Positions 1 through 64,000 of a stretch of DNA of 64,000 nucleotides are shown here, piece after piece. A model generated the notes under the pieces. That model searched no databases. It was not told where the DNA came from and saw only the letters and a program-made list of their open reading frames with translations. Both the position numbers and the translations under genes were made by a program. Source of the stretch: Escherichia coli (GTDB taxonomy: Bacteria > Pseudomonadota > Gammaproteobacteria > Enterobacterales > Enterobacteriaceae); the NCBI RefSeq assembly GCF_044324785.1, contig NZ_CP172127.1, one strand, 5' to 3'. Within the stretch, counting starts at the first letter, position 1. The number at the start of each line of letters is the position of its first letter.

Positions 1-505
1 TTTTATGGCTCATGTCCGCAGTCGTACCTTGCTGGCGTTGTTCGCCGTTTACGCTCAGGCCCAGCGTTGTATTTTGCGGATCGCCGGTGAATTCCGCCGC
101 GGGAATAAACCCGGAAAGCGGACAAGAGTTATCAAACGCTTTGGCCTTTTCCCACGGCTGCCCGGCTTTCTTCATTTTTCCCTGAACATCACGCAATGTC
201 AGATCGAGCGCCACGCCGTAACCGGCAATGGCTTTACGGACATGCTCTTCCGTAGCCTGACGCAGCGTCGCGCCAATCAATACCGCCAGTTCGACTTCAT
301 GATGAACTGAACCGAAATCGGATGGGATCGCCAATGGCTGCCGCAGATCGCACAGTGCCGTTTCTGGTTTAATAAACAGCACTGGCTCTTCGGGCACTGC
401 GCTGCCCATCTCTTTAATATGTTTGGCATAGTTACTACCAACACAGACTACTTTACTCACCGGATAATCCAGCAGCGCACCTTGCCAGTTGTGATGTTGA
501 TACAT
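1..505 (-). CDS. ycgM: Fumarylacetoacetate-hydrolase-family protein YcgM, N-terminal ~168 codons (3' end beyond window start)
   Basis: Minus-strand ATG at 503-505 reads MYQHHNWQGALLDYPVSKVVCVGSNYAKH... and runs off the window edge; recognised from memory as E. coli YcgM. Confidence 0.85.
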   Translation of the reverse strand, partial: MYQHHNWQGALLDYPVSKVVCVGSNYAKHIKEMGSAVPEEPVLFIKPETALCDLRQPLAIPSDFGSVHHEVELAVLIGATLRQATEEHVRKAIAGYGVALDLTLRDVQGKMKKAGQPWEKAKAFDNSCPLSGFIPAAEFTGDPQNTTLGLSVNGEQRQQGTTADMSHK

Positions 506-576
506 AACGTTCCCCTCACCTTATCGTGGATATGAAAACCCGCGCCGACAAAGATAATGCCACCGCCGGATATCGG

Positions 577-903
577 TTATTTGTTCGTGTCGTCTGTTTT
601 CTGCCCCATGACGGAAAGATGTTGCTTCAGCAAATCTTCGGGTGGTGGCGGTAACTGCAAATAGTAACCTTGCTCGGTTAATGCCTGTTTAACCTTTTCA
701 ATATCGGCATTGACCAGTTTCTTCCGCCCATCCAGCGGCAGAATCATCGCTAACTGAGGCTGACCAAAACCTTTCATCAGTTCCTCAGGTACACGCGAAA
801 AATCGTCTTTTTTTTCGACATATAAATAGGTCTGGTCACGCTTGCTGCTTCGATAAATCACACAAAACATACTTTTACTCTTTAAGATGCCAGGTTTTGG
901 CAT
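577..903 (-). CDS. ycgL: Conserved protein YcgL, 108 aa
   Basis: ORF track 108 aa; length and synteny next to ycgM match E. coli ycgL. Confidence 0.85.
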
Positions 904-1111
904 AAGCTAACATCAATGAAACCCGCGCCACAAGCCAGCCAGCTGTAGATTTCTGCGGTTTGTTCAGTCCATACGCCCTTTATAAGTGTTCCCCCCGGCA
1001 AAAATGCCGCGCCGGGATTTAACCGAACGCAGGAAAGCCACTGGAATTCTCCTGTGATGAATTGTTATATTATAACAGTTCATCGTCCTCATTCTGAACA
1101 GGAGACTACCT

Positions 1112-1513
1112 ATGAAAATCAAGAGCATCAGTAAGGCTGTATTATTGCTTGCACTGCTAACCTCCACGAGCTTTGCTGCGGGTAAGAATGTCAATGTTGA
1201 GTTCAGAAAAGGCCATAGCAGCGCTCAGTACTCCGGCGAAATAAAGGGATACGATTACGATACATATACCTTCTATGCCAAAAAAGGTCAGAAAGTGCAT
1301 GTGAGTATCTCTAATGAAGGCGCTGATACTTACCTCTTCGGGCCAGGAATCGATGATTCTGTTGATTTATCCAGATATTCCCCAGAACTCGATAGTCACG
1401 GACAATACTCACTCCCTGCTTCTGGCAAATATGAGCTGCGAGTGCTGCAAACCCGAAACGACGCCCGTAAAAACAAAACTAAAAAATATAACGTCGATAT
1501 TCAAATTAAGTAA
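1112..1513 (+). CDS. pliG: Periplasmic inhibitor of g-type lysozyme PliG (YcgK), 133 aa with N-terminal signal peptide
   Basis: ORF track 133 aa; hydrophobic signal sequence [22 protein letters not shown]; position between ycgL and ycgJ. Confidence 0.8.
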
Positions 1514-1615
1514 ATGTCAACCGACGGGGACTCTCCCCGTCATAAACGTTAATGCCCCACTCCTCTCTGTCGCTCAAGAGGTTAATGACGAATAGAACAT
1601 AATGTAAACAAGACA

Positions 1616-1984
1616 TCACTCACGACACATAAATAACATCTTTGTGGTGGTTTGATTGATTTTTCCACTCCGCTTACCATCCACACCAAAATAACGATCA
1701 TCACGACATAATTTTTCTTTAACATCGCAAAATACACCGTTAGCGAATGTAAATTCGCTGGGATCGTAGCCTTGTAATGATTGTAAGTTTTCAGCGGCTT
1801 TTTCGCCGAGATATTTCCTTGTTAACTCTGGGGAAATGCCATCTGAGTTAACACAAATATACGGGTCGCAAACAACGCCGCACGCCGGAGATTGAAGTCC
1901 GCCAGCGTCATTTCCAGACGCCATTGATGAGAACATCATCCCCACACCTGACAATCCGATATAAAAAATACGCATCATATTCAT
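1616..1984 (-). CDS. ycgJ: Uncharacterised protein YcgJ, 122 aa, cysteine-rich with N-terminal hydrophobic segment
   Basis: ORF track 122 aa; divergent from minC as in E. coli. Confidence 0.8.
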   Translation of the reverse strand: MNMMRIFYIGLSGVGMMFSSMASGNDAGGLQSPACGVVCDPYICVNSDGISPELTRKYLGEKAAENLQSLQGYDPSEFTFANGVFCDVKEKLCRDDRYFGVDGKRSGKINQTTTKMLFMCRE

Positions 1985-2503
1985 AGCACATCCTGATAAT
2001 CCAACCGTACAACACTTATGCTCATTTCATCATCAATCCGTAATCAAAACCGCTGACCTGGACGAGTTACGATGACCTGACAGAAGTATCAGACGTCTTC
2101 TGCGGTTTCTATGATAGAGCAATTCTGTGGCGGATATTAAGATAACGGGTATCTGTTCTTTAATGATGCCGCAAAAAATGGAAAGTTAAGAAAGCCTGGC
2201 GTGGTGAAAAAATACACTTGCCTCAATACTGGATATTTAAACAGGTCTGAAGATGCTGTCACGATTAGGGTGCGGAAAAAGGAAGCGTAAATAAGAACAA
2301 TCAAAAGTACGACGGCAATGGGTTGATTGACAAGGGTATTTTTTAAGCTATGAATCAGCGCCATTTATCACAGAATAGACTTTTACTCTGAATAAATGGG
2401 AGGGTGACTTGCCTCAATATAATCCAGACTATAACATGCCTTATAGTCTTCGGAACATCATCGCGCGCTGGCGATGATTAATAGCTAATTGAGTAAGGCC
2501 AGG

Positions 2504-3199
2504 ATGTCAAACACGCCAATCGAGCTTAAAGGCAGTAGCTTCACTTTATCTGTGGTTCATCTGCATGAGGCAGAACCTAAGGTTATCCATCAGGCGCTGG
2601 AAGACAAAATCGCTCAGGCCCCCGCATTTTTAAAACATGCCCCCGTTGTACTCAACGTCAGTGCACTGGAAGACCCGGTAAACTGGTCAGCGATGCATAA
2701 GGCGGTTTCGGCAACCGGTTTGCGGGTTATTGGCGTAAGTGGCTGCAAAGATGCGCAACTTAAAGCCGAAATTGAAAAAATGGGGCTGCCTATCCTGACG
2801 GAAGGAAAGGAAAAAGCGCCGCGTCCAGCTCCCGCACCGCAGGCTCCAGCGCAAAATACAACGCCGGTCACAAAAACGCGTTTAATAGATACCCCGGTGC
2901 GTTCCGGTCAGCGTATTTATGCTCCACAATGTGATCTGATTGTTACAAGCCACGTTAGCGCTGGGGCCGAATTGATTGCCGATGGTAACATTCATGTCTA
3001 TGGCATGATGCGCGGTCGTGCGCTGGCAGGGGCAAGTGGTGATCGGGAAACGCAAATATTTTGTACGAACCTGATGGCGGAACTGGTGTCCATCGCAGGT
3101 GAATACTGGCTGAGTGATCAAATCCCAGCAGAATTTTATGGCAAAGCGGCGCGACTGCAGTTAGTCGAAAACGCTTTGACCGTTCAACCGTTAAATTGA
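2504..3199 (+). CDS. minC: Septum site-determining protein MinC
   Basis: Track ORF starts at TTG 2489; ATG at 2504 gives [14 protein letters not shown]..., the known 231-aa MinC. Confidence 0.97.
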
Positions 3200-3222
3200 T
3201 CCCTTTTTAACAAGGAATTTCT

Positions 3223-4035
3223 ATGGCACGCATTATTGTTGTTACTTCGGGCAAAGGGGGTGTTGGTAAGACAACCTCCAGCGCGGCCATCGCCACTGGT
3301 TTGGCCCAGAAGGGAAAGAAAACTGTCGTGATAGATTTTGATATCGGCCTGCGTAATCTCGACCTGATTATGGGTTGTGAACGTCGGGTCGTTTACGATT
3401 TCGTCAACGTCATTCAGGGCGATGCAACGCTAAATCAGGCGTTAATTAAAGATAAGCGTACTGAAAATCTCTATATTCTTCCGGCATCGCAAACTCGCGA
3501 TAAAGATGCCCTCACCCGTGAAGGGGTCGCCAAAGTTCTTGATGATCTGAAAGCGATGGACTTTGAATTTATTGTTTGCGACTCCCCGGCAGGGATTGAG
3601 ACCGGTGCGCTAATGGCACTCTATTTTGCAGACGAAGCCATTATTACCACCAACCCGGAAGTCTCCTCAGTACGCGACTCTGACCGTATTTTAGGCATTC
3701 TGGCGTCGAAATCACGCCGCGCAGAAAATGGCGAAGAGCCTATTAAAGAGCACCTGCTGTTAACGCGCTATAACCCAGGCCGCGTAAGCAGAGGTGACAT
3801 GCTGAGCATGGAAGATGTGCTGGAGATCCTGCGCATCAAACTCGTCGGTGTGATCCCTGAGGATCAATCAGTATTGCGCGCCTCTAACCAGGGTGAACCG
3901 GTCATTCTCGACATTAACGCCGATGCGGGTAAAGCCTACGCAGATACCGTAGAACGTCTGTTGGGAGAAGAACGTCCTTTCCGCTTCATTGAAGAAGAGA
4001 AGAAAGGCTTCCTCAAACGCTTGTTCGGAGGATAA
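3223..4035 (+). CDS. minD: Septum site-determining ATPase MinD
   Basis: 270 aa; deviant Walker A GKGGVGKT near N-terminus. Confidence 0.98.
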   Translation: MARIIVVTSGKGGVGKTTSSAAIATGLAQKGKKTVVIDFDIGLRNLDLIMGCERRVVYDFVNVIQGDATLNQALIKDKRTENLYILPASQTRDKDALTREGVAKVLDDLKAMDFEFIVCDSPAGIETGALMALYFADEAIITTNPEVSSVRDSDRILGILASKSRRAENGEEPIKEHLLLTRYNPGRVSRGDMLSMEDVLEILRIKLVGVIPEDQSVLRASNQGEPVILDINADAGKAYADTVERLLGEERPFRFIEEEKKGFLKRLFGG

Positions 4036-4038
4036 GTT

Positions 4039-4305
4039 ATGGCATTACTCGATTTCTTTCTCTCGCGGAAGAAAAACACGGCCAACATTGCAAAAGAACG
4101 GCTGCAGATTATTGTTGCTGAACGCCGTCGCAGCGATGCAGAACCGCACTATCTGCCGCAGTTGCGTAAAGATATTCTTGAGGTCATTTGTAAATACGTA
4201 CAAATTGATCCTGAGATGGTAACCGTACAGCTTGAGCAAAAAGATGGCGATATTTCTATTCTTGAGCTGAACGTGACCTTACCGGAAGCAGAAGAGCTGA
4301 AATAA
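4039..4305 (+). CDS. minE: Cell division topological specificity factor MinE
   Basis: 88 aa, [28 protein letters not shown]...; 3 nt after minD stop. Confidence 0.98.
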
Positions 4306-4332
4306 GCCCGCTGTAAAAGCGCATTTATCTTC

Positions 4333-4362
4333 AAGGCAGAGTCATCTCTGCCTTGAGTTTTT
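4333..4362 (+). terminator. Rho-independent terminator of the minCDE operon
   Basis: aaggcagag / ctctgcctt 9-bp stem with tcat loop, followed by gagttttt. Confidence 0.8.
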
Positions 4363-4574
4363 CATCCCCCTCATCCACGTTTGATAAGAGCGGCGAGTAT
4401 TCTTGCTGATGCTACTCATTGCTTCCCCCCCTTTACACCTTAATGCCGTTCCCCCCACACAGAACAAAATGTTTATACCTGGCTGAGTAAATAACCTTAT
4501 TGTTAGTATGGGTATGCTGGGAGATGATAACCCCGCAATTTCATTATTCATTGTTCTCCCATAGGATGAGGTTT

Positions 4575-4600
4575 CCCGCCGTAACTGGCGGGCTTTTTTT
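4575..4600 (+). terminator. Orphan intrinsic-terminator-like hairpin
   Basis: cccgcc-gtaact-ggcggg followed by ctttttttg; no annotated gene ends here. Confidence 0.5.
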
Positions 4601-4670
4601 GCCGCAGAATTTTCCCTTTTAACACCCTGTAAACGAAAACTGCGCCGAAGCGCAGTTTAATCGTTGATAG

Positions 4671-5114
4671 TCAGAACGACCAGTTCGCACCAGCCACCGC
4701 GTTCCACGGGGATTCCACACCGGCACCATGGCTATACCCCACCCCGAGATGCCCGCTTAACGAACTGCTGAATGAGGCTTTAATACCTGCCTGATATATT
4801 CCACGTCTGCCCGACAAATCATTGACAAAATTACCGTCATTATTCACTTTCACCCGGTTATCATCGACAAATTCTTTGCGCACAGCCATTTTCAGCCACG
4901 GCTCAACTTCCATGCCGTTCCCCAGACGCATGTTGTAACTCAGCGTTGCACCCAGTTCACGATATATACTGCGGGTATCGACTGATTTCGATTCCATGCC
5001 ATTGGATAAATGATAGTAGCGTCTAAGTGACCTTAGCTCTGCTGCAACATCATCCCGCAGGCACCAGACCAGGGGATTGATCCTGAAGAGGCAGCGCAAG
5101 TGTATTGTGTTCAC
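4671..5114 (-). pseudogene. ycgI: Autotransporter beta-barrel C-terminal remnant (ycgI-like)
   Basis: C-terminal ~90 aa (...GIKASFSSSLSGHLGVGYSHGAGVESPWNAVAGANWSF) resemble the end of an autotransporter translocator, terminal F; N-terminal part of the ORF is not protein-like and has no signal peptide or passenger. Confidence 0.65.
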
Positions 5115-5416
5115 CGCTCATCAAAGACATCATGATGAAATAATGATATCCCGCATAAGAAAGAGGCATTTTTTAAACGCAGTGCGCTGAAATGTAGTTG
5201 GATAAAAAAATCACTCTTTTCTGATAATACTGTTGTACGCTTATTTTTCGACAATGAGGCCGTCGACAAAATAAAATGACTAATGTAATCGTTGCTGATG
5301 AATATCTTCTGCTCACATAAAAATCACACAATAATATTGATAAATCAGATTATCTTACCTTTACAACATTGTATTAACAGTCAATGACACTTCTTGAATA
5401 AAAATATTGTCAATCA

Positions 5417-5590
5417 ATGAGTTATTTCTCATTTGAGATTATTCTTATTCCCGTAAAAAACATAATTCCTATCATCACAGTCACGCTCATTTTGAATTAT
5501 CTGAATAATAGCGAGCGTTCTTTAGTTAAGCAGATCTTAATTGAAGACGAAATTATTGTGTGTGCAACTTACTTAATACCGGACATCTAA
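5417..5590 (+). CDS. Candidate small hydrophobic protein, 57 aa (possibly ymgI)
   Basis: ATG 5417 to TAA 5588-5590 gives [57 protein letters not shown]; below the ORF-track size cutoff; the gene name is a guess from length and position. Confidence 0.4.
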
Positions 5591-5591
5591 G

Positions 5592-5936
5592 TTGAAGAAA
5601 AAAATACTTGCCTTCGGGCTTATCTCAGCATTGTTCTGCTCCACGCCAGCGATGGCGGATATGAATCGCACCACGAAAGGTGCATTGCTAGGCGCAGGCG
5701 TTGGTTTACTTACTGGCAATGGTGTTAATGGCGTACTGAAAGGTGCAGCTGTTGGCGCTGGTGTTGGTGCAGTAACAGAAAAAGGCCGCGACGGTAAAAA
5801 TGCGCGTAAAGGTGCAAAAGTGGGTGCCGCCGTTGGTGCTGTCACTGGCGTTCTGACCGGCAATGGCCTCGAAGGGGCGATTAAAGGTGCCGTGATTGGC
5901 GGTACGGGTGGTGCAATTCTGGGTAAAATGAAATAA
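5592..5936 (+). CDS. ymgG: Glycine-zipper protein YmgG, 114 aa, apparent TTG start
   Basis: [22 protein letters not shown] signal then G/A-rich repeats ([11 protein letters not shown]...). Confidence 0.8.
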
Positions 5937-5945
5937 GGAATGATG

Positions 5946-6275
5946 ATGAAAAAATTTGCTTTACTGGCGGGTCTGTTTGTTTTCGCACCAATGACCTGGG
6001 CGCAGGACTACAATATTAAAAACGGTTTGCCGTCAGAAACCTATATTACTTGCGCAGAAGCCAACGAAATGGCAAAAACTGACAGCGCACAGGTTGCAGA
6101 AATTGTTGCGGTAATGGGTAATGCCAGCGTTGCCAGCCGTGATTTAAAAATTGAGCAATCTCCGGAACTGAGCGCCAAAGTGGTAGAAAAACTGAATCAG
6201 GTTTGCGCTAAAGACCCGCAAATGCTGTTGATCACGGCAATTGATGACACCATGCGTGCTATCGGCAAAAAATAA
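5946..6275 (+). CDS. ymgD: Periplasmic protein YmgD, ~109 aa
   Basis: Track ORF 111 aa starting MMMKKF; third ATG matches the expected 109-aa length; signal peptide present. Confidence 0.8.
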   Translation: MKKFALLAGLFVFAPMTWAQDYNIKNGLPSETYITCAEANEMAKTDSAQVAEIVAVMGNASVASRDLKIEQSPELSAKVVEKLNQVCAKDPQMLLITAIDDTMRAIGKK

Positions 6276-6288
6276 TATTTAATATGTT

Positions 6289-6319
6289 ACCGCGTCGATG
6301 AATTCGACGCGGTATTTTA
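6289..6319. terminator. Hairpin between convergent ymgD and ycgH, candidate bidirectional terminator
   Basis: accgcgtcg / cgacgcggt 9-bp stem flanked by A/T-rich runs on both sides. Confidence 0.6.
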
Positions 6320-6330
6320 GCTAACGGGGA

Positions 6331-8979
6331 TCAGAACTTATATTTCAGGCCCACCATCACTGCGGTGTCATTGTAGCCATTATCACCCAGCTGCACGCCC
6401 ACATTACCCCAGACGCTGGCCGCCGGATTCAGATTGCCATTTACGCCAAGTTTAATTTCCCCCAGATTACGCGCCCCGTCTTGTTCAACTTTCACACCGT
6501 TCATTGAGACAGCAAAATCTTTACTGTTATGGATCCAGTTCATTTCAACAAAAGGTTCAAAGTCGTCACCGTGCGGACCGCTGTTTTTCTCCTGAGTACG
6601 AATAAAGGTGCGGAAGCCGAGTCGGGTCTGGATGTTGTTATTTGCGTCACTCTCAATACGTGAGCCATTGGCTTCCGTGTGCGCATTATGATCGACGCCC
6701 ATCCAGATAGCCTGTGCCTGTGGCTGGAAGATCCACGTATATTTCGCCGCTTCCAGACCAAAGGATTTATTCAGGGCAAAACCGTAACCCGCTTCCAGCG
6801 AGACGGTTGCACCTTTCGCGCTATAGGATTCATAGGCTAATTCATCTCCTTTCACCGAGTTTTTAAACCAGCTATATTGCGCCCAGGCGTCAATGTATGC
6901 GCCTTTTTTACTGATGTCATCGGCAAACCAGGTGGCATACAGCCCTGCGCTATAGCCTCTGACACTCCCTTTCGAACGATAATCCGACAAGCTGGAATGA
7001 GTTGAGTTGTAGTCGCGGGCATAACCAGCCATCACTCCCAAACGCCAACTGTCACTGTCGGTAAAACCACCGGTTAACAGATCCGCCCCTAACTGCGAGA
7101 CGTAGCGATGCGAGGTCGTTCTCAACTGTCCGTTGCTGTCACGCCAGGCATTATGCCCGCCAATTTGACGTAGCCAAAGTCGGCTTGAACGCTCCTGTTC
7201 AGTTACAGGATCGATGTAGCGCGTTTCACCTGCACGATCGTTCAGACGCATAACAAAAAGAGTGTTAGCGGCTGCCAGGTTGGCGACGTAACTTCCAGCT
7301 TCGGGGCGCAGAACGGGGGTAGGCGCAACAGTAGGCGCTGAACTTCCTCCGGAGTTTGTTTCACCGCCGCTCGTTGCCTGGAAGTTAGTCAGATACCAGT
7401 TTTTATTGGTCGCTTCGGTATTACCTCGGGTTAATGAATATTCGTAGGCACCGGCGAAAATCCTCGAATCCTTAATAAATTCCCCATTTGATTCCCCCTC
7501 AACGCTGATAATCTCTATCCCATTTAACGTGTAAGCCCCGCTGCCCCCAGCATTGGTAACTTTTACTCGGGTTGTTCCGGAGGTATTTCCATTAATAACA
7601 ACTTTATCAGTAGCTGAATTATCATCACCCAATTCAGTTCTGAGATGCAATACGCCATTATTACCAACGTAATTTTCAGTTATTGTTAACCTTGTTGGTT
7701 CGAAATCCTTTCCATCTGCCCGGGAAATATAGACCGTACTATTGTCAACCGTGAGCTTGCTCACCGTTGAGTCAGTTTTAATATCCCAGGTACTATTATC
7801 TGAAAGCGACAGATAGGTATGAGTGCTATCATCTGTTGAAAGATTGGCTGAACCCGTTATTTTTGAATTAGATGCATCGATGGCCAAATGACCTTTAATA
7901 TTATTAATAAAAACATCTGCAGCCGATGATACCTCACTATCCGTAATGGTCACGTTACTCGTCTCATTTTTATTGTATAGGATTTCATTTGCTGACCGTA
8001 GTGAGCTACCAGATAAAATATCTACCGTTGCTTCCTGACCATTTATGGAAGACTCCAGCACAACTCCAGCCCCCTGATGCGCGACTGCAAATGTATTTTT
8101 CAGCGTCACCGTGCCGCCATTATAAATTTTAGCAATCGCGGCGTCAGGACCCGTTGTATAAATTTCTCCCTGGTTAAATGAAACTGTCCCCTGGCGAGCA
8201 GCGATGGCATGAGCATTGTCCCCATGCGTGGTAATATCAACATCGGTTAATGTAACGCTGGCATTGGTATAATCAAGCTTGCTACCAGCCTTGACGACAG
8301 TGCCATTAGCGTAAGCGGCATAACTTTCTGTTCCGTGGGTTGTTATCTCCCCTTTTGCCATATCCAGTTTTGCTTTGGCGTTATTTTCATTACTTCCTGT
8401 ATCGGCAGTACTTTCTTCATCAAGAGAAGATACACACGCACGCGCGCTTCCGGGAGATGCACAAGCAAGAACGCCGACTGCGTGATTACCCGCAGTAACA
8501 ATAAAAGTATTACCTTCGTCAGATAAATGGGGGTTAACCGAACCGTCAGTGTTGACTCTTATTATGGTATCAGTATTCAGGTTTCCATTCGTTTGACTTA
8601 GCAAACCAATTGAGTAATCCCCCGTTGTGACAATCGTATTATTACCCTGCAAAATAACTGCACCGCCATATTCACTTACGACTGCGCTAGCTGTATATAC
8701 TGTGCTTAGAGGACTATTGCCAGAAGGATATAAACCACCCGTTGTTACAATGACGCCTTTGTTAATGGTTAAATTGCTACCCTCTCCTGCAACAGATACC
8801 CCGTAACTTCCATTACCCGTTGTTATAACTAGCGCATTATCAATATCTTTTACTTCTCCATCTTTTATTGCCACAGCATGTTTATATTCATCGTGCTGAA
8901 TAAACTGTTCAGCATATGCATTACCCACCGCCAAAGCAATAAGTCCTAAACTAAACCCGGGGAGTTTTTTCAGTTTCAT
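6331..8979 (-). CDS. ycgH: Autotransporter (type Va) adhesin-like protein, intact 882 aa (ycgH)
   Basis: Signal peptide MKLKKLPGFSLGLIALAVGNAYA, long G/T/S/N-rich passenger, C-terminal barrel ending ...VMVGLKYKF; position between ymgD and ymgF. Confidence 0.85.
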   Translation of the reverse strand: MKLKKLPGFSLGLIALAVGNAYAEQFIQHDEYKHAVAIKDGEVKDIDNALVITTGNGSYGVSVAGEGSNLTINKGVIVTTGGLYPSGNSPLSTVYTASAVVSEYGGAVILQGNNTIVTTGDYSIGLLSQTNGNLNTDTIIRVNTDGSVNPHLSDEGNTFIVTAGNHAVGVLACASPGSARACVSSLDEESTADTGSNENNAKAKLDMAKGEITTHGTESYAAYANGTVVKAGSKLDYTNASVTLTDVDITTHGDNAHAIAARQGTVSFNQGEIYTTGPDAAIAKIYNGGTVTLKNTFAVAHQGAGVVLESSINGQEATVDILSGSSLRSANEILYNKNETSNVTITDSEVSSAADVFINNIKGHLAIDASNSKITGSANLSTDDSTHTYLSLSDNSTWDIKTDSTVSKLTVDNSTVYISRADGKDFEPTRLTITENYVGNNGVLHLRTELGDDNSATDKVVINGNTSGTTRVKVTNAGGSGAYTLNGIEIISVEGESNGEFIKDSRIFAGAYEYSLTRGNTEATNKNWYLTNFQATSGGETNSGGSSAPTVAPTPVLRPEAGSYVANLAAANTLFVMRLNDRAGETRYIDPVTEQERSSRLWLRQIGGHNAWRDSNGQLRTTSHRYVSQLGADLLTGGFTDSDSWRLGVMAGYARDYNSTHSSLSDYRSKGSVRGYSAGLYATWFADDISKKGAYIDAWAQYSWFKNSVKGDELAYESYSAKGATVSLEAGYGFALNKSFGLEAAKYTWIFQPQAQAIWMGVDHNAHTEANGSRIESDANNNIQTRLGFRTFIRTQEKNSGPHGDDFEPFVEMNWIHNSKDFAVSMNGVKVEQDGARNLGEIKLGVNGNLNPAASVWGNVGVQLGDNGYNDTAVMVGLKYKF

Positions 8980-9378
8980 AGATTAACCATCCATTCATTG
9001 GATTAACAAACATTCCTGGTCAAATAACCTATGAGTTCAGATTACCAAAACGGAGGGTAAAGACAAAAACAAAAGCACAAAAAATTTAAATAGATAAACA
9101 GCGACAATATATAAATGATAAATAAGTCGGCATTATCATTTTTCACCTTATTTTCATGACATTGATCACTTTGAGGTGACGATTTTGTTTAACAAATAAC
9201 TCTTCGACATCAAAACTATTAATAGTTGCCATAGAAATTATTTCAATGATATATAAAAACAACTGTGATAACACCAGGGTTGACAACTATTTGCGCAATA
9301 ATTCCTTTCCTTCAATGATCCAGGCATTCACTGCCAGCAACCCATTCAGCCGCATACTGACAGTGAGAAACTGAAAGA

Positions 9379-9597
9379 TTAGTGCTGATCCCTGTGGCTG
9401 ACGAGTCTTTCCCTTAATCGATTAACCAGATTGATCGCCAGCCAAACAAGGGCATTAAGCAAATTTATCGTCACAAGCACTTCTCCCAGCCCGGTACTGG
9501 GTTTTGCAATAAGGATGACCAGGAGAGTGATCAGCATAAATGCAATGGAAAAGATGATATAGAGAGTGAAATAATCCAGATTATTACTATTGTTCAT
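9379..9597 (-). CDS. ymgF: Small inner-membrane division-associated protein YmgF, ~72 aa
   Basis: Track ORF 84 aa; internal Met (MNNSNNLDYFTLYIIFSIAFML...) gives the expected 72 aa; two hydrophobic helices. Confidence 0.65.
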   Translation of the reverse strand: MNNSNNLDYFTLYIIFSIAFMLITLLVILIAKPSTGLGEVLVTINLLNALVWLAINLVNRLRERLVSHRDQH

Positions 9598-9728
9598 GCT
9601 ACTAATGGCAATCCTGTCAAAACTTTCAAACAATTATAGCAAACAAAATAATGAACAATAGTAACAAGAGGCAACGAGCTAATTAGCTGTCTATAATTAC
9701 ACCGCACCATGGCCTTGCTGATCAATTT

Positions 9729-11252
9729 TCACTCAACCACAACCTTCACCTTCGGTTTAGAAAGGATAATTTTGACCAGGTCGATGTATGTAACAGGTTT
9801 ATAGAAATAATAACCCTGCTGAAATGTGATATTATTTTGGTTCAGATAATCAAGTTGTTCTTTCGTTTCGACACCTTCAGCGACGATACTGATCGAAAGT
9901 TTACGCGCCAGATCCAATACACAATCCAGAATTCGGGTTGATTCTGGGTCTGCGTTGACGCGGCCAACGAAACTGTGATCAATTTTGATATAATCAATAT
10001 GCAGGTCATGCAGATAAGAAAGCCCTGAGTAGCCAGTACCGAAATCATCCAGCGCGATGACAAAACCATTTTCATGCAGAATGTTCAACCGCTGAACCAG
10101 ACTTTCATCAACATTTAATGGCTCACGCTCGGTAACTTCCAGAACGAGGTTTAAATCGCGGCGGGTAAAACTGTCACGGTAATTTAAGCACTCGTCGACA
10201 AACGTCGGCGAAATAATATGCGAGGCGCTAAAATTAATTCCAATATGAAAACCCTCCGGCAGTTTACTCGAGATAGCGTTCATCTGTCTGGCAACCTGAT
10301 TCATCAGGCTTTGCGTAAGCGGAACGATTAATCCGGATTTTTCAGCAAGTGGAATAAATGCCGCGGGTGATATATATCCACCGTGAGGTTGTTTCCAGCG
10401 GGCTAACACCTCAACTCCCCGCAATGTCCCTTCCCGACCATTTACCACAGGTTGGTAAAAAGGGACGATCTCCCCATTATTTATTGCCCGTCGCAGGATC
10501 TCTTCAGGCGTTGCGCTTTTATTGAAATATCTATCAAGCAGGAAGGCAGCGGCGCAGGCGATTAACAGAATAAATATCAAAATCCCAAAGCCTTTATCGA
10601 TAAGTCTGTAGAAGCTAAAGAGTGGCGGCGGGTTAAAGATAATAGTGAAATGATATTTTGTGGAGTGAACCTTCTCGGTATAGGGATAATGTCCATTAAG
10701 AGTCATCACATCACCCGTAGGTCCAATAATGTCATCCGCCACGCGTAATACATACCTTACCCCTTTCAAGGGTACATTAAGCGCTCCGCGAATATGCTGA
10801 TCACTTATCGTAACCAAAATGCGCGTATCTGCAAATTGGCTCTGATAGAGCAGGATAGGTAATCTATTAACGGTGTCGATTGCCGGAGCCAACAGTAAAT
10901 TACTGTCCGGGAAAACAGGAATACGAGACAGCAGGACCCGATTCCCCGGTAAGGATGTACACCAGACCGCTCCCTGTTTGAGAATGATGATTGTGCGCAG
11001 GTGAGGTTTCAGAGCTGCTTCAGTGCCAAGCTGATATTGCTCCTCGAGGTCGCATTCCTTCCCGGCAATGTTAACCGCCGTTTGAGTCGCCTGTGACGCT
11101 TCTTCAAGTATATGATTGATATTGTTGGCGGCATATCTTGCTCCCGCCAGGTACTCTGCTTTTGCGGAATACCAGAGCTGGATGTTCAAAATAGCGACAC
11201 CGGTTATAAACAAGCATATCGCAATGAGGATGGGTATGAGTGTATTGCGCAT
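9729..11252 (-). CDS. pdeG: CSS-domain / EAL-domain c-di-GMP phosphodiesterase PdeG (YcgG), 507 aa
   Basis: N-terminal TM helix, periplasmic region with cysteines, second TM, C-terminal EAL-type domain (EVLARW, DDFGTGYS motifs). Confidence 0.85.
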   Translation of the reverse strand: MRNTLIPILIAICLFITGVAILNIQLWYSAKAEYLAGARYAANNINHILEEASQATQTAVNIAGKECDLEEQYQLGTEAALKPHLRTIIILKQGAVWCTSLPGNRVLLSRIPVFPDSNLLLAPAIDTVNRLPILLYQSQFADTRILVTISDQHIRGALNVPLKGVRYVLRVADDIIGPTGDVMTLNGHYPYTEKVHSTKYHFTIIFNPPPLFSFYRLIDKGFGILIFILLIACAAAFLLDRYFNKSATPEEILRRAINNGEIVPFYQPVVNGREGTLRGVEVLARWKQPHGGYISPAAFIPLAEKSGLIVPLTQSLMNQVARQMNAISSKLPEGFHIGINFSASHIISPTFVDECLNYRDSFTRRDLNLVLEVTEREPLNVDESLVQRLNILHENGFVIALDDFGTGYSGLSYLHDLHIDYIKIDHSFVGRVNADPESTRILDCVLDLARKLSISIVAEGVETKEQLDYLNQNNITFQQGYYFYKPVTYIDLVKIILSKPKVKVVVE

Positions 11253-11587
11253 TCACTTGTCCCGGCCAAAGGGTTTAATACATAAAAATGACATTCATTC
11301 GCTCGCGCTGGCGTCTACAGAGAGCATGGTAGAGAGCATCACAAATATCCACGCCGAAGATAAAATTTTCTCCATCTTCATCTAACCTATTAATTATTGA
11401 GCATAATGTAGGCAGAATTAAACAAATTAGGCGGGATATCAGGCGTCAAGAATGGAAAACGAGCGCTCTCCATTCTTGTTGGCTCCCTGATATTGCGGAT
11501 ATATTAAGAAAGCATAACGCCTGAAATGCTCACTTTGCACCAGCATGGTGATACATCTGATCTTTATTCTAAAGCCTTCCACAAGTT

Positions 11588-11836
11588 TTAAGAGAGCACG
11601 GATTCCCTGTCATTAATAATGATATCCGCTAGTGTAGTCTTATGCATTTCAATGTACTGCAAGATTTGCAGATAGAGATCAGAAAGAATCACACTGGTTT
11701 CATCTTTTAAACGCAAGCGTAAAGCCTGATCAATAATATGACTATCAACATATCCATGCGTCATGAACACCTCCCTCTCAAGATTTTTAAACAAAGCACA
11801 TTGAAAAATAAATCTCTCTGGGATTGAATTATTCAT
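11588..11836 (-). CDS. ymgC: YmgC, last gene of the ycgZ-ymgA-ariR-ymgC operon
   Basis: Track ORF 91 aa; internal Met MNNSIPERF... gives ~82 aa; synteny. Confidence 0.7.
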   Translation of the reverse strand: MNNSIPERFIFQCALFKNLEREVFMTHGYVDSHIIDQALRLRLKDETSVILSDLYLQILQYIEMHKTTLADIIINDRESVLS

Positions 11837-11948
11837 GTCAGCCTCGTAGGAATAGTGACCCAATAAAATTATGCTGTGTATAGTCTAAAGCGACAGACAA
11901 AAATAAGATGAATGAGTTTTCTAAAAACTTATACTTAACAATTAAAAG

Positions 11949-12215
11949 TTACATATCATCAGCTGTGTATCGCAACACGATTTCCAGTGTTTTTCTAATC
12001 ACATCAGCTTTAAGAATATCATTTGTTGTTTCCAGGGAGTGTATCAGACTTAAGATAATATTTTTATTATTAACATTATCGCCTGAAAGCATTAAATTGG
12101 TCACAGCCTGCCCTAACACAGCTGACTCTTCTTCTAACAAATTACCTGAACTACGAAAGTAACTTGATAACGCTTTATCAGTTATTGCATTATGAATAGT
12201 AGTATCTTCAAGCAT
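11949..12215 (-). CDS. ariR: Biofilm/acid-resistance connector AriR (YmgB), 88 aa
   Basis: 88 aa; third gene of the ycgZ operon. Confidence 0.8.
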
Positions 12216-12243
12216 GGTAACCTCTCATCTTACTTATGAAATT

Positions 12244-12516
12244 TTAATGTATTCTGTTTATTTTCTTACCATTGAACATACTTTTATTGTCAGCTATCGC
12301 TGTTCTTCTGTTTGGCCCTCCTGTATCACTGTTGCTAAAATCACGAATTATGCTGTCAATTAAATCTCGTCGGAAAGCATTTTCCTCAGCCGATTTCATT
12401 ACGAGTAATTGCTTAATAAGAGTCTGCAACGAAAAATTTATCTTCATGCGCAGTATATGGAGCACCGCCTGGCCAGTAATTTCATATTTTATACTTTCAT
12501 TATCAGATGTCTTCAT
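12244..12516 (-). CDS. ymgA: YmgA, 90 aa
   Basis: 90 aa; second gene of the ycgZ operon. Confidence 0.8.
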   Translation of the reverse strand: MKTSDNESIKYEITGQAVLHILRMKINFSLQTLIKQLLVMKSAEENAFRRDLIDSIIRDFSNSDTGGPNRRTAIADNKSMFNGKKINRIH

Positions 12517-12558
12517 AACGACTTCATAGCTAACCTGTTAAATACTCAGGCTGTTGCA

Positions 12559-12795
12559 TTATTCAAAAAGCAACCCAATTAGTGCATTATAATGTTTCTG
12601 TTCCTCTTCCCCTGTCGCTTGTTCCAGTCGGCAAAGAAGTTTGGCACAAAGCGACTTTCGACTCAGATTACGTCCATCTTTCAAAATCTCAGTCACAATT
12701 TCCCCGAGAGTTTCCTGCTGAGTAGGCAAGTTAGCTTTTGCAAAGTAACGAGTGATTGCTCCCGCAGAATCTGAAGTCACTGAATTTTGATGCAT
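12559..12795 (-). CDS. ycgZ: YcgZ, 78 aa
   Basis: 78 aa; divergent from bluF. Confidence 0.8.
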   Translation of the reverse strand: MHQNSVTSDSAGAITRYFAKANLPTQQETLGEIVTEILKDGRNLSRKSLCAKLLCRLEQATGEEEQKHYNALIGLLFE

Positions 12796-12850
12796 GCTAC
12801 GCCTCTGTTAAAAATGTTAATCAATGTTAAGTGAGGTAACAATAGCAAAC

Positions 12851-12870
12851 TTGTACGAAATATGTGTACA
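12851..12870. promoter_or_regulatory. TGTAC-containing inverted half-sites in the ycgZ-bluF intergenic region, candidate BluR operator
   Basis: ttgtacgaaatatgtgtaca; resembles the TGTACA half-sites of the MlrA/BluR family. Confidence 0.4.
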
Positions 12871-13108
12871 GAATGATAAATTAATTTTTTGCAATTAGTG
12901 CTAATGCATATAAAACAATGCCTTATGATATAAAATATTGCATCATTTAAATGACAACCTATACAATGTTTTTCGCCAAATCGTCTTCAACTTTTTCCAC
13001 TTTTTATCAATGTAAAGAAACGGTTATGTTTTGGTATTAAAAGAAAGACACAAGAAGATATGTCTGTTACCGTCTTACTCTCGCCTCGCCCATTACCCTG
13101 GATTGTTA

Positions 13109-14320
13109 ATGCTTACCACCCTTATTTATCGTAGCCATATACGTGACGACGAACCTGTCAAAAAAATCGAAGAAATGGTTTCGATAGCAAATCGCAGGAA
13201 CATGCAGTCTGATGTAACAGGGATCTTACTGTTTAATGGTTCTCATTTTTTCCAGCTTCTGGAAGGTCCGGAAGAACAGGTTCAACTGATATTTCGGGCT
13301 ATATGTCAGGATCCACGGCACTATAATATTGTTGAACTGTTGTGCGATTACGCGCCTGCTCGCCGTTTTGGCAAAGCAGGAATGGAATTATTTGATTTAC
13401 GCCTGCACGAGCGAGATGACGTTTTACAGGCCGTATTCGACAAGGGTACATCAAAATTTCAGCTAACTTATGATGACAGAGCGCTACAATTTTTTCGTAC
13501 TTTTGTCCTTGCAACCGAACAATCAACCTATTTCGAGATCCCTGCTGAAGACTCCTGGCTTTTTATCGCTGACGGATCTGATAAAGAACTTGATTCCTGC
13601 ACCCTTTCACCAAATATAAACGACCACTTTGCCTTTCATCCTATTGTCGATCCCTTATCGCGGCGGATAATCGCTTTTGAAGCCATTGTGCAAAAAAATG
13701 AAGACAGCCCGTCAGCTATAGCGGTTGGGCAGCGTAAAGAAGGGGAAATCTACACAGCGGATCTCAAAAGTAAGGCGCTTGCATTCGCGATGGCACACAC
13801 ACTTGACCTCGGTGACAAAATGATTTCAATCAATCTATTACCTATGACCCTGGTTAACGAGCCTGATGCAGTCTCTTTTTTACTTGATGAAATAAAGGCC
13901 AATGGCCTGGTGCCGGAACAAATCATCGTTGAATTTACCGAAAGTGAAGTCATATCTCGGTTTGATGAGTTTGCCGAAGCGGTTAAATCGTTAAAGGCTG
14001 CCGGTATCAGTGTAGCAATTGATCATTTTGGCGCAGGTTTTGCCGGTTTGTTACTCCTGTCACGCTTCCAGCCTGACAGAATTAAAATCAGTCAGGAATT
14101 GATTACCAACGTTCATAAAAGCGGGCCACGGCAGGCAATTATTCAGGCGATCATAAAATGCTGTACATCACTTGAAATTCAAGTCTCTGCTATGGGTGTG
14201 ACAACACCAGAAGAGTGGATGTGGCTTGAATCTGCAGGAATTGAGATGTTTCAGGGAGATCTGTTTGCGAAAGCTAAATTGAATGGTATCCCTTCAGTTG
14301 CGTGGCCGGAGAAAAAATAA
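13109..14320 (+). CDS. bluF: Blue-light sensing BLUF/EAL protein BluF (YcgF), 403 aa
   Basis: Track ORF extended to 13031; ATG at 13109 gives MLTTLIYRSHIRDDEPV..., BLUF domain then degenerate EAL domain. Confidence 0.9.
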   Translation: MLTTLIYRSHIRDDEPVKKIEEMVSIANRRNMQSDVTGILLFNGSHFFQLLEGPEEQVQLIFRAICQDPRHYNIVELLCDYAPARRFGKAGMELFDLRLHERDDVLQAVFDKGTSKFQLTYDDRALQFFRTFVLATEQSTYFEIPAEDSWLFIADGSDKELDSCTLSPNINDHFAFHPIVDPLSRRIIAFEAIVQKNEDSPSAIAVGQRKEGEIYTADLKSKALAFAMAHTLDLGDKMISINLLPMTLVNEPDAVSFLLDEIKANGLVPEQIIVEFTESEVISRFDEFAEAVKSLKAAGISVAIDHFGAGFAGLLLLSRFQPDRIKISQELITNVHKSGPRQAIIQAIIKCCTSLEIQVSAMGVTTPEEWMWLESAGIEMFQGDLFAKAKLNGIPSVAWPEKK

Positions 14321-14440
14321 TTTTCAGCACATTATTTCGCATGATTTCTGGAAATCATCGTGAAAATGAATACGTTATGTTTTAATTTAATCCACATTAA
14401 AAATAATGTTTCATCCAATTTAGCTGAAATCTTATTTATA

Positions 14441-14491
14441 CTTTGTACAATTTTAGCGTATATTGTACAAAGTATTATTGGGTCGTGTACA
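14441..14491. promoter_or_regulatory. Three TGTACA palindromes upstream of bluR, candidate MerR-family (BluR) operator
   Basis: ctTTGTACAAttttagcgtatatTGTACAAAgtattattgggtcgTGTACAgg; the first two copies form a perfect 10-bp inverted repeat. Confidence 0.5.
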
Positions 14492-14524
14492 GGCGACGGA
14501 GATTTATGACCGCAAGGAGGAATT

Positions 14525-15256
14525 GTGGCTTATTACAGCATTGGTGATGTTGCTGAACGTTGCGGGATTAATCCTGTCACTCTCCGGGCCTGGCAACGCC
14601 GCTACGGTTTGTTAAAACCACAGCGCAGTGAAGGCGGACACCGACTCTTTGATGAAGAAGACATACAACGCATCGAAGAGATCAAGCGTTGGATAAGTAA
14701 TGGCGTCCCTGTAGGCAAAGTTAAAGCATTACTGGAAACCACCAGCCAGGATACGGAAGATGACTGGAGCCGCCTGCAAGAAGAGATGATGTCAATTCTT
14801 CGTATGGCTAATCCTGCCAAACTACGCGCGAGAATTATTTCACTGGGTCGAGAGTACCCGGTAGATCAATTGATTAATCATGTTTACCTTCCTGTTCGTC
14901 AGCGTCTCGTGCTTGATCACAACACCTCCCGCATTATGAGCAGTATGTTTGACGGCGCATTAATTGAATACGCAGCAGCCTCACTTTTCGAAATGCGCCG
15001 TAAGCCCGGTAAAGAAGCCATTCTGATGGCGTGGAATGTTGAAGAGAGAGCACGATTGTGGCTGGAAGCATGGCGTTTATCATTGTCAGGATGGCACATT
15101 TCTGTTCTTGCTGATCCCATTGAATCGCCGCGCCCGGAACTGTTCCCAACGCAAACATTGATTGTCTGGACAGGCATGGCACCAACGAGAAGGCAAAACG
15201 AACTTTTACAACACTGGGGTGAGCAAGGTTATAAAGTCATCTTTCATGCCCCCTAA
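14525..15256 (+). CDS. bluR: MerR-family repressor BluR (YcgE), 243 aa
   Basis: N-terminal MerR HTH ([27 protein letters not shown]). Confidence 0.9.
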
Positions 15257-15476
15257 TTTTACCTTTATCCCGCCCCTTAGACAGAATCTTATAATCTGAA
15301 CCCACAACAGCGTTTGTACCGGAGCTGGTCCGTTGCAAAATGCTCACCGGGAGAATTCAGGTAATCCCCCTTTCACACTTTGTACATATCACAGCCAAAG
15401 GACAGACCAGATTGAAGTGGTAAAACCGATCGTGCACACTACGCAGTCTCACAACTAACAAGAGGTTATTATCCTG

Positions 15477-15881
15477 ATGGATCAGGTTGTTGTTTTTCAA
15501 AAGATGTTTGAGCAAGTGAGAAAAGAGCAAAACTTCTCCTGGTTTTATTCAGAATTAAAACATCACCGTATTGCACATTACATTTATTACCTGGCTACGG
15601 ATAACATCAGAATTATTACTCACGATGACACGGTTTTGTTATTAAGAGGAACCAGGAACCTGTTAAAAGTTAGTACGACCAAGAACCCTGCTAAAATAAA
15701 AGAGGCCGCATTGCTTCATATTTGCGGAAAATCAACATTTCGGGAATACTGTTCAACACTGGCAGGCGCGGGCGTTTTCCGGTGGGTTACTGATGTTAAT
15801 CATAACAAACGCAGTTACTACGCCATTGATAATACGCTTTTATATATTGAAGATGTAGAAAACAATAAACCATTAATCTAG
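15477..15881 (+). CDS. ycgX: Uncharacterised protein YcgX, 134 aa
   Basis: 134 aa; position between bluR and iraM. Confidence 0.75.
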   Translation: MDQVVVFQKMFEQVRKEQNFSWFYSELKHHRIAHYIYYLATDNIRIITHDDTVLLLRGTRNLLKVSTTKNPAKIKEAALLHICGKSTFREYCSTLAGAGVFRWVTDVNHNKRSYYAIDNTLLYIEDVENNKPLI

Positions 15882-16092
15882 CTAAAGTTGGAAGCTTAAG
15901 AAATGCTTCATAATTCAGTAAGACATTAGCATAATGGAAATAAAAGTGCAGAGACTATCCCTATGGATGATAAATACTATCTTTTTATTGCCACCCATAA
16001 ATAATCACCAGGCCAATACTATCAAATTGATATTTGAAATGTGATCACTTGACTTTCTATACGTTATTTTATAACGGTTAACAAATTTATAA

Positions 16093-16140
16093 AACCAACG
16101 GGCGTGCCATACGCCCGTTTCAATACTTAACGCACATGTG
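16093..16140. repeat. Second copy of the icd 3'-flank terminator hairpin (direct repeat with 16959-17004)
   Basis: aacgggcgtgccatacgcccgtttcaatacttaacgcacatgt versus aacgggcgtgttatacgcccgtttcaatatttaacacatgt at the icd stop. Confidence 0.8.
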
Positions 16141-16582
16141 TTTTGGTTTAGTCATCATCCGATTATATGTATTTTAGTCAGGAACGGGTTTAACCATTCC
16201 TATATAACTCAAAAATTGAAACCTTATTCTCAGGTCATGCTTATATTCATCATTATCATTATATTAAAAGGCCAATCATAATGTTTTGCAAATTGGCACA
16301 ACATAGCATAAAGGCTATGTTTTAATTACAGAATGTTCAGTCATTTGAATGTATAATATTTTAGCTAAACAAATCTAAAACGAAGTGAATAATTTAATGT
16401 TTTCACTAAATCTCATTTTGTTTAATCTCTATTGAGATTCCTTGCTTTAAATTTTTTTTATATAGGTAATGACATTAATTTTTAATTAATTTATTTTTTG
16501 GGGAGTAATATACACATATGCAAAATCAAGAAATGAACATCCAAATGAACTATATTAAACACCGTGGGATAAGACATAACAA

Positions 16583-16906
16583 ATGAAGTGGATAGTAATT
16601 GATACGGTAATTCAACCTACATGCGGCATATCTTTTTCAGCCATATGGGGTGATATGAAAATGATCATCTGGTATCAATCTACTATATTTCTCCCTCCTG
16701 GAAGTATATTTACACCGGTTAAGTCTGGTATTATCCTTAAGGATAAAGAATACCCTATTACTATTTATAACATCACACCATTCAACAAGGATTTATGGAT
16801 TTTACTCAAAAGCAGTCAAGAGTGTCCTCCAGGAGAAAGCGAAATAACAAATAAATGTTTACATAATAGTTGTATTATAAAAATATGCCCATATGGACTC
16901 AAGTAA
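16583..16906 (+). CDS. iraM: Anti-adaptor protein IraM (RpoS stabiliser), 107 aa
   Basis: 107 aa, [23 protein letters not shown]...; AT-rich; adjacent to icd. Confidence 0.85.
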
Positions 16907-16958
16907 TGGGCTTCATATAAATATGCTCGACATGCTATTAATAATATCCACATAAATA

Positions 16959-17004
16959 AAACAACGGGCGTGTTATACGCCCGTTTCAATATTTAACACA
17001 TGTA
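16959..17004 (-). terminator. icd rho-independent terminator (first copy of the repeat)
   Basis: Directly downstream of the icd stop on the minus strand: aacgggcgt-ataac-acgcccgtt then T-rich tract. Confidence 0.8.
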
Positions 17005-17008
17005 GAGA

Positions 17009-18259
17009 TTACATGTTCTTGATGATCGCATCACCAAACTCGCTGCATTTCAGCAGCTTAGCACCTTCCATCAGACGTTCGAAGTCATAGGTTACGGTCT
17101 TCGCATTGATTGCGCCTTCCATACCTTTAACAATCAGGTCTGCAGCTTCAGTCCAGCCCATATGGCGTAACATCATCTCAGCGGAGAGAATAATAGAGCC
17201 TGGGTTTACTTTGTCCTGACCGGCATATTTCGGCGCAGTACCGTGGGTGGCTTCAAACAGGGCGCATTCGTCACCGATGTTTGCGCCAGGGGCGATACCG
17301 ATACCGCCAACCTGCGCTGCCAGGGCGTCAGAAATGTAGTCACCGTTCAGGTTCATACAGGCGATAACATCATATTCAGCCGGACGCAGCAGGATCTGTT
17401 GCAGGAATGCATCAGCAATCACGTCTTTAATGACGATCTCTTTGCCGGTGTTCGGGTTTTTAACTTTCAGCCACGGGCCGCCGTCGATCAGTTCACCGCC
17501 AAACTCTTCACGCGCCAGCTGGTAGCCCCAGTCTTTAAACGCGCCTTCGGTGAACTTCATGATGTTGCCTTTGTGCACCAGGGTCACAGAGTCACGATCG
17601 TTAGCAATTGCGTATTCGATCGCTGCACGAACCAGACGTTTGGTGCCTTCTTCCGAACACGGCTTAATACCGATACCGCAATGTTCCGGGAAGCGAATTT
17701 TCTTCACGCCCATCTCTTCACGCAGGAATTTAATCACTTTCTCGGCGTCGGCAGAGTCAGCTTTCCATTCGATACCCGCATAAATGTCTTCCGAGTTTTC
17801 ACGGAAGATAACCATATCGGTCAGTTCAGGGTGTTTAACCGGGCTTGGAGTGCCCTGATAGTAACGTACCGGACGCAGGCAGATGTAGAGATCCAGTTCC
17901 TGACGCAGGGCAACGTTCAGAGAGCGAATACCGCCACCTACTGGAGTGGTCAGCGGACCTTTAATGGCAACGCGATATTCACGAATCAGATCAAGGGTTT
18001 CAGCAGGCAGCCAGACATCCTGACCATAAACCTGTGTGGATTTTTCACCGGTGTAAATTTCCATCCAGGAGATTTTACGCTCGCCTTTATAGGCTTTCTC
18101 GACTGCAGCGTCGACCACTTTCAGCATGGCTGGGGTTACATCTACACCGATTCCATCACCTTCAATGTAAGGGATAATCGGATTTTCAGGAACGTTGAGT
18201 TTGCCGTTTTGCAGGGTGATCTTCTTGCCTTGTGCCGGAACAACTACTTTACTTTCCAT
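17009..18259 (-). CDS. icd: Isocitrate dehydrogenase (NADP)
   Basis: 416 aa, [38 protein letters not shown]... Confidence 0.98.
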
Positions 18260-18430
18260 TCACCTCTCCTTCGAGCGCTACTGGTTTGCTCGTCTGCCAC
18301 CACGTTGCATATGCGTTTGCGTCCTGCGATACGGATGCTTTAGAGCAATTTTTTGTTAATGATTTGTAATTGGCTTGTCAATACTACCCTATTGTTTGCC
18401 GTCATGAAAGATGCGCGTTATTAGGCTATA

Positions 18431-19084
18431 ATGCGGCAATTCATAATCTCTGAAAATACCATGCAAAAAACTTCTTTTAGAAATCACCAGGTTAAGCGAT
18501 TCAGCTCGCAACGTTCTACCAGGCGTAAACCTGAAAACCAGCCCACGCGTGTGATCCTGTTCAATAAACCCTACGATGTTCTTCCGCAGTTCACCGATGA
18601 AGCCGGACGCAAAACATTAAAAGAATTCATCCCGGTTCAGGGCGTTTATGCGGCAGGTCGTCTTGACCGCGATAGCGAAGGGTTACTGGTGCTGACCAAT
18701 AACGGCGCGTTGCAGGCGCGTTTAACCCAGCCGGGTAAACGCACCGGGAAAATCTATTATGTGCAGGTGGAAGGCATTCCCACACAAGACGCACTTGAGG
18801 CCTTGCGCAATGGCGTGACCTTAAATGATGGCCCCACCTTGCCCGCAGGCGTGGACCTGGTTGAAGAGCCGGAGTGGTTATGGCCGCGTAATCCGCCGAT
18901 TCGTGAACGTAAAAGTATTCCCACCAGCTGGCTGAAGATTACTTTATATGAAGGACGTAATCGCCAGGTGCGCCGCATGACCGCCCATGTTGGTTTCCCC
19001 ACGCTGCGACTGATTCGCTATGCGATGGGTGATTACTCTTTGGATAATCTTGCCAACGGCGAATGGCGAGAAGCGACAGATTAA
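18431..19084 (+). CDS. rluE: 23S rRNA pseudouridine(2457) synthase RluE
   Basis: 217 aa; RsuA/RluE family; an ATG at 18461 is an alternative start. Confidence 0.9.
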
Positions 19085-19093
19085 GGACGCAAA

Positions 19094-20715
<1,622 letters not shown>

Positions 20716-20750
20716 TTATTATCTTTACTTAAAACAAGGAAGCAGTGAAC

Positions 20751-21392
20751 GTGGCAAAGAATTACTATGACATCACCCTCGCCCTGGCCGGTATTTGTCA
20801 GTCGGCACGCCTGGTGCAACAACTCGCTCACCAGGGGCATTGTGATGCCGATGCGCTACACGTCTCACTCAACAGTATTATTGATATGAACCCCAGCTCG
20901 ACGCTGGCGGTTTTTGGCGGTAGCGAAGCCAACCTGCGCGTCGGGCTGGAAACCTTGCTCGGCGTGCTCAATGCCAGCAGTCGCCAGGGCTTAAACGCTG
21001 AGTTAACCCGCTACACACTCAGCCTGATGGTGCTTGAGCGCAAACTCTCCTCAGCGAAAGGTGCGCTCGACACTCTGGGCAACCGGATCAACGGCCTGCA
21101 ACGCCAGCTCGAACACTTCGATTTACAGTCCGAAACGCTGATGAGCGCGATGGCTGCTATCTATGTTGATGTGATTAGCCCGCTTGGCCCACGCATTCAG
21201 GTCACCGGTTCCCCTGCTGTACTGCAAAGCGCACAGGTGCAGGCGAAAGTTCGCGCCACCCTGCTGGCAGGCATTCGCGCCGCCGTGCTCTGGCACCAGG
21301 TCGGCGGCGGACGTCTGCAACTGATGTTTTCTCGTAATCGCCTGACCACTCAGGCAAAACAAATTCTTGCTCATTTAACCCCGGAGTTGTGA
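20751..21392 (+). CDS. hflD: Lysogenisation regulator HflD
   Basis: GTG at 20751 gives [17 protein letters not shown]... (213 aa). Confidence 0.92.
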
Positions 21393-22766
<1,374 letters not shown>

Positions 22767-22857
22767 GCCTCAAAACAGTGCCGGATGGCGATGCTGTCCG
22801 GCCTGCTTATTAAGATTATCCACTTTTTCTTTTTTCACTTTACCTCCCCTCCCCGCT

Positions 22858-22874
22858 GGTTTATTTAATGTTTA
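22858..22874 (+). promoter_or_regulatory. PhoP box at the phoPQ promoter
   Basis: GGTTTAtttaaTGTTTA, a direct hexamer repeat with 5-nt spacer, ~60 bp upstream of the phoP ATG. Confidence 0.8.
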
Positions 22875-22935
22875 CCCCCATAACCACATAATCGCGTTAC
22901 ACTATTTTAATAATTAAGACAGGGAGAAATAAAAA

Positions 22936-23607
22936 ATGCGCGTACTGGTTGTTGAAGACAATGCGTTGTTACGTCACCATCTTAAAGTTCAGATTCAGGA
23001 TGCTGGTCATCAGGTCGATGACGCAGAAGATGCCAAAGAAGCCGATTATTATCTCAATGAACATTTACCGGATATTGCGATTGTCGATCTCGGATTGCCT
23101 GACGAGGACGGTCTGTCACTGATTCGCCGCTGGCGTAGCAATGATGTTTCACTGCCGATTCTGGTATTAACCGCCCGTGAAAGCTGGCAGGACAAAGTCG
23201 AAGTATTAAGTGCCGGTGCTGATGATTACGTGACTAAACCGTTTCATATTGAAGAGGTGATGGCGCGAATGCAGGCATTAATGCGGCGTAATAGCGGTCT
23301 GGCTTCACAGGTCATTTCGCTACCCCCGTTTCAGGTTGATCTCTCTCGCCGTGAATTATCTATTAATGACGAAGTGATCAAACTGACCGCGTTCGAATAC
23401 ACCATTATAGAAACGTTGATACGCAATAATGGCAAAGTGGTCAGCAAAGATTCGTTAATGCTACAACTCTATCCGGATGCGGAGCTGCGGGAAAGCCATA
23501 CCATTGATGTACTGATGGGACGTCTGCGCAAAAAAATTCAGGCACAATATCCGCAAGAAGTGATTACCACCGTTCGCGGCCAGGGCTATCTGTTCGAATT
23601 GCGCTGA
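22936..23607 (+). CDS. phoP: Response regulator PhoP
   Basis: 223 aa, [19 protein letters not shown]... Confidence 0.98.
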
Positions 23608-25067
23608 TGAAAAAATTACTGCGTCTTTTTTTCCCGCTCTCGCTGCGGGTACGTTTTCTGTTGGCAACGGCAGCGGTAGTACTGGTGCTTTCGCTTGCCT
23701 ACGGAATGGTCGCGCTGATCGGTTATAGCGTCAGTTTCGATAAAACTACGTTTCGGCTGTTACGTGGCGAGAGCAATCTGTTCTATACCCTTGCGAAGTG
23801 GGAAAACAATAAGTTGCATGTCGAGTTACCCGAAAATATCGACAAGCAAAGCCCCACCATGACGCTAATTTATGATGAGAACGGGCAGCTATTATGGGCG
23901 CAACGTGACGTGCCCTGGCTGATGAAGATGATCCAGCCTGACTGGCTGAAATCGAATGGTTTTCATGAAATTGAAGCGGATGTTAACGATACCAGCCTCT
24001 TGCTGAGTGGAGATCATTCGATACAGCAACAGTTGCAGGAAGTGCGGGAAGATGATGACGACGCGGAGATGACCCACTCGGTGGCGGTAAATGTCTACCC
24101 GGCAACATCGCGGATGCCAAAGTTAACCATTGTGGTGGTGGATACCATTCCGGTGGAGCTAAAAAGTTCCTATATGGTCTGGAGCTGGTTTATCTATGTG
24201 CTCTCAGCCAATCTGCTGTTAGTGATCCCGCTGCTGTGGGTCGCCGCCTGGTGGAGTTTACGCCCCATCGAAGCCCTGGCAAAAGAAGTCCGCGAACTGG
24301 AAGAACATAACCGCGAATTGCTCAATCCAGCCACAACGCGAGAACTGACCAGTCTGGTACGAAACCTGAACCGATTGTTAAAAAGTGAACGCGAACGTTA
24401 CGACAAATATCGTACAACGCTCACCGACCTGACCCATAGTCTGAAAACGCCACTGGCGGTGCTGCAAAGTACGCTGCGTTCTCTGCGTAGTGAGAAGATG
24501 AGCGTCAGTGATGCTGAGCCGGTAATGCTGGAGCAAATCAGTCGCATTTCACAGCAAATTGGCTACTACCTGCATCGTGCCAGTATGCGCGGCGGGACAT
24601 TGCTTAGCCGCGAGCTGCATCCGGTCGCCCCACTGCTGGACAATCTCACCTCGGCGCTGAACAAAGTGTATCAACGCAAAGGGGTCAATATCTCTCTCGA
24701 TATTTCGCCAGAGATCAGCTTTGTCGGTGAGCAGAACGATTTTGTCGAGGTGATGGGCAACGTGCTGGATAATGCCTGTAAATATTGCCTCGAGTTTGTC
24801 GAAATATCTGCAAGGCAAACAGACGAGCATCTCTATATTGTGGTCGAGGATGATGGCCCCGGTATTCCATTAAGCAAGCGAGAGGTCATTTTCGACCGTG
24901 GTCAACGGGTTGATACTTTACGCCCTGGGCAAGGTGTAGGGCTGGCGGTAGCCCGCGAAATCACCGAGCAATATGAGGGTAAAATCGTCGCCGGAGAGAG
25001 CATGCTGGGCGGTGCGCGGATGGAGGTGATTTTTGGTCGCCAGCATTCTGCGCCGAAAGATGAATAA
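23607..25067 (+). CDS. phoQ: Sensor histidine kinase PhoQ
   Basis: 486 aa; start overlaps phoP stop (TGATG). Confidence 0.98.
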
Positions 25068-25142
25068 ATATGTCCATACTTCACGCATTACGTTAAGCAT
25101 CCGTTATAATCGGTTGCAGATACCAGCCTGTGGATGCTTAAC

Positions 25143-26264
25143 ATGGAATACCAACTCACTCTTAACTGGCCCGATTTTCTTGAACGTCACTGGCAGAAAC
25201 GTCCGGTGGTGTTAAAACGCGGCTTTAATAATTTTATTGACCCGATCTCTCCAGACGAGTTGGCGGGTTTGGCGATGGAAAGCGAAGTCGACAGTCGACT
25301 AGTCAGTCACCAGGATGGCAAATGGCAGGTCAGCCACGGCCCGTTCGAAAGCTACGATCATCTCGGTGAAACTAACTGGTCATTGTTAGTGCAGGCAGTG
25401 AACCACTGGCATGAGCCGACCGCCGCGCTGATGCGACCGTTCCGTGAACTACCGGACTGGCGTATTGATGATCTGATGATCTCTTTTTCTGTACCTGGCG
25501 GCGGCGTCGGCCCGCATCTCGATCAGTACGACGTGTTTATCATTCAGGGTACCGGACGTCGTCGCTGGCGAGTGGGCGAAAAGCTGCAAATGAAACAGCA
25601 CTGCCCACATCCGGATCTGTTACAGGTCGATCCGTTCGAAGCCATCATCGATGAAGAGCTGGAGCCTGGCGATATCCTTTATATTCCGCCAGGATTCCCG
25701 CATGAAGGCTACGCGCTGGAAAATGCGATGAACTATTCCGTGGGTTTTCGCGCGCCAAATACGCGGGAACTGATTAGCGGATTTGCCGATTATGTGCTGC
25801 AACGTGAACTGGGCGGCAACTACTACAGCGATCCGGATGTTCCACCTCGCGCTCATCCTGCGGACGTTCTGCCGCAAGAGATGGATAAACTGCGTGAGAT
25901 GATGCTCGAATTGATCAACCAGCCGGAACACTTTAAGCAATGGTTTGGCGAGTTTATATCCCAGTCACGTCATGAACTGGATATCGCGCCGCCAGAGCCG
26001 CCTTATCAGCCGGATGAAATCTACGATGCGCTGAAACAAGGTGATGTGCTGGTGCGCCTGGGGGGGCTGCGCGTATTGCGCATTGGCGACGACGTGTATG
26101 CCAATGGTGAGAAGATCGATTCCCCGCACCGTCCGGCACTGGATGCGCTCGCCAGCAACATTGCGCTGACCGCGGAGAATTTTGGTGATGCACTGGAAGA
26201 TCCGTCATTCCTCGCGATGCTCGCAGCGCTGGTCAATAGCGGGTATTGGTTCTTCGAAGGGTAA
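25143..26264 (+). CDS. roxA: Ribosomal protein arginine hydroxylase RoxA (YcfD), JmjC/cupin family
   Basis: ATG at 25143 gives MEYQLTLNWPDFLERHWQKRPVVLKRG... (373 aa). Confidence 0.9.
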   Translation: MEYQLTLNWPDFLERHWQKRPVVLKRGFNNFIDPISPDELAGLAMESEVDSRLVSHQDGKWQVSHGPFESYDHLGETNWSLLVQAVNHWHEPTAALMRPFRELPDWRIDDLMISFSVPGGGVGPHLDQYDVFIIQGTGRRRWRVGEKLQMKQHCPHPDLLQVDPFEAIIDEELEPGDILYIPPGFPHEGYALENAMNYSVGFRAPNTRELISGFADYVLQRELGGNYYSDPDVPPRAHPADVLPQEMDKLREMMLELINQPEHFKQWFGEFISQSRHELDIAPPEPPYQPDEIYDALKQGDVLVRLGGLRVLRIGDDVYANGEKIDSPHRPALDALASNIALTAENFGDALEDPSFLAMLAALVNSGYWFFEG

Positions 26265-26280
26265 GTTTGAAGTTAAGCTG

Positions 26281-26309
26281 GATGCGGCATCACATGCCGC
26301 ATCTCTTTT
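26281..26309 (+). terminator. Hairpin between convergent roxA and pepT
   Basis: gatgcggcat-cac-atgccgcatc followed by tcttttc. Confidence 0.6.
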
Positions 26310-26312
26310 CGC

Positions 26313-27539
26313 TTACTTCCGTTGCGCCGTCAACTCGGCAATACGGACGATCACCTGCACCGCTTTTTCCATACCTTCCAGAGTCACAAACTCATGCTTA
26401 CCATGATAGTTGTAACCGCCAGTGAACAGGTTCGGGCACGGTAATCCCATAAACGACAACTGCGCGCCGTCGGTACCGCCGCGGATCGGTTTCAGTTCCG
26501 GTTCAATATCGCAGTCACGCATCGCCTGCTGGGCGATATCGAGAATATGCGGATGCTCAACCACTTTCTCGCGCATATTGTAGTAACTGTCTTCAATCAC
26601 CAATTCAATGTAGCAATCAGGATGTAACCCTTTGCCCACTTTTTTGGCGATCTCCATCATTTTACGTTTACGCGCTTCAAACTGTTTACGGTCGAAATCA
26701 CGGATGATGTAGTGCATATCGGCCCGTTCAACGGTGCCTTTCATGCTCGTCAGGTGATAGAAACCTTCATAGCCTTCTGTCATTTCCGGGCTTTCATCCG
26801 CCGGAACTTCCGCATGAATACGTGCCGCCAGCGACAGCGCATTTACCATCACTCCTTTCGCCGTGCCCGGGTGAACATTGTTACCGACAATTTTGATATT
26901 GACCGACGCGGCGTTGAAGTTTTCAAACTCCAGTTCACCTACGCCACCACCATCAACGGTGTAAGCCCAGCGGGCATCGAAGGCGTCAACATCAAAATGT
27001 TTCGCCCCTTTGCCCACTTCTTCATCCGGGGTAAAGGCGACGCGAATATCACCATGCGGAATGTTTTTTTGTTGCAATACCGCCAGCGCGGTCATGATTT
27101 CTGCAATACCTGCTTTGTCATCGGCACCTAACAAGGTTTTACCATCGGTGGTAATCAGCGTCTGACCCAGTAGCTGATGCAGCACCGGGAACATAACCGG
27201 TGATAAAACTTCATCGCCGATACCCAGCGCAATATCGCCACCGCGATAGTTTTCAACAATTTGCGGATTCACATTTTTGCCGCTGCAATCCGGTGAGGTA
27301 TCCACATGAGAAATAAAGCCAATCGCCGGGATATCGCCAGGGACGTTAGCCGGTAACGTCGCCATCAAAGTGCCCTTCTCACTTAAGGTCACATTGATAA
27401 GCCCCATCTCTTCGAGCTGCTCTTTCAGCAGATGCAATAACTTCCATTGGCCTTCCGTGCTGGGAACCTGTCTCACCCCTGCTTTTGATTGGGTATCCAG
27501 AGACACGTAGTTCAAAAATCGCTCAAGTAGTTTATCCAT
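26313..27539 (-). CDS. pepT: Peptidase T (tripeptidase)
   Basis: Internal Met [18 protein letters not shown]... gives 408 aa; M20 family. Confidence 0.95.
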
Positions 27540-27788
27540 GTAGTCACCCTCACTTTTTGTGACAACATTATTAAGAAGCAAGAAAAGACAAATATTGCGT
27601 CAGGTCACTTTTACCCCTGCAAGCGGGAATATTTATCAGCATTACCTTAATGAATATAAAGCTAAGCCAGTAATTCACAACAAAGATTGGCGATTCAAGC
27701 GGTTTGCCGTAGAATTACCGCCCTCATTAAGAGTCACCAAGGTGGTTAACCACAAACCCCGCATCGGTAAGCCATCCGTTGCGTTTAC

Positions 27789-28925
27789 ATGGGACAGAGT
27801 AAAAAATTGAATAAACAACCGAGTTCGCTTTCACCGCTGGTGCAATTGGCGGGAATTCGCAAATGCTTTGATGGTAAAGAGGTCATTCCCCAGCTGGATC
27901 TGACTATCAACAATGGCGAGTTCCTCACGCTGCTTGGCCCTTCTGGCTGCGGTAAAACAACCGTTCTTCGCCTGATTGCAGGTCTGGAAACTGTTGATTC
28001 CGGACGCATCATGCTGGATAACGAGGACATCACCCACGTTCCGGCGGAAAACCGCTATGTGAACACTGTTTTCCAAAGCTACGCACTTTTCCCCCACATG
28101 ACCGTGTTCGAAAATGTGGCCTTTGGGTTACGCATGCAAAAAACCCCCGCTGCTGAAATTACGCCCCGCGTGATGGAAGCCCTGCGGATGGTGCAGCTGG
28201 AAACCTTCGCTCAACGTAAACCGCATCAGCTTTCTGGTGGTCAACAGCAACGCGTCGCCATTGCTCGCGCGGTGGTTAACAAGCCTCGTCTGTTGTTGCT
28301 GGATGAGTCGCTCTCAGCGCTGGATTACAAACTGCGCAAACAGATGCAGAACGAGCTGAAAGCGCTACAGCGTAAGCTTGGCATTACATTCGTCTTCGTG
28401 ACTCACGACCAGGAAGAAGCACTCACCATGTCGGACAGGATTGTGGTGATGCGCGATGGTCGCATTGAGCAAGACGGCACGCCGCGTGAAATCTACGAAG
28501 AGCCGAAAAACCTGTTTGTTGCCGGGTTTATCGGTGAAATCAATATGTTTAATGCCACGGTCATCGAACGTCTCGACGAGCAGCGCGTACGCGCCAACGT
28601 TGAAGGCCGCGAGTGTAATATCTACGTTAACTTCGGCGTTGAACCGGGGCAAAAACTGCATGTTCTGCTGCGCCCGGAAGACTTACGTGTTGAAGAGATT
28701 AACGACGACAACCACGCTGAAGGGCTGATTGGTTACGTTCGCGAGCGTAACTACAAAGGCATGACGCTGGAGTCGGTTGTTGAACTGGAAAATGGCAAGA
28801 TGGTGATGGTCAGCGAATTCTTCAATGAAGACGACCCTGACTTTGACCACTCTCTCGACCAAAAAATGGCCATTAATTGGGTAGAAAGCTGGGAGGTCGT
28901 ACTGGCTGATGAAGAACACAAGTAA
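27789..28925 (+). CDS. potA: Spermidine/putrescine ABC transporter ATPase PotA
   Basis: 378 aa; Walker [10 protein letters not shown], signature LSGGQQQR. Confidence 0.97.
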
Positions 28926-28938
28926 GTTCCAGAATGTA

Positions 28939-29766
28939 GTGATTGTCACTATTGTCGGTTGGCTTGTGTTGTTTGTCTTTCTGCCCAACCTGATGATCAT
29001 TGGCACCAGCTTTTTGACCCGCGACGACGCCAGTTTCGTCAAAATGGTCTTTACGCTGGATAACTACACGCGTCTGCTCGATCCGCTCTATTTTGAAGTG
29101 CTATTGCACTCGCTGAATATGGCGCTGATCGCCACCCTCGCCTGCCTGGTGCTGGGCTATCCTTTTGCCTGGTTTCTGGCGAAGCTGCCACACAAGGTGC
29201 GTCCGCTGCTGCTGTTTCTGCTGATTGTTCCGTTCTGGACCAACTCATTGATTCGTATCTACGGGCTGAAAATTTTCCTCAGCACCAAAGGCTATCTCAA
29301 CGAGTTTTTGCTCTGGCTGGGCGTTATCGATACACCAATTCGCATCATGTTCACACCCAGTGCGGTGATTATCGGTCTGGTTTACATTCTGCTGCCGTTT
29401 ATGGTGATGCCGCTGTACTCGAGTATCGAAAAACTGGATAAGCCGTTGCTGGAGGCGGCGCGCGATCTCGGTGCCAGCAAGTTGCAGACCTTTATCCGCA
29501 TCATTATCCCACTGACGATGCCGGGAATTATTGCCGGATGTCTGCTGGTGATGCTGCCAGCGATGGGCCTGTTCTATGTGTCCGACCTGATGGGCGGTGC
29601 GAAAAACCTGCTGATCGGTAACGTCATCAAAGTACAGTTCCTCAATATTCGTGACTGGCCGTTTGGTGCAGCCACCAGCATTACGCTGACTATCGTAATG
29701 GGCCTGATGTTGCTGGTTTACTGGCGCGCTTCTCGTTTGCTGAATAAGAAGGTGGAACTCGAATGA
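28939..29766 (+). CDS. potB: Spermidine/putrescine ABC transporter permease PotB
   Basis: Track ORF from 28909 overlaps the potA 3' end; GTG at 28939 gives ~275 aa; start uncertain. Confidence 0.9.
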   Translation: MIVTIVGWLVLFVFLPNLMIIGTSFLTRDDASFVKMVFTLDNYTRLLDPLYFEVLLHSLNMALIATLACLVLGYPFAWFLAKLPHKVRPLLLFLLIVPFWTNSLIRIYGLKIFLSTKGYLNEFLLWLGVIDTPIRIMFTPSAVIIGLVYILLPFMVMPLYSSIEKLDKPLLEAARDLGASKLQTFIRIIIPLTMPGIIAGCLLVMLPAMGLFYVSDLMGGAKNLLIGNVIKVQFLNIRDWPFGAATSITLTIVMGLMLLVYWRASRLLNKKVELE

Positions 29767-30557
29767 TCGGTCGACTGCTTCGCGGCGGTTTTATGACCGC
29801 TATCTACGCGTACCTGTATATCCCAATCATTATTTTGATTGTGAACTCCTTTAACAGCTCGCGCTTTGGCATCAACTGGCAGGGTTTTACCACTAAATGG
29901 TATAGCCTGCTGATGAACAACGACAGTCTGTTGCAGGCAGCTCAGCATTCATTGACGATGGCGGTGTTTTCAGCGACGTTTGCTACGCTTATCGGTTCAC
30001 TGACTGCAGTTGCGCTGTACCGTTATCGCTTTCGCGGTAAGCCGTTCGTTAGCGGAATGCTGTTTGTGGTGATGATGTCGCCAGATATTGTGATGGCGAT
30101 TTCTCTGCTGGTGCTGTTTATGCTGCTGGGTATTCAGCTTGGCTTCTGGTCGCTGCTGTTCTCGCATATCACCTTCTGCCTGCCATTTGTGGTGGTGACG
30201 GTGTACTCGCGCCTGAAAGGTTTTGACGTGCGAATGCTGGAAGCGGCGAAAGATCTCGGTGCCAGCGAATTTACCATTCTGCGAAAAATCATTCTGCCAC
30301 TGGCAATGCCAGCGGTGGCGGCGGGCTGGGTGTTAAGCTTTACCCTGTCGATGGACGATGTGGTGGTTTCTTCGTTCGTCACCGGACCAAGTTATGAAAT
30401 TCTGCCGTTAAAAATTTATTCGATGGTTAAAGTCGGCGTATCGCCGGAAGTTAACGCGCTGGCAACCATATTACTGGTGCTGTCGCTGGTGATGGTAATT
30501 GCCAGCCAGCTTATTGCTCGTGATAAAACGAAAGGTAACACAGGGGACGTTAAATGA
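29763..30557 (+). CDS. potC: Spermidine/putrescine ABC transporter permease PotC
   Basis: 264 aa; 4-nt overlap with potB. Confidence 0.96.
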   Translation: MIGRLLRGGFMTAIYAYLYIPIIILIVNSFNSSRFGINWQGFTTKWYSLLMNNDSLLQAAQHSLTMAVFSATFATLIGSLTAVALYRYRFRGKPFVSGMLFVVMMSPDIVMAISLLVLFMLLGIQLGFWSLLFSHITFCLPFVVVTVYSRLKGFDVRMLEAAKDLGASEFTILRKIILPLAMPAVAAGWVLSFTLSMDDVVVSSFVTGPSYEILPLKIYSMVKVGVSPEVNALATILLVLSLVMVIASQLIARDKTKGNTGDVK

Positions 30558-31600
30558 AAAAATGGTCACGCCACCTGCTCGCGGCGGGTGCTCTGGCACT
30601 GGGCATGAGCGCCGCTCACGCCGATGACAACAACACGCTGTATTTCTACAACTGGACCGAGTACGTGCCGCCAGGACTGCTTGAACAGTTCACCAAAGAA
30701 ACCGGTATTAAGGTTATCTATTCGACTTACGAGTCGAACGAAACCATGTACGCGAAGCTGAAAACGTACAAAGACGGTGCCTATGACCTGGTGGTTCCTT
30801 CAACCTATTACGTCGATAAAATGCGTAAAGAAGGGATGATCCAGAAGATCGACAAGTCGAAGTTAAGCAATTTCAGCAACCTCGATCCAGACATGCTCAA
30901 CAAGCCGTTTGACCCGAATAACGACTATTCCATTCCGTATATCTGGGGTGCAACGGCGATTGGCGTTAACGGTGATGCGGTGGATCCGAAATCTGTCACC
31001 AGCTGGGCCGATCTGTGGAAACCTGAGTACAAAGGCAGCCTGCTGCTGACCGACGATGCCCGTGAAGTGTTCCAGATGGCGCTGCGCAAACTGGGCTACT
31101 CCGGTAACACTACCGATCCGAAAGAGATTGAAGCTGCATATAACGAGTTGAAAAAACTGATGCCAAACGTGGCAGCGTTTAACTCCGATAACCCGGCTAA
31201 CCCGTACATGGAAGGCGAAGTTAACCTCGGCATGATCTGGAACGGTTCTGCTTTCGTTGCACGCCAGGCGGGTACGCCAATTGATGTGGTGTGGCCGAAA
31301 GAAGGCGGCATTTTCTGGATGGACAGCCTGGCGATCCCGGCAAATGCCAAAAACAAAGAGGGCGCACTGAAATTGATCAACTTCCTGCTGCGCCCGGATG
31401 TGGCAAAACAGGTTGCTGAAACTATCGGTTATCCAACGCCAAACCTTGCGGCGCGTAAGCTGTTAAGTCCGGAAGTGGCGAACGATAAAACGCTCTACCC
31501 GGATGCTGAAACCATTAAAAATGGCGAATGGCAGAATGACGTTGGCGCAGCCAGCAGCATTTATGAAGAGTATTATCAGAAGCTGAAAGCAGGACGTTAA
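30554..31600 (+). CDS. potD: Spermidine/putrescine periplasmic binding protein PotD
   Basis: 348 aa with signal peptide; 4-nt overlap with potC. Confidence 0.97.
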   Translation: MKKWSRHLLAAGALALGMSAAHADDNNTLYFYNWTEYVPPGLLEQFTKETGIKVIYSTYESNETMYAKLKTYKDGAYDLVVPSTYYVDKMRKEGMIQKIDKSKLSNFSNLDPDMLNKPFDPNNDYSIPYIWGATAIGVNGDAVDPKSVTSWADLWKPEYKGSLLLTDDAREVFQMALRKLGYSGNTTDPKEIEAAYNELKKLMPNVAAFNSDNPANPYMEGEVNLGMIWNGSAFVARQAGTPIDVVWPKEGGIFWMDSLAIPANAKNKEGALKLINFLLRPDVAKQVAETIGYPTPNLAARKLLSPEVANDKTLYPDAETIKNGEWQNDVGAASSIYEEYYQKLKAGR

Positions 31601-31609
31601 TTCAGCAAG

Positions 31610-31638
31610 CGGGCGGTGGTATTACCGCCCGTTTTTTA
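31610..31638 (+). terminator. Rho-independent terminator after potD
   Basis: cgggcggt / accgcccg stem followed by tttttta. Confidence 0.8.
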
Positions 31639-31657
31639 TTTAGCAAGGATGTGGCTA

Positions 31658-32119
31658 ATGAGTCAGGACAGTAGAGTTTTCTTTCGTATATTCCTCGGTA
31701 TCGGTCTGGTACTGATCCTCATTTCTGTTGTTGTCTTTTATAACCAGTTCACCTATAGCAAAGACGCGATTCATACTGAAGGCGTCATTGTTGATACCGT
31801 CTGGCACTCCAGTCATTCTCATCGCACGGGTAAAAATGGTTCGTGGTATCCCGTCGTTGCCTTTCGACCGACGCCTGATTACACGCTAATTTTCAATTCG
31901 AGTATCGGCAGCGATTTTTATGAAGACAGCGAAGGCGATAAAGTTAATGTTTATTATTCTCCAGGACATCCTGAAAAGGCTGAGATAAATAACCCGTGGG
32001 TTAATTTTTTTAAATGGGGGTTTATCGGCGTTATGGGCGTTATTTTTATCTCCGTCGGTTTATTAATCAGTATGCCCTCCTCTAAAAAGACACGCAGGAA
32101 ACGGAAGTCCCGCCCATGA
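31658..32119 (+). CDS. ymfA: Inner membrane protein YmfA, ~153 aa
   Basis: Internal Met [28 protein letters not shown]...; two TM segments. Confidence 0.8.
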
Positions 32120-32901
32120 AAAAAATCATAATATTGCTCAGTTTACTGATACTCCTGCCTCTGACGGCAACCAGTAATCCATTGATTCCAATAATGAAGA
32201 CTCTTTTTACAGATGTTACAGGTACTGTACCGGATGCTGAAGAGATCGCGCATAAAGCCGAGCTTTTTCGCCAACAAACCGGGATTGCGCCGTTTATCGT
32301 GGTTGTACCTGGCGTTAATGAAGCAAACTTCAGGCAAAATGGCAAAGCGATGCTGGCGCATGCGTCATCTTCATTGAGTGATGTAAAAGGCAGCGTCCTG
32401 TTACTTTTTACCACCCGCGAGCCACGGTTAATTATGATAACCAACGGCCAGGTTGAAAGCGGTCTGGACGATAAACATCTCGGCCTTCTGGTAGAAAATC
32501 ACACTCAGGCTTATTTACATGCGGACCTCTGGTATCAGGGAATCAATAATGCATTGGCTGTTTTACAAGCACAGATATTAAAACAACCGACGCCGCCACT
32601 GACATATTATCCGCATCCCGGACAACAGCAGGAGAATGATCCTCCCGGCAGTACCACGACATTAGGTCTTTTTGCCTGGGCAGTTGCATTCATCGTCTTT
32701 ACTGCATTTTTTTACTACACGACGCGCCTTAATTATGCATTAAAGTTTGCAGTGGCGATGACTATTGCCAATATGGGTTATCAGGCTTTATGTTTGTACA
32801 TCGATAATAGCTTTGCGATTACCAGAATATCGCCGCTCTGGGCAGGGCTGATTGGTGTCTGTACGTTTATTGCCGCGTTGTTATTGACGAGTAAACGGTA
32901 A
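32116..32901 (+). CDS. ycfZ: Inner membrane protein YcfZ, 261 aa
   Basis: 261 aa; signal/TM at N-terminus, C-terminal TM helices; ATGA overlap with ymfA. Confidence 0.8.
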
Positions 32902-32929
32902 AAGAGGAAGTAAAGTGTGCGTCTATTAT

Positions 32930-33027
32930 GCCGGATGCGGCGCGAACGCCTTATCTGGCCCACAAAACCCGCAAATTCAATTAATTGCGTCCCCTTGTAG
33001 GCCTGATAAGCGTAGCGCATCAGGCAA
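32930..33027. repeat. REP/BIME element (two inverted palindromic units)
   Basis: gccggatgcggcgcgaacgccttatctggcc ... gtaggcctgataagcgtagcgcatcaggca; classic E. coli REP motifs. Confidence 0.8.
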
Positions 33028-33038
33028 TGCTTCCTGCT

Positions 33039-33860
33039 TTATAAGCCCTTCAGCAACTTTTCAACAAACTCTGGCACCACCTGGCTTGCCGGGCCGTAAT
33101 ATTTCTCGGCAAATTCATTACCGACCTGGCTTGGTTCAAGATTCAGTTCCACGGTGTGTGCGCCATGCAGTTTCGCTTCGTGAACAAACCCAGCCGCCGG
33201 ATAAACATGCCCTGATGTACCAATGGCAATGAAAATATCGGCCATTGACAACGCCATATAAATTTCATCCATGCCGAGTGGCATTTCGCCAAACCAAACG
33301 ACGTGCGGGCGCAAGGGTGCCGGGAACTGGCAACAATGGCATTTATCTTCTGGCGTAACGTCTCCGGTCCAGTCGAGAACCTGACCACTTTGCGAACAGC
33401 GAACTTTCAGCAGTTCCCCATGCATATGAATGACATTAGTATTACCTGCGCGTTCATGCAGGTTGTCGATATTCTGCGTCACCAGCAAAAAGCGATCGCC
33501 GAGGGCGTCTTGCAGTTTAGCCAGCGCAAGATGCGCGGCGTTAGGCTGAATTTCTGGCTGCTGCAGCTGTCGGCGACGGGCGTTATAAAACGCTTGCACC
33601 AGTTCAGGATCGCGATCGAAACCTTCCGGCGTTGCCACATCTTCAACCCGATGTTCTTCCCACAGGCCATCTGCGGCGCGAAAGGTACGAATACCTGATT
33701 CCGCAGAAATACCTGCCCCTGTCAGTACGAGTACTCTTGGTTTTTCCATTGCTTCCGGCACCACTTTATCTCTGAAAAAAACACGCTGACGCAAACGCTC
33801 GCGCAGACGGCGTTTATTTTTACGAAAACGACTTAACCGATGACCCCGACGCGACAGCAT
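33039..33860 (-). CDS. cobB: NAD-dependent protein deacylase CobB (sirtuin)
   Basis: 273 aa; [10 protein letters not shown] Rossmann motif, Zn cysteines. Confidence 0.95.
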
Positions 33861-33875
33861 AGCAACCTCTGTTGT

Positions 33876-34787
33876 TTAATCGGTTAGATGTAGGAAGGCC
33901 GCACCACGCATTCCTCCCGCATCACCGTGGCGCGCGCGTTCAATGCGCGGAACACGAGCTACAGGTAAGAGATGACGAGGCAGCCTGTCCGCCAGTTGCG
34001 TTGTGATTGCCGGGAAATTCGATAAGCCACCACCAATGACGACCAGGTCAGGGTCAACAATGGTCAGGATATTTCCCAGACAAACCGCTAATAAATCCAG
34101 ATAACGCTCAACGTGCGCCCTTGCCTGCTCATCACCTTGATCATAAAGCGCAATAATTTCGGGAGCCTGCAACGGTTGATGATAATAGTGTTGATACAGC
34201 CACGCAAAACCGCGACCAGACAGATAATTTTCAATGCAGCCATGCTGACCACAGCCGCAGCGGCGTAACGGGAAATCCAGCCCCATCATGGTTAACGCAT
34301 CAACCGGCAGACGCATATGGCCAAACTCGCCGGTAATATAGCTTTTACCGGTAATTGGTTTACCGTTGAAAATCAGCCCGCCGCCAACGCCGGTGCCGAG
34401 AATCAACCCCATCACCAGTGGATATTGAGTAAATTCATCATCCCAGGCTTCTGAAAGGGCAAAACAGTTGGCATCGTTATCAAGGCGTACATCGCGATCA
34501 AGACGTGCGCTCAGGTCGGCACGCAGCGGTTTACCGCTGGCAGCGGGGACATTGGCGGCATACAGCGTACCATCTTCTGTTTCCGGCATTCCCGGAATAC
34601 CGATGCCGACAGAGCCTTTACAGCCAAAACGTTGGTCAGCTTCATCTACCAGCTCACACACTGCATCTAAAAATGCGTCATAGCTGTCACGCGGTGTCGG
34701 CACCCGCTTTTCCCACTGCAACTGCCGACCGCTATCAAACACGCCAAGCGCAATTTTTGTTCCACCAATATCAAACCCGTAATACAT
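33876..34787 (-). CDS. nagK: N-acetyl-D-glucosamine kinase NagK
   Basis: Internal Met [18 protein letters not shown]... gives 303 aa; ROK family. Confidence 0.93.
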
Positions 34788-34815
34788 TGCCGCTCCTTGT
34801 TTTAATGTACTGCCT

Positions 34816-38073
<3,258 letters not shown>

Positions 38074-38214
38074 CTAAAGGGCCTCATTTTCTCATCGGCC
38101 TTGTGGCCTGATCTTTATCTGAAAAATAACCAAATACAGACAGATACGCATTACACCACGCAACTCGCCCCGCAGGATTAACAGCATGTTAAATAAAAAG
38201 AGAGTGTTGTCCTG

Positions 38215-39288
38215 ATGAAACAAAAAGAGCTATGGATTAACCAGATCAAAGGGTTATGTATTTGTCTGGTAGTGATTTATCACTCGGTCATTACCTTTTA
38301 TCCGCATCTGACCACTTTTCAGCATCCGTTATCGGAAGTCCTGAGCAAATGCTGGATCTATTTCAATCTTTACCTTGCACCCTTTCGTATGCCGGTTTTT
38401 TTCTTTATATCCGGCTATTTGATTCGCCGCTATATCGACAGCGTACCGTGGGGAAATTGTCTCGATAAACGGATCTGGAACATCTTCTGGGTGCTGGCGC
38501 TTTGGGGCGTGGTGCAGTGGCTGGCGTTAAGTGCGCTGAACCAGTGGCTGGCACCTGAGCGCGATTTAAGCAATGCCTCCAATGCCGCGTATGCCGATTC
38601 CACCGGTGAGTTCCTGCACGGGATGATCACCGCCAGCACCAGTTTGTGGTATCTGTATGCGTTAATTGTCTATTTCGTGGTATGTAAAATTTTTAGCCGT
38701 CTGGCGCTGCCACTATTCGCCTTGTTTGTACTGATGAGTGTGGCGGTTAATTTCGTTCCCACGCCGTGGTGGGGAATGAACAGTGTGATCCGCAATTTGC
38801 CTTATTACAGCCTTGGCGCATGGTTTGGCGCAACATTAATGACCTGTGTTAAAGAGGTGCCGTTGCGCCGCCATCTGCTGATGGCTTCTTTGCTGACCGT
38901 TCTGGCGGTCGGTGCCTGGTTGTTTACTATCTCGCTGCTGTTGTCGCTGGTATCGATTGTGGTGATCATGAAACTGTTTTATCAGTACGAGCAGCGTTTC
39001 GGTATGCGTTCCTCCAGCCTGCTGAATGTTATTGGTTCTAACACTATTGCCATCTACACCACCCATCGCATTCTGGTTGAAATATTCAGCTTAACTCTGC
39101 TTGCGCAAATGAACGCAGCACGCTGGTCGCCGCAAGTCGAACTGACACTCCTGCTGGTTTACCCCTTTGTTAGTTTGTTCATCTGTACTGTTGCGGGCTT
39201 GCTGGTAAGAAAACTTTCACAGCACGCATTCAGCGATCTGTTATTCTCCCCGCCTTCACTGCCCGCTGCCGTCAGTTACTCCCGCTAA
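38215..39288 (+). CDS. ycfT: Inner-membrane acyltransferase-3 family protein YcfT
   Basis: 357 aa; multiple TM helices. Confidence 0.85.
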   Translation: MKQKELWINQIKGLCICLVVIYHSVITFYPHLTTFQHPLSEVLSKCWIYFNLYLAPFRMPVFFFISGYLIRRYIDSVPWGNCLDKRIWNIFWVLALWGVVQWLALSALNQWLAPERDLSNASNAAYADSTGEFLHGMITASTSLWYLYALIVYFVVCKIFSRLALPLFALFVLMSVAVNFVPTPWWGMNSVIRNLPYYSLGAWFGATLMTCVKEVPLRRHLLMASLLTVLAVGAWLFTISLLLSLVSIVVIMKLFYQYEQRFGMRSSSLLNVIGSNTIAIYTTHRILVEIFSLTLLAQMNAARWSPQVELTLLLVYPFVSLFICTVAGLLVRKLSQHAFSDLLFSPPSLPAAVSYSR

Positions 39289-39415
39289 GCCATCGCCCCA
39301 GCCGGGGCGATTCAATTTGCTAAACCATGTCGATTACGGATAATGAACAGCATTGCTTATCAGAGATATGCCCCCATATGTTGAGGCATATCCTAACGAG
39401 AATCTGACAACCGTT

Positions 39416-42400
39416 ATGCCTGAACAATATCGTTATACGCTGCCCGTCAAAGCGGGTGAGCAGCGTCTGCTGGGCGAGTTAACTGGCGCTGCCTGCGCGA
39501 CGCTGGTAGCGGAAATTGCCGAACGTCACGCCGGACCAGTGGTGCTTATTGCGCCAGATATGCAAAATGCTCTGCGTTTGCATGATGAAATTAGCCAGTT
39601 TACCGACCAGATGGTGATGAATCTGGCGGACTGGGAAACCCTCCCTTACGACAGTTTTTCGCCTCATCAGGACATTATCTCCTCGCGCCTTTCCACCCTT
39701 TACCAGCTACCGACGATGCAGCGTGGCGTACTGATTGTTCCGGTGAATACGCTTATGCAGCGCGTTTGCCCGCACAGTTTTCTCCACGGCCATGCGCTGG
39801 TGATGAAAAAAGGTCAGCGCCTGTCACGAGATGCATTACGAACCCAACTGGACAGCGCCGGTTATCGCCATGTTGACCAGGTGATGGAGCACGGCGAATA
39901 CGCCACGCGCGGCGCGTTGCTGGATCTCTTCCCGATGGGGAGTGAGCTGCCTTATCGTCTTGATTTCTTTGATGATGAAATCGACAGCCTGCGGGTGTTT
40001 GACGTCGACAGCCAGCGCACGCTGGAGGAAGTAGAAGCGATCAATCTTCTGCCCGCACACGAATTTCCGACCGATAAAGCGGCAATTGAACTGTTCCGCA
40101 GCCAGTGGCGCGATACCTTCGAAGTGAAGCGCGATCCGGAACATATTTACCAGCAAGTGAGTAAAGGCACATTACCTGCCGGGATCGAGTACTGGCAGCC
40201 GCTATTCTTCAGCGAACCGCTGCCGCCACTGTTCAGTTATTTCCCTGCCAATACGCTGTTGGTGAATACTGGCGATCTGGAAAACAGTGCCGAACGTTTC
40301 CAGGCTGACACGCTGGCGCGTTTTGAAAATCGCGGCGTCGATCCGATGCGTCCACTGTTGCCACCACAATCGCTCTGGCTGCGGGTGGACGAGCTCTTCT
40401 CAGAGCTGAAAAACTGGCCGCGTGTGCAGCTAAAAACTGAACATTTACCGACAAAAGCAGCGAATGCCAATTTAGGTTTCCAGAAACTGCCAGACCTGGC
40501 CGTTCAGGCACAACAAAAAGCGCCGCTGGATGCGCTGCGTAAGTTCCTCGAGTCTTTCGACGGTCCGGTGGTGTTCTCGGTAGAAAGTGAAGGTCGCCGT
40601 GAAGCGCTGGGTGAACTGCTCGCGCGAATTAAAATTGCTCCGCAACGCATTATGCGTCTTGATGAAGCCAGCGACCGTGGGCGTTATCTGATGATTGGCG
40701 CAGCCGAACATGGTTTTGTCGATACGGTACGTAATCTGGCGCTGATCTGCGAAGGCGATCTGCTCGGTGAACGCGTTGCCCGCCGTCGTCAGGATTCTCG
40801 CCGCGCCATCAACCCCGATACACTGATCCGTAACCTCGCGGAGCTGCATATTGGTCAGCCGGTGGTCCATCTGGAGCACGGTGTCGGTCGTTATGCAGGA
40901 ATGACCACGCTGGAAGCGGGCGGCATTACTGGCGAGTACCTGATGCTCACCTATGCCAACGACGCCAAACTGTATGTTCCGGTGTCGTCACTGCATCTGA
41001 TTAGCCGTTACGCAGGTGGCGCGGAAGAAAACGCCCCGCTGCATAAACTTGGCGGCGATGCGTGGTCACGCGCGCGGCAGAAAGCGGCGGAAAAAGTGCG
41101 TGATGTGGCGGCAGAATTACTGGATATTTACGCGCAACGCGCCGCCAAAGAGGGCTTCGCGTTTAAACACGATCGCGAGCAGTATCAGTTGTTCTGCGAC
41201 AGCTTCCCGTTTGAAACCACGCCGGATCAGGCACAGGCCATTAATGCGGTACTTAGCGACATGTGTCAGCCGCTGGCAATGGATCGTCTGGTGTGCGGCG
41301 ATGTTGGCTTTGGTAAAACAGAAGTGGCGATGCGCGCCGCTTTCCTGGCAGTAGATAACCACAAGCAGGTGGCGGTGCTGGTGCCTACCACCCTTCTCGC
41401 GCAGCAGCATTACGACAACTTCCGCGACCGTTTCGCCAACTGGCCGGTACGTATCGAAATGATCTCCCGTTTCCGCAGCGCCAAAGAGCAGACGCAAATC
41501 CTTGCGGAAGTGGCGGAAGGGAAAATCGATATTCTGATCGGTACGCACAAACTGCTGCAAAGTGACGTCAAGTTTAAAGATTTAGGCCTGCTGATTGTCG
41601 ATGAAGAACACCGCTTCGGGGTGCGTCATAAAGAGCGCATTAAAGCGATGCGTGCGAACGTGGATATTCTGACGCTTACCGCTACGCCGATCCCACGTAC
41701 GCTGAATATGGCGATGAGCGGAATGCGCGATCTGTCGATTATTGCCACGCCGCCCGCCCGTCGTCTGGCGGTCAAAACGTTTGTCCGCGAGTATGACAGT
41801 CTGGTGGTCCGGGAGGCGATCCTGCGTGAAATTTTGCGCGGAGGACAGGTTTATTATCTCTACAATGATGTGGAAAACATCCAGAAAGCCGCCGAACGGC
41901 TGGCAGAACTGGTACCTGAAGCGCGGATTGCCATCGGTCACGGGCAGATGCGTGAGCGCGAACTGGAACGGGTGATGAATGATTTCCATCATCAACGTTT
42001 CAACGTGCTGGTTTGTACCACCATTATCGAAACCGGGATCGACATCCCGACAGCCAACACCATTATCATTGAACGCGCGGATCACTTCGGTCTGGCGCAG
42101 CTGCACCAGTTACGCGGTCGCGTCGGACGTTCGCATCATCAGGCATATGCATGGTTGCTGACACCGCATCCAAAAGCGATGACTACCGATGCACAAAAAC
42201 GTCTTGAAGCGATTGCCTCGCTGGAAGATCTCGGGGCAGGTTTTGCGCTGGCAACGCACGATCTGGAGATTCGCGGCGCGGGTGAACTGCTTGGCGAAGA
42301 ACAAAGCGGCTCAATGGAAACCATCGGTTTCGCGCTGTATATGGAGTTGCTGGAAAACGCCGTCGATGCGCTGAAAGCCGGACGCGAGCCGTCGCTGGAA

Positions 42401-42862
42401 GATCTCACCAGTCAGCAAACAGAAGTCGAGCTGCGGATGCCGTCGCTGTTGCCGGATGATTTCATTCCTGACGTGAATACGCGTTTGTCGTTCTATAAAC
42501 GTATTGCCAGCGCCAAAACGGAAAACGAACTGGAAGAGATCAAAGTTGAGCTTATCGATCGCTTCGGCCTGCTGCCGGATCCGGCGCGTACCCTGCTGGA
42601 TATTGCCCGTCTGCGCCAGCAAGCGCAGAAACTGGGGATCAGGAAGCTGGAAGGTAATGAGAAAGGCGGCGTGATCGAATTTGCCGAGAAGAATCACGTT
42701 AATCCGGCCTGGTTGATTGGTTTGCTGCAAAAACAGCCGCAGCATTACCGCCTTGATGGTCCGACGCGCCTGAAGTTTATTCAGGATTTGAGTGAGCGGA
42801 AAACGCGTATCGAATGGGTACGCCAGTTTATGCGTGAACTGGAAGAGAACGCCATCGCTTAA
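39416..42862 (+). CDS. mfd: Transcription-repair coupling factor Mfd
   Basis: Internal Met MPEQYRYTLPVKAGEQRLLGELTG... gives 1148 aa; helicase motifs. Confidence 0.97.
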   Translation: MPEQYRYTLPVKAGEQRLLGELTGAACATLVAEIAERHAGPVVLIAPDMQNALRLHDEISQFTDQMVMNLADWETLPYDSFSPHQDIISSRLSTLYQLPTMQRGVLIVPVNTLMQRVCPHSFLHGHALVMKKGQRLSRDALRTQLDSAGYRHVDQVMEHGEYATRGALLDLFPMGSELPYRLDFFDDEIDSLRVFDVDSQRTLEEVEAINLLPAHEFPTDKAAIELFRSQWRDTFEVKRDPEHIYQQVSKGTLPAGIEYWQPLFFSEPLPPLFSYFPANTLLVNTGDLENSAERFQADTLARFENRGVDPMRPLLPPQSLWLRVDELFSELKNWPRVQLKTEHLPTKAANANLGFQKLPDLAVQAQQKAPLDALRKFLESFDGPVVFSVESEGRREALGELLARIKIAPQRIMRLDEASDRGRYLMIGAAEHGFVDTVRNLALICEGDLLGERVARRRQDSRRAINPDTLIRNLAELHIGQPVVHLEHGVGRYAGMTTLEAGGITGEYLMLTYANDAKLYVPVSSLHLISRYAGGAEENAPLHKLGGDAWSRARQKAAEKVRDVAAELLDIYAQRAAKEGFAFKHDREQYQLFCDSFPFETTPDQAQAINAVLSDMCQPLAMDRLVCGDVGFGKTEVAMRAAFLAVDNHKQVAVLVPTTLLAQQHYDNFRDRFANWPVRIEMISRFRSAKEQTQILAEVAEGKIDILIGTHKLLQSDVKFKDLGLLIVDEEHRFGVRHKERIKAMRANVDILTLTATPIPRTLNMAMSGMRDLSIIATPPARRLAVKTFVREYDSLVVREAILREILRGGQVYYLYNDVENIQKAAERLAELVPEARIAIGHGQMRERELERVMNDFHHQRFNVLVCTTIIETGIDIPTANTIIIERADHFGLAQLHQLRGRVGRSHHQAYAWLLTPHPKAMTTDAQKRLEAIASLEDLGAGFALATHDLEIRGAGELLGEEQSGSMETIGFALYMELLENAVDALKAGREPSLEDLTSQQTEVELRMPSLLPDDFIPDVNTRLSFYKRIASAKTENELEEIKVELIDRFGLLPDPARTLLDIARLRQQAQKLGIRKLEGNEKGGVIEFAEKNHVNPAWLIGLLQKQPQHYRLDGPTRLKFIQDLSERKTRIEWVRQFMRELEENAIA

Positions 42863-43002
42863 TGGTAAATCGGGGGCGTTTCTGCGCCCCCATCTGCAAC
42901 ATTTACAAATTCTTTGCACTTCCCTGCACTATCCGACACTGTCACCATCCATAATTCAGGCTTATCTGTTTATTACAATAACCTTATATTTATTATGGAT
43001 TT

Positions 43003-43968
43003 TTGGTGATGATCAAAACGCGTTTTTCTCGCTGGCTAACGTTTTTTACGTTCGCCGCTGCCGTGGCGCTGGCGCTACCGGCAAAAGCCAACACCTGGCC
43101 GCTGCCGCCAGCGGGCAGTCGTCTGGTTGGCGAAAACAAATTTCATGTGGTGGAAAATGACGGTGGTTCTCTGGAAGCCATCGCCAAAAAATATAACGTC
43201 GGCTTTCTCGCTCTGTTACAGGCTAACCCCGGCGTTGATCCTTACGTACCGCGCGCGGGCAGCGTGTTAACGATCCCGTTGCAAACCCTACTTCCAGATG
43301 CGCCGCGCGAAGGCATTGTGATCAATATTGCGGAACTGCGTCTCTATTACTACCCGCCGGGTAAAAATTCGGTAACCGTGTATCCCATCGGCATTGGTCA
43401 GTTAGGTGGTGACACGCTGACGCCGACAATGGTGACCACCGTTTCAGACAAACGTGCAAACCCAACCTGGACGCCAACGGCAAACATCCGCGCCCGTTAT
43501 AAAGCACAGGGAATTGATTTGCCTGCGGTAGTTCCGGCTGGACCGGATAATCCAATGGGCCATCATGCGATTCGCCTGGCGGCCTATGGCGGCGTTTATT
43601 TGCTTCACGGTACGAACGCCGATTTCGGCATTGGCATGCGGGTAAGTTCTGGCTGTATTCGTCTGCGGGATGACGATATCAAAACACTCTTTAGCCAGGT
43701 CACCCCAGGTACCAAAGTAAATATCATCAACACCCCGATTAAAGTCTCTGCCGAACCAAACGGTGCGCGTCTGGTTGAAGTACATCAGCCGCTGTCAGAG
43801 AAGATTGATGACGATCCGCAGCTGCTGCCAATTACGCTGAATAACGCAATGCAATCATTTAAAGATGCAGCACAAACTGACGCTGAAGTGATGCAACATG
43901 TGATGGATGTCCGTTCCGGGATGCCGGTGGATGTCCGCCGTCATCAAGTGAGCCCACAAACTTTGTAA
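43003..43968 (+). CDS. ldtC: L,D-transpeptidase LdtC (YcfS)
   Basis: ~320 aa; signal peptide, LysM-like region, YkuD catalytic region (HGT...SSGCIRL). Confidence 0.9.
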   Translation: MVMIKTRFSRWLTFFTFAAAVALALPAKANTWPLPPAGSRLVGENKFHVVENDGGSLEAIAKKYNVGFLALLQANPGVDPYVPRAGSVLTIPLQTLLPDAPREGIVINIAELRLYYYPPGKNSVTVYPIGIGQLGGDTLTPTMVTTVSDKRANPTWTPTANIRARYKAQGIDLPAVVPAGPDNPMGHHAIRLAAYGGVYLLHGTNADFGIGMRVSSGCIRLRDDDIKTLFSQVTPGTKVNIINTPIKVSAEPNGARLVEVHQPLSEKIDDDPQLLPITLNNAMQSFKDAAQTDAEVMQHVMDVRSGMPVDVRRHQVSPQTL

Positions 43969-43985
43969 ATCCTGGATAAAAAAAT

Positions 43986-44017
43986 CCCCGCGACACGGCA
44001 TGTCGCGGGGAAAAAAA
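43986..44017 (-). terminator. Rho-independent terminator of bhsA
   Basis: ccccgcgaca / tgtcgcgggg 10-bp stem; on the minus strand followed by a T-run. Confidence 0.8.
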
Positions 44018-44050
44018 TCAGCAGTAGCAGGCATTAATGAGGGTTAATGC

Positions 44051-44308
44051 TTATTTATAAATTACTGCTGTTCCATGGAGGGTATTCGGACCGGTTACAG
44101 AAGTAATACGGAAAGATTTTGCGCCCATCTCATCCGCTTTTTGCGCCAGCTGCTCTTCCAGCGATCCCAGATTTGTCCCCGCGTTAGCACTGATAGTACC
44201 GACTTTTTGTTGGCCTTCTGGCGTTGACTGAACTTCGACAGCCGCAAAGCTGGCAAATGACATTGAGCTTAAAATCGCCGCAGCGATGAGGGTTTTTACG
44301 TTTTTCAT
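44051..44308 (-). CDS. bhsA: Multiple stress resistance outer-membrane protein BhsA (YcfR/ComC)
   Basis: 85 aa with signal peptide MKNVKTLIAAAILSSMSFASFA. Confidence 0.92.
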   Translation of the reverse strand: MKNVKTLIAAAILSSMSFASFAAVEVQSTPEGQQKVGTISANAGTNLGSLEEQLAQKADEMGAKSFRITSVTGPNTLHGTAVIYK

Positions 44309-44376
44309 AATAGTGGCCTTATGCAGATGAATGACGTCGCAAGCAATTACTTAACGATCGATAACTAAATGATAGA

Positions 44377-44392
44377 TGTGATCTGGATCACA
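44377..44392. promoter_or_regulatory. Near-consensus CRP-type palindrome TGTGA-N6-TCACA between bhsA and comR
   Basis: TGTGATCTGGATCACA, perfect 16-bp palindrome; ~70 bp upstream of the bhsA ATG. Confidence 0.5.
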
Positions 44393-44548
44393 TACAAGAT
44401 ATTTTTTATAACAATCATTAATTAATTTAAAAATCTTTAAATTTCAGTTAAATAGAAAGCAATTATTTTTATGGTTTGTGGACTGGTGAACGGAGGTGAT
44501 TATTTTTATAATAAACTTTCATTCACAGTCACCAGGTACAATGGCATC

Positions 44549-45181
44549 ATGGCAACTGACTCAACACAATGTGTAAAAAAAAGCCGTGGCCGCCCAAAAG
44601 TGTTCGACAGGGATGCCGCGCTTGATAAGGCCATGAAATTGTTCTGGCAGCACGGTTATGAAGCGACTTCTCTTGCGGACCTCGTCGAAGCGACCGGAGC
44701 CAAAGCGCCCACGCTATACGCGGAATTTACCAACAAAGAGGGGTTATTCCGCGCCGTACTCGACCGCTATATCGATCGTTTTGCCGCGAAGCATGAAGCA
44801 CAGCTGTTTTGTGAAGAGAAAAGCGTGGAGTCTGCGCTGGCTGACTATTTTGCTGCCATCGCCAACTGCTTTACCAGCAAAGACACCCCGGCTGGCTGCT
44901 TTATGATCAACAACTGCACCACCCTCTCCCCGGATTCCGGAGATATCGCCAATACGCTGAAATCACGCCATGCGATGCAAGAGCGCACTTTGCAGCAGTT
45001 TTTATGTCAACGACAAGCGCGCGGGGAAATCCCGACCCACTGTGACGTGACGCATCTGGCAGAATTCCTTAATTGTATTATTCAGGGGATGTCGATCAGC
45101 GCACGCGAAGGTGCATCGCTGGAAAAACTGATGCAGATTGCCCGAACGACTTTGCGTTTATGGCCGGAACTGCTGAAATAA
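44549..45181 (+). CDS. comR: TetR-family copper-responsive repressor ComR (YcfQ)
   Basis: Internal Met MATDSTQCVKKSRGRPKVFDRDAALDKAMKLFWQHGYEATSLADL... gives 210 aa; TetR HTH. Confidence 0.9.
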   Translation: MATDSTQCVKKSRGRPKVFDRDAALDKAMKLFWQHGYEATSLADLVEATGAKAPTLYAEFTNKEGLFRAVLDRYIDRFAAKHEAQLFCEEKSVESALADYFAAIANCFTSKDTPAGCFMINNCTTLSPDSGDIANTLKSRHAMQERTLQQFLCQRQARGEIPTHCDVTHLAEFLNCIIQGMSISAREGASLEKLMQIARTTLRLWPELLK

Positions 45182-45192
45182 GTCGCAAAAAA

Positions 45193-45222
45193 AGCCCCTC
45201 AGCCTGAGCGAATGAGGGGCCA
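45193..45222 (-). terminator. Rho-independent terminator of ycfJ
   Basis: gcccctca / tgaggggc stem; T-run on the minus strand after the hairpin. Confidence 0.75.
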
Positions 45223-45242
45223 AATTGCAGAGTACAGCCTTG

Positions 45243-45782
45243 TTATACTTTGTTATTCAAAATCAGTTGCCCGTTGCTATCTAGCGGGATCTGCGTACCC
45301 GGATCGCGGTCCATGCGGATTTTGCCCTGCTGATCGCCAATCTTATAGGTCACATCATAACCGAGCATTTTTTCTGACTTGTCATACACCGTTTTACAAC
45401 GCTGTTGCGTAGTCGTGTAAGTATCGCTTTCCTGGAGAGAGCCCTGGATCTGGTTACCGGCATATCCACCACCCAGCGCCCCCACAACAGTGGCGACATC
45501 TTTACCACGACCGCCACCAAACTGATGCCCTATCACGCCGCCAGCAACAGCGCCGAGCACCGACCCGGTAATGCGATTTTCATCCTGCACCGGTCGACGA
45601 TGGGTCACGGTGACGTTGCGACACTCCTGACGCGGTGTTTTAACCGTTTCCTTGATTGGGGTTGCAGAAACAACCTGAGCGTATTGCGGGCCACGTTCAA
45701 ACACGTTCAGACTGGCCACTGCCGCAACGCCCAGCGCAGCTGCGACACCAATCCCGATACCCGCCAACATTGATTTATTCAC
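45243..45782 (-). CDS. ycfJ: Glycine-zipper / Rickettsia-17kDa-antigen-family protein YcfJ
   Basis: GTG start gives ~179 aa (MNKSMLAGIGIGVAAALGVAAVA...). Confidence 0.85.
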   Translation of the reverse strand: MNKSMLAGIGIGVAAALGVAAVASLNVFERGPQYAQVVSATPIKETVKTPRQECRNVTVTHRRPVQDENRITGSVLGAVAGGVIGHQFGGGRGKDVATVVGALGGGYAGNQIQGSLQESDTYTTTQQRCKTVYDKSEKMLGYDVTYKIGDQQGKIRMDRDPGTQIPLDSNGQLILNNKV

Positions 45783-45910
45783 GGGAACACCTCCTTCTTT
45801 GCAGTTATGCCAATCATGCAAGTGAAGGAGAAAAGCAGCTATCAGACAGAAGATGAAAAGCGCGGGAATGGCTGGAAATACTTAAGGATTCGGAGGAGTC
45901 TGAAGGAATG

Positions 45911-45998
<88 letters not shown>

Positions 45999-46008
45999 TA
46001 CAAGCCGA

Positions 46009-47313
46009 TTAATGCAACTTCAAACGCGGACGGATAACGCGGTTAATACTCCCCACCAGCATCATTAATCCAGTTTTAAAGTAACCATGCAGCGCAATCT
46101 GGTGCATTCGGTATAGCGAGATGTATACAAAGCGCGCAATTCGTCCTTCAATCATCATTGAGCCGCGCGTCAGGTTACCCATCAGGCTACCGACGGTGGA
46201 GAAGTTCGACAGCGATACCAGAGAACCGTGATCTTTATACTGATAATTTTTCAGCGGCTTACCGTTCATCTGCGCCAGAATGTTGTTCATTGCGCAGGTT
46301 GCCATCTGGTGTGCGGCCTGCGCACGCGGCGGAACAAAGCCCCCTTCCGGACGCGGGCATGACGCGCAGTCGCCAATAGCGTATATGTCTGGATCGCGAG
46401 TGGTTTGCAGCGTCGGTTCCACCACCAGCTGGTTGATACGGTTGGTTTCAAGACCACCGATATCTTTCAGGAAGTCTGGCGCTTTGATCCCGGCTGCCCA
46501 CACCATCAGATCAGCCTCAATATATTCGCCATCTTTAGTATGTAGGCCGCCTTCATCAGCACTGGTGACCATGGTTTGCGTCAGCACGCGAACGCCAAGT
46601 TTCGTTAACTCATTATGGGCCGCAGCAGAGATACGTGGCGGTAATGCAGGCAAAATACGTTCGCCCGCTTCTACCAGCGTTACGTTCAGGGCTTCGTTGG
46701 TCAGACCTTTATAACCGTAGCTGTGCAGTTGCTTGACCGCGTTGTGCAATTCAGCGGAGAGTTCTACACCCGTCGCGCCGCCGCCGACTATCGCAATGTT
46801 CACTTTGCCATTCGCGCCCAGGTTGGCGGAGTATTTCAGGAACAGATTCAGCATCTCCTGGTGGAAGCGACGCGCCTGGTGCGGGTTATCGAGGAAAATG
46901 CAGTTCTCTTTGACACCTGGCGTATTGAAATCGTTGGAGGTGCTACCCAGCGCCATTACCAGGGTGTCATAGGCGATTTTACGTTCCGGAACCAGCAATT
47001 CACCTTTTTCGTCGCGCAGTTCTGCAATAGTGATTGTTTTCGCTTCACGATCAATATCAATTACGGAACCCAGCTGGAACTGGAAACCATGATTACGCGC
47101 ATGGGCCAGATAGCTCAACGCATCAACGCCTTCATCAAGCGAGCCAGTCGCCACTTCGTGCAGCAGCGGTTTCCACAGGTGGCTGTGGTTACGATCGACC
47201 AGCGTGATTTTGGCTTTTTTCTTGCGTCCCAGCTTATGCCCCAGCTGTGTTGCCATTTCCAGCCCACCAGCACCGCCGCCGACAATCACAATTTTTTTCA
47301 ATGGCGTAGTCAA
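46009..47313 (-). CDS. ndh: NADH:quinone oxidoreductase II (NDH-2)
   Basis: TTG start at 47311-47313 gives [25 protein letters not shown]... (434 aa). Confidence 0.96.
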
Positions 47314-47449
47314 CGTGACCCCCTTAAATTTATTAACCAATTGTTAATTAATGGTTATTAACATAGCTCTTAATTAACAACAGGTTACAGCAATGAAAAT
47401 GTTCTTCGCTATTGAGAATAACATGAATGGTGCATTGGTCATACCAAAA

Positions 47450-47463
47450 TTGATGTTAATCAA
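47450..47463. promoter_or_regulatory. FNR consensus site TTGAT-N4-ATCAA upstream of ndh
   Basis: TTGATgttaATCAA, perfect match; ~140 bp upstream of the ndh start; ndh is an established FNR-repressed gene. Confidence 0.75.
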
Positions 47464-47584
47464 GTTTTGTTGCTGAAAAGATAGGCGACTTTACCGGGCG
47501 AGATCAAAAAACAGAGTTTGTTGTTTATTATTTGAGCTAATTTATGAGGGTGGTATAGCGTGAGGGGTGTATGGAGGACGTTTG

Positions 47585-47634
47585 GTAGGCCTGATAAAAT
47601 GCGCATCAGGTACCGGCAAGGTTACCTGATGCGA
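47585..47634. repeat. REP-like palindromic unit
   Basis: gtaggcctgataaaatgcgcatcaggtaccggcaaggttacctgatgcgacg. Confidence 0.6.
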
Positions 47635-47643
47635 CGAGGGCAT

Positions 47644-48186
47644 TTACCCGAGGGTTTTGAACGCTTTAATACGCTGTAAATGCGGGGAGATATTCTTGAA
47701 TTTGTGCGTCTGCTCTTCGTCCCAGACAATCTCGTAATAATGATGCAGCTCTTCAGATGTCCGCTGGCTGTTAAGCGCTTCATCATTACGCGACAAAATC
47801 ACCAAACAACGATCGCGATTCTTTTCGCGGAAGTTGGTCACACACTTAGTGGCAATATCGGCATACTCTTCCGGGCGATCAATCTTGCCTTCCATGTTCT
47901 CATAAGGGAACAAATTAGGGTTGAAGATCACCTGGCGGATGTCGCAAAGAAAACCAATCCGTTCTGCCCAGTATCCGCCCAGGCCAACGCCGCAAATCAG
48001 CGGACGCTCGTCGACGTTCAGTTGCAACATTTTGTCCACTTCTTTGAGCAGATGCTGCATATCATGTTTCGGATGCCGCGTACTGTAGCTTATCAAGCGT
48101 ACATCCGGGTCAATAAACTGCAATTGTAAGACTTTCTCGTGGTTACCCGGACTGTTAGAGTCAAAACCGTGTAAATAGATAATCAT
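47644..48186 (-). CDS. ycfP: Alpha/beta-hydrolase-family protein YcfP
   Basis: Internal Met [19 protein letters not shown]... gives 180 aa. Confidence 0.88.
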
Positions 48187-48208
48187 CGCTTCCTCACATA
48201 AGCCAGGG

Positions 48209-50049
<1,841 letters not shown>

Positions 50050-50069
<20 letters not shown>

Positions 50070-50691
50070 CTTTACCTGACCAGATAATTTCGCCCGTCTG
50101 CACCAGCATCAGCTGCATTTGTAGGGTCGGAGCGTTAACGTTGCCAGAGGCGCTGGAGTACAGCACGTAATGAGCGCCGACATTGCGGGCAATGCCTATG
50201 GCTTTACTACGGGTGCCTAAACTGTCCTGCGGCGACAAACCTAACTGTTGCTTAGCCATCGACAGCTGCTGGGCGGAAACCAGGGTAAATTTACCGTTAT
50301 TAGCCAGCGCATTTCGCAGCGTTTCGGTCGCTTCTGCGGCATTCAGCGAACCGTTAGTACGGTTGTTAACGCTATCAACCAGCAGGACGCTACCCGCAGT
50401 CACGCCGTCAGCCCCAAGCATCTTACTGACCATCGGCTGCATTGCGCCATTCCAGTCATAATGGCGAATATGCGGCGCAGGCGGTGCAGTTTGATCTTCG
50501 TGCTCAATTGGGCCTGGCTGCTGCGGTATCGTCGGCACCGATGGCACTGTGGGGACAGGCTGTTGCGGCTCGGCTGGTTGTTCCGGCGCTGGTTTCACTT
50601 CTTCTACCGGCGCAGGTTCACGTTGCCCCACACACCCGGCGAGAAACATCGCCAGCGCGGTAATCAAGGCGTAGCGACTCATTTTGGTCAT
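50050..50691 (-). CDS. lpoB: Outer-membrane lipoprotein LpoB (PBP1b activator)
   Basis: [20 protein letters not shown] lipobox then proline-rich linker; 20-nt overlap with thiK. Confidence 0.92.
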
Positions 50692-50704
50692 CAAGATTCA
50701 CCCC

Positions 50705-63615: not shown

Positions 63616-64000
63616 CTAGAAACGAACCAGCGCGGAGCCCCAGGTGAATCCACCGCCAAAGGCTTCAAGCAGAACCAACTGCCCCGGCTTAATGCGCCCG
63701 TCGCGTACAGCTTCATCCAGAGCGCACGGGACAGAGGCCGCAGAGGTATTACCGTGGCGATCCAGCGTCACCACGACATTGTCCATCGACATGCCGAGTT
63801 TTTTCGCTGTTGCACTGATAATACGCAGGTTAGCCTGATGCGGAACCAGCCAGTCCAGTTGAGAACGGTCAAGATTATTCGCCGTCAGCGTCTCATCTAC
63901 GATGTGCGCCAGTTCTGTTACCGCAACCTTGAAGACTTCGTTGCCCGCCATCGTCAGATGAATTGAATTCTCTGGATTCACACGGTCAGCATTAGGCAGC
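63616..64000 (-). CDS. fabH: 3-oxoacyl-ACP synthase III FabH, C-terminal ~128 codons (5' end beyond window end)
   Basis: Minus-strand frame ending ...[18 protein letters not shown]; reading frame stays open to the window edge. Confidence 0.93.

Follow-up and report, generated by a model that had tools for sequence, protein, structure and literature searches.

A 22-codon upstream ORF (uORF) ends on the start codon of iraM in the window (the whole stretch of Escherichia coli DNA that was analyzed, 64,000 nucleotides in length), and published ribosome profiling suggests that this uORF is translated. The anti-adaptor IraM stabilizes RpoS when Mg2+ is limiting and as part of the EvgA-PhoPQ acid-resistance cascade. 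The known controls of iraM are transcriptional (PhoP and H-NS), and a coupled uORF, if true, would add a post-transcriptional input. The explanation that we put first, with a little less than even confidence, is that the uORF is translated into an irrelevant peptide and hands terminating ribosomes to the weak iraM start, with a net positive effect on iraM.

The iraM locus and its predicted transcript

The genes ycgX, ymgL, ymgK and iraM follow one another on the + strand (Table 1); icd lies 3' of iraM on the - strand and purB-phoP-phoQ about 6 kb beyond. The preliminary description had the uORF run from an ATG at 16518 to a stop codon at 16584-16586, which is exact according to the ORF listing, and the overlap with the iraM start codon that it proposed can be read in the sequence as ATGA. 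The junction is AACAAATGAAGTGG, in which the uORF TGA and the iraM ATG (16583-16585) have TG in common, giving an overlap of 4 nt. The GGGGAG that was said to precede the uORF ATG by about 12 nt is likewise in place, with a spacer of 12 nt (TAATATACACAT). The K-12 counterpart of the uORF is MQNQEINILMNHIKYRGIRHNK (complement 1212000..1212068). The nearest genome is that of strain N3 (99.9% identity), and the iraM region is present in about 3,900 of 5,426 complete E. coli genomes.

Table 1. Coordinates of genes and sequence elements around iraM in the window
Feature	Position	Strand	Basis or remark
ycgX	15477..15881	+	
ymgL	15934..16044	+	
ymgK	16282..16326	+	
PhoP-box-like direct repeat TGTTTAatctcTATTGA, predicted activator site	16419..16435	+	two mismatches to KGTTTA-N5-KGTTTA
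Predicted core promoter, -10 TAAATT 16448-16453, predicted start about 16460	16436..16460	+	conserved block and PhoP-box position
G-rich SD-like element of the uORF	16500..16505	+	GGGGAG; strain-variable length
uORF	16518..16586	+	22 codons, ATG 16518, TGA 16584-16586 (ORF listing)
Weak SD-like GUGGGAU of iraM	16564..16570	+	within uORF codons 16-18; invariant GGA inside
ATGA overlap, iraM start codon and uORF stop codon	16583..16586	+	sequence reading, ORF listing
iraM, anti-adapter protein IraM, 107 aa, MKWIVIDTV...	16583..16906	+	ORF listing, RefSeq annotation of matching loci
icd	17009..18259	-	

The uORF carries no RefSeq/PGAP annotation at the matching loci, although ymgK and ymgL nearby are annotated, and its exact peptide sequences were not found in a collection of 15 billion proteins. 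It is not the annotated YmgK, which is a separate ORF of 14 aa about 255 nt upstream, nor is it the annotated YmgL, which sits at its own position (Table 1). Both YmgK and YmgL have been detected by epitope tagging (VanOrsdel 2018). YmgL (36 aa), YmgK (14 aa) and the 22-codon uORF are three short same-strand ORFs before the anti-adaptor gene. A 28-aa ATG ORF also lies antisense to the uORF (16491-16577, - strand), probably by chance.

The ymgK-iraM cassette of 866 bp is bracketed by 43-nt direct repeats that are 88% identical (16092-16134 and 16958-17000). Each repeat holds a hairpin (AACGGGCG...CGCCCGTT), and the one at 16958-17000 is the terminator of icd, on the - strand. The repeats look like an att-like duplication from the insertion of a cassette at the 3' end of icd, where e14 integrates in K-12. 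At the icd terminator region (16935-17004, - strand) the Rfam sRNA family tpke11 matches below threshold, with 22.3 bits where the gathering score is 43, probably by chance.

A PhoP box ends about 25 nt before the transcription start. The iraM leader contains a PhoP-box-like repeat that is followed by a conserved TAAATT block, so that a start is predicted at about 16460, which would leave 58 nt to the uORF and 123 nt to iraM. Three PhoP-box-like matches, TGTTTAatctcTATTGA among them, cluster at 16366-16460, and iraM is described as PhoP dependent in a review (PMC10948607). Between ymgK and iraM the + strand has no terminator-like site, so transcripts from farther upstream would carry the uORF too. 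The supplements of Adams 2021 contain no iraM entry. A perfect PhoP box, GGTTTATTTAATGTTTA, lies at 22858-22874, 62 nt upstream of phoP (22936-23607); the phoQ start at 23607 overlaps the phoP stop by 1 nt, and only about 6 kb separate iraM from the genes that encode its activator.

Ribosome profiling and sequence variation

Exactly this uORF is included in Table S4 of Fesenko et al., 'The Cryptic Bacterial Microproteome', in which GSE122129 (retapamulin data) and further sets were re-analyzed with smORFer (PMC11188072). The uORF has a TIS count of 113, an RPF count of 28 and a coverage of 0.91 in the MG1655 RET data (NC_000913.3, 1212002-1212068, - strand), and a TIS count of 283, an RPF count of 466 and a coverage of 1.0 in the BL21 RET data (NC_012971.2, 1200165-1200231, - strand); a second MG1655 RPF data set gives 19 reads and a coverage of 0.56 (PMC11188072). 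TIS counts in the same table are of a similar order, with 202 for thrL, 129 for rmf and 21 for hisL (PMC11188072), and the MG1655 count of the uORF ranks third among about 40 MG1655 RET rows in the slice of Table S4 around it. There is no Onc112 row for the uORF in that slice, whereas many neighboring ORFs have one. Judged by its SD duplex, the Ribo-RET signal and the RPF coverage, the uORF belongs among ORFs that have their own ribosome-binding site and are translated.

Ribosome density on the uORF had been proposed as a check in the preliminary description, and the Ribo-RET initiation reads at the uORF AUG in MG1655 and BL21 supply it. The same reads argue against a transcription start downstream of the uORF ATG, the case that had been named as refuting the proposal, since initiation footprints at the AUG imply that RNA covers it.

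Fesenko et al. place the uORF in the class 'Intergenic', that is, without a coding-selection signature (dN 0.086, dS 0.098, dN/dS 0.877), and it is not in their Entero67K set (PMC11188072). They caution that most potentially translated intergenic smORFs are without selection and that many such signals may reflect spurious or low-level translation (PMC11188072). The uORF does not occur in the Weaver 2019 preprint, the main text of Stringer 2021 or the PIRT-seq supplements, and a low-Mg Ribo-RET study considers annotated small proteins only. The literature searched contained no tagged-protein detection of the uORF product, no link of iraM to a uORF, no uORF sequence and no uORF-mutation experiment. 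The uORF is present in a genome-wide supplement, yet it is neither named nor studied.

Leaders from 54 iraM-type loci were compared, 20 from diverse complete genomes and 34 from usable metagenome contigs. The 22-codon frame from ATG to TGA is intact in 54 of 54, in eight peptide variants, and the ATGA overlap is invariant in all of them. There are no indels within the uORF, though indels occur directly upstream. The integrity of the uORF was considered as a sign of selection and rejected: for about 10 substitution events, 8% of them disruptive, the probability of no disruption is 0.43 under neutrality, so integrity carries no statistical weight. Variable sites number 10 of 66 in the uORF and are distributed over the codon positions as 3:3:4; eight are nonsynonymous and two synonymous, compared with a neutral ratio of 4.7-5.7:1. 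Neither these sites nor the published dN/dS gives a sign of purifying selection on the amino-acid sequence of the uORF. On these comparisons the uORF peptide evolves neutrally, without a selected function, while selection on the existence of the uORF is neither shown nor excluded.

The leader as a whole varies unevenly. Codons 3-15 of the uORF have a variability of 0.26 per site versus 0.18-0.24 in the non-coding leader, and the spacer together with the first uORF codons has 0.11 per site. The most conserved block is 16436-16460 (0.04, with one variable site in 26 columns among 35 haplotypes). Variability is 0 in the last 20 nt before iraM, its initiation region, a value that is partly forced by the search pattern, yet this stretch is invariant in the BLAST-derived set too. 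IraM relatives in GTDB representative genomes are limited to the E. albertii iraL type and one contaminant contig; as the iraM leader is confined to E. coli, no deep cross-species comparison is possible. The contig in question (NZ_MTSD02000045.1, labelled Oceanospirillum linum) is 558 nt long with a coverage of 1.07, and its iraM leader is identical to the K-12 haplotype across all 245 nt that were compared. This contig, which carries both ymgK and the 5' end of iraM, is almost certainly a contaminant from E. coli in that assembly.

Initiation signals, leader structure and the chance of the overlap

The anti-SD duplex of the uORF is predicted at -8.0 kcal/mol in the window, while the best anti-SD pairing of iraM is -4.0 kcal/mol (GUGGGAU), identical in all haplotypes. 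The preliminary description had set the GGGGAG before the uORF against the absence of an obvious SD for iraM, and the contrast of a stronger uORF SD with a weak iraM SD holds, but the spacing to the AUG exceeds the optimum in both (10-14 nt from the end of the pairing for the uORF across haplotypes and about 12 nt for iraM). Apart from the SD element of the uORF the leader has nothing G-rich, and every haplotype retains this element in varying form. It is GGGGAG in the window and GAGGGGGGGG, GAAGGGG and others in other strains, with a G run of 4 to 11 or more. The forms found 12 nt upstream of the uORF ATG are GGGGAG, TGGGAG, GAAGGGG, GAGAGGG and GA plus a run of 5 to 11 or more G; they differ even between K-12-like haplotypes that are identical elsewhere, and also in metagenome contigs from Illumina data. 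With the length of the G tract, the SD pairing predicted for the different haplotypes ranges between -4.6 and -11.8 kcal/mol. The G tract may be a contingency-type tuning element, or it may in part be a homopolymer assembly error.

GGA is the core of the CsrA-binding motif and is used at iraD and evgA (PMC5574718, PMC11210196). Two invariant GGA motifs, 23 nt apart, bracket the iraM AUG at 16567-16569 (GUGGGAUAAG) and 16590-16592 (AAGUGGAUAG), and the window haplotype has a third within GGGGAG. A GGA inside the uORF SD is present in the window, in N3 and in related haplotypes and is missing from the G tracts of the K-12, B and O157 types. No data on CsrA binding to the GGA motifs of the iraM leader were found.

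The leader shows no excess of structure over shuffled sequences (MFE z = +0.77 and +1.58). In the centroid structure no base pairs involve the iraM initiation region, and opening this region costs 6.5-10.8 kcal/mol versus 9.8 +/- 2.6 for shuffles. With an unstructured leader and an ordinary opening cost, iraM could initiate independently. Structure-based coupling and a riboswitch-like element were rejected because there is no structure beyond that of shuffles, no unusual sequestration and no Rfam family match in the iraM leader. An iraD-type arrangement, in which a sequestered downstream SD is opened by the uORF, was not found. Without a structure that sequesters the SD, SD unmasking is not available at iraM, and termination-reinitiation at AUGA remains. 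The preliminary description had also offered a leader peptide, sensing or attenuating, as a reading of the uORF. This part finds no support, as the peptide is variable and the leader has neither alternative structures nor a terminator, and the features of stalling or attenuator peptides of the mgtL, tnaC and secM type are absent from an ORF that moreover overlaps the gene.

The uORF stop overlaps the downstream start on the same strand, which is the geometry of coupled uORFs. When the 256-nt leader was shuffled 5000 times with its dinucleotides preserved, 3.3% of the shuffles had an ATG ORF with 22 or more codons that stops at this ATGA, and 13% kept the overlapping frame open over that length or more. 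Of the 57 long ORFs in the window, 21 start xTGA. Leaving aside three true gene-gene overlaps, one of the 21 is overlapped at its start by a short ATG ORF, of 39 codons. The shuffle and window counts together lead to an expectation of about one such case per 64-kb window by chance. The overlap of the uORF with iraM is real, but the geometry alone is not significant. The ATGA itself is due to the conserved Met-Lys-Trp start of IraM, which is common to IraL. The 39-codon case, the only other short one among the xTGA-start long ORFs of the window, overlaps the ATGA start of a 309-aa ORF at 63600..62671 (- strand) and may reflect a mis-assigned start.

Related loci serve as natural controls. The start ATGAAGTGG with ATGA is common to iraM, iraL and the AST85-type iraM. 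Leaders of iraL carry a 24-codon ATG ORF (MVYIQKYHLYFSEHHQQDINKETK and MVYNQKYHLYFSEHHQQGINKETK) in E. coli ST131 (L061, 332-406) and in E. albertii (L003, 1430-1504). This ORF is like the iraM uORF in length and in its identical ATGAAGTGG overlap with an IraM-family gene; the leader, however, is unrelated, and iraL has a better-placed SD (AAGGA, 5 nt). The transcription start of iraL has been mapped by 5'-RACE in CFT073. The ATG of the iraL ORF falls within the -35 element (ATGGTTTACA), and the sequence matching the CFT073 start (with 1-2 mismatches) lies 39 nt downstream of this ATG, so the ORF is not on the mapped transcript. The iraL leader is a decisive negative control for the geometry, in which the same overlap arose by accident. 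The AST85-type iraM has no ATG uORF, and its overlapping frame is open for only 15 codons. In E. coli AST85 (L021, 392-652 and 888-1211) this iraM allele follows a gene of the YmgB/AriR family, and its leader is unrelated to the usual one.

Proposed coupling, its rivals and known leader ORFs

Under the coupling that we tentatively prefer, the uORF would be carried on the iraM mRNA, downstream of the PhoP-dependent start, and would be translated at a low to moderate level into a peptide without a selected function. Its ribosomes would terminate on the iraM AUG at AUGA and a fraction of them would re-initiate, adding to the weak SD-driven initiation of iraM, that is, termination-reinitiation coupling with a net effect on iraM that would be positive and of meaningful size. 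Altered initiation at the uORF would then alter IraM synthesis on top of the transcriptional control by PhoP and H-NS. Initiation at the uORF might be modulated by the G-tract SD, which varies between strains, by the binding of a protein or sRNA, or by ribosome availability; we know of no trans-acting regulator of the iraM uORF. G-tract variation in the ribosome-binding site of the uORF could explain differences in RpoS levels between strains.

Nearly as likely as coupling is pervasive, inconsequential translation, in which the uORF would be an unselected frame that arose by chance in an AT-rich leader without structure, and ribosomes would pick up its exposed AUG close to a G-rich patch. The geometry occurs in 3.3% of shuffles and at 1 of the 21 xTGA-start ORFs of the window and recurs by accident before iraL, and such a reading fits the neutral evolution of the uORF (dN/dS 0.88, 'Intergenic' class), the missing Onc112 row, the missing annotation and the absence from protein databases. 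The statement of Fesenko et al. that most such smORFs are unselected and may be spurious points the same way (PMC11188072). However, a ribosome that terminates on AUGA sits on the iraM start, and some effect in cis is expected if the uORF is really translated. The initiation signal recurs in two strains and is high for its class, the sole G-rich patch of the leader is kept in every haplotype, and two related regulators (iraD and evgA) use this arrangement functionally, all of which speak against translation without consequence. If the uORF is inert, it is a documented case in which a textbook geometry of coupling and a Ribo-RET peak that can be reproduced are nevertheless noise. An opposite, repressive or sensing effect is improbable. 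Ribosomes on the uORF would cover the iraM initiation region and lower its independent initiation, or they would pause on the rare GGG-AUA-AGA of codons 17-19 and make iraM translation respond to translation stress or Mg2+-dependent ribosome function. The last eight uORF codons are indeed the iraM initiation region, which elongating or paused ribosomes must occlude, and the rare AUA and AGA codons are invariant and lie 4-5 codons before the uORF stop; iraM also belongs to the PhoP/low-Mg2+ response (PMC10948607). The invariance of codons 17-19 is equally explained by the iraM initiation region, however, AUA-rich usage is general in the AT-rich cassette, and there are no alternative RNA structures, terminator, arrest motif or conserved peptide.

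It is very improbable that the uORF is off the relevant mRNA, with an induced iraM start at or downstream of its ATG (for example from TAATAT at 16506-16511 as the -10) and the uORF absent or leaderless. The leader has sigma-70-like matches at 16469-16497 (ATGACA-17-TATTTT) and at 16506-16511, and the spacer with TAATAT is well conserved, but promoter-like matches number 11 against 8.6 +/- 2.8 in shuffles, which is no excess and argues against reading them as promoters. Initiation-complex footprints at the uORF AUG in two strains need RNA there, and the uORF is preceded at a distance of 60-100 nt by the PhoP-box-like site and the most conserved block. Less improbable than either of the last two, though still unlikely, is a stronger form of coupling in which the uORF gates IraM synthesis. 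Most IraM would come from re-initiation, and the hypervariable poly-G SD (4 to 11 or more G) would be a heritable tuning knob and possibly the target of a trans-acting regulator such as CsrA. If gating were true, strains would differ in the strength of RpoS stabilization under low Mg2+ or acid signals, and evgA, iraD and iraM, all three of them experimentally studied entry points of the network, would share leader ORFs with an overlapping stop and start.

Termination-reinitiation coupling at iraM can be compared with leader ORFs of other regulated genes. The PhoP-activated mgtA has a short translated leader ORF, mgtL, which relies on alternative RNA structures and on Rho-dependent attenuation and stops far short of mgtA. 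At iraM there are neither alternative structures in the leader nor a gap between the ORF and the gene. Vecerek and coworkers reportedly found in 2007 that translation of the short upstream uof is required for efficient translation of fur, and uof is said to be the target of the sRNA RyhB. The iraM proposal is similar in that a short upstream ORF would be a handle for post-transcriptional control of a regulator.

The acid-resistance cascade runs in the order EvgA, SafA, PhoQP, IraM. At its head the stop of evgL overlaps the start of evgA, a start-to-stop mutation of evgL abolishes evgA'-'lacZ expression, and CsrA binding has been mapped (PMC11210196). Both loci have a leader ORF whose stop lies on the start of a regulator gene of the same acid/RpoS cascade, and evgL, too, came to light in initiation profiling; coupling was shown at evgA by mutation of evgL and CsrA was mapped there, whereas the iraM uORF is known from sequence and profiling. 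At iraD, Park and coworkers (2017, mBio) showed that the stop of ORF27 overlaps the iraD start, that ORF27 is translated and that its start-to-stop mutation lowers iraD expression (PMC5574718). CsrA acts on iraD entirely via ORF27 and binds GGA sites at the ORF27 SD, and the iraD SD is sequestered in a hairpin (PMC5574718). Neither the ORF27-iraD paper nor the evgL-evgA paper mentions iraM (PMC5574718, PMC11210196).

ORF27 and the iraM uORF (27 and 22 codons) each precede the gene of an anti-adaptor of RssB, place their stop on its start, have an SD of their own and are translated. The iraD leader also has the translated ORF23 and ORF47, where the iraM side has ymgK and ymgL; the table of VanOrsdel includes ytiB (33 aa) between yjiC and iraD. 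The two loci differ in that coupling at iraD is proven by mutation and involves a sequestering hairpin, while the iraM leader has no such structure, and their sequences are unrelated. The window haplotype, unlike K-12 and most others, has a counterpart of the GGA of the ORF27 SD at the SD of the iraM uORF. If the uORF is coupled, iraM would mirror ORF27-iraD and evgL-evgA, suggesting a recurring design for low-expressed, horizontally acquired stress connectors.

Follow-up and report, generated by a model that had tools for sequence, protein, structure and literature searches.

Overlapping stop and start codons in a 64 kb segment of the Escherichia coli chromosome are routine intra-operon junctions, with phoP/phoQ as a candidate for obligatory termination-reinitiation

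Overlapping stop and start codons in the window

In the 64,000 nt stretch of E. coli DNA analysed here (the window), nine pairs of adjacent genes on the same strand have overlapping stop and start codons (Table 1), and these overlaps are routine intra-operon junctions which are already catalogued for K-12 and are not novel. It is very likely that they function as ordinary junctions with termination-reinitiation at the short overlaps, the reliance on this process differing from junction to junction, and coupling itself is inferred. phoP/phoQ is the best candidate in the window for obligatory termination-reinitiation. Operon membership of the pairs other than phoPQ is presumed from what is known of K-12.

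The nine overlaps listed in the original prediction were all found at the sizes given there, by reading of the sequence, in the PGAP gene models and in the curated K-12 annotation, which has the same nine distances, and the TGATG motif described for phoP/phoQ was confirmed, with the TGA of phoP and the ATG of phoQ having one base in common. The minus-strand pairs had been named in plus-strand order, with the direction of translation thus reversed, which is a cosmetic matter that leaves the sizes unaffected. The potA/potB pair was missing from that list, and overlaps by 17 nt when the PGAP start of potB is used.

Table 1. Stop/start junctions with overlapping codons in the window, in order of position
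Junction	Position	Strand	Description
phoP stop/phoQ start	23605..23609	+	TGATG, 1-nt overlap at 23607; phoP 22936-23607, phoQ 23607-25067; no Shine-Dalgarno sequence before phoQ
potA stop/potB start	28909..28925	+	17-nt overlap (ATGAAGAACACAAGTAA), PGAP start
potB stop/potC start	29763..29766	+	ATGA, 4-nt overlap; AAGGTGG Shine-Dalgarno sequence 7 nt upstream
potC stop/potD start	30554..30557	+	ATGA, 4-nt overlap; conserved CAGGGGA Shine-Dalgarno sequence
ymfA stop/ycfZ start	32116..32119	+	ATGA, 4-nt overlap
lolD stop/lolE start	36058..36062	-	TAATG, 1-nt overlap at base 36060
lolC stop/lolD start	36754..36761	-	ATGAATAA, 8-nt overlap
lpoB stop/thiK start (GTG)	50050..50069	-	20-nt overlap
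tmk stop/holB start	57563..57566	-	ATGA, 4-nt overlap; AGGAG Shine-Dalgarno sequence
mltG (yceG) stop/tmk start	58194..58204	-	11-nt overlap

The window is the segment of the E. coli chromosome from minCDE to fabD, including phoPQ, potABCD, lolCDE and tmk-holB, and complete E. coli genomes match it end to end with 98.6–99.3% identity (megablast). The gene order is ycgL-minCDE-ymg/bluFR-icd-rluE-nudJ-mnmA-hflD-purB-phoPQ-roxA-pepT-potABCD-ymfA-ycfZ-cobB-nagK-lolEDC-ycfT-mfd ... ptsG-ycfH-holB-tmk-mltG-pabC-fabFGD, in an orientation inverted compared to K-12 MG1655 (1.148–1.229 Mb), with 97.3–98.7% identity to K-12 and with the e14 prophage absent. Gene models of E. coli strain N3 (98.7% identical), as annotated by PGAP, were carried over to the window, where 45/45 were intact, and were compared with the curated annotation of K-12 MG1655, while the stop/start distance was computed for every same-strand junction. 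A scan of the window against Rfam gave no matches.

The commonest distances between E. coli genes are −4, followed by −1 and then −8, and 707 of 2987 unidirectional gene pairs (24%) are found at −8 to +6 nt (Huber et al. 2023, PMC10666635). An enrichment of short junctions in the window was rejected, as 12 of its 51 same-strand adjacent pairs fall in this range compared to the 24% genome-wide (binomial p = 1.0). In all prokaryotes, the −4, −1 and −8 classes depart strongly from chance, and long overlaps occur mainly in the −8/−11/−14/−17/−20 phase (PMC10666635), which is the phase of all three long overlaps of the window (−11, −17 and −20). Supplementary file 3 of the same study (PMC10666635) already tabulates each listed K-12 pair at the identical distance, and its manual curation of same-complex partners gives 'yes' for lolC/D, lolD/E, potB/C, potC/D and ymfA/ycfZ and 'not' for phoP/phoQ and lpoB/thiK, with mltG/tmk and tmk/holB being without assignment. 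The importance of the overlaps is small beyond quality control of the annotation, in which the chosen operon start codons come out sound.

Probable termination-reinitiation at short overlaps

The overlaps had been described in the original prediction as the arrangement expected for translationally coupled genes. They do have the textbook arrangement for termination-reinitiation (PMC6728339, PMC10666635), but this does not constitute proof of coupling, since native E. coli pairs at −4 were coupled in four of five tests, with bioBF being uncoupled at the same distance (PMC6728339). Reinitiation drops steeply with distance, and −8 to +10 nt is treated as the predictive range (PMC10666635). Seven of the nine pairs are within −8 to approximately +6/+10 nt (−1, −4, −4, −4, −1, −8 and −4), with mltG/tmk (−11) and lpoB/thiK (−20), and also potA/potB (−17), located outside of it. 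All three exceed in length the class for which Huber et al. showed efficient reinitiation. For the shorter overlaps, both the motifs (ATGA, TGATG/TAATG and ATGNNTAA) and the organism are the same as those of the −4/−1/−8 pairs for which Huber et al. (2019, PMC6728339; 2023, PMC10666635) describe coupling through termination-reinitiation, although the pairs tested in 2019 were others (hyfHI, astDB, ydbH/ynbE, menDH and bioBF; PMC6728339), and the enrichment of subunits of the same complex reported by Huber et al. fits LolCDE and PotABCD. Our literature search found no coupling experiment on any pair of this window.

Translational coupling in the trp operon of E. coli was reportedly described by Oppenheim and Yanofsky in 1980 and by Aksoy et al. 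in 1984. At the trpB-trpA and trpE-trpD junctions the stop and start codons overlap in one mRNA, as in the pairs of the window, and the amount of downstream product follows the translation of the upstream gene; coupling was established there by genetics, whereas for the window it is predicted. At the short overlaps, the ribosome ending the upstream gene would sit on or beside the downstream start, where it may restart without leaving the mRNA, which would tie the output of the downstream gene to translation of the upstream gene. phoQ has no Shine-Dalgarno (SD) sequence and probably relies nearly completely on ribosomes that come from phoP, and a reinitiation below full efficiency would keep PhoQ below PhoP. 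The SD sequences of potC, lolE, holB and potB are located within the upstream gene, and these four genes probably use reinitiation together with some direct entry. Independent initiation was seen in vitro for potD, tmk, lolD and ycfZ, and for tmk also in vivo.

Start codons and published initiation data

The overlaps had also been taken as support for the choice of start codons. The chosen starts are equal to those of PGAP and curated K-12, and five of the nine have direct start-site support, but the overlap itself does not provide independent evidence, since it follows from the choice of start. In eight of ten downstream genes (the nine and potB), no start codon lies between the in-frame upstream stop and the chosen start, and no longer ORF is possible for phoQ, potB (PGAP start), potC, potD, ycfZ, lolE, tmk and thiK. 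Longer options are present in two genes only, these being lolD (TTG/ATG at −141/−138 and TTG at −96/−90) and holB (TTG at −21). Alternative starts located downstream lack an SD sequence and would remove conserved N-terminal residues, and for thiK, where the GTG precedes any other start codon of the ORF, the sole alternative is a TTG at +39, also without an SD sequence. In almost every species, the tblastn alignments extend to residue 1, which falls on the expected codon.

Ribosome profiling or N-terminal proteomics had been proposed as a check of the starts, and published data of this kind support those of tmk, lolD, potC, potD and ycfZ, give no support for phoQ, lolE, holB and thiK, and contradict none of the nine. 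In INRI-seq, initiation complexes are mapped on synthetic transcripts covering −30 to +153 of each K-12 gene, on which upstream translation is impossible, and this was positive at the annotated starts of all five supported genes, while in vivo retapamulin profiling (Ribo-RET) was positive at the starts of tmk and lolD. Peptides matching the longer ORFs had been named as the result that would overturn the chosen starts; lolD, which along with holB has a longer option, has at its annotated start an N-terminal peptide (14 residues, listed in a 2026 N-terminomics table), as well as the Ribo-RET and INRI-seq signals. Table S3 of the INRI-seq study does not list any other in-frame start for phoQ, potC, lolE, holB, thiK, potB, potD and lolD.

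There was no INRI-seq signal at phoQ, holB and thiK, though their transcripts were present (58–70 CPM, with phoQ at 60 and holB at 70), and the phoP and potD transcripts, of similar CPM, gave clear peaks. No INRI-seq signal was detected at lolE either, the transcript of which was scarce (8 CPM); such scarcity accounts for lolE only, because of the 58–70 CPM of the other three. The thiK start was without signal in both the INRI-seq and the Ribo-RET data. As INRI-seq overlooks 30% of annotated starts, and the five of nine detected do not differ from the 70% background (p = 0.47), the negative results at phoQ, holB, thiK and lolE are weak evidence, and their use as proof of coupling was rejected.

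A reproducible INRI-seq peak (24 CPM, 5/5 replicates) was observed at a GTG on the minus strand (58219–58221), 16 nt before the ATG of tmk. This GTG is in the frame of mltG, eight codons before the mltG stop, and the peak probably reflects an oddity of the truncated transcript in vitro.

The phoP/phoQ junction

A phoQ-centred scan of species-representative genomes gave 80 Enterobacteriaceae loci with 10-kb flanks, which contained potABCD in approximately 60 and the lolE + lolD end in approximately 20. The distance from phoP to phoQ in 79 Enterobacteriaceae species was −4 in 33, −1 in 30, 0 in 14 and +4 in one, with one probable artefact, and hence was −4, −1 or 0 in 77/79 species, with the motif alternating by genus between ATGA, TGATG/TAATG and TAAATG. 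The SD pairing energy before phoQ was 0 in the window, and the same value was obtained for 97% of the 78 Enterobacteriaceae species compared; phoP, purB, pepT, potB, potC and potD had an SD sequence of −4 kcal/mol or better in 96–100% of species, and phoQ was the only gene without any SD sequence among 34 downstream genes in the window. Scanning for promoters in phoPQ did not show a promoter-like site inside phoP, nor a promoter or credible terminator between the genes, and the terminator scan gave a single weak hairpin inside phoQ, at chance level.

The absence of an SD sequence in 97% of species, the junction at ≤0 nt in 77/79 and the silence of the isolated start region in vitro together suggest that phoQ may be translated by reinitiation only. 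Whether PhoQ synthesis in the Enterobacteriaceae is wholly dependent on ribosomes that have just completed PhoP is evenly balanced in our judgement. Direct entry at phoQ could still occur despite the lack of an SD sequence, as initiation in E. coli can take place at the correct sites when SD pairing is absent (PMC7043885). If PhoQ does depend on these ribosomes, the junction would set the regulator-to-kinase ratio, and PhoQ would automatically be subject to any regulation of phoP translation. phoQ resembles a clear natural example of SD-independent, reinitiation-only translation, which would bear on the PhoP:PhoQ ratio, and in most regulator/kinase pairs of E. coli the kinase is reported to be made in lower amounts than the regulator (PMC9725139).

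For OmpR-family regulators followed by a histidine kinase (COG0745→COG0642), the distances of 7491 gene pairs have a median of −3.4 nt, with quartiles at −6.1 and 10.6 (PMC10666635), and phoP/phoQ has the tight junction typical of this family. The conserved absence of an SD sequence before phoQ was measured within the Enterobacteriaceae only. Searching the literature for translational coupling of phoP and phoQ gave uses of the term for other genes (trpBA, eptA-lpxE) and no test of phoPQ. The window encodes the common E. coli form of PhoQ (100% identity), and a protein search directed at distant genera (Yersinia, Pseudomonas) gave, among the matches listed, only relatives of at least 81% identity, which added nothing on the junction.

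The protein database contains single-member ORFs in which PhoP and PhoQ are fused (638–708 aa), one of these from Shigella flexneri. A 1-nt insertion or deletion at the TGATG junction would join the phoP and phoQ frames, and the fused ORFs probably represent either errors in sequencing or rare mutants.

Conservation of the potABCD, lolCDE and other junctions

The original prediction treated the overlaps as one class, and this is only partly borne out, as phoP/phoQ, potB/potC, potA/potB and lolD/lolE are conserved, but potC/potD is not, and the −11 and −20 overlaps are out of range. The distance between potB and potC was −4 in 55/61 species, representing all 55 uninterrupted loci, with the AAGGTGG motif at a spacing of 7, while the other 6/61 species have insertions of 0.3–3.6 kb between the two genes. 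Any coupling of potB and potC would be broken in the latter genomes. In contrast, potC/potD was at −4 in only 26/57 species, with a spacing from −4 to +154 and an invariant CAGGGGA SD sequence, and its published cross-phylum median distance is +19 (PMC10666635). The variation of potC/potD serves as an internal control, since it was found in the same species set and indicates that drift of a junction is possible among species this far apart. The potD start has its own conserved SD sequence and initiates alone in vitro (INRI-seq).

The potB/potC junction (29750–29766) is also a site of insertion, with E. coli strain 4621 having a lambdoid prophage there. The crossover of this prophage is located 12 nt upstream of the potC ATG, and as a result PotB ends in VSELDD in place of VELE.

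The potA/potB distance was −17 in 61/63 Enterobacteriaceae species, with an ATG start and a GGGAGG SD sequence at a spacing of 9–10. In K-12, potB is annotated from a GTG at 28939 (275 aa), which lacks an SD sequence and leaves a 13-nt gap after the potA stop, whereas both PGAP and the PDB entries 8Y5F, 8Y5H and 8ZX1 have the ATG at 28909 (285 aa). INRI-seq gave zero signal at the K-12 start of potB, though the transcript was abundant (367 CPM). The conservation of the ATG and SD sequence in 61/63 species, the 285 aa of the PDB entries and the absence of INRI-seq signal at the GTG make the K-12 start doubtful, and it is probably annotated 30 nt too late, with the true product being 285 aa and overlapping potA by 17 nt. 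At potA, the first gene of the operon (start 27769–27791), no SD sequence was present in 82% of 44 species, and INRI-seq was zero at the annotated start, with a peak seen reproducibly at an out-of-frame ATT at +17 (57 CPM, 5/5 replicates).

The cross-species scan reached phoPQ, potABCD and lolD/lolE, and lolC/lolD, tmk/holB and mltG/tmk were assessed from published medians of COG pairs. The lolD/lolE distance was −1 in 18/19 species, across genera. The published median is −5.8 for LolC/E→LolD (first quartile −8, n = 1123), −4 for Tmk→HolB (n = 835 gene pairs) and −1 for MltG→Tmk (n = 352) (PMC10666635). The ymfA-ycfZ pair (31658–32901) was found in Escherichia loci only, among the 80 Enterobacteriaceae loci with flanks able to cover it. 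Where ymfA-ycfZ is absent in other genera, cobB, nagK and lolE are located closer to potD.

Alternative explanations for the overlaps

Part of the overlaps might be annotation artefacts, with the true start located further downstream, or upstream in the case of lolD and holB, and gene callers do favour starts at −4 and −1. The conflicting annotations of potB (the GTG of K-12 at +13 versus the ATG of PGAP at −17) show that such differences occur, and in the data sets examined no direct evidence was found for the starts of phoQ, lolE, holB and thiK. We nevertheless regard this explanation as very improbable, as eight of the ten starts are the first in their ORF, later starts come without an SD sequence and at the cost of conserved N-terminal residues, the tblastn alignments begin at residue 1 of the expected codon in nearly all species, INRI-seq Table S3 offers no other in-frame start for the eight genes named above, and the annotated start of lolD is backed by peptide, Ribo-RET and INRI-seq data. 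The overlaps could alternatively be correct as annotated and constitute a neutral by-product of compact genomes, in which stops and starts drift to the nearest out-of-frame stop, and ribosomes enter the downstream gene at its own SD sequence without meaningful coupling. The wide range of potC/potD spacings next to an invariant potD SD sequence would be expected from this, as would SD sequences of −4 to −11 kcal/mol at most downstream starts, the five of nine downstream start regions that initiate alone in vitro, and the uncoupled bioBF pair at −4. A neutral origin is however difficult to reconcile with a phoQ gene that has no SD sequence in 97% of species and yet keeps its junction at ≤0 in 77/79, with potB/potC, potA/potB and lolD/lolE being fixed across genera where potC/potD drifts, and with the sharp genome-wide peaks at −4/−1/−8 and the steep loss of reinitiation with distance (PMC10666635), and we consider it unlikely.

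Coupling may also come about by unmasking, where upstream ribosomes melt RNA structure over the downstream start and thus allow new ribosomes to enter, as described for other operons (PMC12548453; PMC6728339). Here there is little chance that it explains the junctions, since the 110 nt around the phoQ start folded no better than shuffled sequence (z = −0.05), the absence of an SD sequence gives a newly entering ribosome little to bind at phoQ, and the isolated phoQ start region was still silent in vitro with most of any upstream structure absent. Neutral origin, annotation artefact and unmasking are each possible at single junctions, and overall are less well supported than termination-reinitiation at the short overlaps.

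Other features of the window

The region from icd to rluE (17009–18431) does not contain e14 at icd in the window, whereas K-12 has e14 at this position; in strain N3 a phage integrase gene adjoins icd, and strain 4621 has two additional genes between icd and rluE. An autotransporter gene of 882 aa on the minus strand (6331–8979) is intact in the window, while its K-12 counterpart is the pseudogene ycgH. Between 17009 and 63600, the gene by gene identity to N3 ranged from 100% (rluE, nudJ, ndh, nagZ, lpoB, ycfL, hinT, acpP and fabG) down to approximately 97.3% (roxA, lolC, lolE and ycfZ), and this spread suggests that the segment may be a recombination mosaic.

Follow-up and report, generated by a model that had tools for sequence, protein, structure and literature searches.

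The 16-bp element TGTGATCTGGATCACA, located in the spacer between the divergent genes bhsA and comR, is very probably a high-affinity cAMP-CRP site of the bhsA promoter that represses from within the promoter spacer, with ComR acting through separate boxes. Published ChIP-seq occupancy and a published cAMP dose-response show in vivo binding of CRP here and a decrease of bhsA expression with cAMP. We infer the start site, the mechanism of occlusion, and the assignment of the boxes to ComR. The CRP site itself is already known from a ChIP-seq table, and the CRP-ComR-bhsA loop from EcoCyc and RegulonDB. What the present analysis adds is modest and concerns the architecture: bhsA would have a conserved promoter whose spacer is filled by the CRP core.

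In the proposed mechanism, a CRP dimer would occupy the core-promoter spacer with its centre at ~-22.5 and block RNA polymerase, and bhsA would be turned down at high cAMP, that is, under poor carbon supply. ComR, a TetR-family repressor released by copper, would most likely act via two separate CGATCG-centred palindromes, one at the start site and the other at ~-52.5.

The CRP site and its flanking genes

The core of the CRP-cAMP binding site lies at 44377-44392 (no strand assigned; centre 44384.5) of the window, by which the whole stretch of 64,000 nucleotides analysed is meant, exactly where the original prediction had placed it. It corresponds to positions 1168989-1169004 of the K-12 chromosome (NC_000913.3), and the sequence in K-12 MG1655 is identical. 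The 22-bp CRP site, AGATGTGATCTGGATCACATAC, extends over 44374-44395. The core had been described as differing from the ideal CRP core TGTGATCTAGATCACA at a single central position and as lying ~70 bp upstream of bhsA and ~160 bp upstream of comR, and these statements hold: there is one central mismatch, the bhsA ATG is 68 bp from the left edge of the site, and the comR ATG is 156 bp from the right edge. Its description as a perfect 16-bp palindrome was wrong, since the reverse complement is TGTGATCCAGATCACA and the element is self-complementary at 14 of its 16 positions, with perfectly complementary 7-bp arms and an asymmetric central TG.

The site is flanked by bhsA (also ycfR or comC; 44051-44308, minus strand, ATG at 44308), encoding a DUF1471 outer-membrane stress protein of 85 aa, and by comR (ycfQ; 44549-45181, plus strand), which is divergent from bhsA and encodes its TetR-family repressor of 210 aa. 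Both gene identities, originally assigned from the sequence, were confirmed in matching E. coli genomes by their RefSeq annotation; of 5426 E. coli genomes, 5419 contain the bhsA/comR region. At its 3′ end, bhsA is overlapped by the small RNA BhsB (b4832; window 43979-44078, coordinates mapped from the K-12 annotation), which extends into a GC-rich hairpin between bhsA and ldtC (~43985-44015).

The expectation that matches of this quality are uncommon was borne out, the match being far above chance by the shuffled window as well as by a CRP matrix. In a shuffled window, the expected number of matches to the CRP core with two or fewer mismatches is 0.03, and by our own arithmetic, 16-mers with at most one mismatch from the CRP consensus would be expected ~0.1 times per whole E. 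coli genome. The matrix was symmetrised and derived from the 106 other CRP ChIP-seq sites of Haycocks et al. 2015. TGTGATCTGGATCACA reaches 21.2 of 21.65 bits on this matrix and outscores all 106 training sites; no other 16-mer of the 64-kb window exceeds 12.3 bits. Elsewhere in the window, TTTGACGGCTATCACG (55595-55610; 12.1 bits) is the same 16-mer as that of the ptsG CRP peak of Haycocks et al. 2015, and it is located 135-150 bp upstream of a minus-strand ORF of 477 aa (54027-55460) that is consistent with ptsG in size and position.

Published occupancy and response to cAMP

The suggested check of CRP ChIP data returned a peak over this exact 16-mer, in a strain other than the window's own. 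Haycocks et al. 2015 (PMC4287617) reported a CRP ChIP-seq peak at ycfQ/bhsA in ETEC H10407, centred at 1274886 and 4-fold above threshold, under which the predicted site is exactly TGTGATCTGGATCACA; no other paper quoting the 16-mer was found in the literature searched. Table 1 of Haycocks et al. 2015 also contains CRP ChIP-seq peaks at DUF1471 paralogues of bhsA, namely ybiJ, yahN/yahO, and yjfY/rpsF, and the Klebsiella DUF1471 gene KP1_4563 has been reported to be CRP-regulated. CRP control may be a trait of the whole DUF1471 family.

The EcoCyc- and RegulonDB-based study PMC6121374 assigns bhsA to an incoherent feed-forward loop of type 2, with CRP repressing both ComR and bhsA, and ComR repressing bhsA as well; the loop class is common to bhsA, osmY, gadA/B/C/X, nirB, and yiaJ. 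In addition, a RegulonDB-based table gives one promoter at which sites for CRP and for ComR are combined. The supplement of PMC6121374 holds a cAMP dose-response array obtained in a cyaA tolC mutant (15 min, doses up to 10 mM), in which the log2 values of bhsA relative to no cAMP are -0.24, -0.42, -0.96, -1.09, -1.66, -1.74, and -1.94 at rising doses, with bhsA mRNA ~3.8-fold lower at the top dose. The effect of cAMP on bhsA could be partly indirect. The original expectation of a functional CRP site is supported by the ChIP-seq occupancy, by this dose-dependent response of bhsA to cAMP, and by the conservation of the site in 77 spacers.

Conservation of the site among enterobacteria

A ComR-based scan with one genome per species yielded 80 loci, 72 of which carry the divergent bhsA-comR pair with a spacer of 238-250 bp. 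In each of the 72, the best CRP match is found at the same offset, with the bhsA ATG 69-77 bp away, and scores 12.6-21.2 bits; in Klebsiella and Salmonella enterica, the CRP site is placed in the same way. The combined set comprised spacers from 77 enterobacterial taxa, and some column counts were made on 73 spacers. Across the spacers, TGTGATC and TCAC show no variation or almost none, and the four bases at the centre are free to vary, as reflected in the information per column over the 77 spacers, which is 0.5-0.8 bits at the central four positions compared to 1.8-2.0 bits in the arms. The column profile correlates with the information content of the CRP matrix (Pearson r = 0.71). The right arm of the site is GATCACA in E. 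coli and mostly GGTCACA or CATCACA elsewhere, with a variable last A.

Four species have comR without bhsA, and in these the CRP site is absent (best scores 2.3-6.2 bits). Here comR is located directly downstream of ldtC, and the two boxes that flank the CRP site in other species are absent too, with the comR-proximal TTTTTATAAT promoter block being kept. The absence of the CRP site and the retention of TTTTTATAAT in the bhsA-less species indicate that the site belongs to bhsA, not to comR. The four species (L058, L063, L072, and L073; ~2100-2500) are two Enterobacter sp., Pseudescherichia vulneris, and Escherichia sp. ESNIH1, and in two of them the TTTTTATAAT comR promoter overlaps a box-like ATAATGATCGTT. 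The converse case, bhsA without comR, was sought as a means of telling a CRP site from a ComR operator, and the Klebsiella and Salmonella genomes examined all retain comR. E. fergusonii has been reported to be without ycfQ. In E. coli CP163868.1 (L097, ~1570-2500), a recent frameshift near the 5′ end of comR leaves the gene uncalled, with no change in the spacer or in the CRP site.

Probable layout of the bhsA promoter

A conserved hexamer that reads TATCAT on the bhsA strand (44369-44374, minus strand) is the putative -10 element of bhsA; it is TATCAT in 34 taxa, TATGAT in 22, and TATTAT in 3, with the fourth base alone varying. The putative -35 element (44392-44398, minus strand) is TTGTAT in E. 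coli, running from 44397 down to 44392 with a 17-bp spacer, and TTGACG in most other genera, running from 44398 down to 44393 with an 18-bp spacer and abutting the CRP core. The conserved order on the bhsA strand would be the -35 element, the 16-bp CRP core, 2 bp, and the -10 element (TATNAT). In both Citrobacter and Salmonella, a promoter scanner called TTGACG-18-TATGAT (10/12), which lies on the bhsA strand and contains the CRP core in its spacer; it was the sole call for Citrobacter and the top-ranking one for Salmonella. The E. coli counterpart, TTGTAT-17-TATCAT, is too weak for the scanner and was not called in the window; a distal TTCACC-17-AATAAT was called instead, which is also given, as a prediction, by Shimada 2014.

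Transcription of bhsA would start at 44361-44363 (~44362, minus strand; ~1169019 in K-12), ~7 nt past the -10 element; the Cappable-seq supplements contain no entry for a mapped bhsA start near the expected coordinates. Counted only from the putative -10 element and start, the centre of the CRP site would lie near -22.5 of the bhsA promoter, and the position of the CRP core in the promoter spacer would explain the repression by CRP here. Within 44392-44421, Escherichia has a weaker -35 element than the other genera (TTGTAT vs TTGACG) and a flanking box 2 that lacks both CG steps, and its CRP right arm is nearer to the consensus (GATCACA vs GGTCACA). These three linked differences may represent a lineage-specific retuning of the promoter.

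Palindromes flanking the CRP site

Box 1, TTAACGATCGATAA, is located at 44351-44364 (no strand assigned; centre 44357.5), over the presumed start of bhsA, and is a candidate ComR operator. It forms the core of a longer imperfect palindrome (44344-44371), the arms of which are 82% complementary, and 13 of its bases are invariant or nearly invariant in 73 spacers. Box 2, a candidate second ComR operator, is located at 44408-44421 (likewise unstranded; centre 44414.5) and reads ATAACAATCATTAA in E. coli and ATAACGATCGTTAA in the consensus of the other genera; the inner 12 bp of this consensus form a perfect palindrome, and the box is degenerate in Escherichia. The two boxes share a AACGATCG core. 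The distance to the CRP centre is 27 bp for box 1 in 65 of the 77 taxa and 30 bp for box 2 in 71 of the 77. In the 430 kb of fetched loci, there are 168 matches to the box motif, of which 142 lie within 260 bp upstream of comR, nearly all of them at two fixed offsets. On the bhsA promoter as laid out above, the boxes would be positioned at ~+4.5 and ~-52.5.

According to reviews, ComR binds the bhsA promoter region in vitro, and bhsA has no other known specific regulator, which makes ComR the simplest candidate for binding the boxes. The boxes appear to be better candidates for ComR operators than the CRP palindrome. No description of the two palindromes was found in the literature searched, in which the binding of ComR was covered by reviews. 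The two CGATCG palindromes provide concrete, testable candidates for the operators of ComR.

Three GATC (Dam) sites occur within ~35 bp, two in the CRP core (44379-44382 and 44386-44389) and one in box 1 (44356-44359); the left GATC of the CRP core and that of box 1 are invariant across genera. It is possible that protein-protected, unmethylated GATC sites exist here. Control by Dam methylation was considered, and no link between GATC methylation and bhsA was found in the literature searched.

Alternative explanations

As the original prediction had already considered, the palindrome could instead be the operator of ComR, a TetR-family protein that would repress bhsA there and be released by copper. 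The position of the palindrome in the bhsA promoter agrees with this, and a review citing Mermod 2012 locates ComR binding '60 bp upstream' with respect to the gene, a distance intermediate between those of box 1 (43-56 bp) and the CRP site (69-84 bp) that decides for neither. However, CRP holds this exact sequence in vivo, and the conservation is CRP-like, being confined to TGTGA, TCACA, and two neighbouring bases, with a variable centre; as a full palindrome, the CRP 16-mer is not conserved, and box 1 is near-invariant. Moreover, a ComR operator at the CRP site would leave the conserved pair of AACGATCG-core palindromes without a binding factor. We regard this alternative as unsupported and very improbable, and the flanking palindromes TTAACGATCGATAA and ATAACGATCGTTAA would fit a TetR-family operator better. 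A distinctly unlikely explanation is that the site, which lies in a spacer common to bhsA and comR, mainly regulates comR and that bhsA changes only indirectly via ComR levels. The loop derived from EcoCyc and RegulonDB does have CRP acting on comR, but repression of comR by CRP would raise bhsA with cAMP, and bhsA falls. The probable comR core promoter, TGGTGA-17 bp-TATAAT (44484-44512, plus strand), has a TATAAT that is invariant in 73 spacers (44507-44512), and the CRP centre is ~134 bp upstream of the start that this TATAAT implies; the bhsA-less species kept this promoter and lost the site.

CRP could also be a class II activator of bhsA, centred at -41.5 with a start near window 44343, and -41.5 is, with -92.5, the most frequent position of the CRP sites identified by ChIP-seq (Haycocks 2015). 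Nevertheless, cAMP lowers bhsA mRNA, and no conserved -10-like hexamer is present at the required 44350-44355, the TATNAT abutting the site instead; class II activation was rejected on these two grounds and seems most unlikely. A chance match without function, in favour of which nothing was found, is refuted by the ChIP-seq occupancy and the conservation, as well as by the match statistics, and its probability is next to negligible. The preferred explanation is the repression of bhsA by CRP from within the promoter spacer, with ComR probably acting through the two boxes.

Comparison with known systems

Operators of the TetR family, such as tetO and QacR IR1, are palindromes in the promoter of the gene divergent from the repressor gene, an arrangement that boxes 1 and 2 fit. 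Unlike these operators, the CRP 16-mer is not kept as a TetR-type palindrome, and only the bases contacted by CRP are fixed.

Assemblies of the operator-CRP-operator type are formed by NagC at nagE-nagB and by CytR with CRP. Like them, the bhsA CRP site is bracketed by two candidate repressor sites with fixed spacing (27 and 30 bp), whereas any interaction or cooperation of ComR with CRP at bhsA is purely hypothetical. It is conceivable, and in our estimate rather unlikely, that CRP and ComR repress jointly, as one complex, in which CRP would bend the spacer and bring two ComR-bound operators together; DNA looping is not a known trait of the TetR family. If such a complex did form, bhsA would be fully silenced only at high cAMP without copper or stress, and a TetR-family protein and CRP would together constitute a carbon-and-metal logic gate.

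The likeness to canonical cAMP-CRP sites (22-bp consensus AAATGTGATCTAGATCACATTT) consists of the TGTGA-N6-TCACA arrangement with 15 of the 16 core bases, and, as with those sites, the bhsA site is occupied by CRP in vivo and the adjacent gene is cAMP-responsive. The differences from the consensus are a central G in place of A and the flanks AGA/TAC in place of AAA/TTT. In addition, the bhsA site would be positioned within the core promoter, compared to -41.5 or -61.5 for canonical sites.

One class of CRP-repressed promoters has the CRP site overlapping the core promoter, as in osmY, where CRP is positioned near -12.5. The bhsA promoter resembles this class in the negative action of CRP on a stress gene and in a site that would overlap RNA polymerase contacts. 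Unlike in that class, the 16-bp CRP core of bhsA, at its presumed position, would fill nearly the whole 18-bp spacer.

Follow-up and report, generated by a model that had tools for sequence, protein, structure and literature searches.

An inverted repeat in the ndh leader of Escherichia coli is likely to be formed by ArcA-P elements and is transcribed into an RNase III-cleaved hairpin

The perfect inverted repeat in the early transcribed region of ndh (+27 to +66) is likely to consist of two head-to-head ArcA-P elements, TGTTAATTAA, and the leader hairpin into which the repeat is transcribed, which is cleaved by RNase III, is likely to be at least partly a by-product of their arrangement. The evidence comes from the sequence of one E. 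coli stretch, from its comparison with other Enterobacteriaceae, and from published chromatin immunoprecipitation, in vitro transcription and RNase III data that could be placed on the same coordinates.

Results and discussion

Genomic setting and coordinates

The stretch that was analysed, hereafter the window, consists of 64,000 nucleotides of E. coli NZ_CP172127.1; it carries both icd and ndh, in an orientation inverted relative to K-12. The product of ndh is NADH dehydrogenase II, which does not pump protons, and the ndh promoter is among the most heavily regulated in E. coli, with sites for FNR, ArcA, PdhR, NsrR, IHF and Fis. A query of 501 bp over the region was matched between ndh and ycfP in 5,425 of 5,426 complete E. 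coli genomes, the region being absent from one genome of the collection, and in 4,582 of the 5,425 the ndh control region shows an identity of at least 99%. Five of the approximately 5,430 control-region matches in the E. coli genome collection are on records labelled as plasmids. Immediately past the ycfP stop codon is a REP-type perfect 11-bp inverted repeat, CGCATCAGGTA...TACCTGATGCG (47602-47633; also in locus L002, 190-260). The spacer between ycfP and ndh is 399 bp long in K-12 versus 330 bp in the window, K-12 having an additional REP-like copy, and this extra copy accounts for most of the band of 95-99% identity among the E. coli genomes.

Between the start codon and about -85, no difference separates the window from K-12 MG1655, and experiments performed with K-12 are therefore directly transferable. 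Positions were converted by the formula: window = 47313 + (1,166,085 - x), where x is the U00096.3 position. The mechanical list of orfs begins ndh 27 nt too far upstream, at an in-frame TTG (47340). The features discussed below are as follows, with ndh and its leader on the minus strand.

46009-47313, minus strand: ndh coding sequence, 434 codons, with the start codon TTG at 47311-47313 (RefSeq K-12 CDS 1,166,085-1,167,389, translation checked)
47320-47326, minus strand: Shine-Dalgarno sequence AAGGGGG, 7 nt past the hairpin and 6 nt ahead of the TTG, unpaired with the hairpin in the predicted fold
47330-47361, plus strand: published three-repeat ArcA site TTATTAACCAATTGTTAATTAATGGTTATTAA, +46 to +77 (Park 2013, Tables S4 and S7, given as 46/77)
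47334-47387, minus strand: extended imperfect palindrome and leader hairpin, +20 to +73, 54 nt, with 5 bp, 12 bp, inner pairs and a 4-nt loop
47341-47351, plus strand: 3′ arm of the inverted repeat, +56 to +66 in the RNA; read antisense to ndh, it constitutes DR1, the first repeat, in the published ArcA box
47341-47358, plus strand: 18-bp ArcA box TTGTTAATTAATGGTTAT, two repeat elements with 11-bp spacing, antisense to ndh (Park 2013)
47355, minus strand: RNase III cleavage position, U00096.3 1,166,043, leader +52, at the resolution of RNA-seq coverage ratios and not base-exact (Gordon 2017)
47370-47380, minus strand: 5′ arm of the inverted repeat, RNA sense UUGUUAAUUAA, +27 to +37, a strong single ArcA repeat element on the ndh-sense strand
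47375-47387, plus strand: IHF-core-like motif TAACAACAGGTTA, one mismatch to WATCAANNNNTTR, +20 to +32, centre +26
47406, minus strand: ndh transcription start (+1), the position of the ROSE paper converted via the K-12 alignment and the CDS start
47435-47447, no strand assigned: perfect palindrome TTGGTatgACCAA, overlapping the -35 hexamer TTGGTA (47442-47447), between FNR I and the -10 hexamer
47450-47463, no strand assigned: FNR I site TTGATgttaATCAA, centre 47456.5, which is -50.5 from the transcription start at 47406

Promoter, FNR site and PdhR-like palindrome

The start of transcription from Pndh was placed at U00096.3 1,165,992 by more than 200 read starts in vitro in the ROSE paper, which combined in vitro run-off transcription with RNA-seq. 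The leader, from 47406 to the TTG at 47313, is accordingly 93 nt long. The ROSE paper gives the promoter hexamers as TTGGTA-21-TATTCT; they are found within 47415-47447, and their 21-bp spacing is far off the 17-bp optimum. A scan for sigma-70 promoters and terminators over 47250-47700 returned no match, a silence that is uninformative because the real ndh promoter is non-canonical.

A preliminary description, made from the sequence of the window alone, had pointed out a perfect FNR consensus at 47450-47463, and the sequence there does match TTGAT-N4-ATCAA at 14 of 14 specified positions. This is FNR I, an established site. In Table 1 of Myers 2013, which cites Green & Guest 1994, the FNR ChIP-seq site of ndh is at -50.5, and the same paper reports an anaerobic, FNR-dependent drop in sigma-70 occupancy and expression at ndh. 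The single match to TTGATNNNNATCAA in the 64-kb window compares with 0.12 expected, and at least one match arises in 11% of shuffles. The consensus match alone is weak evidence, and it is the context that makes the site convincing: FNR I is solid because of its position, the published ChIP-seq peak and the 99-100% conservation of its half-sites (0.99-1.00 in the 80 closest species loci, with the columns of the 4-nt spacer falling to 0-0.2). A second site, which we take to be the FNR II site at -94.5 that is also required for repression, corresponds to 47494-47507 and reads TTGATctcgCCCGG on the minus strand, with one good half-site. Among the other Enterobacteriaceae (80 closest loci), the FNR II region is 0.31-0.39 identical to the window, against near-invariance of FNR I. 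The two-site FNR repression described for E. coli may, on this comparison, be lineage-specific.

The perfect palindrome that overlaps the -35 hexamer has a conservation of 0.99 (80 closest species loci) and is probably a PdhR box, an assignment for which we presume that the PdhR consensus is ATTGGTnnnACCAAT. According to Rolfe 2012, citing Ogasawara 2007, PdhR represses ndh.

The inverted repeat and its probable ArcA elements

The arms of the repeat, ttgttaattaa (47341-47351) and ttaattaacaa (47370-47380), are exact reverse complements separated by an 18-bp spacer, and their outer limits are 28 and 67 bp upstream of the ndh TTG (T at 47313), precisely as the preliminary description had it; its supposition that the repeat falls in the 5′-UTR is borne out by the mapped transcription start, both arms (+27 to +37 and +56 to +66) being within the 93-nt leader. 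A longer, imperfect palindrome has the repeat at its core; the 25-nt arms of this palindrome (47334-47358 and 47363-47387) are 80% complementary and 4 nt apart. The sequence TTAATTAA is its own reverse complement, so that the arms double as a direct repeat of that 8-mer, and the leader as a whole has a G+C content of 30%. Of local dinucleotide-preserving shuffles, 0.34-0.40% contain a perfect 11-bp inverted repeat whose arms are at most 40 bp apart. Over the whole 64-kb window, the same class of repeat is represented by 10 hits at 7 distinct sites versus 0.88 hits expected.

Each arm reads TGTTAATTAA, an ArcA-P repeat element, and the pattern WGTTAATTAW has two matches in the 64-kb window, both of which are the arms. 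The arms also agree with the first nine bases of the older 15-bp ArcA site GTTAATTAAATGTTA, in which the conserved core is TGTTA (Park & Kiley 2014). Park 2013 lists the ndh ArcA box as ttgttaattaatggttat with 18.7 bits (Table S3) and assigns 3.6, 12.5 and 8 bits to the three ndh repeat elements (Table S4). The ArcA ChIP-chip and ChIP-seq peaks of the same study, U00096.2 1165227 and 1165239, correspond to 47394 and 47382 in the window, and these peak centres (47382-47394) are 24-53 bp upstream of the called box at 47341-47358.

When a position weight matrix was rebuilt from 114 published ArcA boxes with ndh excluded, 47341-47358 on the plus strand scored 18.2, which puts it joint top among approximately 128,000 window positions with the known icdA site, whose box is itself within the training set. 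The box contains two 10-bp elements with the TGTTA core at 11-bp spacing, as an ArcA box does, and its score compares with an average of 15 bits among bound sites. At 18353-18370 of the window is the published ArcA box of icdA, TTGTTAATGATTTGTAAT. As a single element, the 5′ arm scores 12.7 with the matrix, the fifth-highest rank in the 64 kb. The 18-mer that it opens on the sense strand (47363-47380) does not qualify as an ArcA box in E. coli: it reaches only 11.0 bits because its second repeat has decayed to GAGCTATG. By the same matrix there are five strong single elements in +27 to +77, three in sense orientation (+27, +43 and +68) and two antisense (+46 to +55 and +57 to +66), and the canonical 11-bp spacing is found in the antisense set only.

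In vitro, ArcA in its phosphorylated form acts as a repressor of ndh transcription (Rolfe 2012), and the sites predicted at ndh in that study are at -57, +36, +52, +57, +66 and +68. In vivo, array data suggested activation of ndh by ArcA, contradicting the repression in vitro; the ndh expression entry in Park 2013 is 'ND'.

These observations suggest a mechanism in which ArcA-P oligomers would nucleate on the antisense box and probably extend to occupy the sense-strand element at +27 to +36, coating approximately 50 bp just past the promoter and thereby hindering RNA polymerase when oxygen is limiting. ArcA would act together with FNR, bound at -50.5, and with PdhR, bound at the -35 hexamer; sites for nucleoid proteins may also be present in this AT-rich stretch. 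Owing to the inverted placement of the two elements, the leader RNA forms a long A-U-rich hairpin, which would thus be at least partly a consequence of their arrangement.

The leader hairpin and RNase III

The minimum free energy fold of the leader is dominated by the hairpin at +20 to +73. Folded alone, the hairpin has an energy of -17.2 kcal/mol (z -4.9), and none of 200 shuffles was equally stable. In E. coli it comprises 21 predicted pairs with small internal loops, equivalent to about two turns of double-stranded RNA, and nearly all of the stem is A-U. In the predicted fold, it stops 7 nt before the Shine-Dalgarno sequence, so that neither this sequence nor the TTG is paired by the hairpin. 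A six-codon mini-orf, AUG UUA AUA ACC AUU AAU UAA, is present within the E. coli hairpin (47344-47364, minus strand, from +43); the AUG is absent in most genera (G45 = U), and the mini-orf is probably fortuitous.

Under 'Intergenic (ycfP-ndh)' in its Table 1, Gordon 2017 reports 108 reads for the rnc deletion mutant and 0 for either wild-type replicate. The coordinates of that paper are those of U00096.3, because 1,166,043 is intergenic in that version only, and the site accordingly falls inside the hairpin. Purified RNase III cut a transcript made in vitro (scored 'Y'), and 5′ RACE revealed multiple sites. The primers for the template map to 47621-47640 and 46951-46970, and the test RNA therefore spanned the entire intergenic region. 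In the same study, processing upstream of ndh was without effect on transcript stability or half-life. A literature search for further RNase III datasets that name ndh in E. coli gave Gordon 2017 only. An Rfam search with a permissive E-value gave only a chance-level match to mir-1497 (16.4 bits versus a gathering threshold of 80, E 0.98).

Conservation of the palindrome in Enterobacteriaceae

The window was compared with the 80 closest Enterobacteriaceae loci from one Ndh genome scan, in which protein identity ranged from 92 to 100%. Identity to the window in these 80 loci was as follows.

Each arm of the repeat: 0.98
Spacer between the arms: 0.68-0.69
Leader from +1 to +19: 0.57-0.58
Four-fold degenerate sites of ndh: 0.48

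These values show clearly that strong selection acts on the arms. All 81 sequences (the window and the 80 closest species loci) retain an ArcA box of 15.3-21.3 bits. In Dickeya and Pectobacterium, ndh reportedly does not respond to O2. In most genera the palindrome is fuller than in E. coli and takes the form TTGTTAATTAA-RR-GTTAT-nnnn-ATAAC-TT-TTAATTAACAA, which as DNA amounts to two overlapping, inverted 18-bp ArcA boxes and as RNA to a 24-bp helix with a 4-nt loop and an energy down to about -25 kcal/mol. The sense-strand ArcA box of Salmonella diarizonae, for example, has 21.3 bits. A near-perfect 24-bp helix is kept in Enterobacter, Leclercia, Salmonella and others (L003-L082, around locus positions 545-565), and a pair of ArcA boxes would not require a helix as perfect as that of most genera. 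Four changes in the Escherichia lineage (+41, +45, +54 and +55, within 47352-47369 of the window) weaken both the inner stem and the sense-strand box.

Covariation was computed from a gap-free alignment of 56 columns and 72 sequences. Full hairpin pairing is found in 94.3% of cells versus 21-53% in slid controls. Thirteen of the 24 stem pairs never vary, and five have changes on a single side, all of them between Watson-Crick and G-U. Double changes are confined to one pair, +34/+59, versus 1.0 pair expected; it changes from U-A to C-G in five sequences, a result reached in 9 of 500 shuffles. In several genera the path at this pair is from U-A to U-G to C-G, yet in 12 of 69 sequences it is broken. 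Overall, covariation scores 0.069 versus 0.071 for shuffled columns, and RNAalifold recovers the same helix in the 72 sequences with a covariation term of merely -0.21 kcal/mol.

Because the arms are almost invariant, these covariation data do not separate selection at the level of RNA from selection at the level of DNA: the comparative data demonstrate that the palindrome is maintained and are silent on why. Invariance of sequence beyond mere complementarity favours sequence-specific protein-DNA recognition, which the near-invariant arms would then reflect. The G-U-compatible pattern, with the few compensatory changes, leaves some room for selection on the RNA.

Nucleoid proteins and other factors

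The IHF-core-like motif TAACAACAGGTTA at +20 to +32 coincides with what we take to be the IHF site centred at +26. A mirror copy, TAACAATTGGTTA, also with one mismatch, is on the sense strand at 47334-47346 (+61 to +73, centre +67). Matches to the IHF core with one mismatch are common in the window, at 1.45 per kb. Reportedly, IHF sites of ndh are centred at +26, -17 and -58, and Fis is said to have a site at +51 and others at -123 and -72. Binding of IHF, Fis and HU at the ndh promoter is published, going by the titles of references that are cited for it and by the EcoCyc sites in the IPOD-HR paper. The IPOD-HR study describes overlapping sites of six transcription factors at the ndh promoter; in exponential phase, occupancy is assigned mainly to IHF together with PdhR or NsrR, and in stationary phase to NsrR and ArcA. 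Full induction of ndh by isobutanol requires IHF, according to published work. A Fur box was also sought; comparison by eye gave approximately 10 of 19 matches, which is unconvincing, and the Fur regulation of ndh that is cited in the ROSE paper is indirect.

Alternative explanations

That the repeat is a functionless product of chance in low-complexity, AT-rich sequence has in its favour the 30% G+C of the leader, the fact that any two copies of the self-complementary TTAATTAA make an inverted repeat, and the occurrence of perfect 8-bp inverted repeats in 12-19% of local shuffles. The 11-bp repeat is found in far fewer (0.34-0.40%), its arms are 98% conserved in the 80 closest species loci versus 48% at neutral sites, and ChIP, in vitro transcription and RNase III data all fall on it; chance origin is refuted by the conservation together with the published binding and cleavage data, and its probability is vanishingly small. 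A possible explanation, on which some doubt must rest, is that the repeat is mainly a platform for nucleoid proteins (IHF at about +26, Fis at about +51, and HU) on AT-rich, symmetric DNA, with ArcA as a minor or competing ligand. It would account for the symmetric placement of the two one-mismatch IHF cores in the palindrome (+20 to +32 and +61 to +73), and it agrees with the published binding of the three proteins, so far as titles and listed sites disclose it, with the exponential-phase occupancy by IHF plus PdhR or NsrR and with the need for IHF in isobutanol induction. However, one-mismatch IHF cores are frequent in the window, and nucleoid proteins tolerate much sequence variation and explain the invariance of the arms no better than ArcA does. 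ArcA elements too are normally degenerate, and the 11/11 invariance of both arms is not obviously explained by ArcA alone. The nucleoid-protein explanation is compatible with an ArcA operator, as the sites overlap.

It is unlikely that the RNA hairpin is the primary selected feature, with RNase III cleavage or the presence of the hairpin near the Shine-Dalgarno sequence tuning translation from the weak UUG start and with the resemblance to ArcA elements being secondary. The stability of the hairpin relative to shuffles, its dominance of the leader fold, its cleavage by RNase III in vivo and in vitro, the near-perfect 24-bp helix of most other genera (down to -25 kcal/mol) and the excess of pairing over slid controls all speak for selection on the RNA, as do the restriction of all five one-sided variable pairs to Watson-Crick/G-U changes and the U-A to U-G to C-G series at +34/+59. 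In addition, a cut near +52 would leave a single-stranded, A/U-rich leader ahead of the Shine-Dalgarno sequence. Against these points, covariation is no better than in shuffled columns, 13 invariant pairs of 24 are not to be expected from a pure pairing constraint where four-fold sites are 48% identical, the pair +34/+59 is broken in 12 of 69 sequences, no Rfam family matches, and E. coli itself has gained four changes that weaken the inner stem. Moreover, the hairpin excludes the Shine-Dalgarno sequence and the start codon, and the stability of the ndh transcript is unaffected by RNase III processing. One could go further and suppose that the hairpin is a post-transcriptional switch, conserved among Enterobacteriaceae, in which the RNase III cut near +52 would remove the 5′ half, free an A/U-rich tract upstream of the Shine-Dalgarno sequence and raise translation from the UUG, so that the palindrome would have two readings, an ArcA operator in the DNA and an RNase III-gated translation element in the RNA; this we consider decidedly unlikely.

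Relation to earlier work and significance

All of the main components of this region are already in the literature and almost nothing about them is new. One addition beyond the published papers is that a single 54-bp palindrome accounts for both the ArcA operator and the RNase III hairpin; ArcA receives no mention in the RNase III study (Gordon 2017). The second addition is the architecture across genera, in which most other Enterobacteriaceae retain two overlapping, inverted ArcA boxes and a longer helix and the inner stem of E. coli is partly degraded. The partly degraded E. coli stem could bear on the activation by ArcA that was suggested in vivo versus the repression observed in vitro. The preliminary description had offered a protein-binding site or an RNA structure as alternatives for the repeat, and both hold: an ArcA ChIP peak and an 18.7-bit box coincide with a hairpin that RNase III cleaves. 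It had suggested that the structure might affect translation from the TTG, for which there is no support, as there are 7 nt between the hairpin and the Shine-Dalgarno sequence and cleavage leaves the half-life of the mRNA unchanged. Among the factors, it had named FNR correctly; only FNR, Fis and IHF footprints had been proposed for comparison, and the ArcA-P elements in the arms had gone unrecognized. It had held that a transcription start downstream of the repeat, together with a lack of any bound factor, would speak against its proposal; the start, 47406, proves to be upstream and ArcA is bound. The result refines known ndh biology and does not define a new kind of element, and the value of the check is mainly negative, in that both of the features that had been flagged are real and published results from ChIP, in vitro transcription and RNase III studies already account for both.

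Comparison with known systems

Among FNR-repressed promoters, ndh is the reference example in Figure 7B of Myers 2013, and no difference from that class was seen. Like other 5′-UTR hairpins processed by RNase III (pnp, adhE and the sites of Gordon 2017), the ndh leader contains a helix of approximately two turns, loses coverage in an rnc-dependent manner in vivo and is cleaved by the purified enzyme at sites mapped by 5′ RACE. Cleavage destabilizes the pnp mRNA, whereas the half-life of ndh is unchanged; cleavage unmasks the ribosome-binding site of adhE, whereas the ndh hairpin does not cover the ribosome-binding site. The ndh stem further differs from this class in being almost wholly A-U and also an operator in DNA.

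With the multi-repeat operators of ArcA-P (Park 2013; Park & Kiley 2014), ndh has in common the 10-bp elements with a TGTTA core, the 11-bp spacing and the three-repeat layout, and the ndh site itself is verified by ChIP and is among the 128 boxes behind the published ArcA logo. Repeat elements downstream of the transcription start are also found at icdA P1 (Park & Kiley 2014), and a second, weaker site on the opposite strand is also found at dctA. The ndh operator differs from others in that array data in vivo and transcription in vitro disagree on the sign of its regulation, and the sense-strand box of E. coli ndh is without the second repeat, whereas other genera retain two overlapping, inverted boxes. 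It is further set apart from other ArcA operators in that its two best elements are exact inverted copies, which together with their flanks make a 54-nt palindrome that is contained wholly inside the transcript.
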